NCBI GenBank assembly: GCA_950097015.1
Contig: CATNEN010000038.1
Location: 22,692,001 to 22,756,000 of the forward strand
Reading direction: 5' to 3'
DNA: 64,000 bases
DNA from: Macrostomum hystrix
Taxonomy: Eukaryota > Animalia > Platyhelminthes
Notes under the pieces: model-generated
Database searches by the model: none
Told to the model about the DNA's origin: nothing
Seen by the model: the letters and a program-made list of their open reading frames with translations, nothing else
Shown: piece after piece, positions 1 to 64,000 of the stretch
Layout: every line of letters starts with the position of its first letter
How positions within the stretch are numbered: position 1 is the first letter of the stretch
Translations under genes and position numbers: made by a program

Positions 1-190
1 ATTCAGAACTGAGATGTCTATAGATTCAGAACTGAGATGTCTATAGATTCAGAACTGAGATGTCTATAGATTCAGAACTGAGATGTCTATAGATTCAGAA
101 CTGAGATGTCTATAGATTCAGAACTGAGATGTCAATAGATTCAGAACCTAGATGTTTAAAGAATCAGAACTGAGATGTCTATAGATTTCG
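1..190. repeat. 23-bp minisatellite (attcagaactgagatgtctatag)n, truncated by window start
   Basis: Direct tandem copies that decay after ~190. Confidence 0.95.
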
Positions 191-774
191 AATAAATATG
201 TCTATAGATTCCGAAAAATATGTCTACAGATTCTATAGATTCTGAAATATCTATAGATTTACCCTCTAATCATTCAGATCTTCAATGCCTTCCCTCCCGT
301 CCTTCAGTTTTTCAATCCTTTTTATCCTTTCCTTCAGTTTTTTAATCTCTTTCTTTTATCCTTCAGTTTATGAACCTGATTTTCTTTCCTTATTCAGCGT
401 TTGCACACGCTTGTATTTAATCACGCTTTTAGAAGAACGATATAGAAAACAGAAGAAGCATTTTTTCGTTTATCGATTTGTACCAAATAAACTTTCCTTC
501 AACATTTTTACATACAAGTGAATGCTAGCGAATGTGTAACTGAGTTTGATTTTTTGTAAACTGCAAAGTTCAAGTGTTTCGCAAAAGAGCAGGTGCATTT
601 TGTGTTCTTAAACACAACACGTGACTTTGAAAATGGGTTCGAAACGCGGATCGATTTAATAATTTCTACACTTCTACATAAAATTCGTCTAAATACTCGT
701 AAACCATACTTGGATCACAGCACTGACGCGACATTGTGACATGCGACATTGATCATTTGATAAACTTATTAATA

Positions 775-1470
775 ACGAGATCCATAAGATTGATAATACA
801 AGAAATATCAGATCGGTAAGATTGATATTCTGAGAAAAACAAGATTTTGAGAAACACAAAACACGAAAAAGTTAAATATTTTTTAGGGATCGATTTATGA
901 GATTGATAATATAAGAAATATCAGATCCATGAGATTGATAATATGAGAAATATCAGATCCATGAGATTGATCATATGAGAAATATCAGATCCATGAGATT
1001 GATCATATGAGAAATATCATATCCATGAGATTGATAATATGAGAAATATCAGATCCATGTGATTGATAATATGAGAAATATCAGATCCATGAGATTGATA
1101 ATATGAGAAATATCAGATCCATGAGATTGATAATATGAGAAATATCATATCCATGAGATGGATCATGTGAGAAGAATCAGATCCATGAGATTGATAATAT
1201 GAGAAATATCATATCCATGAGATTGATCATATGAGAAATATCAGATCCATGAGATTGATAACACGAGAAATATCAGATCCGTAAGATTGATAACACGAGA
1301 AACTTTAGATCCGTGAGATTGATAACATGAGAAACTTCAGATCCGTGAGATTGATAATATGAGAAATATCATATCCATGAGATGGATCATATGAGAAATA
1401 TCAGATACATGAGATTGATCATATGAGAAATATCAGATCCGTAAGATTGATAATTTGAGAAACTTTAGAT
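775..1470. repeat. 32-bp minisatellite (gagaaatatcagatccatgagattgataatat)n
   Basis: Unit starts at 1041 and 1073 give period 32; degenerate at the edges. Confidence 0.93.
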
Positions 1471-2025
1471 CAAGTTTTCAAATATTTTCAAGTCACGTGT
1501 GCAGCTATCAGAACTGGTTTGCAGTGAATTTCTTAGAAACCTGGCAATTTGTTCGTAATTTGCTTTCTAAAGCGAATCTTATCATTTAAGCGATCATATT
1601 AATGCTACGCTTATTCAAGTGCGTAATTCCTCGCTAAAGTTGATAATGCTTGCTTTGGCAGAAGGTATTTATGAACTTATTCAACTAAAACTCGTTTAAG
1701 TTCTTTTCCTCAACTCTGACCTCTGCCCTCGGCGAACTAAATTAGTTTGAAAAGGTAAGAAAAGAACTCTCCTTTTGAAAATCTCTCCATAAATGTCTAC
1801 CTGTACAGGCTTGCTCTTATCTATTGCAATAGATTTGCCTTTTTTCTGCTTCAGGCAAGGTAATTAAAATATTGAAGACTGTTATAAAATGGCATTCCTT
1901 GCCCAACCTGTTTAAAGATAAAAAGTCACATTATTAGTAAAGGACCTAGCTAAGACAGTGGCCATTATACCTTGGCTCTAGTTCTACTTGTCTTCTTTAG
2001 TTTTAACAAACTGTATTTTATTCTC

Positions 2026-3498
<1,473 letters not shown>

Positions 3499-4482
3499 TA
3501 TCTTGCTTTGATAGGCATTGATTTTTTGTTAATGCTTAAAAATCATAAAAACCATAACGTGCCTAATGTGACCTTGAATTCCAAAAACTCTTATGATGTA
3601 GACAGCGCGTGATAGTTGGCCGTATGCTAAAAATAGCACATTTATCTTGATCTCGTCATTATGTTATTAAAAGATATTTAAGCTAATCTAAAAATAGCCG
3701 TTTTGGATTCCCCAACTTCGCCTTGATTGGTTGGCGGCTCGGTTCTAACTTGAAAAGCGACAATACGACAATTAAAGAGAAGAAGGCCTAATATTCATCA
3801 AATACCTGTTGAACTGCCTTCTTATTTTTTTTAACAAAAACAAATGTTTTTTAGGGAGAGAGCTGATAAATAAAAGCAGAACAGTTGAGCCTCTCAGTTT
3901 ATTTTGCGTTTTTAGTTATGGACGAAATAATGTTTCGCTTATTTTTTGTAGGAAAGAATGAAATACGAGTAGTATTATGCACGAGCTAAAATATTGGAAA
4001 ATTTTCGCACACCAAAATGTGATAAATACGTGTGGATAGAATGAATAAAAAAGTTTTTTTATGGGGAAATAATTTATGTTATGTCATATTAACATTATAT
4101 TGCAGGACGCAGCCTTCAAAATCGTATTGGCTGAGGTTTGCCACGTGATTCTTTCAAGTGGCTATCAAAAGTTGGCATTTCAAGAATCTTGTTCTAAAAA
4201 TAGAAACAGTTCAATCGTCGTTGGCCAATCAGATTTCGAAGTTCGCTTATCACCCTAACATATGTCCTCACAACATTGAATTTTTATTGCACAAAAAATA
4301 ACAACATAATCTTCTAGGTATTAAAGGTGAGCTAGTTGATAACCATTGAGCGTAAAAATATATATGATTGAAATAAGCAAGAAGAATGTCCTAAAACTTA
4401 CTGCAGAGTCACAATTTAAATAGGCAGATAAGACTGCGAATATCTAACTTCCGGTCGGTTAAAATATCGGCTTCCTTGTTTT

Positions 4483-4835
4483 TGTGGGAGGGAGCCACCA
4501 TGGATTTGTGAGGGTAGGGAGCCACCATGGATTTGTGGGGGTAGGGAGCCACCATGGATTTTTGGGGGTAGGGAGCCACCATGGATTTGTGGGGGTAGGG
4601 AGCCACCATGGATTTGTGGGGGTAGGGAGCCACCATGGATTTGTGGGGGTAGGGAGCCACCATGGATTTGTGGGGGTAGGGAGCCACCATGGATTTGTGG
4701 GGGTAGGGAGCCACCATGGATTTGTGGTTGAGCCACCATGGATTTGTGGGGGAGCCACCATGGATTTGTGGTTGAGCCACCATGGATTTGTGGGGGAGCC
4801 ACCATGGATTTGGATTTGTGGGAGGGAGCCACCAT
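4483..4835. repeat. 27-bp G-rich minisatellite (gtagggagccaccatggatttgtgggg)n
   Basis: Direct tandem units; explains ORFs 4409, 4416 and 4484. Confidence 0.95.
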
Positions 4836-5053
4836 TGATTCGCTTGAGTCCACCTGTCCTCCTATGGTATCTATATTCATAGGTCAACAACAACAACAAA
4901 AGCAAGATTAACATAACAAGATTAACTCGAAAAGCGTCGAATGCGAGGCTGATCGTACAAGGGACTAAACAAATTCGATAAATTACATGTTTCGAATTGA
5001 ATCCCCCTTTGTTAGGGTCAGAAGACTTCATTTTTAACATGATATTTGCGTCA

Positions 5054-8000
5054 TCACTGCTGCGATGGTGGCGGAGGCGGTGGCGGCGGCGGCGGTGCAC
5101 TCAGCGACAGCAAAGTCCTACGCCCGGTAGAGATTTTGCGTAGGGCACTGCTAATGATGGCCAGATCGCCTTTCAACTCGTTGACCACGTTAGCTATGCT
5201 GCGTGGCGAGTCCAGGACCTCAACAGACTGGGTGTACGGATTGTAGCGAACGTCGAATGGTCGACGAATGGTCTTGGCGAATTCACTGATAATGGACAAG
5301 GGAATCAAGTGGCAATTAGTGTTGTGGTAGTTGAAAAACTGACCAGAGGACTGTAGTTATGGCGGTTGATCAAAGGAATGTAGTGATGGCGGTTGATCAA
5401 AGGAAATGTAGTGATGGCGGCTGATCAAAGGAATGTAGTGATGATGGTTGATCAAAGGAATGTAGTGATGGCGGCTGATCAAAGGAATGTAGTGATGGCG
5501 GTTGATCAAAGGAATGTAGTGATGGCGGTTGATCAAAGGAAATGTAGTGATGACGGCTGATCAAGGAAATGTAGTGATGGCGGTTGATCAAAGGAATGTA
5601 GTGATGGCGGTTGATCAAAGGAATGTAGTGATGGCGGTTGATCAAAGGAATGTAGTGATGGCGGTTGATCAAAGGAATGTAGTGATGGCGGCTGATCAAA
5701 GGAATGTAGTGATGGCGGCTGATCAAAGGAATGTAGTGATGGCGGCTGATCAAAGGAATGTAGTGATGGCGGCTGATCAAAGGAATGTAGTGATGGCGGC
5801 TGATCAAAGGATTACTATGATTGCACTTGGATTAACGGCTCATCAAAGAACATTGAATTTTTCTGCAACTCACCGCATCTTTTCTTTTGCATCTTCGAAG
5901 CTGGGCGTGTAGAAGTAGCGATTCTGAAAGCTAGTCACCAGGCACTCTTCCATGGACACAGTTCTCGGATCAAACGAGTTGATTTCAGCCCTGCCGCTCA
6001 TTACGAACTGTGTGTTTGGAGTTTTCAAATATTTTGTTTGTGTAAATACAAAGAAAGTTTTCAATACGATTTGAAAGTCATTCACGACTGCTTTCCCCAA
6101 AAGGGTTTTCCCGAAGAATTTTTAAAAAATAGCTCGACGATGTAACACCCCGTCGTCCAATCAGATTTTCAGGTCCAACGGCGCTCACCCGAAACTCGTC
6201 CACGCAGGATAGGAGGCCCGCGCCGTAGACTTTCATTTCACCGTCCTGCTTGCACAAGCCGAACTCGATAGTGAAGAAGTAGCACTGAAACAAACCAAGT
6301 TGGATGGTTTAACTAATTTTAAGTTCCTAAAAATGCATACATTGTTAGCTACTTACAGTAGCCAGTTTCTGCACTTCTTCATCGCTGGCTCCCAATGAGG
6401 CCAGGCCAATCTCCTGGGAGAATTGGGCAAAGCTGGGATCGGCCAGTAGCGGCATGTGGCCCAGGATCTCGTGGCAGCAATCGCTAAAAGTAAAGCAATC
6501 AAATTGTTTTTTTAATTCTAGCCTTATTAACTAAAGGGCGCATGTACCCAAAATTATACTCATTCTTTCTATAAAGCGACACCCACCACACGCATAACTG
6601 TTTTTCTAGGCCTCATTCTTTCCAAAGCGCAGAGCATCCACCCCACGCCCTAGATTTTTCTCTTACCCCTTATTCCGTCCAAAGCGCTACACCCACCCCA
6701 CGCCCTAGCTTATTCTCTTACCCCTTATTCCGTCCAAAGCGCTACACCCACCCCACGCCCTAGCTTATTCTCTTACCCCTTATTCCGTCCAAAGCGCTAC
6801 ACCCACCCCACGCCCTAGCTTATTCTCTTACCCCTTATTCCGTCCAAAGCGCTACACCCACCCCACGCCCTAGCTTATTCTCTTATCCCTAATTCTGTCC
6901 AATCGGTTTCAAACTGCATCTTTAATTTTTTTAACTCCCTTCAGCACTCACGGCTCAGGCGTGTAGAACGGGTCGGCTCCATGTCGAATGTACTGCGTAC
7001 AGTGAAACACGCGAAACGCCAGGCCCGATAAGAAATCTCTAGCCGACAAATAGCCGGCTACTGGTCGCAGTACAAAGCCGGTGCGATCTTTCAGGTAATT
7101 GGAAATTTCCTCCAGTTGAGGTATATTATCCTCTCTGTGTATTTGGAAAGTGATTTTGCTAAGAAAATTGCAATGAACTTCCGAAATTGTAAATCTAAAC
7201 TGACCGATAGCCGCAGAATTTCTGCAGTTGAGGCAGATTTTCCAGGAACTCGCGACAGGCGTGCTTCTGATAGAGACTGCTCAACTCTTTGTACACAGCC
7301 GACCAGGTGCGAATCTCTTCAGCCGTGTAATCGATGCGCGGAATCGGCTCGCCCTGGCGATAATTGTAGGCCAAATCAGCGAACCACATGCGGCGCTTCC
7401 GGTACTCAGCGTCTTTGAAGCCCTGCAAATGAGATGCGGGAAAAACAGAAGTATATTGGGATGAAATGTTCAAAATGGGGACGAACTGTAGAAGTGGATA
7501 AAGTGCATAAAATTGGGATAGACTACAGTAACATGGGGATAGACTACAGTAACATGGGGATAAGCTAACTTACCATAGGGATTAACATAGTAGAAAAGGG
7601 ATAAACTACCGAAAACTGGTATCAACAACAATAAAGTGGAAAAACTTACCGGATGATCAGCGTCCAACTCGGAGCCGTACATGATGACTCGCCTGGACAC
7701 CTTGTCCAGATCCTGGATGCGCCTCGGGAACCACGGCAGACGCTCCATCGTCACTGAAGGATGCGATAGGAATTCACTGATTCATTCACTGATTCACTCA
7801 CTGATTCACTCACTGATTCACTCACTGATTCACTCACTGATTCACTCACTGATTCACTCACTGATTCACTCACTGATTCACTCACTGATTCACTCACTGA
7901 TTCACTCACTGATTCACTCACTGATTCACAAGATAGGAAGTCTGACTGCTCACTCTGTCTCTTCAGCATGCGTGAGTGATGCTGCCTGGCCTTCGCGACG

Positions 8001-9460
8001 CCTCCCAGATCCACAGCATCGTCAGCCGCTGCGGTCGACGTCGAGACGTCTTCGAAGGCGTCGCCGCTGGCGTCGTTGCCATCGCCGACTCTGTCGCTGT
8101 CGGTGGCAATCGCCACAGCGGCTGCATCGGCCTGATCAGGATCCAGGGACTTGTCGACTTCCTGAACTAGCACGGAATCCACCTCGGTCTTCAGCGCGTC
8201 GAGAAGACTCGGCAGCTTTGCTCGGTCGGCGTCTACATCGACGAAAATCTCGATAGGGGCTGATGCGCGTCGACCGCCGCGTGATTCAACGTGCATCACC
8301 TCGATGTTGTGCGCCTAGTGACGGATGCCAATTCTTATTTTTCTTAATAGTGGAAAGACCACGGACTGCCTAACTTTCAAAGCCGTCTAAGGTTAGCATC
8401 TTCGAGAATATTCTCACCTCGAAAACTTTTAGTATGCCGGTCAGGCCGCTAATATTGTTTCCAACCCCAAAGATGAACGACACGGTCTTCTTGGCGGCCT
8501 CGGCTGTCTCCATCACTGAGCCAAGATCCTTCAGCTTGTTCTGCGGGAGATAGAGACAGTGGGGAGAGAGAGGGAGACAGTGGGGAGAGAGAGGGAGACA
8601 GTGGGGAGAGAGAGGGAGACAGTGGGGAGAGAGAGGGAGACAGTGGGGAGAGAGAGGGAGACAGTGGGGAGAGAGAGGGAGACAGTGGGGAGAGAGAGGG
8701 AGACAGTGCGAGAGAGGGAGACAGTGGGGAGAGACAGGGAGACAGTGAGGAGAGACAGGGAGACAGTGGGGAGAGAGAGGGAGACAGTGAGGAGAGAGAG
8801 GGAGACAGTGAGAGAGAGAGGGAGACAGTGAGAGAGAGGGAGACAGTGAGGAGAGAGAGGGAGACAGTGAGAGAGAGGGAGACAGTGAGGAGAGAGAGGG
8901 AGACAGTGAGAGAGAGGGAGACAGTGAGGAGAGAGAGGGAGACAGTGAGGAGAGAGAGGGAGACAGTGAGAGAGAGGGAGACAGTGAGGAGAGAGAGGGA
9001 GACAGTGAGAGAGAGAGGGAGACAGTGAGAGAGAGGGAGACAGTGAGAGAGAGGGAGACAGTGAGGAGAGAGAGGGAGACAGTGAGAGAGAGAGGGAGAC
9101 AGTGAGGAGAGAGAGGGAGACAGTGAGGAGAGAGAGGGAGACAGTGAGGAGAGAGAGGGAGCCATTGTGAGGGAGGCAGCTCAATTGAGGTGTCACCTCA
9201 ATGCCGGAGATCTCTTCCTCGTCAATCATGGAGCTGACGGAGGAGAAGCGGCCTCTCCTGGCCTTGGCAGCCGCTGAATCCATGCAGTGCTGGCAGCAGC
9301 AGCCAAAGCAGCAAGAATTGCTTGAGTTAATGTCCTGAGTAGCGCTGTCCTCACCAACGGACGGCAGTCGATTGCCAGCGGCCAAACTGGACGATTCTGA
9401 ATCAGAATTGCGTGATCGATGGCGCCTCTTGTCAGCGTTGCATTTATTATTGGTTGCCAT
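5054..9460 (-). CDS. TPH: Tryptophan 5-hydroxylase (aromatic amino acid hydroxylase), 10 coding exons
   Basis: Exons (minus) 9460-9197, 8540-8418, 8314-7954, 7753-7650, 7422-7205, 7134-6952, 6483-6357, 6284-6189, 6007-5874, 5285-5054, all GT-AG and in phase. Contains the ACT domain (VMHVESR), [22 protein letters not shown], the Fe ligands in [14 protein letters not shown] and IEFGL, and the C-terminal YNPYTQ. VAGYLS (Tyr) and CYFFT (Phe) are TPH-type residues, whereas PAH has Leu and Trp. Confidence 0.93.
5358..5810. repeat. 27-bp minisatellite (gatcaaaggaatgtagtgatggcggtt)n in last TPH intron
   Basis: Direct tandem units. Confidence 0.95.
6620..6900. repeat. 55-bp tandem repeat (~5 copies) in TPH intron
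   Basis: tattccgtccaaagcgc recurs at 6671, 6726 and 6781. Confidence 0.9.
7772..7930. repeat. 12-bp repeat (tgattcactcac)n in TPH intron 3
   Basis: Perfect tandem units; gives the ESVS/HSLI artefact peptides. Confidence 0.95.
8550..9162. repeat. Purine-rich 17-21 bp minisatellite (gggagacagtgaggagagaga)n in TPH intron 1
   Basis: Direct tandem units. Confidence 0.95.
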
Positions 9461-10364
9461 TGTCAACAACTCCGTTAGTGATTGCAAGTTGAACAGAATG
9501 AAATACAATTTTCTCAATTTTTGTACGAATTTATTTACGATTTTGCTAATCTGCTAAACTGTTGCTTCGGTCACATATTTTAATTCGCGGAGATACTAAT
9601 CGTGAACGTGCCCATTTTTCGCTTAAGGCGATCAGAATTAACAAAATAAAAAAGAAAGATTTTTACCTTCAGTTCTGACAGACGATCACAATTCGCCGAA
9701 TCTCTGACAGTCAGACAAACGACAACTAGAGACGATGTTAAGAAGAAGACAGAACGAGACTGTGCTAACAGAAATACTAACTTGGCGGAAGAAGAGATGT
9801 TCTCCCATCTCCCGATTTCATCCAATCAATTCCCAGTCCTGATCCCCTTCCACCGCCGTCCACGCCCACGCTAAACGCCCATGCGGCTGCGAGTGGCCAC
9901 TGCCGATTAAGCCGCTGAGAAAATTGGGTGGCACAGCGGCGCGCGGCGAGATTTTGGTATTCGACGGTTTTTGGGGATTTACTAAGACGATCGCGCTTAC
10001 TTAATCCCCAATTTTTCCTCTCCGTCGGGAAACGGGAGAGATCGTCTCGATTTCTAAAAACTGTCCGATCCGCCGAGAATCAGGCCCTTGTTGTTGAACA
10101 GACGTCAAGATGGTTATTTTTTCGCTTCACAAAGTTGGCATATGCAAATTAAGCATTTCTGCGCAGTCAAAGACGGTGGCAGATCATGGCCAGAGGGTTG
10201 GGAGGTTAACTCGCGTTTCATTAAGCTTCGTTTAACAATTCTTTCTTGCTTTGCAGGAGCGAAGCGAAATGTTCCGTTTCAATCGATGAACAAACTTTTT
10301 AAACTGAATTTCCGACAAGACGAAAGTGAATGTAAGTGAAGACCTCAGGATCCTCAGGACATAA

Positions 10365-10510
10365 AGATCAGACTTCAGGATAGGAATATCAGACTTCAGG
10401 ATAGGAATATCAGACTTCAGGATAGGAATATCAGACTTCAGGATAGGAATACCAGACTTCAGGATAGGAATATCAGACTTCAGGATAGGAACGTAAGTCC
10501 TCAGGATAGA
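10365..10510. repeat. 21-bp repeat (aatatcagacttcaggatagg)n
   Basis: About 6 tandem copies. Confidence 0.9.
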
Positions 10511-11851
10511 AAGATGAGACCTCAGTATCCTCAGGAGAGTCTCAATATTTTCAGGGTGGATCTCAGTATTTTCAGGGAAAGACAGGAGTCATCAGGGTAG
10601 AAACAGAAGAGCCCATGGTAGAAAAGGGAGACCTCAGTATCTTCAGGCATGGAGCGACAGACCATGAGCGAATTCTCAATGAAATAGTGGCTTACCCAAA
10701 GTCATTGTAAAATAAAAAACTAAAGCCGGTTTATTTTGCGAGACACGGTGATCAACGGTTGCTATAAACAACTTTATTAAATATCGATAACAACTATTGG
10801 AAATTTTTACATTGACCATTTTGAAGTGAAACGAAGGAATTGGTTATGCTTCAAAGACGATTCTATCATAAGTATTTTTCCATTCAGACGAAACTTTTTG
10901 AAACACGAAACGAGCTGGGCAGTGTTATAAAATAACAATAACAAATAAATATTGCCGTGCGCACAACATACTACTGGCCGCCTATTTTACTAGCAAGTAG
11001 TATAGCAGTTTCGGAAAGAGACGGGCATCAAGCAGAATTGGCAAAAAAGAACCAGATGAACAACAGAATTTTGTTATAAATTACTTGTGTGTAATTTCAA
11101 AAGTTTAAATTGACGCGAAAAGTTGAGAATTAAAACAAAGCGCGACAGCGTCGAGTGTTAATTTTTAAATGCTCCAAAATTCGTATTTTTTTCTGAATTG
11201 TCTTTTTTGCTAACAAAAAAACACAAATAGTGTTCACTTACGCAAGTTAAGGACTTTTGTTAGCAATCTGTACACGATCGAGACACGATAAAGATAAACA
11301 ACAAACAAAAAAACAACAGAAACAGGAAAGCCTTTGCAGATAGTTGAGAAAGATAAATATAAGTTTTTGTTTTATGTACAGGTCTTTGTGCTTTTTTTCG
11401 TATCAAGTTAGTGCCTCTAGTGAAACATTGTAACTTCGTTCAAAGTACAAGCTGTGGGCAAGCTATTGTAACATAAAGCTGACTTTGTTTTTTTAAAGAA
11501 ATAAAACAGCAACAAATGGAAACTCACAACAACACAAACTTAAAGCTAAGTTCTTAGCGCCGACAACAATAACAAACAATACAAAAACAACAAAAAAACA
11601 AACCGCAGTAAAGTTTCTATGGTAACCATAGCAACTCGTTTATCAGATGCGGCACAACAAGCAAGCAACTCGAAGCCAAAAGCAAGAGGTGACAAACTAG
11701 TTTTTTTTAAAAAGGTGCAAAAATAGTAGCAATGAACACGCTAGTTAAAGCGGAACTGTTTGTTAATCATCGCGTATAAGAAATTGAACACCAAAAAATC
11801 ATCTCGCTAACTACTGTCAACCAGTAGGCAGTCTGCAACAGGATGAAATTC

Positions 11852-20498
<8,647 letters not shown>

Positions 20499-20879
20499 GG
20501 TGTTTCTTCAGATAATATTGATTTATAACAGAGTGGATTCTTAGAAAATAACCGAGGCTTGAGCGGTAAATTTAACTTTTAATAAATTCACTATCTAGTT
20601 AACGAAAGTCGCCAGTTGATTCAGACTAACGGCGCTATTAGCTATGGCAAAACTAACTAGATAAAGAGAAATATACTATTCACTGTTCAGTTTAGCTTTT
20701 GAACAGCATACAATGCTGAACAAGGGTTACAAGGCAAGTGGAATATATTTATATATGGCAAGTCTGCGAAGCTTTTATATGCCTTATATTATATATATTT
20801 ATTACGGAGACCCCCGGGACACACAGAAGACGCTTTCCAGTTCTGACCCTTTTTTCCTGAAGAACGAATCGGCCCTGGC

Positions 20880-21130
20880 TTGGAGTTGGGGACTTGGGGT
20901 GGTTGAACAGGGTGAGTAATAGCCTGTCGCATGGGCGGCCCCGTCACCCGCCCTGCCCGCCCTGGAGCGGAGGTGGGGTGGGGCGGAGGGCGGGTGAAGA
21001 GCGAGGGAACACAGAGAGAAAACGTGCGCAGGCCTGGTTTCCACTTTCCACTCTAACTGCTTGGACCACCGCCCTTGTCTCTTATTTCTCCTCTCCTCTT
21101 CTCTCTTTTCTTTCTTCTCTCGACACCTCG
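20880..21130 (-). promoter_or_regulatory. GC-rich, GC-box-containing region upstream of NLK (probable promoter)
   Basis: Local GC/CpG peak with gggcgg/ccgccc boxes about 400-600 bp 5' of the NLK ATG in AT-rich surroundings; function inferred. Confidence 0.45.
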
Positions 21131-21974
21131 CGTCATTCTGAATTTCTGAGCAGTTATGTCTGGATTGTATCAGATAGAGAAATTAGACCAATCTCTATAT
21201 ACAGCTATATATGTTAAGAACAGAAAACAGTCCCAGCAAAGGGACAAAGGGTATTCCAATTTTCCTAGCGAGTAGTAGATGTAATAAAAAAGATTAAATA
21301 TAGCAGTTTCCATTTCTGTCTAGACCGAATTTATTCCCGTCTATCTCTACTAAATAGCTTTCTCATCACTAAGTCTTTGTTTAAACAATTTCAATAGTCT
21401 ACTCTCTTGTCAACACTTCAAACGGAGTCTTATTATGGCATTGACGCACAATGGAAATGACTAGATACAAGAATTAGTGCATTTCATGATTAAAAAAGGC
21501 TTACATAATTCACTACGCAGCGATAGGAGCGTGTCTTCTAACATTTCGTGGAATTAATAAGGTTTGTGTAATACGTAGCTCGCTTTACACCTGCGTATAC
21601 TAGGACTTGGGGTCCGTTCAAACCTAACTCTCAAAGCGGAAATGCTAATTCTCGTTTATATAAATTAGTTGCCTCTTTGTGATTATTACGCTGTAATTTG
21701 TTTAGTATTTTGTAGCACGATGGTGATACAGGTCGATCAGACTAAATGAGCATATGCATTCCTATAAAGTCTACTAAATGATTGCAAAGACTCGAATGTA
21801 AGGCTCTACGAAACAGTTAAGGTTACGATTCCTGTCTGTACTGTACACAAAGTTGGAAATTAGACAAGCATATATGTTACACCTTGCTACTTTATTCGTG
21901 TTCAAATTATTTATGTCTTATGTTCAATAAGCGAATTCATTCGTTTAAATTCGTTACTTTCTAACATATATATA

Positions 21975-23640
21975 TGTCTGTATAACAGGTCGATACTCCT
22001 GTCTAACAGGTAGATATTCCTGTCTAACAGGTAGATACTCGTGTCTAACAGGTAGATACTACTGTCTAACAGGTAGATACTACTGTCTAACAGGTAGATA
22101 ATCCTGTATAACAGGTAGATAGTCCTGTATAACAGGCACATACTCCTGTATAACAGGTAGATACTCCTGTCTAACAGGTAGATACTCCTGTATAACAGGT
22201 AGATACTCCTGTCTAACAGGTAGATACTCCTGTATAACAGGCACATACTCCTGTATAACAGGTAGATACTCCTGTATAACAGGTAGATACTCCTGTCTAA
22301 CAGGTAGATACTCGTGTCTAACAGGTAGATACTCGTGTCTAACAGGTAGATACTCCTGTTTAACAGGTAGATACTCCTGTTTAACAGGTAGATACTCCTG
22401 TTTAACAGGTAGATACTCCTATTTAACAGGTAGATACTCCTGTTTAACAGGTAGATACTCCTGTCTAACAGGTAGATACTCGTGTCTAACAGGTAGATAC
22501 TACTGTTTAACAGGTAGATACTCCTATTTAACAGGTAGATACTCCTGTTTAACAGGTAGATACTCCTATCTAACAGGTAGATACTCGTGTCTAACAGGTA
22601 GATACTACTGTCTAACAGGTAGATACTTCTGTCTAACAGGTAGATACTTCTGTCTAACAGGTAGATACTCGTGTCTAACAGGTCGATACTCCTGCATAAC
22701 AGGTAGATACTCGTGTCTAACAGGTCGATACTCCTGCATAACAGGTAGATACTCGTGTCTAACAGGTAGATACTCGTGTCTAACAGGTAGATACTCGTGT
22801 CTAACAGGTAGATACTCCTGTTTAACAGGTAGATACTCCTGTTTAACAGGTAGATACTCCTGTCTAACAGGTAGATACTCGTGTCTAACAGGTAGATACT
22901 ACTGTCTAACAGGTAGATACTACTGTCTAACAGGTAGATACTACTGTCTAACAGGTAGATACTACTGTCTAACAGGTAGATACTCGTGTCTAACAGGTCG
23001 ATACTACTGTCTAACAGGTAGATACTCGTGTCTAACAGGTAGATACTAGTGTCTAACAGGTAGATACTCGTGTCTAACAGGTAGATACCACTGTCTAACA
23101 AGTAGATATTCTTGTCAAACAGGTAGATACTCCTGCATAACAGGTAGATACTCCTGTCTAACAGGTAGATACTCGTGTCTAACAGGTAGATACTCGTGTC
23201 TAACAGGTAGATACTCGTGTCTAACAGGTAGATAATCCTGTATAACAGGTAGATAGTCCTGTATAACAGGCAAATACTCCTGTATAACAGGTAGATACTC
23301 CTGTCTAACAGGTAGATACTCCTGTATAACAGGTAGATACTCCTGTCTAACAGGTAGATACTCCTGTATAACAGGCACATACTCCTGTATAACAGGTAGA
23401 TACTCCTGTATAACAGGTAGATACTCCTGTCTAACAGGTAGATACTCCTGTATAACAGGTAGATACTCCTGTCTAACAGGTAGATACTCGTGTCTAACAG
23501 GTCGATACTCCTGCATAACAGGTAGATACTCGTGTCTAACAGGTAGATAATCCTGTATAACAGGTAGATAGTCCTGTATAACAGGTAGATATTACTGTCT
23601 AACAGGTAGATACTCGTGTCTAACTGGTAGATACTTCTAA
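21975..23640. repeat. 21-bp minisatellite (ctcctgtctaacaggtagata)n
   Basis: Direct tandem units; source of the 489-aa artefact ORF. Confidence 0.95.
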
Positions 23641-24514
23641 CTAAAAAGTAGATTAAAACTGCCTAACAGGTAAATATTCCGGTCTAAGAGGTAGTTATTA
23701 ACATGTTACTTTTAAACTGACTAAGATATTGTATATTGATTTAGTGCTGATTAACGCTATCTGAAATCTGAAATTTCGGTGATTTACTTTTTTTCCTGTT
23801 CCCTAAGCATGTAGATCGCACTGGTGAGTGAGTGAACAGGAAAAATTCCTTAGGGAATTAGTCACCGCCCAGACAAATAAACTCCTACTATTTTTTGCGA
23901 GATTAACACAAGTTTAGTAATGGCCTAAAAATAGATCACTGTACATTTGTGACTCACTAAGGGGGTAGCAGTGTGTGGGGAATAACTGCCCAAATCCCAT
24001 AAATTTGTACACTTATAAGATAGATCGAACAAAGTCAATAAGAGAGATATAGTAACTGAAAATGAGGAGTATAGTTAAATGTCATATTTTTGCTTCGGTT
24101 CCTGGGGAAGGAATTTTAACACAGGAATTATATAGAAAGAGACAAATCCCCACATCCTCACTCTCATTGGATAAAAGGGATTACGGATTAGAATTTTATG
24201 AAAGAAAGAAAGAATTTTGCCAGCTTTTTTTTCTAACTTAACTACCTGACTATGTTAAGGGGGGTTAACTGAAAATATTCAGAACGATCGTCTTTTGTGT
24301 CAGCAATGGTAGAGCAGAGATGAATCATCGTTTCATACACACACAGAAATCTGAATGTAAACATTCATGCTTAGCGGTGCCCATTTAATCTGCTTTGTTT
24401 AAGAGAAGGAAGGATATTAGCTTTGTCTAATATTGCACAGATGGCACAGTATCGTTTCAGCGCCAATAATAAAATAATACCAGCTTGTAAATTGTAATAT
24501 GATAACATATAGTA

Positions 24515-24760
24515 ACACCTGTCTAATAATTCGATACGCCTGTCTAACAGTTCTAGACACCTGTCTAACAGTTCTAGACACCTGTCTAACAGTTTGATAA
24601 ACCTGTCTAACAGTTTGATAAACCTGTCTAACAGTTTGATAAACCTGTCTAACAGTTTGATAAACCTGTCTAACAGTTCGATACACTTGTCTAACAGGTT
24701 GTTACTTAATTCTAACTGTTCAATGCACTTGTCTAACAGTTCGACACCTGTCTAATAGAT
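24515..24760. repeat. 21-bp repeat (acctgtctaacagtttgataa)n, related to the 21975 array
   Basis: Shared ctgtctaacag core. Confidence 0.85.
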
Positions 24761-25070
24761 TATATTGTTTTTTTGAAGCTATGCTTCTCAAAAGCCGTAC
24801 GATCCGTTGTGAATAAAACCTTTTTTGTTTAGAATTAAAAAATGTTGACTGTCATTAAAAAGTAAAAAATTGTTTTATCGTATTCGATTTCTAGCACATG
24901 CTCTCGATACTACTGCGAGTAAAAAGTAAAGTTTTTATTAGTCAGTTCTAATTCTGACTCAAGAAATTCTTCAACGCGTCTAATTTCGAACAGATTTGCG
25001 TATATTAAAGAGCTTAAGCTATATATAGATGTGCACCAACTGCATAAGTTATAAGTTATTGACGTATAAG

Positions 25071-25865
25071 TTATTTCCGTTTATTTATTTCTCTAGACAT
25101 AGACTAAATAAACGGAAATAATATATTTATACCCCGTTCAGCAGATTGCTCACTGGGGTGTGACCATAGACGAAGTAAAATTAAAAAAGCTTGTCATGCC
25201 TGTCATGCAACAGGCAATGGAAACCCGATGATCGCTCGGAATGGTTTACAAGGACTCCGATTGGACGGCATACGTTGGCCGAAACTGTGAAGTCGCTTGT
25301 GACGAAGGTGGCTCCGGACGACACTACTCGCTACACTAACCAGTCGCTACACTACACTGACTGTTTTACACGATGCTGGTGTACCGCGCCAGTTTATCGC
25401 ACGGCACACGGGCCATAGTAGCTCTGCTCTAGAGCGATACATCGATGTTTCGATGACTTAGCAGAAGCGCTTCAGTACAATTCTGTCCCGTTCTGTCCAG
25501 GTGAAGGAAGGCGAAGAGACGCGCGGTGCGTGACCACTGCTAGCACCTCTGCGGTGGTGGGATCTGGAGACGTCGAGAGGCATCAAGAGGGGCCTGCCAA
25601 TGGACAGCCACTAGCGAAGAAGATGCTTGTGGAGTTGTGCGGTGAGACGAATCGTGTAGTTGTCTACTTTGATTGAGCTGCTTTGTTATGACCCATTCAC
25701 TAACTTTAAACGGAAAAGTTTGTGTTATTTATTTGTTCATAACATTGTAATCTGTTGTCTACAATATTATTATTATAAACATAGACAAAATAGAAAAAAT
25801 TCGTTATTCGTGCGTCTAATTTATTTGGATCGTTTATTTGGAGCGGCCAAAGGGGTATAAATATC
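25071..25865 (+). mobile_element. Crypton-like (tyrosine recombinase/DUF3504) non-autonomous relic
   Basis: WFTRTPIGRHTLAETVKSLV..RYTNQSL (frame 3), then after a frameshift at ~25350 TTLTVLHDAGVPRQFIARHTGHSSSALERY (25351-25440): the degenerate HxxR box, TGH and catalytic Tyr. 17-bp hairpin arms at 25071-25087 and 25105-25121; inverted atatttatacccc/ggggtataaatat at ~25123 and ~25852. Confidence 0.7.
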
Positions 25866-26184
25866 GCTTCTTTATCTTACGCGCTAGGCATCTACTGGGA
25901 CGCAAGTGCTTGTGATGACATTGCTCGCCACCGAACCTCCGAAGTTCCGAGCGTCTCTGAATTGAGTAGGCCTGAAGCATCGCTTTCTTCTTCGTGTGCC
26001 TCTGATATGATGCAGTGCTCGACATATTAACGCGATTTCGTAGCTATAGCCGCTCCAATCCACGACACAATGTCCCATAAGCTGGTAGTGCGTGGTCTGA
26101 TGATGCCTGCAATCAATTTCGACAGCATTGCATAACCTATCAGGCTCTCCCGGAAAGAGCCATCGATACACGGCTAGACGTCAA

Positions 26185-26445
26185 GTGGCGCTTGATGTCC
26201 CGTGATGTCCCATTGACGGTGCATATTTGTCAATTGTCTAAGGCGCTTGATGTCCCGTTGACGGCGCTAGATGTCTCGTTGACGGCGCTAGATGTCTCGT
26301 TGACGGCGCTTGATGTTCCCGTTGACGGCGCTTGATGTTCCCGTTGACGGCGCTTGATGTTCCCGTTGACGGCGCTTGATGTCCGGTTGACGGTGCTTGA
26401 TGTTTTATCGACGGCGCTCAATCATGTCCCGTTGACTGCGCTCGA
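26185..26445. repeat. 20-21 bp repeat (gttgacggcgcttgatgtccc)n
   Basis: Direct tandem units. Confidence 0.9.
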
Positions 26446-26869
26446 TTCGCAATTCGGGATTCATCGATCTAATCTACAATGATATTGAGAGCAAGATGAC
26501 TTGCCGGAATGATCCGAGCCGATTTGGATTTACTAATTGGGGGTGTGGATTAATTGACTTAAGGGAGATAGCTTTTGGGGAAAAGATCGTTTTTTATTTA
26601 TGGAAAGAATAGCAGGAGGAACGGAATATTTGATGTCCCAGATGGAAAGAGTAATAAAATTGTTTGTGCAACCTTTGTGACTCACTAACCGCAGTTATAG
26701 ATAAAGACTTTGGTGGGTGTGCGTTGCGTGCGTGAGACGTAAGGTGGGCCGGTGGTCGTGGCTGCATCGTTTGGTTGTCGCTGTATTTAGCTGGTCACTT
26801 TGACTCCGTTGCGACTCTCTCCATTGCGGATTTTTTGACCCAGCATATAATCTGTGCGATATACGGAAG

Positions 26870-27025
26870 CATGACAATTGCCTGCACAATTGATTGCGCG
26901 ACAACTGATTGCGTGAAGACCAGTTGCCTGCGCGACAGCTGACTGCACGACAACTAACTGCGGTGACAGCTGACTGGATGACAACTGCCTGCGCGACAAC
27001 TGACTGCTCGGCGACAACTGACCAG
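26870..27025. repeat. Degenerate ~15-bp repeat (gcgacaactgactgc)
   Basis: Repeated acaactga/acagctga motifs; may be the subterminal repeat of a DNA transposon (unverified). Confidence 0.55.
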
Positions 27026-29171
27026 TTTGCTTTATTGTTATTACGTACAAATCAACACTATTATTACGATGATTAAGTACCATAGCACTATTCATCTAGA
27101 CAATATAAAATACCAGGCAAATAAAAAGCTCAAGTATAAATGGGTTATTATTTTAGTGTATCAGGAATCTGAATCGTCATTACTTTGCACCTCATACGAA
27201 AAAACATTGCTGGTGCCCGAGTGCAAATTAGTTTTGATTAAAAAAATATAATTTTTAGTAAACTAAAAAAAAATAATATAATCTGTAAAGACATAGTATC
27301 TACGAACCAAAGGGGACAAGCATATACTATATAACATTCGTTAACATTTAAGAACTTTTCAAAGTAAGTTGATTTTCTACGAACCTGATTCTCGTGCTCA
27401 TCCCGTCAAGCAAGCCCGTCAAAGTGTAGCAATTTGTTGCCTTTTTTGCCAACAAGCATTAATTTTAGCCTATCTAGATAGCCATTCGTTAAGGACTGTC
27501 TGCTGGTATAAAACCTGCAGTGCAGTGTACATGCAAAATTGTGTATTGCTTCTATAAAAGTTATAAAAGAATTACATCGCTTCGATTTCTTTATACTCTG
27601 GCCTCTTACAACCTGCAAGTAATGTCGCAAAATAAAGTAAAATGGGTGCAGCTGAAGTTCCTAACCGCGATTCGTCTTATTCTTGTACTTTTTACCCGAC
27701 TATGTACAATTAGTTCCTTCTTCATTAAGAAGCAGTGCCGCCAAGTATGTTTTTATTTTTTTCAGGACATGGTCTATATTATAGGCCTAACTTGACTTCA
27801 AACAGTTTTTCTTTTTTTGGTACAATAAAGTATTTGGTACTAGTGAAAAATATAGTGATAGCCTAAGTCAATTTGTCAGAACCTTAACAATTAACCAATG
27901 GTCTGAATCATGCAGAGTGCACACCTGAAAAAAGTGTGAGGCTAGAGTGCATACTAAAAATGTTTGTTTTGCATGCTTGAAAGTTGAAAGAGTGTAAAAA
28001 ATCTATAAATAAATAGGAAATGAAACAATGTTAATTTTCTCTTGTCAACAACCTTTTTTGCTTGGTACTATTAGTCATTAATGGATACATGTGTTATACA
28101 AACCTAAGGACTTAATGTTCATACCAAGATACAATAATTTAATCTATGGCAAGTGCATGCCAACCATACATATGCCAGATTAGGCAGGCAACACCAATGC
28201 ACATCCCAATTTTTAGGCATATACTACATGATCTAGACAATAGCAATTTATAAACATGTTTTAGAATAATCATGTTAGTAGCTTAACCTTCACTGGGAAT
28301 AACTATCTTATAAGTATAGCAATAGTACATATTATAATAGATAACTTGTGCAATATTCTAGCACATTTTTGCATGTAGCAATCAATAGGCCCTATCTTAT
28401 ATCTAAGGGGCTATGCTGCGCTATTCTTGTACATTTGCAACCTCCAAAATCTAAGCTAGACATACATGTGCAATAGCCTGCTGATCCAGCCAAATTGGCT
28501 AAATAAAATGAGGGCCATTGGGCCAAGCAAAGTAAGTTGCAAAAATCAATAGACAAAAGGCAAAAAATCTAGGGTGGACCAAGGGACAAAGAGGGAACAA
28601 AGAAAGCACAAAGAAGAGAGAGAAAATCAGAGAAAGAGAAGAAAGAAGAGAAGAACTTTTGTTATTGTTTTCTTTGTGGCTTCCTTCTTTGTTTAATTCT
28701 CTTTTTGTCCTTGTCCCCTATTAAATTTAAACCTCCTTGTGAGTGGCTAGTCTTGTGAGTTTTATGCTAGAATAAGTGAGCTTATCTGCTGTAGCTATAA
28801 GCTACTCTATCTTATCAGCAAACCAAAGCCATAGGTAGTTTCAAAAGTTTTAAATATATTAGCTAGCTTAAATAATGTAAGAGACATAGTAGGAAAATCA
28901 TCTCATTATTAGCTTAAGTTTGTAACTTATTTACTTATAGCATGAAATGGAGCAATTACTAAAATATTCTAATACCTAAAACTTGCTGTTAATTTTTGTA
29001 TAACTTATAGATTAAAAAATTAAAATATCTATAGGCCTAAGTTGAAATTAGCATTGTGATCAGTAGCTTGGCTTATATACAATGCATTAATGTATGCATT
29101 GTATGCCGTTTAGGTAGGGTTAAACTCCAAATCACAGTAGTAGTGTATAGTGCCTAATTGTTAGGCCTACT

Positions 29172-32122
29172 ATGTCAGGGCAGGTGAGTCTACATCTGGT
29201 GTGTGTGTGCCTATATATACCATGCATCAGCGCCCATAGACATGCAATTATAATTATGTTAATTATTATATTAGTAAAATATAAGCATCAATAATGTAGA
29301 TAAGTATATGTTACACCATAAATTTTCATTTATTTTGTGCATCTATTCTATAGTATTATATTTGATATTAATTATAATTCAATATTTTATTCTATACCTA
29401 GGTAATGTTAACAAAGTATTAGAAATAGTTCATCTTGGTTTTGGCAGGCCCACATGCTGATGGCACTCCTGATGCACTCCTGTAATATAAAGTACAAAAA
29501 TGTACAATACATATTATAAAATACACATTCTTTCACTAGAAAATATCACCCTTTGTAGATCCAGCAGCATAGAACAATTCGATATGACATTGCACCCCTG
29601 TCACCACATTCGAAGCTGAGGCTAAGCAAGTTGTCTTTTACTATTTGTAATTTCTATAACATAATACATAAATATGTTAATTAAATATTTTTAACAATAC
29701 ATTTTTAGGTCGAGTTAGGCGAAAAATTTTAGTTCTGGATCTAGACGAGACCTTGATACATTCGCAGCATGATGGATTAGTACAAACTGGAACTCAATCT
29801 AGGACACCGTTTGATTTCTCTGTGCAGGCAAGGCATCTACTGAGTTGATAGAGCTAGTATCAGTGGGATGAGATCTAAATCTAACTGTAATCCCAATCCG
29901 ATCTCAGATCGATCCCAAATCCCTGATTCCAATCGGATCCTAAAAGATCCCAAATCCTTGATCCCAGATCCTTATCTGATCCTAAATCCCCGTCTAAACC
30001 CATGATCGAGCCCTAATCCCAATTTAATCCCTGATCGAGCGATAATCCCAATCTAATCCCTGATCGAGCCCTAATCCCAATCTGATCCCTGATCGAGCCC
30101 TAATCCCAATCTGAGCCCTTATCTAGCCATAATCCCAAATTGATTCCTGATACAGCCCTAATCTTCATCTCATCCCTGATCTTAAATAGATTTCAGATCC
30201 AAGTCATAACTTAGAACCGAGTCTGATCCCAGATCCCTATTTGATCCCAGTTCCCAACCCGACCTTAGATCAATCTAAAATCCTAGACCTCAATTCGATC
30301 GCAGTTCCCAATCTGATCCCAGATCCCCATCTGATCCCAGATCCCTATCTGATCCCAGATCTACATCTGATCCCGGATCCCCATCTGATCCCGGATCCCT
30401 ATCTGATCCCAGATCCCTATCTGATTCCAGATCTACATCTGATCCCGGATCCCCATCTGATCCCGGATCCCCATCTGATCCCAGATCCCTATATGATCCC
30501 AGATCCCTATCTGATCCCAGATCCCCATCTGATGCCAGATCCCCATCTGACGCAGATAATAGAAAAATTCATATTCCAGGTTCGAATCGAGCGGCACAAT
30601 GTTCGATTCTTTGTCCACAAACGGCCGCACGTTGATTTCTTCTTAGACGTTGTCAGCCAATGGTTCGATTTAGTGATTTTCACAGCTTCTCTGCAGATCT
30701 ACGGCGAAGCGGTTTCTAACCGATTAGACAACGGTAGGAAAATTCTTCGCTGCGGATACTACCGCCAGGACTGCCAGGTGGATAACGGTGGCTATACAAA
30801 AAATCTAACTGCAATATCGCCTGACCTGGCTTCCATATTTATTTTGGACAACTCGCCCGGAGCTTATCGATTCTTTCCTGGTAAGCGAGTTTTCATACTC
30901 TTTCGTTACCATATTACCAGGGGTCATCAAACTAATTAGCTAGCGGGTCAAAGAGAAAACCTAAGAAACGATAGCGGGCCGCATTGCCTGTATAAATATG
31001 AGATAGGGAAAAAAGACACGGGAGAGATAAGACACGGGAGAGATGAGACACGGTAGAGATGAGACACGGGAGAGATGAGACACGGGAGAGATGAGACACG
31101 TGAAATGACACAGGAGAGATAAAGCACAGGAGAGATAAGACACAGGAGAGATAAGACACAGGAGAGATAAGACACAGGAGAGATAAGACACAGGAGAGAT
31201 GAGACACAGGAGAGATGAGACACATAAGAGATAAGACACATAAGAGATAAGACACATTATGATTTTATTATTATTATTTTATAAAATATTCGCTATGAAA
31301 TTTTTCGATTCTTAGACCATAAATCGCATATTTTAAATCCCAAAAACGTTGGATCCTAGATCCCAGAATCCTTTCCACATTTTTAATGTCAAACAAAATC
31401 TTTCTGACAAGCGAGATCCCTAAAAATACTTTTTACAAATGTCCCATCCCAGATGGGGATCCGGGATCAGATGTTGATTTGGGATCAGATAAGGATCCCT
31501 GATCCCGAAAATCATTATAACAACACTAAATCCTAGACCCTGGACCTGAAAGAGTTTTTGGTTAATAAAAAATAGTAATTGATTACACCTGCCCCAATCG
31601 GGCCAGATTTGCAGCCGACAGCACAGCCGCAGCTATTGTGCGTCGCATCTGAAGGCTGCGTACGGCTGTTCAGTCCATGGACTGGGGGGACGCCACACCC
31701 ACCTTCAATTATCCCAGCTAATGCAGGTACCCATTTAACAGCTGAGGTGAACCGAAGCAATACAGAGTCAAGTGTCTTGCTAAAGGACACAAATTGTACA
31801 AGTGGAGTCGGGATTCGAACCCCCGACCTTGAAGTCGTAAATTCCGACGCCCTGATCCCTAGTCTAAAACCCCGTACTTTTTTGGTTAAGAGTATTAAAA
31901 CATCTGATGTCTGACTGAAAAAGCGTTTGAAATTCTCCAGAAAAAAAACAAACTTCTTTGATCATCTTGCACTCACGCTTTACAGACAACGCCATCCCGA
32001 TTGAGTCTTGGTTCTCAGACAGTTCAGACACTGCTCTGCTGTCCCTACTACCAATGTTGGATTCGATGCGTTTTGTTAGTGATGTGCGCAGTGTTCTGAG
32101 CCGAAAGTTGCACAGAACTTGA
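29172..32122 (+). CDS. CTDNEP1: CTD nuclear envelope phosphatase 1 (Dullard); 5' exon(s) uncertain
   Basis: Confident exons 29559-29625, 29709-29827, 30580-30880 and 31986-32122 encode [30 protein letters not shown] (HAD DxDxT), [30 protein letters not shown] and [38 protein letters not shown]. The start at 29172 (ATG TCA GGG CAG|gtgagt) is tentative. Confidence 0.88.
29880..30550. repeat. 18-bp minisatellite (atctgatcccagatcccc)n plus degenerate flank, in CTDNEP1 intron
   Basis: Tandem units; source of the IPDPHL artefact N-terminus of ORF 30241. Confidence 0.9.
31000..31256. repeat. GAGATAAGACACAGG-family minisatellite
   Basis: Tandem 16-bp units. Confidence 0.9.
31602..31873 (-). mobile_element. 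tRNA-derived SINE with CORE-like and Nin/Deu-like central segments
   Basis: Minus strand has a tRNA-like head with B box GGTTCGAATCC (31811-31821), ttgtgtcctttagcaagacacttga (CORE-like), cacctcagctgttaaatgggtacctg (Nin/Deu-like), and an ~85-bp 3' tail shared with the element at 38472. Confidence 0.8.
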
Positions 32123-32711
32123 ATAATAGACCAACTTTATCTGTCGAAATTGATTTGCTTATTTAAAAAGTAATGAATAAGCAATGTTCATGTTCATTGG
32201 CTGCCTTTTATTAACAACAATATTGGCCCCTAAAGAAGAAAACTGAAATCAGCTTTACTACTTTTAGTAATTAGTGTGCGGTTTTATCTTCAACCATTTT
32301 TATTGAGGTAGTGGAAAGTTTGATTAAAAGTACACGTTTTCAAAGATTACATTTGTCGCCTTATAATTATTACTTATCAGTAGTCACAGAGCGTAATTGC
32401 CAATTTTTTGTGCTGCATTTTTTAATTTATTGTGATCTAATTCCAATTTATTTAGTTTTGAAAATATTTTCAATTAATTTATTTCATTTCCCCCTAGCTG
32501 TTGTCTATTTTACCTAATCAAAAAAATCAGGGCTGGATAAATAATCTAAAATTTCTGCTTTTAAATATACTTCGTTTTAGTGCATACACATTTAATTTTA
32601 TTTAACTTTGCTGCTGCTTAATAAATGTGATGCGAAATATCTCTCATTGTTCTGCGCCATTTCATAATTATATAATTGCTATTGCTTGTAGTAGAATTAC
32701 CCGAACTTTCC

Positions 32712-33265
32712 CAAACTCAGATCCCAATACAGTTTCTGATCCCAGGTCGCAATACAGTCTCTTGATCCCAGATCCAAATACAGTTTCTTGATCCCAGATC
32801 CCAATACAGTTTCTTGATCCCAGATCCCAGTACAGTTTCTTGATCCCAGATCCCAATACAGTCTCTTGATCCCAGATCCCAGTACAGTTTTTTGATCCCA
32901 GATCCCAATACAGTCTCTTGATCCCAGATCCCAGTACAGTTTCTTGATCCCAGATCCCAATACAGTCTCTTGATCCCAGATCCCAGTACAGTTTCTTGAT
33001 CCGAGATCCAAATACAGTTTCTGATCCCTGGTCGCAATACAGTTTCTTGATCCCAGATCCCAGTACAGTTTCTTGATCCCAGATCCCAATACAGTCTCTT
33101 GATCCCAGATCCCAATACAGTTTCTTGATACCAGATCTCAGTACAGTTTCTTGATCCCAGATCCCAATACAGTCTCTTGATCCCAGATCCCAGTGCAGTT
33201 TCTTGATCCAATACCGTTTTTGATCCTGGATCTAAAATACATTATCTGATCCCAGACCCCAAAAT
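32712..33265. repeat. 26-bp minisatellite (ttgatcccagatcccaatacagtttc)n
   Basis: Direct tandem units. Confidence 0.93.
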
Positions 33266-33639
33266 AATCTCCCATATTACATCCAAGTGAGCTGTGTCTG
33301 TCCAGATCCCAGTGTAGTGTATAATCCCATGCTAAAAACTGCTTCTGATCCTTTTTGGGATGCAATAATCAAACAAACTTTGACCACGGCCGATTTTGTC
33401 GCATGTATTAACAAAATTGCAAACGATAGTGTGTAACGCAATACAATATAAAATTTGGTTAACAAAACATTTCCGCTGAATTTAATTTTCCGAAAATAGA
33501 ATTCCACGTTGTCACTTTTGTGTGACAAAATCATTTGGTTGCTAAGATTTTTTATGGATTTCTGTTTTATTTAAATTTATAATTTTAACATAAAAATCTT
33601 TCACAAGGGTCTACCCCTTTCTTATTCTTTTTAGCTATT

Positions 33640-35262
33640 TTAGTTGGTCATTACCCTTTTGTTTCACAATAATTTCAGTTGGTCATTACCCTTTGGTTTC
33701 CCACTCATTTCAGTTGATCATTTACCATAGGTAAATGACTCTTTCGTCATTTACTGTCGAAAGAGTTGGTCATTACTCTTTCGTTTCCCACATATATTAG
33801 TTGGTCATTACCCTTTAGTTTCACAATCATTTCAGTTGGTCATTACCCCTTTCATTTCAGTTGGTCATTACCCTTTCACTTCAGTTGGTCATTACCCTTT
33901 CATTTCAGTTGGTCATTACCCTTTCATTTCAGTTGGTCATTACCCTTTCATTTCAGTTGGTCATACCCTTTCATTTCAGTTGGTCATACCCTTTCATTTC
34001 AGTTGGTCATACCCTTTCATTTCAGTTGGTCATTACCCTTTCATTTCAGTTGGTCATTACCCTTTCATTTCAGTTGGTCATACCCTTTCATTTCAGTTGG
34101 TCATACCCTTTCATTTCAGTTGGTCATACCCTTTCATTTCAGTTGGTCATACCCTTTCTCATTTCAGTTGGTCATTAGCCTTTCATTTCAGTTGGTCATT
34201 AGCCTTTCATTTCAGTTGGTCATTAGCCTTTCATTTCAGTTGGTCATACCCTTTCATTTCAGTTGGTCATTAGCCTTTCATTTCAGTTGGTCATTAGCCT
34301 TTCATTTCAGTTGGTCATACCCTTTCATTTCAGTTGGTCATTAGCCTTTCATTTCAGTTGGTCATTAGCCTTTCATTTCAGTTGGTCATACCCTTTCTCA
34401 TTTCAGTTGGTCATTAGCCTTTCATTTCAGTTGGTCACTACCCTTTCATTTCAGTTGGTCATTAGCCTTTAATTTCAGTTGGTCATTACCCTTTCATTTC
34501 AGTTGGTCATACCCTTTCATTTCAGTTGGTCATTAGCCTTTAATTTCAGTTGGTCATTACCCTTTCATTTTAGTTGGTCATTAGCCTTTCATTTCAGTTG
34601 GTCATATCCTTTCATTTCAGTTGGTCATTAGCCTTTAATTTCAGTTGGTCATTACCCTTTCATTTCAGTTGGTCATACCCTTTCATTTCAGTTGGTCATT
34701 AGCCTTTAATTTCAGTTGGTCATTAGCCTTTCATTTCAGTTGGTCATACCCTTTCATTTCAGTTGGTCATTAGCCTTTAATTTCAGTTGGTCATTACCCT
34801 TTCATTTCAGTTGGTCATACCCTTTCATTTCAGTTGGTCATTAGCCTTTAATTTCAGTTGGTCATTAGCCTTTCATTTCAGTTGGTCATTAGCCTTTCAT
34901 TTCAGTTGGTCATTACCCTTTCATTTCAGTTGGTCATTACCCTTTCATTTCAGTTGGTCATTAGCCTTTCATTTCAGTTGGTCATTAGCTTTTCATTTCA
35001 GTTGGTCATTAGCCTTTCATTTCAGTTGGTCATACCCTTTCATTTCAGTTGGTCATTAGCCTTTAATTTCAGTTGGTCATTACCCTTTCATTTCAGTTGG
35101 TCATACCCTTTCATTTCAGTTGGTCATTAGCCTTTAATTTCAGTTGGTCATTACCCTTTCATTTCAGTTGGTCATACCCTTTCATTTCAGTTGGTCATAC
35201 CTTTTCATTTCAGTTGGTCATTACCCTTTCATTTCAGTTGGTCATTAGCCTTTCATTTCAGT
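33640..35262. repeat. 23/24-bp minisatellite (tttcatttcagttggtcattaccc)n upstream of PRMT
   Basis: Direct tandem units, each containing tttcatttcag. Confidence 0.95.
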
Positions 35263-35291
35263 TTCCAATAATAGAATATTTCTACTTACAG

Positions 35292-36494
35292 AGTTCCCCA
35301 GTTGATTACGCAACCAATGGCGCCTCTGCTACTGGCCTGGCGTCAGAGCCGGTTGCTAAGCAACGCTCTCGCAGTCGGTCACGTTCGCCTCTATCGTCGT
35401 CTAAATCGGATGTCAATTTTAAATTAGAAGACGCAGCTTACTTTGACTCTTACCAATGTCTGGAGGTGCACGCCACAATGGTATCTGATCGTGTTAGAAC
35501 ACTGGCTTATCGATACGCACTGATGCGAGCTTATCGATTGATTTATCGTCGAATTGGCATCGATATTGGCTGCGGCAGCGGTATATTAACGCATTTCGCC
35601 TGCGATGCCGGCGCCCGAACTGTCTATGGCCTGGAGGCTGCTAAGGAGATGTGCAAAGTTGCTAGAGAATTTCTCTCAGCCAATGGGCATCTTGCTAGCG
35701 GCAGGGCTGTTGTGATTGGCTGTCGGGCCGAATCTTTAACAAAGTTACCCGGCGGAGAATTAGCTGATTTTCTCGTAAGCGAATGGATGGGCTATTGTCT
35801 GCTATACGAGAATATGCTGGCCTCTGTTCTACAGGCCAGAGATAGGTTCTTGAAGCCAGACGGTCTTATGTTTCCTAATTCTGCTCGAGTCTTTGTCGCC
35901 GGCTACAATAGACCATCTTTTGACGAAGCGGACAGTGATTCGAGCTGCAATGATTTGTCTTCGCTTGGCGCTTTGTACGCCTGCAATATGTCGCCAATAG
36001 TGTCTGCCGTGAAGTCTCAACGAAGGTCAAAGCCCAGTGTGGCTCTTGTAGAGGATACCAGCTGTTTGTTAACCAATTCTGCCAGTCTGTTTAGCTTGGA
36101 TTTGAATAAGTTGACTCTGTCCGAGTTGAATAGCGGCCTGGCTACTAGGGGCAGCTTCCAATTAGACGTGATTCAGTGCGGAAAATTGGACGCTCTCTGT
36201 CTATGGTTTGAAGTTGGCTTCCCGGGCTCCGAGACTAGTTTGAGCACGTCGCCTTACACCGACGCAACTCACTGGCAGCAGACTTTAGTTTGGCTGCCGC
36301 AGAGTTGGCCAGTTACCATAGACAATCGACTGCGCGGCAGCATCGGTTTGAAATCCAATAGCGTTAGACGGCGCGATTTGGATATTGAAGTTGAATTGCT
36401 GCCCATTGAAGTAAAGGACAACAGTCAGAACAGTTTTGAAGCTGATAATAGTGACAGCTTGCGATTCACTGTCACTTTGGATTCCAACGCTTAG
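35292..36494 (+). CDS. Type I protein arginine methyltransferase, PRMT6-like; single coding exon with no ATG after the acceptor
   Basis: YFDSY, MVSDRVRTLAYR, motif I IDIGCGSGIL, double-E loop VSEWMGYCLLYENML, RFLKPDGLMFP and THW loop STSPYTDATHWQQT. The frame opens at ttacag|AGT (35292). The PRMT6 assignment is from recalled similarity only. Confidence 0.88.
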   Translation, partial: SSPVDYATNGASATGLASEPVAKQRSRSRSRSPLSSSKSDVNFKLEDAAYFDSYQCLEVHATMVSDRVRTLAYRYALMRAYRLIYRRIGIDIGCGSGILTHFACDAGARTVYGLEAAKEMCKVAREFLSANGHLASGRAVVIGCRAESLTKLPGGELADFLVSEWMGYCLLYENMLASVLQARDRFLKPDGLMFPNSARVFVAGYNRPSFDEADSDSSCNDLSSLGALYACNMSPIVSAVKSQRRSKPSVALVEDTSCLLTNSASLFSLDLNKLTLSELNSGLATRGSFQLDVIQCGKLDALCLWFEVGFPGSETSLSTSPYTDATHWQQTLVWLPQSWPVTIDNRLRGSIGLKSNSVRRRDLDIEVELLPIEVKDNSQNSFEADNSDSLRFTVTLDSNA

Positions 36495-36789
36495 TAATGT
36501 AGGGAAATAACAAGTCTGTCTCTTACTAACTTTGTTCTACGTTACTTTTATGCCTTGATATGCATTCACGCTTTTATTACTTTGAACTAATTAAAAAAAC
36601 TATTTTATGCACGCTACTCACAGTAGATAAGTGGGGAAAGCGTTCTAATAAGCATTTGTTCTCGCATTTTTTCCGAAAAAAGTCTGTCTATTGATTTTTT
36701 AACACTTATTATTTTATTTCTTGTTAGCCAAATTTACACGCAGCTATTGCATGGCGCATCCTAAAACATTGTACAGTTAATCCATCCGC

Positions 36790-38045
36790 CCTCTCTTATC
36801 TCTCCCCTGCCTCATATATCCCGTGCCTAATCTCTCTCCTGTCTCATATCTCCCCTGTCTCATCTCTCCTGTCTCATCTCTCCCCTGTCTCATCTCTCTC
36901 CTGTCTCATCTCTCTCCTGTCTCATCTCTCCTGTCTCATCTCTCTCCTGTCTCATCTCTCTCCAGTCTCATCTCTCCTGTCTCATCTCTTCCCTGTCTCA
37001 TCTCTCTCCTGTCTCATCTCTCTCCTGTCTCATCTCTTCTGTCTCATCCCTCCCAAGTCTCATCTCTCCCCTGTCTCATCTCTCTCCTGCTCTTATATCT
37101 CCCTGTCTCATTTCTCCCTGTCTCATCTCTTCTGTCTCATCCCTCCTAAGTCTCATCTCTCTCCTGTCTCATCCCTCCCAAGTCTCATCTCTCCCCTGTC
37201 TCATCTCTCTCCTGTCTCATCTCTCTCCTGTCTCATCCCTCCCAAGTCTCATCTCTCCCCTGTCTCATCTCTCTCCTGTCTCATCTCTCTCCTGTCTCAT
37301 CTCTTCTGTCTCATCCCTCCCAAGTCTCATCTCTCCCCTGTCTCATTTCTCCCCTGTCTCATCTCTCTCCTGCTCTTATATCTCCCTGTCTCATCTCTCC
37401 TGTCTCATCTCTCCTGTCTCATCCCTCCCAAGTCTCATCCCTCCCCTGTCTCATCTCTCCTGCTCTTATATCTCCCTGTCTCATCTCTCCCCTGTCTCAT
37501 CTCTCCTGTCTCATCTCTCCCCTGTCTCATCTCTCTCCTGTCTCATCTCTCTCCTGTCTCATCTCTTCTGTCTCATCCCTCCCAAGTCTCATCTCTCCCC
37601 TGTCTCATTTCTCCCCTGTCTCATCTCTCTCCTGCTCTTATATCTCCCTGTCTCATCTCTCCTGTCTCATCCCTCCCAAGTCTCATCCCTCCCAAGTCTC
37701 ATCTCTCCCCTGTCTCATCTCTCCTGTCTCATCTCTCCCCTGTCTCATCTCTCTCCTGTCTCATCTCTCTCCTGTCTCATCTCTTCTGTCTCATCCCTCC
37801 CAAGTCTCATCTCTCCCCTGTCTCATTTCTCCCCTGTCTCATCTCTCTCCTGCTCTTATATCTCCCTGTCTCATCTCTCCTGTCTCATCTCTCCTGTCTC
37901 ATCCCTCCCAAGTCTCATCCCTCCCCTGTCTTGTCTCACAAATTTCTAATCTCTCGCCTGTCTCATATTTTCCCTGTTCTCCCTTTTCTTATCTCTTTTT
38001 TAATATATTTCTTATCTCTCTGTGTCTTACCTTTTATCTCTCCTC
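36790..38045. repeat. GAGATGAGACAGG-family minisatellite (pyrimidine strand on +) between PRMT and NARS2
   Basis: (ctgtctcatctctc)n variants. Confidence 0.95.
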
Positions 38046-38155
38046 TTTCAATACGGCCCAGTAGCTTCATTTAGGTAGGAGTATTTTCGGCCTGAATTAT
38101 ATTTTTGGTTTCCAATCTCTGCTCTAAATAAATCAAAGTAACCAAATTCTTGCAG

Positions 38156-41100
38156 CATCTCAAACCCTGTAGTTTTCGTGCCATCGTCGTGTGGCGCAAA
38201 TGTCTGAGCAGTCTCATTTGCCGAAATTACTGCTCCAATAGTCGTCGGATCTGTTTAAAAGAGATTTTCGGCCAGTCCATCGATGCTTACAATGGCAGCC
38301 CAGTCAGTCTAGTTGGCTGGGTTAGTAATTTGCGTCGTCAGAAGCGCGTCAGTTTTATTGAATTAAGCGACGGTACCACGGCGAAAACTTTGCAGGTTAG
38401 CTTTCTTAACTACTTTGAGTAGGATATAATTAGACAGTATAGAAATCAACGCTGAAAACAGAAGCACTTTAGCCAGAGCCACAGCCGCAGCTATTGCGCC
38501 GCGCATCTGAAGACTGCGTATAGCTGTTCAGTCCATGGACTAGGGCGACGCCACACCCCTTGGAGAAGGCTTGGGGGCTTGTCGTGCAATTGACACCCTT
38601 GAGGGCCAACCTCCAAGGCACAGTGAGAGTGTACACTGCTTGACGATAAGAAAGTCAGGGCAGATGTACACACCTTTGTGAGCGTGTGCCTGCGTACAGT
38701 ATCTGTGTGCGTGTGTGCTCAGGAGGCAGCAAAATGGGCAGAATTGCCTCCTCGCTGGCTGCGAGTCTAGAGTCACCAAATGATGTGCCATTGCCCACAA
38801 GTCTCCTGTAGTTATTAATACTTTCATTATTTTTTTTTTCTAGTATAGTCTAGAATCGAACTCATGACCTACAAGTCGTGAGTCCAACGCTCTAAACACT
38901 AGGCTACAACCCATAAGGCAACAGACAGATAGATGGATATACAGACATCTGTACATCTATACAGACAGGTAGATGTACGCGCAGACAGGTAGCTAGACAG
39001 CCAGTATAAACAAGTAGATATCGAGTCTCCTGTCGGATTTCCGCAGGTTGTTGTCTCGCCGTCAGACCTGTTGCCAGCCGACCTGTCCACGGACTGTTGC
39101 GTCACCGTTGCAGGCAGTTTGTCCCGCAGCGATCGGGCGGTCAACGGTATGGAGCTTCGGGCAACCGGCCTCGTACTGTCCGGCCCAGTTGATCGCACCG
39201 CCGGCGTCAGCTTTCATCAGGATCAGCGCTCGGATACCGCTCGCAGAAGGCTGCACCTGAGGCCTAGACTTGCCGCATTTCAGGCCGTCTGCAGACTACG
39301 CGGCGCGCTAAATGGCGCTTTGAGAGCCGCGCTCGATAGTAGGCACTACCTGGAGGTGAGGCAAGGGGGATTGTGAGGTTGGCAGGTTTTTACTGGTAGA
39401 TTCACATACAGGTAAATAGATTTACAGACTGGTAGATAGATTTACAGACAGGTAGATAGATTTACAGACTGGTAGATAGATTTACAGACAGGTAGATAGA
39501 TTTACAGACTGGTAGATAGATTTACAGACTGGTAGATAGATTTACAGACTGGTAGATATATTTACAGACTGGTAGATAGATTTACAGACTGGTAGATATA
39601 TTTACAGACAGGTAGATGGATTTACAGACAGGTAGATAGATTTACAGACAGGTAGATGGATTTACAGACAGGTAGATGGATTTACAGACTGGTAGATAGA
39701 TTTACAGACAGGTAGATATATTTACAGACTGGTAGATAGATTTACAGACAGGTAGATATATTTACAGACTGGTATATAGATTTACAGACTGGTAGATAGA
39801 TTTTTCAGACAGGTAGATGGATTTACAGACAGGTAGATGGATTTACAGACTGGTAGATAGATTTACAGACAGGTAGATATATTTACAGACTGGTAGATAG
39901 ATTTACAGACAAGTAGATAGATTTACAGACAGGTAGATAAATTTACAGACTGGTAGATAGATTTACAGACAGGTAGATATATTTACAGACTGGTAGATAG
40001 ATTTACAGACTGGTAGATAGATTTACAGACTGGTAGATAGATTTACAGACAGGTAGATATATTTACAGACTGGTAGATATATTTACAGACAGGTAGATGG
40101 ATTTACAGACAGGTCGATAGATTTACGGACAGGTAGATGGATTTACAGACAGGTAGATATATTTACAGACTGGTAGATAGATTTACAGACTGGTAGATGG
40201 ATTTACAGACTGGTAGATCGATTTACAGACTGGTAGATAGATTTACAGACTGGTAGATATATTTACAGACTGGTAGATAGATTTACAGACTGGTAGATAT
40301 ATTTACAGACTGGTAGATAGATTTACTGACAGGTAGATATATTTACAGACTGGTAGATAGATTTACAGACAGGTAGATCTACAGACCTTTAGATAGATGT
40401 CCACCTGCCCCCATTCCGCTCAGGTGGAAGCGCCAGTTCTAACTAGCAACGATTGCGAAGGCGCCGGTGAAACTTTTCGTCTAGCCGATTCGGAGGAATT
40501 CTTTCGCCAACCCGTCCATCTGACAGTGTCCGCCCAGTTACACTTGGAAGCTTTGGCACTAGGCCTATCCAGAGTCTATTGTCTGGGTCGAGCATTCAGA
40601 GCTGAAAAATCTCAAACTACTTATCACCTGGCTGAGTTCTCTATGCTAGAAGCTGAGTCTACCGACCTAGACTCCGTTGAAGCGTTGTGCAATCACGTCG
40701 AGTGGCTGTTAAAGACGGTCACTGGAGAGGTAAGGCGTTAGTTAGATATTAGAGACAATTTTAAGTGTGCTTTATCACCTGTCCTTGAGGTCTTTTATCC
40801 TCCGTACTTCAGGTCTTCGGATGGGTCGGTTATCCACCCGTCCTGCAAGTCTATTATCCACCTGTCCTTCAGGCTAATTATCCACCTGTCCTTCAGGCTA
40901 ATTATCCACCTGTCCTTCAGGCTAATTATCCACCTGTCCTTCAGTTCCGTTGTCCACCTGTCCTTCAGTTCCGTTGTCCACCTGTCCTTCAGTTCCATTG
41001 TCCACCTATCCTTCAGTTCCGTTGTCCGCCTGTCCTTCAGTTCCATTGTCCACCTGTCCTTCAGTTCCATTGTCCACCTGTCCTTCAGGCTAATTATCCA

Positions 41101-41971
41101 CCTGTCCTTCAGGCTAATTATCCACCTATCCTTCAGTTCCGTTGTCCACCTGTCCTTCAGTTCGATTGTCCACCTGCCCTTCAGTTCCATTGTCCACCTG
41201 TCCTTCAGTTCCATTATCCACCTGTCCTTCAGTTCCATTGTCCACCTGTCCTTCAGTTCCATTGTCCACCTGTCCTTCAGTTCCATTGTCCACCTGTCCT
41301 TCAGTTCCATTATCCACCTGTCCTTCAGGTCAATTATCTAACTGATAAGTCAGTATATTTAATTTCAGGTGCTTTCTCGCTATTCCGCCGATCTAAATCT
41401 AATCGTCAATTCAGAAAGCGTCAACCATAAATATTCTACACCTGAAACAATCAATAGCCTTCTAACTAAGCCGTTTGTTCGTCTAAAATTTGCCGAAGCT
41501 GTCAAAACATTGATAAACAGCTGCGGCATTTCCTTTGAAGTGCCGCCAACTGTCGGCATGCTTGATCTAAGGCGCGAACACGAGTTAGCTCTGGTTAAAT
41601 TGTGCGACAATGCTCCAGTATTTGTCACCGATTATCCGGCTGAATCGCGCGCATTCTACTGCGCCCAGTCTGGCCCCGGTCTGGCAGCCAGTTTCGATCT
41701 TCTATTGCCCGGCGTCGGCGAAGTTCTCGGCGCCAGCGTTCGCGAATCCGACGCCGACCGGCTGACCGGAGCGATGCGTCAACGCGGCCTGCCAGAGTCG
41801 GCCGCTGAGCGTCTCGATTGGTATCTGGAACTGCGCAGTTTCGGCTGCGCGCCACACGGCGGCTACGGCCTTGGAATGGATCGATTTATGCGATTCTTAA
41901 TTGGTAGCGGCGCAACGCCCGTCAAAGAGCTTGTGCCTTTTCCCAGGTCGTTTCAACACTGTCCAGCTTGA
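38156..41971 (+). CDS. NARS2: Mitochondrial asparaginyl-tRNA synthetase, 4 exons; no genomic ATG
   Basis: Exons 38156-38395, 39047-39355, 40424-40729 and 41369-41971, GT-AG phase 0. OB fold GWVSNLRRQKRVSFIELSDGT..LQVV, LHLRPR, PVLTSNDCEGAGETF, LTVSAQLHLE, motif 2 FRAEKSQTTYHLAEFSMLEAE and motif 3 WYLELRSFGCAPHGGYGLGMDRF. The N-terminus is basic and acid-free, resembling a mitochondrial presequence. Confidence 0.92.
38472..38912 (-). mobile_element. tRNA-derived SINE in NARS2 intron 1
   Basis: Minus-strand head tagcctagtgtttagagcgttggactcacgacttgtaggtcatgagttcgattct (A- and B-box-like). The tail 38472-38557 closely matches 31618-31700. Confidence 0.75.
39405..40385. repeat. 20-bp minisatellite (tttacagactggtagataga)n in NARS2 intron 2
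   Basis: Direct tandem units. Confidence 0.95.
40830..41335. repeat. 24-bp minisatellite (tccacctgtccttcagttccattg)n in NARS2 intron 3
   Basis: Direct tandem units. Confidence 0.93.
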
Positions 41972-42195
41972 GACTAAATATAATTTGCTTATTATTTTTC
42001 ATCGAAAATTTTATAGATATTATAGTCTTTTTGTTTATTGAAGTAATCGATTAGTAACATAAATTATTTTACTTGGTTTTGAAAGAAATTATGAAGCTAA
42101 CAAAGCTAATTCCTTCTCTGAATCACATTGGACGACAACCTTAAGTTGTCTAAAATTAGGGCTTAATGAATAATAATACTTCTATAAATATCGTA

Positions 42196-42278
42196 TGACG
42201 TCATTATATTTTTACTGTTTCTAAAAATAGCTATTGAGTCATTAACTGCGATATTTCCGAAAATAGCTAATGACGTCA
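42196..42278. promoter_or_regulatory. CRE / AP-1 / CRE palindrome cluster between NARS2 and HDAC8
   Basis: TGACGTCA 42196-42203, TGAGTCA 42235-42241 and TGACGTCA 42271-42278 within a degenerate ~38-bp triplication; function not shown. Confidence 0.35.
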
Positions 42279-42778
42279 CTTGCTGAGTTTCTTTGTATAA
42301 ATAAATAAAATGGGGCTGCGACTATTTTGCCGATTATTGTGTTACTAAAAAAGTATAAAATTTTTAAGGTATTTTTTACCTTGCTGGACAAAGTTTCATA
42401 CAATCATGTAGCTTATTCAAGTAGTTACATAAAATACTAGAACTTCTAGAAGCTAGGTCAATTCCCACCATAGGTTTTACAAAGCTTGGAGATTATCGCT
42501 TTTGATCATTTCTTCACAAATGTACTTTTAAATTTTCAACGCCTGTGCTTTAACTAAATGATTGTTACTTGCGATTGAAAAACGGCATTTTCTATATAAA
42601 ATTTTTAATTAGGAGCTGAACGACTTCTCGGCTTATTTATTACTTTCCAGTAAATTTTAACATAAGGTTTCGTATCTTACCTCTTAAAGGACACCTCAAC
42701 CTGTCAATCATACATCTTAAACAAAGGCACCAAGCATGTCCTGTGCTGAAATCTCCGCTCAATACTATATTTTTCAAG

Positions 42779-45416
42779 GCTGCCACAGTGTCGCTCCCGC
42801 CCGCTCGCGATCGCCGAGTAGCCCTCGCCTACAGTCGCCAACTGGTTGAGCTGAGCTCTCAATTACCAAAAGTGCGCGGCAGATCAATCCTTGTACATTC
42901 GCTGATTAACGCCTACAAACTGTTAGACAAGCTCACCGTACTCACTGATATTAGACCTCTGTCAGACTCAACTCTGTTGGGCTTTCATTCCGAAGCTTAT
43001 CTGTCCGCTCTCAAGCGAGTCAGCGACTCTGATTTAGAGGCCGATGAGTTAGACTCGGACTTGTTAGAGTACGGCTTCGCTTATGATTGTCCGCCTGTTC
43101 GCGGAGCCTTTGACATCGCCTCATTGGTTGCTGGCGCCACCGCCTCGGCCGCCGAAGCCCTGACCGCTGGCCAATTCGATGTGGCCATCAATTGGACCGG
43201 CGGTTGGCATCACGCTAAACGCGACGAAGCCTCCGGTTTCTGCTACATCAACGACATTGTCTACGGCGTGCTGGAATTGAAGAAACGCTTCGAACGGGTT
43301 ATGTACGTCGATTTAGACCTGCACCATGGCGATGGTGTTGAAGAAGCTTTCTATTATTCGTCTGGTATACTCACGGTGAGCAGATGCACGCAACTGTGCT
43401 CATGTGTGCTCATGTGTACTCAGGTGTACTCAGGTGTACTCAGGTGGTCAGCGTAATAGGCGGAATCGCCTCTTAGCTGGCTGCGAGTAGAAATTCGTAA
43501 TTTTTCTTCTCCTCAATTTCTTCCGGCCGTTCTTCTACCCCAAATCTTCCCTTATCTTCTACCCAAAATCTTCCCTTATCTTCTACCCCAAATCTTCCCT
43601 TATCTTCTACCCAAAATCTTCCCTTATCTTCTTCCCCAAATCTTGCCTTATCTTCTACAACAAATCTTCCCTTATCTTCTTCCCCAAATCTTACCTAATC
43701 TTCTTCCCCAAATCTTCCCTTATCTTCTTCCCCAAATCTTCCCTTATCTTCCACCTTTAATCTTTCCTGTTCTTGTACCAAATTCTTCAAATATCTCCTC
43801 TCTCAAGTCTACCCTTGATTATTCATTCCCATAAGTTTCTTCAATGTCTCAAAATTGTGGTCTTGAATTTTCCTAAAACCATTATTTTCCGCACCACTTA
43901 ACAATGTCCATTCGCCAAGGTGTCATTCCACTATCGAGCTGACGGCTTCTTCCCCGGCAGCGGCAGCGCCGACGACATCGGCTCCGGTCCGGGCCGCTAC
44001 GCCAGCGTCAACGTGCCGCTGAAGGAGGGCGTCACCGATGAACAATTCGCGGCCAGCTTTGCCACAGTTATGGAGGCCGCTCTCGAATCGTTTGATCCTG
44101 GCGCCATTGTCTGCCAGTGCGGCGCCGACGCTCTGGCTACAGATGAGTTTAAGGTCAGCGACTTTTGAGTTGTGTTTTTGATATTCCGTTTGCTTTTTAA
44201 TAATATTTTTGTGCTTAGATAATCATTTAGCTTCTTGAAGATAATCCGATAAGTTTCTTAGATAGTCCGATAAGTTTCTTCGATAATCCGATAAGTTTCT
44301 TAGAGAATCCGTAAAGTTTCTTAGAGAATCCGATAAGTTTCTTAGAGAATCCGATAAGTTTCTTAGAGAATCCGTTAAGTTTCTTAGATAATCTGTTAAG
44401 TTTCTTAGATAATCCGATTCTTAGATAATCCAATACGTTTCTTAAATAATCCGATTCTTAGATAATCCGATAAGTTTCTTAGATAGTCCGATAAGTTTCT
44501 TCGATAATCCTTAGAGAATCCGTAAAGTTTCTTAGATAATCCGATAAGTTTCTTAGAGAATCCGATAAGTTTCTTAGAGAATCCGTAAAGTTTCTTAGAG
44601 AATCCGTAAAGTTTCTTAGAGAATCCGTAAAGTTTCTTAGAGAATCCGTAAAGTTTCTTAGAGAATCCGTAAAGTTTCTTAGAGAATCCGTAAAGTTTCT
44701 TAGATAATCCGATAAGTTTCTTAGAGAATCCGATAAGTTTCTTAGATAATCCGATTCTTAGATAATCCAATACGTTTCTTAAATAATCCGATTCTTAGAT
44801 AATCCGATAAGTTTTTTTTCTTAGATAATGAGTTGCATTTCGTTATATATAACCGGATGATTTGTAAATGATACATTTTTATCGTTTAGTTTTCATAGTT
44901 CATTAGGTTTAACAGTTGAATAATCCGATTGTCAGTTTAGTCTGTTTAGATAATCCAATTGTATGTTTAGATAATCCGTTTGTCTCTTCTTAATAATCGA
45001 ATTTTCTATTTTTACGAATCCTGCCAGTTAAAATCGTTCATAACACACATCCAATATTTCCTCACACTTAACAATGCCTCTAATCCCAGATCTTCAACCT
45101 GACGCTAACCGGCTATCTGGACTGCGTCAAGCGGCTAATCCAAAGCCGCCGTCCTCTGCTGTTGCTAGGCGGCGGTGGGTATCACTTTCCTTCCACCGCC
45201 AAGCTGTGGACAGCGCTCACAGCTCTAGCTGTGAATGTTGAACTGGACAAGGACATACCCGAGCACGATTTCTTCTCACAGTATGGCCCAGACTTCTGTC
45301 TGGATGTTACACCATCTCTTAAACGCAATCTGAACGACTCAACGGAGCTTAAACTGGTCGTCGAAGCGGTGACAGAGAATCTGAAACACCTTGGCGATGC
45401 ATTGCACCTGCGTTGA
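42779..45416 (+). CDS. HDAC8: Histone deacetylase 8 (class I), 3 exons; no in-frame genomic ATG
   Basis: Exons 42779-43375, 43920-44153 and 45090-45416. Motifs GFAYDCP, AINWTGGWHHAKRDEASGFCYIND (Trp is HDAC8-type), YVDLDLHHGDGVEEAF, GFFPGSG, VCQCGAD, LLLGGGGY and DIPEHDFFSQYGPDF. AATAAA at 45419-45424. Confidence 0.93.
43525..43765. repeat. 24-bp repeat (cttcccttatcttctaccccaaat)n in HDAC8 intron 1
   Basis: Direct tandem units. Confidence 0.9.
44235..44830. repeat. 21-bp minisatellite (tttcttagagaatccgtaaag)n in HDAC8 intron 2
   Basis: Direct tandem units. Confidence 0.93.
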
Positions 45417-45589
45417 TCAATAAATAGACATTTTCAGTTTAGTGAACTTATTGGTTCAGCTTTTTTCTACCAAGCTATCAGAGTACGATAAGAAAGATAA
45501 TGGTAATTATTACCTGTTTCACTTAATTAATAAGTTGATTCCTAGCATCAATTCGACAGGTAATAAGTTGAAGCTACTGGTTGGCTGTT

Positions 45590-45935
45590 TCCCAACAGGT
45601 GTGAAAATCGCTAATTAATGTAGGCCGCTAATGTTACCCTTCCCCAGGCAGTTTTACAACAGGTGTGAAAATCCGCTAATTAATTTAGGCTGCTACTCTG
45701 ACCGTCCCCCAGGCAGTTTTACAACAGGTGTGAAAATCCGCTAATTAATTTAGGCTGCTACTCTGACCGTCCCCCAGGCAGTTTTACAACAGGTGTGAAA
45801 ATCCGCTAATTAATTTAGGCTGCTACTCTGACCGTCCCCCAGGCGGTTTTACAACAGGTGTAAAAATCCGCTAATTAATTTAGGCTGCTACTCTGACCTC
45901 CCCAGGCAGTTTTACAACAGGTGTGAAAATCACGA
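45590..45935. repeat. 65-bp tandem repeat (~5 copies)
   Basis: gttttacaacaggtgtgaaaatcc recurs at 45651, 45716 and 45781. Confidence 0.9.
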
Positions 45936-46789
45936 ATTAGTTGTGTTTGTACTATAGTTTATTAGGGTAAAACTATTATTTAGCTTGAAGCAGCTAATTA
46001 CAACTCATTGTTATCTTTGTCTTCTGTGCATTTATTGTAATTCTTTTTATGCTATTCTTTATTTTATAAATGTAACTAATAAATCATTGTTATATGTCGT
46101 TTTCAGTATAATTGCATGTCCATTTGTCTATTTGTCTATTTGTCTATAAATAAAGCATATTTAAGAATACTTTTTTTTACCTGAATGGGCAACCGGTTAA
46201 AAGTTCATTACGGTTCAATATTATCATGTGTTGACCTAGTCAGTTTGTTAGTAACTGCATTAAATTTTTCGTCTTCACTACTCAACTAGCAGTAGCACTG
46301 TACGCTTTCGTATTCAAGAAATATACAAATGCGCCGTTAATCCCTAGTTAGGCCTAGCCAATCTGCTTCTCAGCTTAGCTGAACGGCTCGCCAATCACTT
46401 GGCTTCGAAATCATTTTCTTCTGTTTGAGTCTCTATATTAAATTATTTTATTTTTTACTGCTAGATAATAGAACAATATGTGCATTGATAAAGAATAGGT
46501 GAGATAATTGTCAACTCCAGATGTGGCGTTTTCTTATGCTAGTTTGTTTTTCTCATCGTTTCTTATCGCCTGTCTATTGGCCTCTAGAAGATCTTTGGCG
46601 GGTTTGGCTCTGAGACAATAGGATTTACCTCGTCAAACAAAGGCCTGGTTTGATTGGCACAATTTTAGAAATATCTAGGGGCCATGAAACTTCTTTTTTT
46701 GTATTTACAAACTGTCAAGCTTGTGATTAAAAAATATCCTTAAGTAGCAGCGTTTATCCCAGCAACCAAAAAATAAAATCTTCTGAATA

Positions 46790-47420
46790 CCAGAATCGTC
46801 CGAATCATGGAATCGTCTGAATCATGGAATCGTCTGAATCATGGAATCGTTCAAATCTTCGAAGCGTCGGAATCATGGAATCGTCCGAATCATAGAATCA
46901 TCCGAATCATGGAATCGTTCGAATCTTCGAAGCGTCGGAATCATGGAATGGTCCGAATCATGGAATCGTCCGAATCATGGAATCGTTCGAATCTTCGAAG
47001 CGTCGAAATCATGGAATCGTCCGAATCATGGAATCGTCCGAATCATGGAATCGTTCGAAACTTCGAAGCGTCGGAATCATGGAATCGTCCGAATCATGGA
47101 ATCGTTCGAATCTTCGAAGCGTCGGAATCATGGAATCGTCTGAATCATGGAATCGTCCGAATCAATCTTTGAATCTTTGAAGCGTCGGAATCATGGAGTC
47201 GTCCGAATCATGGAATCGTCCGAATCATGGAATCATCCGAATCATGGAATCGTGCGAAGCATGGAATCATCCGAATCATGGAATCGTCCGAATCATGGAA
47301 TCGTCCTAATCAAAGAATCCTCTGAATCATGGAATCGTCCGAATCATGGAATCTTCTGAAATCGAATCATCTTGGTCAAGCAATCTGAATCCTAGAATCG
47401 TTCGAATCATATGAATCAAA
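46790..47420. repeat. 17-bp minisatellite (gaatcatggaatcgtcc)n with interspersed ttcgaatcttcgaagcgtcg variants
   Basis: Direct tandem units. Confidence 0.93.
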
Positions 47421-48204
47421 GAATCTTCCCAATGTTAAATTCACAATAGGCATTACTAGCATAGTCCCGAAGTAAACGAGGGGCAAAACGCGGCACGATA
47501 CCGTCTCCCTCAGATTAGGATCTGTGACCTCATCTTGCTAGTCCTGACTTAGCTTTCTTACAGTCATTGTTTGGCAAGTGGATGTCAAGGTCTCTGTGTC
47601 TATCAAATGTGTACCAGTGGTTTTTTCTTCCCGTCTCGCTGTCTCCTCCCTATGTAATATTATTCTGGGTAGATTTTTTTGTTCAACAGAAAAAGTTGAG
47701 CAGCCTAGACACACTGCTCAACCATGCCGATCAATGACTTCTGCAAGGATACGCTTGCGCGGTGAGGTTGCACGCTTCTCTGACTAGGGAGACACTTCAG
47801 GTGACTTCTTCTACAGCATTGTATGGCTGAAGCTGGGGCTTATTGCTGCGTCTCTTGCTTTTTTCTTCTTTCAGGCCTTCACTGGCTGTGTGTGTGTGCA
47901 TTTTCTTTTCCAGCCACATATTTTAGCAGCCTCTTCAAGTCTTAAAGGAGTTGCTGCTGCCGATGCTGCTGCTGCTGCTGCTGCTGATGCTACTTGTGCT
48001 AAGAAGCTTCTATTTTTTCTTTCCACTTGCTAAGTATCCGTGGCTTGAGCTGTTCTTCAGGACCACTTAAAAAAATGCTGCGTTTTCTGTCTTCATATTG
48101 GCCATGCAACTTCTGGCTTGGTGCGTGTTGCCAGTGACTGCATCTGGCCAGTCCTGGCTTCTGCAATCAAGTGTGCGATCGCTGGTCCAGTGAACTTTAC
48201 ACCC

Positions 48205-49050
48205 ATCCTGCCTTCCTCTTCTCTCTCCTATCGACTTTCCCGTTCTCTCTCCTCCTCTCTAATCCTCTCCCCTGCCGCTTTACTTTTGTCTCCTAATTGT
48301 CTCTAATCCTCTTCCCCTTCTCTTTGTTTCTCTCCTCCATTTCTCTCTCGCTCCCCCTTCTCTCCTCTGCTCTCCTCTTCCTTTCTCTCCTTCTCCTCTT
48401 CCCCTTCTCCCCCTCTCCTCTTCCCCTCTCTCTCCTCTTCCCCTCTCTCTCCTCTTCCCCTTCTGTCCTCTCCTCTTCCCATTCCCATCTCCTCTTTTCC
48501 TTCTCCCTCTCCTCTTCCCCCTCTCTCTTCGCTTCCCCTTCTCTCCCCTCTCTCATCTCTTCCCTTCTTCCTCTCCCGTTTCCCTTCCCTCTCCCCTGCC
48601 GCTTTACTTTTGTCTCTGCTATCCTTTTCCCCTTCTCTCTGCTCCTCTCCTCCATTTCTCTCTCGCTCCCCCTTCTCTCCTCTGCTCTCCTCTTCTCTTT
48701 CTCTCCCTCTCCTCTTCCCCTCTCTCTCCTCTTCCCCTTCTGTCCTCTCCTCTTCCCATTCCCATCTCCTCTTTTCCTTCTCCCTCTCCTCTTCCCCCTC
48801 TCTCTTCGCTTCCCCTTCTCTCCCCTCTCTCATCTCTTCCCTTCTTCCTCTCCCGTTTCCCTTCCCTCTCCCCTGCCGCTTTACTTTTGTCTCTGCTATC
48901 CTTTTCCCCTTCTCTCTGCTCCTCTCCTCCATTTCTCTCTCGCTCCCCCTTCTCTCCTCTGCTCTCCTCTTCTCTTTCTCTCCCTCTCCTCTTCCCCTTC
49001 TCTCCCCCTCTCTCATCTCTTCCCCTTTTTCCTCTCCCATTTCCCTTCGC
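48205..49050. repeat. Polypyrimidine tract with ~280-325 bp internal duplications
   Basis: ctcccctgccgctttacttttgtctc recurs at ~48267, ~48591 and ~48868. Confidence 0.9.
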
Positions 49051-49729
49051 TTGCCAATTTTATTTTTACATTAAAACTTCTCAATGATAGGGCCATAAGT
49101 GGGTATTAAACTGGTAACTTAAAAGCCTAATTGATTGTTTTATAGCATAGCCAGTCACTGGCCTGTTGTCCATTAACCAGAGCGCGTTTTTTTGTAGTTA
49201 GTTTAGTGTTACAGCTGTATTGATAATATTCCAAGCTTTGGTCGTCAATGAATTTTCTATAGAATTATTTGTTAAGGAATTAGTCACTCAAAAACTGTTT
49301 TAGATGAAAGCTCCATATGTGCGATCCGGAAATGTAACTAGATATTCAAGTTTTCTTATTTTGTTTTGCCATAAAATAGTTGCGAAAATGGTTTGACCAT
49401 TCATCGAGCTGACGCTGCTGCTGCTGCTGCGTGTAACGATTTCTAAGCCATTTCAATGCTTGCGGGCTCCTTGCGATGTGAAGCGTCGCTACATTTTGTG
49501 TACCAACCGGCTCGGGTCTCTCTGGTGGTTTGTTTTCATATTTTCTTATTGTGTAGCTATTGTTAGCAAAGTGAGCAAAATGAGCAAAAGTTCACACACT
49601 TCCGTTTGTGAACACTTAACGTTAACAAAGACCTCTTAGGTTTGTTTGGCACTTAAGCTGGAACAGTGGCTGGCAGTCTAATAGTCCATGCGTCTCGAAT
49701 AGGAATAAAAGAGACGGTGTCAGGCTAAT

Positions 49730-50250
49730 TGGGGAGAGATGAAAAAAGAAAGGGGTGAGATAGGAGAGAGAGGAGAGGAGAGATGAGAAACGGAAGAGAT
49801 AAGACAGGGGAGAGGTGAGACGAGGGAGAAACGAGACACGGGAGAGATAAGACAAGGGAGAGATAAGACACAGCAGAGATGAGACACGGGAGAGATGAGA
49901 CACGGGAGAGATGAGACACGGTAGAGATGAGGCACGGGAGAGATAAGACGGGAGAGATGAGACACGGGAGAGGTGAGACACGGGAGAGATAAGACATGGG
50001 AGAGATGAGACAGGGGAGAGACGAGACACGGAAGAGATGAGACAAGGGAGAAATAAGACATGGGAGAGATGAGACAGGGGAGAGACGAGACACGGGAGAG
50101 ATGAGGCAGGGGAGAAATAAGACATGGGAGAGATGAGACACGGGAGAGATGAGGCAGGGGAGAGATAAGACATGGGAGAGATAAGACAAGGGAGAGACGA
50201 GACACGGAAGAGATGAGACAAGGGAGAAATAAGACATCGGAGAGATATTA
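49730..50250. repeat. GAGATGAGACACGGG-family minisatellite
   Basis: Tandem 16-bp units. Confidence 0.93.
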
Positions 50251-51104
50251 TATGGGAAAATGAGGCATGGGATAGTAGTCTTTAGGCCAGGACCTTATTT
50301 CGCCGTGTCTTTATAGATTTAGTAATAGGTAAGTTAAGTTAAGTTAATTTAAGTTAAGATATAGGTTTAAGAAACTAGAGCCGATATGTTGCGAACTAGG
50401 CAAATTACTCGTACAAGCTACATCGTTCAATATTTTTCTCGAATCGGATAGGCAATATACGATTGTTAGAACAATAAATAAAATAATCTACAGATCAACC
50501 TATGCTACGAAAAAACTTTCTATGAGCCTCGTCTCTCCAAGAATCGTCTACCGAGGACCATATATTAGAGGCGTCTCAATTTCACCTGGGCATTACAAGT
50601 AGGTGTGCTTGCGACTTTTCCATCAATTATTTAATAAGCCAGTAGCCTTGCAAAACGTGAAGATGCGGCGCAGGTATTTTAGGAGGCTGTTAGTTTTCAA
50701 TTTTAAGCTTCATATAGCTTTATAGCTAACTATGCTCCCAACTATTTCTTCTCGACAAGGTATTGGGCATTTTTTTCATCATTACCTCTTCGCCCAGCTG
50801 ACTGGCTTTGACTTGGGTCTGAAGTGGATGAGGTGTGAATCGCGGTTGTGTGAGCTTCTCTAAAACCCGACTTCTCAACTTCAGTGCAGTTTGTTAGAAA
50901 TTTATGCCAACTGGAGTGTGTCCAGAAAATTTTCCTCTTTTTTTTGCTTCTTCAACATCTTGCCGGGAGAGACCGCTGCTTTTTGTTTGAAGTTTTTCTC
51001 GCGCGGAAATGGTTAAGAGTTGCCTGAAGAATTTTAAAGAATGTCTGGGATCGGACATATAATAGTTCAGCTGAGGTTTTGTCAGAACAGTCGCTACTCT
51101 ATGA

Positions 51105-53980
51105 TGCAAGAATCGCAGCAAGAACCGTAGCTAGAGTCGCAGCAAGAACCGTAGCTAGAGTCGCAGCAAGATCCGTAGCTAGAATCGCAGCAGGATCCGT
51201 AGCTAGAATCGCAGCAAGAACCGTAGCTAGAATCGCAGCAGCATCCTTAGCTAGAATCGCAGCAAGAACCGTAGCTAGAATCGCAGCAGGATCCGTAGCT
51301 AGAATCGCAGCAAGAACCGTAGCTAGAATCGCAGCAGGATCCGTAGCTAGAATCGCAGCAAGAACCGTAGCTAGAATCGCAGCAAGAACCGTAGCTAGAA
51401 TCGCAGCGAGAACCGTAGCTAGAGTCGCAGAAAGATCCGTAGCAAGAATCGCAGCAAGATCCGTAGCTAGAATCGCAGCAAGAACCGTAGCTAGAATCGC
51501 AGCAAGAACTGTAGCTAGAATCGCAGCAAGAACCGTAGCTAGAATCGCAGCAAGAACCGTAGCTAGAATCGCAGCAAGAACCGTAGCTAGAATCGCAGCG
51601 AGAACCGTAGCTAGAATCGCAGCAAGAACCGTAGCTAGAATCGCAGCGAGAACCGTAGCTAGAATCGCAGCAAGATCCGTAGCTAGAATCGCAGCAGGAT
51701 CCGTAGCTAGAATCGCAGCAAGAACCGTAGCTAGAATCGCAGCAGCATCCTTAGCTAGAATCGCAGCAAGAACCGTAGCTAGAATCGCAGCAGGATCCGT
51801 AGCTAGAATCGCAGCAAGAACCGTAGCTAGAATCGCAGCAGGATCCGTAGCTAGAATCGCAGCAAGAACCGTAGCTAGAATCGCAGCAAGAACCGTAGCT
51901 AGAATCGCAGCGAGAACCGTAGCTAGAGTCGCAGAAAGATCCGTAGCAAGAATCGCAGCAAGATCCGTAGCTAGAATCGCAGCAAGAACCGTAGCTAGAA
52001 TCGCAGCAGGATCCGTAGCTAGAATCGCAGCAAGAACCGTAGCTAGAATCGCAGCAAGAACCGTAGCTAGAATCGCAGCAAGAACCGTAGCTAGAATCGC
52101 AGCAAGAACCGTAGCTAGAGTCGCAGCAAGAACCGTAGCTAGAATCGCAGCAAGAACCGTAGCTAGAGTCGCAGCAAGAACCGTAGCTAGAATCGCAGCA
52201 GGATCCGTAGCTAGAATCGCAGCAGGAACCGTAGCTAGAATCGCAGCAAGAACCGTAGCTAGAATCGCAGCAAGAACCGTAGCTAGAGTCGCAGCAAGAA
52301 CCGTAGCTAGAATCGCAGCAGGATCCGTAGCTAGAATCGCTGTAAGAACCGTAGCTAGAGTCGCAGCAAGAACCGTAGCTAGAGTCGCAGCAAGAACCGT
52401 AGCTAGAATCGCAGCAAGAACTGTAGCTAGAATCGCAGCAAGAACCGTAGCTAGAATCGCAGCAAGAACCGTAGCTAGAATCGCAGCAAGAACCGTAGCT
52501 AGAATCGCAGCAAGAACTGTAGCTAGAGTCGCAGCAAGAACCGTAGCTAGAATCGCAGCAGGATCCGTAGCTAGAATCGCAGCAAGAACCGTAGCTAGAA
52601 TCGCAGCAAGAACCGTAGCTAGAGTCGCAGCAAGAACCGTAGCTAGAATCGCAGCAAGAACCGTAGCTAGAATCGCAGCAAGAACCGTAGCTAGAGTCGC
52701 AGCAAGAACCGTAGCTAGAATCGCTGTAAGAACCGTAGCTAGAGTCGCTGTAAGAACCGTAGCTAGAATCGCAGCAAGAACTGTAGCTAGAATCGCAGCA
52801 AGAACCGAAGCTAGAGTCGCAGCAGGAACAGTAGCTAGAATTGTAGCAGGAATCGCAGCAAGAACCGTAGCTAGAATCGCAGCTAGAACCGTAGCTAGAA
52901 TCGCAGCAAGAACCGTAGCTAGAATCGCAGCAAGAACGGTAGCTAGAATCGCTGTAAGAACCGTAGCTAGAATCGAAGCAAGAACCGTAGCTAGAGTCGC
53001 AGCAAGATCCGTAGCTAGAATCGCAGCAGGATCCGTAGCTAGAATCGCAGCAAGAACCGTAGCTAGAGTCGCAGCAAGAACCGTAGCTAGAATCGCAGCA
53101 AGAACCGTAGCTAGAGTCGCAGCAAGATCCGTAGCTAGAATCGCAGCAGGAACCGTAGCTAGAATCGCAGCAAGAACCGTAGCTAGAATCGCAGCAAGAA
53201 CCGTAGCTAGAGTCGCAGCAAGAACCGTAGCTAGAATCGCAGCAAGAACCGTAGCTAGAATCGCAGCAAGAACCGTAGCTAGAATCGCAGCAAGAACCGT
53301 AGCTAGAATCGCAGCAAGAACCGTAGCTAGAATCGCAGCAAGAACCGTAGCTAGAATCGCAGCAAGAACCGTAGCTAGAATCGCAGCAAGAACCGTAGCT
53401 AGAGTCGCAGCAAGAACCGTAGCTAGAATCGCAGCAAGAACCGTAGCTAGAATCGCAGCAGGATCCGTAGCTAGAATCGCAGCAAGAACCGTAGCTAGAA
53501 TCGCTGTAAGAACCGTAGCTAGAATCGCAGCAAAAACCGTAGCTAGAGTCGCAGCAAGAACCGTAGCTAGAATCGCAGAAGGAACAGTAGCTAGAATCGC
53601 AGCAAGAACCGTATCTAGAATCGCAGCAGGATCCGTAGCTAGAATCGCAGCAAGAACCGTAGCTAGAATCGCAGCAGGATCCGTAGCTAGAATCGCAGCA
53701 AGAACCGTAGCTAGAATCGCAGCAAGAACCGTAGCTAGAATCACAGCAAGAACCGTAGCTAGAATCGCAGCAAGAACCGTAGCTAGAATCGCAGCAAGAA
53801 CCGTAGCTAGAATCGCAGCAAGAACCGTAGCTAGAATCGCAGCAAGAACCGTAGCTAGAGTCGCAGCAAGAACCGTAGCTAGAATCGCAGCAAGAACCGT
53901 AGCTAGAATCGCTGTAAGAACCGTAGCTAGAATCGCAGCAAGAACCGTAGCTAGAATTGCAGTAGGAATCGTAGCTAGAA
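51105..53980. repeat. 24-bp minisatellite (gtagctagaatcgcagcaagaacc)n, ~120 units
   Basis: Highly homogeneous; source of the 980-aa and 881-aa ORFs. Confidence 0.97.
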
Positions 53981-54614
53981 TTTTATTGAAAGATGTAGAC
54001 CTATTGTCTACTGAATTATGATCTGTTATTCAGTTTAAAAGTCAGATATAAAAGTTCAAATAATTCCGAACAAACAATAAGCACCTAGGAATCATGAGCC
54101 CTGAGAGTGTGCTAGTCTGAATGATTAGAATCGCAAATATTGGACCTCACTGAGTGTTAATTCGCTTTAGTTATGCGAGTGTACAGAAATAATCAGTTTG
54201 CAATCTGCTAATCTCTGGCCTATTTCACATACTCAACCTAGTGAGAGAATGGTTCTAGTGCAGTGGAAAGATTAGGTAAATACCAATCAAACACCAATAA
54301 ATATAATCGTAAACTGCAGTCAGTTGAAATCAGTTGAAATCAGTTGACGCCTGCTCTTGGAGAGGGGAAAAATCTAAACTCAGAAATTTTAATATTTTAG
54401 CGGGATTGTGAGTGCATTTTTAGGCTAAAAAATTGCACTTTGTAATAATTTACTTGCTTTGGTATGGGACTATTGTGGGAACTGTTAGAATGAAAAGTAC
54501 AATTAGGAATTAGCGGAGTGTGGATTGATAATATGAATTGCCGTGAAATATCTAGACAAAAGATCAGTTCAGAAACTTCTTGAGAGGATAAATGGGATAA
54601 TATTCCTTATCGAC

Positions 54615-55238
54615 AAAGGATAAGAGGATGGGAGATGGGATATCGCTGTGAGGATAAGAGAATGGCAGATGGGATATCACTGTAAGGATAGGAGAATTGG
54701 AGATAGGATATCGCTGTGAGGATAAGAGAATTGGAGATAGGATATCGCTGTTAGGATAAGAGAATGGCAGATGGGATATCGCTGTGAGGATAAGAGAATT
54801 GGAGATAGGATATCGCTGTGAGGATAAGAGAATTGGAGATAGGATATCGCTGTGAGGATAAGAGAATGGCAGATGGGATATCATTATGAGGATAAGAGAA
54901 TGGCAGATGGGATATCACTGTGAGGATAAGAGAATGGCAGATGGGATATCATTATGAGGATAAGAGAATGGCAGATGGGATATCATTATGAGGATAAGAG
55001 AATGGCAGATGGGATATCACTGTGAGGATAAGAGGATGGGAGATGGGATATCGCTGTGAGGATAAGAGGATGGGATATCGCTGTGAGGATAAGAGGATGG
55101 GATATCGCTGTTAGGATAAGAGGATGAGTGATGGATATCGCTGTGAGGATAAGAGGATGGGAGATGGGATATCGCTGTGGGGATAAGAGGGTGGGAGATG
55201 GGATATCGCTTTTAGGATAAGAGGAAGGGAGAGATGGT
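54615..55238. repeat. 34-bp minisatellite (gggatatcgctgtgaggataagagaatggcagat)n
   Basis: taagag recurs at 54621 and 54655. Confidence 0.93.
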
Positions 55239-56185
55239 GCTATGTTATATTAGATGTGAGGTAACTTATAAGGTGCAATAATTGTAGAGAATAATCTAAT
55301 TAGAATAGGCTACAAAGTATAGTTGAAGATAATAGTCATTTCTTTACACTCTTAATTGCATATAGGTGTATCACTGACGTATAGTTTATTAAGCTTCTAA
55401 CAAATTGCATAGCAGTGCTACAGACACAATATTAACCTCGCTGAGACACAAACAGAAGCAAACAGTTATACGCAATTAGATTTTCTCATTTTATTCTCAC
55501 TTCCAGTACAATTTTACTTTGCTTTCTGGCGTATATAGAGCTTGCATACCCTAACCTACTCAGAGGTTTCACAAGTGTTTGCTCTTAAACCAGTTGAGTG
55601 TCTAGAACTCAGGCTCTAAGTCTCTATATTCCCAAGTGCAATGCAGCAGAAGGTGACGTAGACTTGTGCGCGCGCCCCCCCGATAATCGTTAAAAGAAGA
55701 AGAAAAAAATCGGAAAGAAAGAAAGAAAGACTATTGAAGGAAAAACGAAGGAAGCTTCACCGGAGTGCAATTTGAAGTTTTCCTTATTTTTTTTCGCGCT
55801 GAACAGAACCAACACCTTTTAGCAAATATAAAAGTGTGTTATATAGCTAACTAAAATACTTGCATTGAATTATTACAATATTAAAATTGTGTGTCAGATT
55901 TTTCAACTCGTTCTACCTGGTTATTAGGAGTGAGGAAAGGAGGGGCGGGGTAGGGAAGTCGTTGGGCTATGGGAATGGCACTCGATCACTTAATGACCCT
56001 TGATTCACCAAATGGTTGAGGCTATGACAGGATATTGATGATTTGTTTTTTCACGGATACACAAATAATAGCTAGATTATTTTGCATTTACATATTTCGC
56101 CTCTGCCATTAGCATTTGATAAGAGTGGTTAGCGGTGTGATACTTTGCCTGCTTGTGTGAGTGCACAATTAAACACTCCTACCTC

Positions 56186-56748
56186 CTTTTCTCCCACTGT
56201 CTGCAACCATTTCTCCCACTGTATACTACCATTTCTCCCACTGTATACTACCATTTCTCCCACTGTCTGCACCCATTTCTCCCACTGTCTGCAACCATTT
56301 CTCCCACTGTCTGCAACCATTTCTCCCACTGTCTGCTACCATTTCTCCCACTGTCTGCACCCATTTCTCCGACTGTCTGCTACCATTTCTCCCACTGTCT
56401 ACTACCATTTCTCCCACTGTCTACTACCATTTCTCCCACTGTATACTACCATTTCTCCCACTGTCTGCACCCATTTCTCCCACTGTCTGCTACCATTTCT
56501 CCCACTGTCTGCAACCATTTCTCCCACTGTCTGCTACCATTTCTCCCACTGTCTGCTACCATTTCTCCCACTGTCTGCACCCATTTCTCCCACTGTCTGC
56601 ACCCATTTCTCCCACTGTCTGCACCCATTTCTCCCACTGTCTGCACCCATTTCTCCCACTGTCTGCACCCATTTCTCCCACTGTCTGCAACCATTTCTCC
56701 CACTGTCTACTACCATTTCTCCCACTGTCTGCACAAATTTCTCCCATT
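56186..56748. repeat. 22-bp minisatellite (accatttctcccactgtctgca)n
   Basis: Direct tandem units. Confidence 0.95.
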
Positions 56749-57359
56749 TTGGTAGATCGTATTAGAGTCTGTGTGAACTCATCCTAATGCCATCAGGGAC
56801 TAAAAGCTCACTTAAAATTAAAGCTCACTACATTAAAATTGACATCATTTCGTTTTGACGCATTTTCATTTCATCCCTTTTTAACCTGAAGCAATTTTCA
56901 TGGGATAAATTATCCTCCAAAGTTTGGGAATTTAAAAAAAAATCCTTTCTCTACAACTGCAAACTTTGCTAGCTTGCAGACCCAGTTTCGCCACCCCATC
57001 TGCAATGCGCTTTCCCCCTCGCGTTCCGCTTTTCTTGTGTCTGTCTCTGTCTCTCCCTCTCTGTGTAGATTGTAAAAGAATTCCCAAAAGCTGCATCCGT
57101 GCTCAGAAATATTGTTTGCCCATTAAGAGTCCCCATATATAGTGGGAAGATGGCATACAAAGACGACAGAAGGTATTGTGTATAATGGAGTCAAACCAAA
57201 TGCAAAAGTTGGACCTCAATTTAAATATTCCTTTAATTTATGACTTTCTGAATACAGCGAGCTGCGTTTTTTAAATTGAACGGAAGAAGGAAAACTAGAT
57301 GCGGTCTGCATCTCACACTAACGTCCCTTAGCTCGATTCCACATTCAAAATAAAACCAC

Positions 57360-58795
57360 CATATCTAAGTGTCTCATCTACATATCTAACTGTCTCATCT
57401 ACATATCTAACTGTCTTATCTACCTATCTAACTGTCTTATCTGCATATCTAACTGTCTCATCTACATATCTAACTGTCTCATCTACATATCTAACTGTCT
57501 CATCTACATATCTAACTGTCTCATCTACATATCTAACTGTCTCATCTACATATCTAACTGTCTTATCTACATATCTAACTGTCTTATCTGCATATCTAAC
57601 TGTCTCATCTGCATATCTAACTGTCTCATCTACATATCTAACTGCCTCATCTACATATCTAACTGTCTCATCTACATATCTAACTGTCTCATCTACATAT
57701 CTAACTGTCTTATCTACATATCTAACTGTCTTATCTGCATATCTAACTGTCTCATCTGCATATCTAACTGTCTTATCTGCATATCTAACTGTCTTATCTA
57801 CATATCTAACTGTCTTATCTGCATATCTAACTGTCTTATCTACATATCTAACTGTCTTATCTGCATATCTAACTGTCTTATCTATATATCTAACTGTCTT
57901 ATCTGCATGTCTAACTGTCTTATCTAGCTGGTACATATCTAACTGTCTTATCTACATATCTAACTGTCTTATCTACATATCTAACTGTCTTATCTACATA
58001 TCTAACTGTCTTATCTACATATCTAACTGTCTTATCTACATATCTAACTGTCTTATCTGCATATCTACTGTCTTATCTACATATCTAACTGCCTTATCTA
58101 CATTTCTAACTGTCTTATCTGCATATCTACTGTCTTATCTGCATATCTAACTGTCTTATCTACGTATCTAACTGTCTTATCTGCTTATCTAACTGTCTTA
58201 TCTGCATATCTAACTGTCTTATCTGCATATCTAACTGTCTTATCTGCATATCTAACTGTCTTATCTATATATCTAACTGTCTTATCTGCATGTCTAACTG
58301 TCTTATCTAGCTCGTACATATCTAACTGTCTTATCTACATATCTAACTGTCTTATCTACATATCTAACTGTCTCATCTACATATCTAACTGTCTCATCTA
58401 CATATCTAACTGTCTCATCTACATATCTAACTGTCTCATCTACATATCTAACTGTCTTATCTGCATATCTAACTGTCTTATCTACATATCTAACTGTCTT
58501 ATCTGCATATCTAACTGTCTTATCTACATATCTAACTGTCTTATCTACATATCTAACTGTCTTATCTACATATCTAACTGTCTTATCTACATATCTAACT
58601 GTCTTATCTACATATCTAACTGTCTTATCTGCATATCTACTGTCTTATCTACATATCTAACTGTCTCATCTACATATCTAACTGTCTTATCTGCTTATCT
58701 AACTGTCTCATCTACATATCTAACTGTCTCATCTACATATCTAACTGTCTTATCTACATATCTAACTGCCTTATCTACATATCTAACTGCCCCAT
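57360..58795. repeat. 21-bp minisatellite (tatctaactgtcttatctaca)n
   Basis: Direct tandem units. Confidence 0.95.
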
Positions 58796-59604
58796 CTATT
58801 CCTCTAGCACAAATATCTAAACGTGAGAATACACTATTTATCTGTAGCTATCAATATTTATATCTTACGCATATCGCATTATTAATATTCTGTCTCATCT
58901 ACACTACATATAGATTATTTATATCTGTGTACTCTTAGCACCTAATATAAATATTTGTCTACCATATCTGGCTATCAATTTTTTAATATAATTTTTATAA
59001 GAAAAAATGGTCATGTAAATTTGTTTGCTAGTCTAAGCTTGTGCGCGTATAAACGTGTGTTTGTCTGTGTGTAAATTGCACCTTTTTTGAGAGCGTTTCT
59101 CTTTCACACGGTTTTTTTATATTAAGTACACAGAATCTCCATGGAGTTTTAAACTGGTTGGTTCTTTAAGCTTTATCTTTACATATTAAAACGTATTATA
59201 TAATAGGTATTTAGTGTATAGAATTTCACTCTATCAAACACCATAGCTGTTGTAATTTATTGGTCTAAATTTAGTTTCTTCCTTAACACTTTTCGGGTTG
59301 ATGCTGCAATAGTTGTCTGGTCAGGCTTTGAGGAAGGGGTCAGTTTATAGGTGACTAATTAGCATCTTACCGGGGTGTACTACATTTGGACAGGAATCAG
59401 TTATACAAATTTTATTTCCTATTGCGTGTTTCGGCCAGATGGTGAGATGGTCGCTAAGCAGTATCTAGATTTTGGTGTGTTTTAAATATCTTTAAACTAC
59501 CCACACTTTATGTTTTCTAACCATTCTCTTTGTTTTCTACCCCACTCTAGTTTTTACCCCTTGGGCCTCAACCGTTTTCTCCTCCTTAAGTGTTCTACCC
59601 ATGT

Positions 59605-60810
59605 TCCATTTTCTACCCTGTACCATTTTTCTATCCTTCCCCATTTTCTACCCCTTCCCTTATTTTCTACCCCTTCCCTTATTTTCTACCCCTTCCGTTA
59701 TTTTCTACCCACTTCCGTTATTCTCTACTCCTTCCCTTATATCCTACCCCTTCCGTTACATTATACCCCTTCCGTTATTTTCTACCCCTTCCGTTTTTTT
59801 CTACCACTTCCGTTATTTTCTACCCCTTCCGTTATTTTCTACCCCTTCCGTTATTTTCTACCACTTCCGTTATTTTCTACCCCTTCCGTTATTTTCTACC
59901 CCTTCCGTTATTTTCTACCCCTTCCGTTATTTTCTACCCCTTCCTTTATTTTTCTACCCCTTCCCTTATTCTCTACCCCTTCCGTTATTTTCTACCCCTT
60001 CCTTTATTTTTCTACCCCTTCCCTTATTCTCTACCCCTTCCTTTATTTTTCTACCCCTTCCCTTATTTTCTACCCCTTCCGTTATTTTCTACCCCTTCCG
60101 TTGTTTTCTACCCCTTCCGTTATTTTCTACCCCTTCCCTTATTTTCTACCCCTTCCCTTATTTTCTACCCCTTCCGTTGTTTTCTACCCCTTCCGTTATT
60201 TTCTACCCCTTCCCTTATTTTCTACCCCTTCCCTTATATCCTACCCCTTCCGTTACATTATACCCCTTCCGTTATTTTCTACCCCTTCCCTTATTTTCTA
60301 CCCCTTCCCTTATTTTCTACCCCTTCCCTTATTTTCTACCCCTTCCGTTGTTTTCTACCCCTTCCGTTATTTTCTACCCCTTCCCTTTATTTTCTACCCA
60401 CTTCCGTTATTCTCTACTCCTTCCCTTATATCCTACCCCTTCCGTTACATTATACCCCTTCCGTTATTTTCTACCCCTTCCGTTATATTCTACCACTTCC
60501 GTTATTTTCTACCCCTTCCGTTATTTTCTACCCCTTCCGTTATTTTCTACCCCTTCCGTTATTTTCTACCCCTTCCTTTATTTTTCTACCCCTTCCCTTA
60601 TTCTCTACCCCTTCCGTTATTTTCTACCCCTTCCTTTATTTTTCTACCCCTTCCCTTATTTTCTACCCCTTCCGTTATTTTCTACCCCTTCCGTTGTTTT
60701 CTACCCCTTCCGTTATTTTCTACCCCTTCCTTTATTTTTCTACCCCTTCCCTTATTCTCTACCCCTTCCTTTATTTTTCTACCCCTTCCCTTATTTTCTA
60801 CCCCTTCAGC
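59605..60810. repeat. 19-bp minisatellite (ttattttctaccccttccg)n
   Basis: Direct tandem units; source of three >400-aa artefact ORFs. Confidence 0.95.
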
Positions 60811-61419
60811 ATTTTCCTTCCCCTCTCGTGGATCTGTAAAAGTCCCCTGCGTATGAGGAAAATTGTTCTCAAATTTTTTGTGCTCAGTTACTAATTCAAA
60901 GTGTGGGGATTTTTCTAAGAAACAGCTGCGAATCATAGAGTGCCTTCACTATTGGTGCATAATCAAATCTTGCCCGACCTTAGCTAGGGGGATACATACT
61001 GAAATTTTCGTCTCTTTAAGTTATGAAATTATTTCCAATTCATTTTTTCTCTAGCCGTCAATTTTTTCTTTTGTTGCTTCTGGCAGTTTTTTTGGCGAGT
61101 GTTAGCTATTCAATTGTTCTTTTTCACTTAGAGGAACACTTAGTCCCAGTATTAAACTTTCACACCTATTTCTATAAGTGTATAGTTACTATAGTTGAGA
61201 TTATTAAAGAAAGGCGGGGCATTGTATTAGAGACTTCTTTTGTCTGCTTTATTAACTATTCTATATGCCAGAGCAGTAATGTAGAATTCTTTTGAGCATA
61301 GTAAAGTGGCTTGTGTGTGAGGCAGTTTGTCAAAGTTGCACTTGCCATGTGGCTCTGCGTCTGGCTGGGGTCGGCAAACTTGTGCGTCTCGCAGGCCACA
61401 GAAAGACTCCAAGAGACTT

Positions 61420-62692
61420 TGACTTTGGAGATATAAGACATGGGAGATATGAGACTTGGGAGATATAAGACATGGGAGATATGAGACTTGGGAGATATAA
61501 GACTTGGGAGAGATGAGACTTGGGAGAGATGAGAAACGGGAGAGAAGAGACTTGGGAGAGATGAGACACGGGAGAGATGAGACTTGGGAGAGATGAGACT
61601 TAGAAGAGATGAGACATGGGAGATATGAGACTTGGGAGAGATAAGACAGGGGAGATATGAGACTTGGGAGAGATAAGACGGGAGAGATAAGACAGGGGAG
61701 ATATGAGACTTGGGAGAGATGAGACTTGGGAGAGATGAGACACGGGAGAGAAGAGACTTAGGAGAGATGAGACTTGGGAGAGATGAGACTTGGGAGAGAT
61801 GAGTCTTGGGAGAGATGAGACTTGGGAGAGATGAGACATGGGAGATATGAGACTTGGGAGATATGAGACTTGGGAGAGATGAGACTTGGGAGATATGAGA
61901 CTTAGGAGAGATGAGACTTGGGAGAGATAAGACGGGAGAGATAAGACAGGGGAGAGATGAGATACGGGAGAGATAAGACTTAGAGTGATGAGACAGGGGA
62001 GAGATGAGACTTGGGAGAGATGAGACACGGGAGAGAAGAGACTTGGGAGAGATGAGACTTAGAGTGATGAGACACGGGAGAGATTAGACTTAGAGTTATG
62101 AGACAGGGGGGAGATGAGACATAGAGTGATGAAACACGGGAGAGATGAGACTTAGAGTGATGAGACACGGGAGAGATGAGACTTAGGAGAGATGAGACTT
62201 GGGAGAGATGAGTCTTGGGAGAGATGAGACTTGGGAGAGATGAGACATGGGAGATATGAGACTTGGGAGATATGAGACTTGGGAGAGATAAGACGGGAGA
62301 GATAAGACAGGGGAGAGATGAGATACGGGAGAGATAAGACTTAGAGTGATGAGACAGGGGAGAGATGAGACTTGGGAGAGATGAGACACGGGAGAGAAGA
62401 GACTTGGGAGAGATGAGACTTAGAGTGATGAGACACGGGAGAGATGAGACATAGAGTGATGAGACACGGGAGAGATGAGACTTAAAGTGATGAGACACGG
62501 GAGAGATGAGACTTAGAGTGATGAGACACGGGAGAGATGAGACTTAGAGTTATGAGACAGGGGGGAGATGAGACATAGAGTGATGAAACACGGGAGAGAT
62601 GAGACTTAAAGTGATGAGACACGGGAGAGATGAGACTTAGAGTGATGAGACACGGGAGAGATGAGACTTAGAGTGACGAGACACGGGAGAGA
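61420..62692. repeat. GAGATGAGAC(TT/AC)GGG-family minisatellite
   Basis: Tandem 16-bp units. Confidence 0.95.
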
Positions 62693-63157
62693 AAATTGAG
62701 ATCGGGATAATTCGAATCTATACTAGACCAACATCTTCGACTTTCGTTTAACAAATGTATATTCAAACTGGCAAAAAGCTGAAACTGGTCAGTAACCGCA
62801 GAGTTTGGCAAGAATTTAGATTTTCCAAATGCTAGATCCAGAGCTCCATGACCAGACCCTATCCAAAGCGCCCAGTTCTCTTCCACATGTCTGCACAATT
62901 TTCAAGCTGAATTTTTTTTCTAGTTATTTGCCACGGAGAGAGAAAAAACGTGGCTTCTATTGGTCCGTTGGTTGTTTGGTCCGCGGGACATTGTTCGGTA
63001 GGATAGGGGTTGGTCGTGACGCATTCTGACTGCCTTGTGACACCTATGGGGCACTTATATGTAGATTTTAATAAAAGCCTCTCAACTGGAGTATAGATTT
63101 CACTTTTTCTATTTTAAAGCTTTCAAAACTTTTTAACAGCAGTTTATATGCTTATCA

Positions 63158-63320
63158 ATGATTGTCAACTTCATTTCAGACAAGGCCACTAGCCGATGTC
63201 AATTGAGACTAGCAACATTACTTTCCTTCTATTGTTCTTCATTGTTCATTGTTGCTTTGTGGCAAGTTGACTTATTGGCCCAGCCAGCAAAAGCTGAGTC
63301 TGTTTTCATTGCTGGAAATG
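63158..63320 (+). CDS. Possible first coding exon of a secreted or membrane protein (signal-peptide-like); gene would continue beyond the window
   Basis: Hydrophobic LATLLSFYCSSLFIVALW followed by PAKA-ES (AxA cleavage-like) and a strong donor ATG|gtaagt at 63320/63321, leading into a minisatellite-filled intron. No homology recognised. Confidence 0.35.
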
Positions 63321-63339
63321 GTAAGTCTATTGTAATTCT

Positions 63340-64000
63340 GTACCTTCAGTTGTTAGTGATTCTGTAGCTTCAGTTAGTGATTGTGTAGCTTCAGTTGTTA
63401 GTGATTGAGTAGCTTCAGTTAGTGATTCTGTAGCTTCAGTTGTTAGTGATTGAGTAGCTTCAGTTGTTAGTGATTGTGTAGCTTCAGTTGTTAGTGATTG
63501 TGTAGCTTCAGTTAGTGATTCTGTAGCTTCAGTTAGTGATTCTGTAGCTTCAGTTGTTAGTGATTGAGTAGCTTCAGTTGTTAGTGATTGTGTAGCTTCA
63601 GTTGTTAGTGATTGTGTAGCTTCAGTTGTTAGTGTTTGAGTAGCTTCAGTTGTTAGTGATTGAGTAGCTTCAGTTGTTAGTGATTGTGTAGCTTCAGTTG
63701 TTAGTGATTGTGTAGCTTCAGTTGTTAGTGATTGAGTAGCTTCAGTTGTTAGTGATTGAGTAGCTTCAGTTGTTAGTGATTGAGTAGCTTCAGTTGTTAG
63801 TGATTGAGTAGCTTCAGTTGTTAGTGATTGTGTAGCTTCAGTTGTTAGTGATTGTGTAGCTTCAGTTGTTAGTGATTGTGTAGCTTCAGTTGTTAGTGAT
63901 TGTGTAGCTTCAGTTGTTAGTGATTGTGTAGCTTCAGTTGTTAGTGATTGAGTAGCTTCAGTTGTTAGTGATTGTGTAGCTTCAGTTGTTAGTGATTGTG
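63340..64000. repeat. 24/21-bp minisatellite (tagcttcagttgttagtgattg(a/t)g)n, runs off window end
   Basis: Direct tandem units. Confidence 0.95.

What the first reader, a model, noticed from the sequence alone, without database searches (positions are those of the whole stretch)
35280..42800. Three consecutive genes lack a start codon and begin in phase 0 after a splice acceptor: the initiator AUG is probably donated by a trans-spliced leader
Seen: PRMT opens at ttacag|AGT TCC CCA (35292), NARS2 at ttcttgcag|CAT CTC AAA (38156) and HDAC8 at ttttcaag|GCT GCC ACA (42779). None has an in-frame ATG upstream before a stop. The first internal Met lies beyond essential motifs: after YFDSY in PRMT, late in the OB fold in NARS2, and after the catalytic HH in HDAC8. 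All three junctions are phase 0 (1/27 if phase were random). Adding just ATG gives sensible N-termini: MHLKPCSFRAIVVWRKCLSSLICRNYCS resembles a mitochondrial presequence, and MAATVSLPPARDRRVALAYS matches the length of HDAC8's N-terminus. Known: platyhelminth spliced leaders end in AUG, which can act as the initiator Met. Inference: translation of these genes depends on SL trans-splicing.
Basis: partly seen in the sequence, partly recalled or inferred. Interest (0 to 1): 0.9.

Follow-up and report, generated by a model that had tools for sequence, protein, structure and literature searches.

The report
Spliced leader supplies three genes' start codons
In this Macrostomum hystrix flatworm locus three neighbouring housekeeping genes have no start codon of their own, and assembled RNA shows for two of them that the trans-spliced leader, which ends in AUG, is joined in frame directly before their first codon; this mechanism is already known in flatworms.

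Summary
A PRMT6-like gene, a mitochondrial-type asparaginyl-tRNA synthetase (NARS2) and HDAC8 lie head to tail on the + strand. Each reading frame opens right after an AG acceptor. None has an in-frame genomic ATG before essential motifs.

The genome statistics match the published M. hystrix assembly exactly. It carries many copies of the 35-nt Macrostomum spliced leader (SL), which ends in ATG and is followed by a GTAAG donor.

RNA contigs from four public runs (one study) start with the last 23 nt of that SL. They are joined exactly at 38156 (NARS2) and 42779 (HDAC8), in frame, and then follow GT..AG introns.

It remains inferred, and four in-frame acceptors (35214, 35238, 35262, 35292) are equally possible. 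Use of the SL AUG in translation is inferred, not shown.

SL-donated initiator AUGs were described in Schistosoma in 2006, and the M. hystrix genome paper remarks on the terminal ATG. This scan's notes already report the same thing for TRMT10C and RFC4 elsewhere in this genome. These are new examples of a known mechanism. An operon reading is possible but unproven.

The parts
33827..35263 (+). 24-nt tandem repeat (about 60 units) that abuts the PRMT 5' end. Each unit contains TTTCAG, which matches the Macrostomum trans-splice acceptor motif [T/C]TNCAG. It holds no ATG in the PRMT frame from 35067 on.
   Evidence: motif from PMC8629364
35286..35291 (+). Predicted SL trans-splice acceptor of the PRMT6-like gene (cTTACAG|). 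Not tested with reads. The acceptors before 35262, 35238 and 35214 are also in frame and stop-free.
35292..36494 (+). PRMT6-like type I protein arginine methyltransferase. Single exon, 400 codons plus stop, no initiator ATG. First in-frame ATG at 35478 (residue 63).
38150..38155 (+). SL trans-splice acceptor of NARS2 (TTGCAG|), shown by RNA contigs.
   Evidence: loose end GCGAAGACTCAATTTATTGCAT before 38155 in the runs shown; contigs in all 4 runs have 22 unmatched 5' letters
38156..38395 (+). NARS2 exon 1. 80 codons: presequence-like N-terminus and the start of the OB fold. No ATG in frame.
39047..39355 (+). NARS2 exon 2. 103 codons; contains the first in-frame Met, residue 115.
40424..40729 (+). 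NARS2 exon 3 (102 codons).
41369..42062 (+). NARS2 exon 4. 200 codons, stop at 41969-41971, about 90-nt 3' UTR. Contigs end at 42056-42062.
42773..42778 (+). SL trans-splice acceptor of HDAC8 (TTCAAG|), shown by RNA contigs.
   Evidence: loose end GCGAAGACTCAATTTATTGCAT before 42778; contigs in all 4 runs
42779..43375 (+). HDAC8 exon 1. 199 codons, includes the catalytic HH. First in-frame ATG at 43301.
43920..44153 (+). HDAC8 exon 2 (78 codons). The 5' boundary comes from contigs. The 3' boundary is inferred from a GT donor and homology.
45090..45416 (+). HDAC8 exon 3. 108 codons plus TGA, with AATAAA at 45420. Inferred from an AG acceptor, frame, homology and contig length. It lies outside the stretch that was laid.

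Best explanation
The three genes are transcribed as precursors whose 5' part (the outron) is removed by spliced-leader trans-splicing. The 35-nt SL exon (CGGTCTCTTACTGCGAAGACTCAATTTATTGCATG) is joined to the acceptor so that its last three bases, AUG, sit directly in front of the first genomic codon, in phase 0. That AUG is the only AUG in the SL and the first in the mature mRNA. It is followed by an uninterrupted frame through the whole protein, so it serves as the initiator Met. The products would be 401 aa for PRMT6-like (if 35292 is the site), 486 aa for NARS2 with a basic presequence-like N-terminus, and about 386 aa for HDAC8. Without trans-splicing, no full-length protein can be made from an AUG.

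Shown: the SL RNA genes, the SL-exon junctions for NARS2 and HDAC8, the frames, and the absence of a genomic ATG.

Inferred: initiation at the SL AUG, and the PRMT junction.
For: - G000 has 220,453,370 bases in 42 contigs. This is identical to the published M. hystrix assembly.
- The exact SL occurs at least 23 times and is followed by GTAAG. It folds into three stem-loops with a U-rich Sm-like site.
- the contigs are spliced at GT..AG introns, so they derive from RNA. In X3-X6 they carry 22 unmatched 5' letters, GCGAAGACTCAATTTATTGCAT, and then match from 38155 and 42778. Both of those bases are G, so the SL's final G coincides with the G of the acceptor AG. There are 0 mismatches.
- Exon lengths are all multiples of three and free of stops.
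- There is no in-frame ATG upstream. Every ATG before the first in-frame one is out of frame and opens only a short ORF.
- Essential parts lie upstream of the first internal Met.
- The PRMT and NARS2 acceptors fit the published [T/C]TNCAG trans-splice motif.
- Precedent: in S. mansoni the SL AUG is in frame in 28% of trans-spliced mRNAs, and more than 40 cDNAs need it (PMC9851317). All flatworm SLs end in AUG (PMC12582326). The M. hystrix paper notes the terminal ATG as a start codon.
Against: - There is no read evidence for the PRMT junction. The single read-laying run was limited to 6,000 letters, which could cover only two of the three junctions.
- All four runs belong to one study.
- Logan contigs drop rare isoforms, so minor cis-spliced 5' exons cannot be excluded.
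- No protein-level or ribosome-profiling evidence shows that the SL AUG is used.
- The context of the SL AUG has U at -3, which is weak by vertebrate Kozak rules.
- The HDAC8 acceptor (TTCAAG) does not fit the consensus motif, although reads show it is used.
Confidence: 0.85

Rival explanations
1. The proteins start at internal AUGs or at near-cognate codons. The SL AUG is skipped or only makes a dispensable extension.
For: The SL AUG has a weak -3 base (SL sequence). It lies only 32 nt from a hypermodified cap (general knowledge of SL RNAs, quoted). HDAC8 has an in-frame GTG four codons in.
Against: The internal Mets lie after YFDSY in PRMT, at residue 115 in the NARS2 OB fold and after the catalytic HH in HDAC8. 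Three out-of-frame AUGs with short ORFs precede each first in-frame AUG. With the SL Met, the N-terminal lengths match the human orthologues.
Confidence: 0.05
2. Upstream cis-spliced exons carrying a genomic ATG exist and share the same acceptors. The SL form is one isoform among several. This is most relevant to PRMT, whose junction was not seen.
For: In parasitic flatworms, trans- and cis-splicing often share acceptors (PMC12582326). Contigs drop rare variants (note). Low-depth contigs lie at 42196-42586, upstream of HDAC8.
Against: In all four runs the only assembled 5' ends of NARS2 and HDAC8 are SL ends. No joint enters 38156 or 42779 from upstream. Upstream of PRMT lie 1.4 kb of tandem repeat and then the 3' end of another gene.
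Confidence: 0.07
3. The three genes, possibly with upstream CTDNEP1, are cistrons of one polycistronic SL-resolved operon. The shared lack of ATG reflects that organisation rather than three independent cases. This is compatible with the best explanation and adds to it.
For: All are on the + strand. Spacers are short: stop 36494 to acceptor 38155 is 1,661 nt, of which 1,189 are tandem repeat, leaving about 470 nt. The NARS2 3' end at about 42060 to the acceptor at 42778 is about 720 nt. Both fall under the 1-kb repeat-adjusted threshold used for M. lignano operons.
Against: No contig bridges two genes. There is no coverage in 37990-38154. The NARS2-HDAC8 spacer holds two TGACGTCA palindromes and TATAAATA at 42296, and low-depth contigs begin at 42320-42367. 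That pattern looks like a separate HDAC8 promoter with an outron of about 450 nt.
Confidence: 0.35

Closest known systems
Flatworm SL 3'-terminal AUG used as initiator Met (Schistosoma mansoni; Cheng, Cohen, Ndegwa & Davis 2006, J Biol Chem 281:733, as cited in PMC9851317 and PMC12582326)
   Same: The SL ends in AUG directly before the GU donor. It is joined in frame to an exon that lacks its own AUG, so the recipient mRNA needs the SL AUG to encode a full-length conserved protein.
   Different: A different species (a free-living macrostomorph) and different genes. Here there are three adjacent genes. No translation assay exists for this species.
Macrostomum SL trans-splicing as annotated in M. 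lignano, M. cliftonense and M. hystrix (PMC8629364, PMC5730564, PMC10468722)
   Same: The identical 35-nt SL and the same acceptor motif. About 20-30% of genes are trans-spliced. The M. hystrix paper states that the SL probably contains the final ATG start codon.
   Different: In the text I read, those papers do not list genes that depend on the SL AUG. These three genes are specific examples.
slORFs (ORFs created by SL addition; PMC9851317)
   Same: The start codon is supplied by the SL.
   Different: slORFfinder was applied to nematodes, Oikopleura and trypanosomes, mostly with non-AUG starts. Here a true AUG starts the main conserved ORF.

Membership tests
mRNA with SL-donated initiator AUG (flatworm type) | The genome encodes an SL RNA whose leader ends in AUG immediately 5' of the GU donor, with an Sm site and a three-stem-loop fold | tested here: met
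   exact SL at least 23 times, followed by GTAAG; fold, z = -3.6
mRNA with SL-donated initiator AUG (flatworm type) | The mature mRNA carries the SL joined at the proposed acceptor | tested here: met
   for NARS2 (38156) and HDAC8 (42779), four runs from one study.
mRNA with SL-donated initiator AUG (flatworm type) | The SL AUG is in frame with the conserved ORF, with no stop between | tested here: met
mRNA with SL-donated initiator AUG (flatworm type) | No genomic in-frame AUG can give a complete protein | tested here: met
mRNA with SL-donated initiator AUG (flatworm type) | Translation actually initiates at the SL AUG | not testable with these tools
   Needs N-terminal proteomics, ribosome profiling or a reporter assay.
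SL-resolved operon | Same-strand neighbours with a repeat-adjusted spacer under 1 kb, and downstream genes that are SL trans-spliced | tested here: met
   criterion from PMC8629364.
SL-resolved operon | A polycistronic precursor spans the genes from a single promoter | tested here: inconclusive
   there are no bridging contigs, only low-depth spacer contigs at 42196-42586. TATA- and CRE-like motifs lie upstream of HDAC8.
Type I PRMT (PRMT6-like) | SAM-binding Rossmann domain, PRMT C-terminal beta-barrel and the N-terminal YFxxY motif | tested here: met
   (PF22528, PF13649). (PRMT1 and PRMT6 structures, E 1e-43 to 1e-51, with YFDSY aligned). (the named best hits are PRMT6-like).
Asparaginyl-tRNA synthetase, mitochondrial/bacterial type (NARS2) | OB anticodon-binding domain plus a class II core that matches asnS, closer to bacterial than to cytosolic AsnRS, with an N-terminal targeting sequence and a separate cytosolic paralogue | tested here: met
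   (asnS equivalog models, exon by exon). (three AsnRS chains not labelled cytoplasmic score best, 9e-29 to 5e-25; chains labelled cytoplasmic score 5e-20 and weaker, human NARS1 7e-18). (second AsnRS locus on C37). The presequence was judged by composition only.
HDAC8 (class I histone deacetylase) | Hist_deacetyl domain with the catalytic HH, best match to HDAC8 and a short N-terminus | tested here: met
   (human HDAC8 E 3e-56, against 1e-40 for RPD3/HDAC1-3).

The most novel reading that the evidence does not exclude
Macrostomum may have moved start codons to the spliced leader on a large scale. Whole runs of neighbouring essential genes, perhaps cistrons of one operon as here, would then be untranslatable without trans-splicing. 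SL addition would act as an obligatory gate on translation for much of the housekeeping proteome, far beyond the roughly 40 cDNAs reported in Schistosoma.
Probability: 0.3. Interest if true: 0.45.

Novelty: new member of a known kind. Interest (0 to 1): 0.25.

Why it matters
Gene predictors that require a genomic ATG will truncate or miss such genes. The models would begin at Met63 for PRMT, Met115 for NARS2 and Met175 for HDAC8, which removes the mitochondrial presequence or catalytic residues. Annotations of Macrostomum genomes need to add the SL AUG at mapped trans-splice sites.

Biologically, these genes depend on trans-splicing for their expression. The cases add to evidence from other windows of this genome (TRMT10C, RFC4) that such dependence is not rare in this genus. 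The mechanism itself is not new.

Tried and rejected
- PRMT junction by the protein route. I searched the whole single-exon PRMT hoping to find a Macrostomum transcript-derived protein whose contig would show the 5' end. The best hit was 37% identical and none was from Macrostomum, so no contig could be fetched.
- Retrocopy or paralogue of the PRMT 5' end in the genome that might preserve an SL junction: the locus is single copy.
- Cheng et al. 2006 is not held in the paper library. It is cited only through PMC9851317 and PMC12582326.
- tRNA and Rfam identity for the highly covered element in NARS2 intron 1: no match.
- I had mis-counted an in-frame stop at 42719 by hand. The script corrected it to 42617-19.
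- The joined (spliced) protein models of NARS2 and HDAC8 were not searched.
Full report
**Source.** The window is G000:C38:22692001-22756000. G000 has 220,453,370 bases in 42 contigs. These are exactly the figures published for the Macrostomum hystrix assembly (PMC10468722). I take the organism to be M. hystrix, a free-living macrostomorph flatworm.

**Observation.**
- Pfam identifies a type I protein arginine methyltransferase in one exon (35292-36494). It also identifies a class II Asn/Asp/Lys-type tRNA synthetase with an OB fold, and a histone deacetylase.
- PDB searches make them PRMT1/PRMT6-like, AsnRS and HDAC8.
  - The three best AsnRS chains are not labelled cytoplasmic (9e-29 to 5e-25). 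Chains labelled cytoplasmic score 5e-20 and weaker, with human NARS1 at 7e-18.
  - Human HDAC8 scores 3e-56, against about 1e-40 for RPD3/HDAC1-3.
- NCBIfam asnS models match NARS2 exons 2-4. A second AsnRS locus exists on contig 37, which fits a cytosolic plus mitochondrial pair.
- A script found no in-frame ATG between the nearest upstream in-frame stop and each junction.
- The first in-frame Met is residue 63 in PRMT, residue 115 in NARS2 and residue 175 in HDAC8. These lie after YFDSY, in exon 2 inside the OB-fold region, and after GGWHHAK respectively.
- Every ATG before the first in-frame one is out of frame and opens only a short ORF.
- With one added Met, the HDAC8 N-terminus differs from the human one by one residue. 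The PRMT N-terminal tail has the length of human PRMT6's.
- The first 36 residues of NARS2 have eight K/R and no D/E.
- The '1/27' figure is not a real test, since the genes were chosen for lacking an ATG.

**The spliced leader.**
- The 35-nt M. lignano SL (PMC8629364) occurs without mismatch at least 23 times in G000, and 149 times within 3 mismatches. The reversed control gave none.
- It is followed by GTAAG, a U-rich Sm-like site and hairpins.
- The 109-nt unit folds into the canonical three stem-loops (z = -3.6).
- Its only ATG is the last three bases.

**RNA evidence.**
- One run search was allowed. Four runs of one study (X3-X6) hold about half of the words of 35270-45000.
- The three junctions span 7.5 kb, so I laid 37990-43989, which covers two of them.
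- The contigs skip 38396-39046, 39356-40423, 40730-41368 and 43376-43919 at GT..AG and have no mismatches. They are therefore RNA-derived and from this species.
- In all four runs the NARS2 contig and the HDAC8 contig start with 22 letters that do not match the genome, GCGAAGACTCAATTTATTGCAT. They then match from 38155 and 42778.
- Both of those genomic bases are the G of the acceptor AG, which coincides with the last G of the SL. The RNA therefore reads ...TTATTGCATG|CATCTC and ...TTATTGCATG|GCTGCC.
- The 23 letters are positions 13-35 of the canonical SL.
- All exons are multiples of three and stop-free, so the SL AUG opens a 486-codon NARS2 frame and an HDAC8 frame of about 386 codons.
- HDAC8 exon 2's 3' end and exon 3 are inferred from splice signals, homology and contig length, because they lie outside the laid stretch.

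**PRMT.**
- No reads could be laid here.
- The gene is single copy, and no Macrostomum orthologue was found in the protein collection.
- The acceptor cTTACAG fits the published trans-splice motif [T/C]TNCAG.
- The 24-nt tandem repeat that abuts it (33827-35263) carries TTTCAG in every unit. The sites before 35214, 35238 and 35262 are also in frame and stop-free.
- Any of these would give the same dependence on the SL AUG, with up to 26 extra codons.
- I put about 85% on SL trans-splicing of PRMT and about 70% on 35292 as the exact site. These figures are inference.

**Mechanism.**
- Shown: the SL RNA genes, the SL-exon joints for two genes, the frames, and the absence of genomic start codons.
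- Inferred: the ribosome starts at the SL AUG.
- The inference rests on three points:
  - It is the first AUG in the mRNA.
  - All other AUGs are out of frame or lie beyond essential residues.
[quoted passage not shown] 2006 as summarised in PMC9851317; see also PMC12582326).
- The M. hystrix genome paper itself remarks that the SL probably contains the final ATG as a start codon. Its supplement says flatworm SL AUGs are sometimes used for initiation.

**Operon question.**
- The spacers are short once repeats are subtracted: about 470 nt and about 720 nt. Both are below the 1-kb threshold used for M. lignano.
- The upstream + strand gene is CTDNEP1-like.
- No contig bridges two genes.
- The NARS2-HDAC8 spacer has two TGACGTCA palindromes and a TATAAATA at 42296. 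Low-depth contigs start about 25-70 nt downstream of it, which suggests HDAC8 has its own promoter.
- I leave the operon reading at about 35%.

**Comparison and novelty.**
- This is the flatworm SL-initiator-AUG mechanism, with new member genes in a species where the SL's ATG had been noted but, in the papers I read, no dependent genes were listed.
- Notes of this scan report the same on other DNA of this genome. TRMT10C (three copies) and RFC4 are described there as confirmed by RNA. GNB1L and TSC2 are candidates. I did not re-test those.
- The practical value is for annotation, because ATG-requiring predictors will truncate these genes.

**Limits.**
- All runs come from one study, and contigs hide rare isoforms.
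- PRMT was not covered.
- There are no protein data.
- Spliced models were searched exon by exon only, and the joined step was left out.

Noticed in passing
L009 (G000:C39:12667700-12669800); array C39:12667884-12685526 and beyond: A second SL RNA gene type. Its leader differs from the canonical SL at 3 positions (CGGTCTCTTACTGCGAAGACTCTCTTTTTTGCATG) and also ends in ATG|GTAAG. Stem-loops 2 and 3 have a different sequence but the same three-hairpin fold, with an Sm-like AUUUUUG. It occurs once per 927-bp unit together with a 5S rRNA gene, in at least 24 tandem copies. Only the canonical SL was seen on the two mRNAs laid here. Whether the variant is used is unknown.
   Followed up: partly
L010 (G000:C15:9000-18999); arrays on C15, C17, C42 with an 11.6-kb period: The canonical SL RNA gene sits once per 11.6-kb ribosomal DNA unit, together with 18S, 5.8S, 28S and a U1 snRNA gene.
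   Followed up: partly
window 38563-38830 (NARS2 intron 1); related copy about 31580-31910: A dispersed repeat of about 268 bp. The first look found at least 2,299 candidate copies in the genome, at about 90-93% identity. RNA contig depth over it is very high (3,600-8,500), with consistent differences from this copy. It looks SINE-like. There is no tRNA or Rfam match.
   Followed up: partly
window 33827-35263: A 1.4-kb array of a 24-nt unit in which every copy contains a consensus trans-splice acceptor (TTTCAG). It ends 28 nt before the PRMT acceptor. That makes about 60 potential decoy or alternative acceptors.
   Followed up: partly
window 42185-42310: Two TGACGTCA (CRE-like) palindromes and TATAAATA lie between NARS2 and HDAC8. 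Low-depth RNA contigs begin at 42320-42367, which suggests an HDAC8 promoter and an outron of about 450 nt.
   Followed up: no
window 29560-32119 (+): A CTDNEP1/Dullard-like phosphatase gene lies upstream on the same strand, with its stop at 32119. Its first exon was not located.
   Followed up: no
window 38396-45089: All five introns of NARS2 and HDAC8 are phase 0, and most hold long tandem repeats: 39397-40378, 40833-41335, 43531-43788 and 44239-44814.
   Followed up: no
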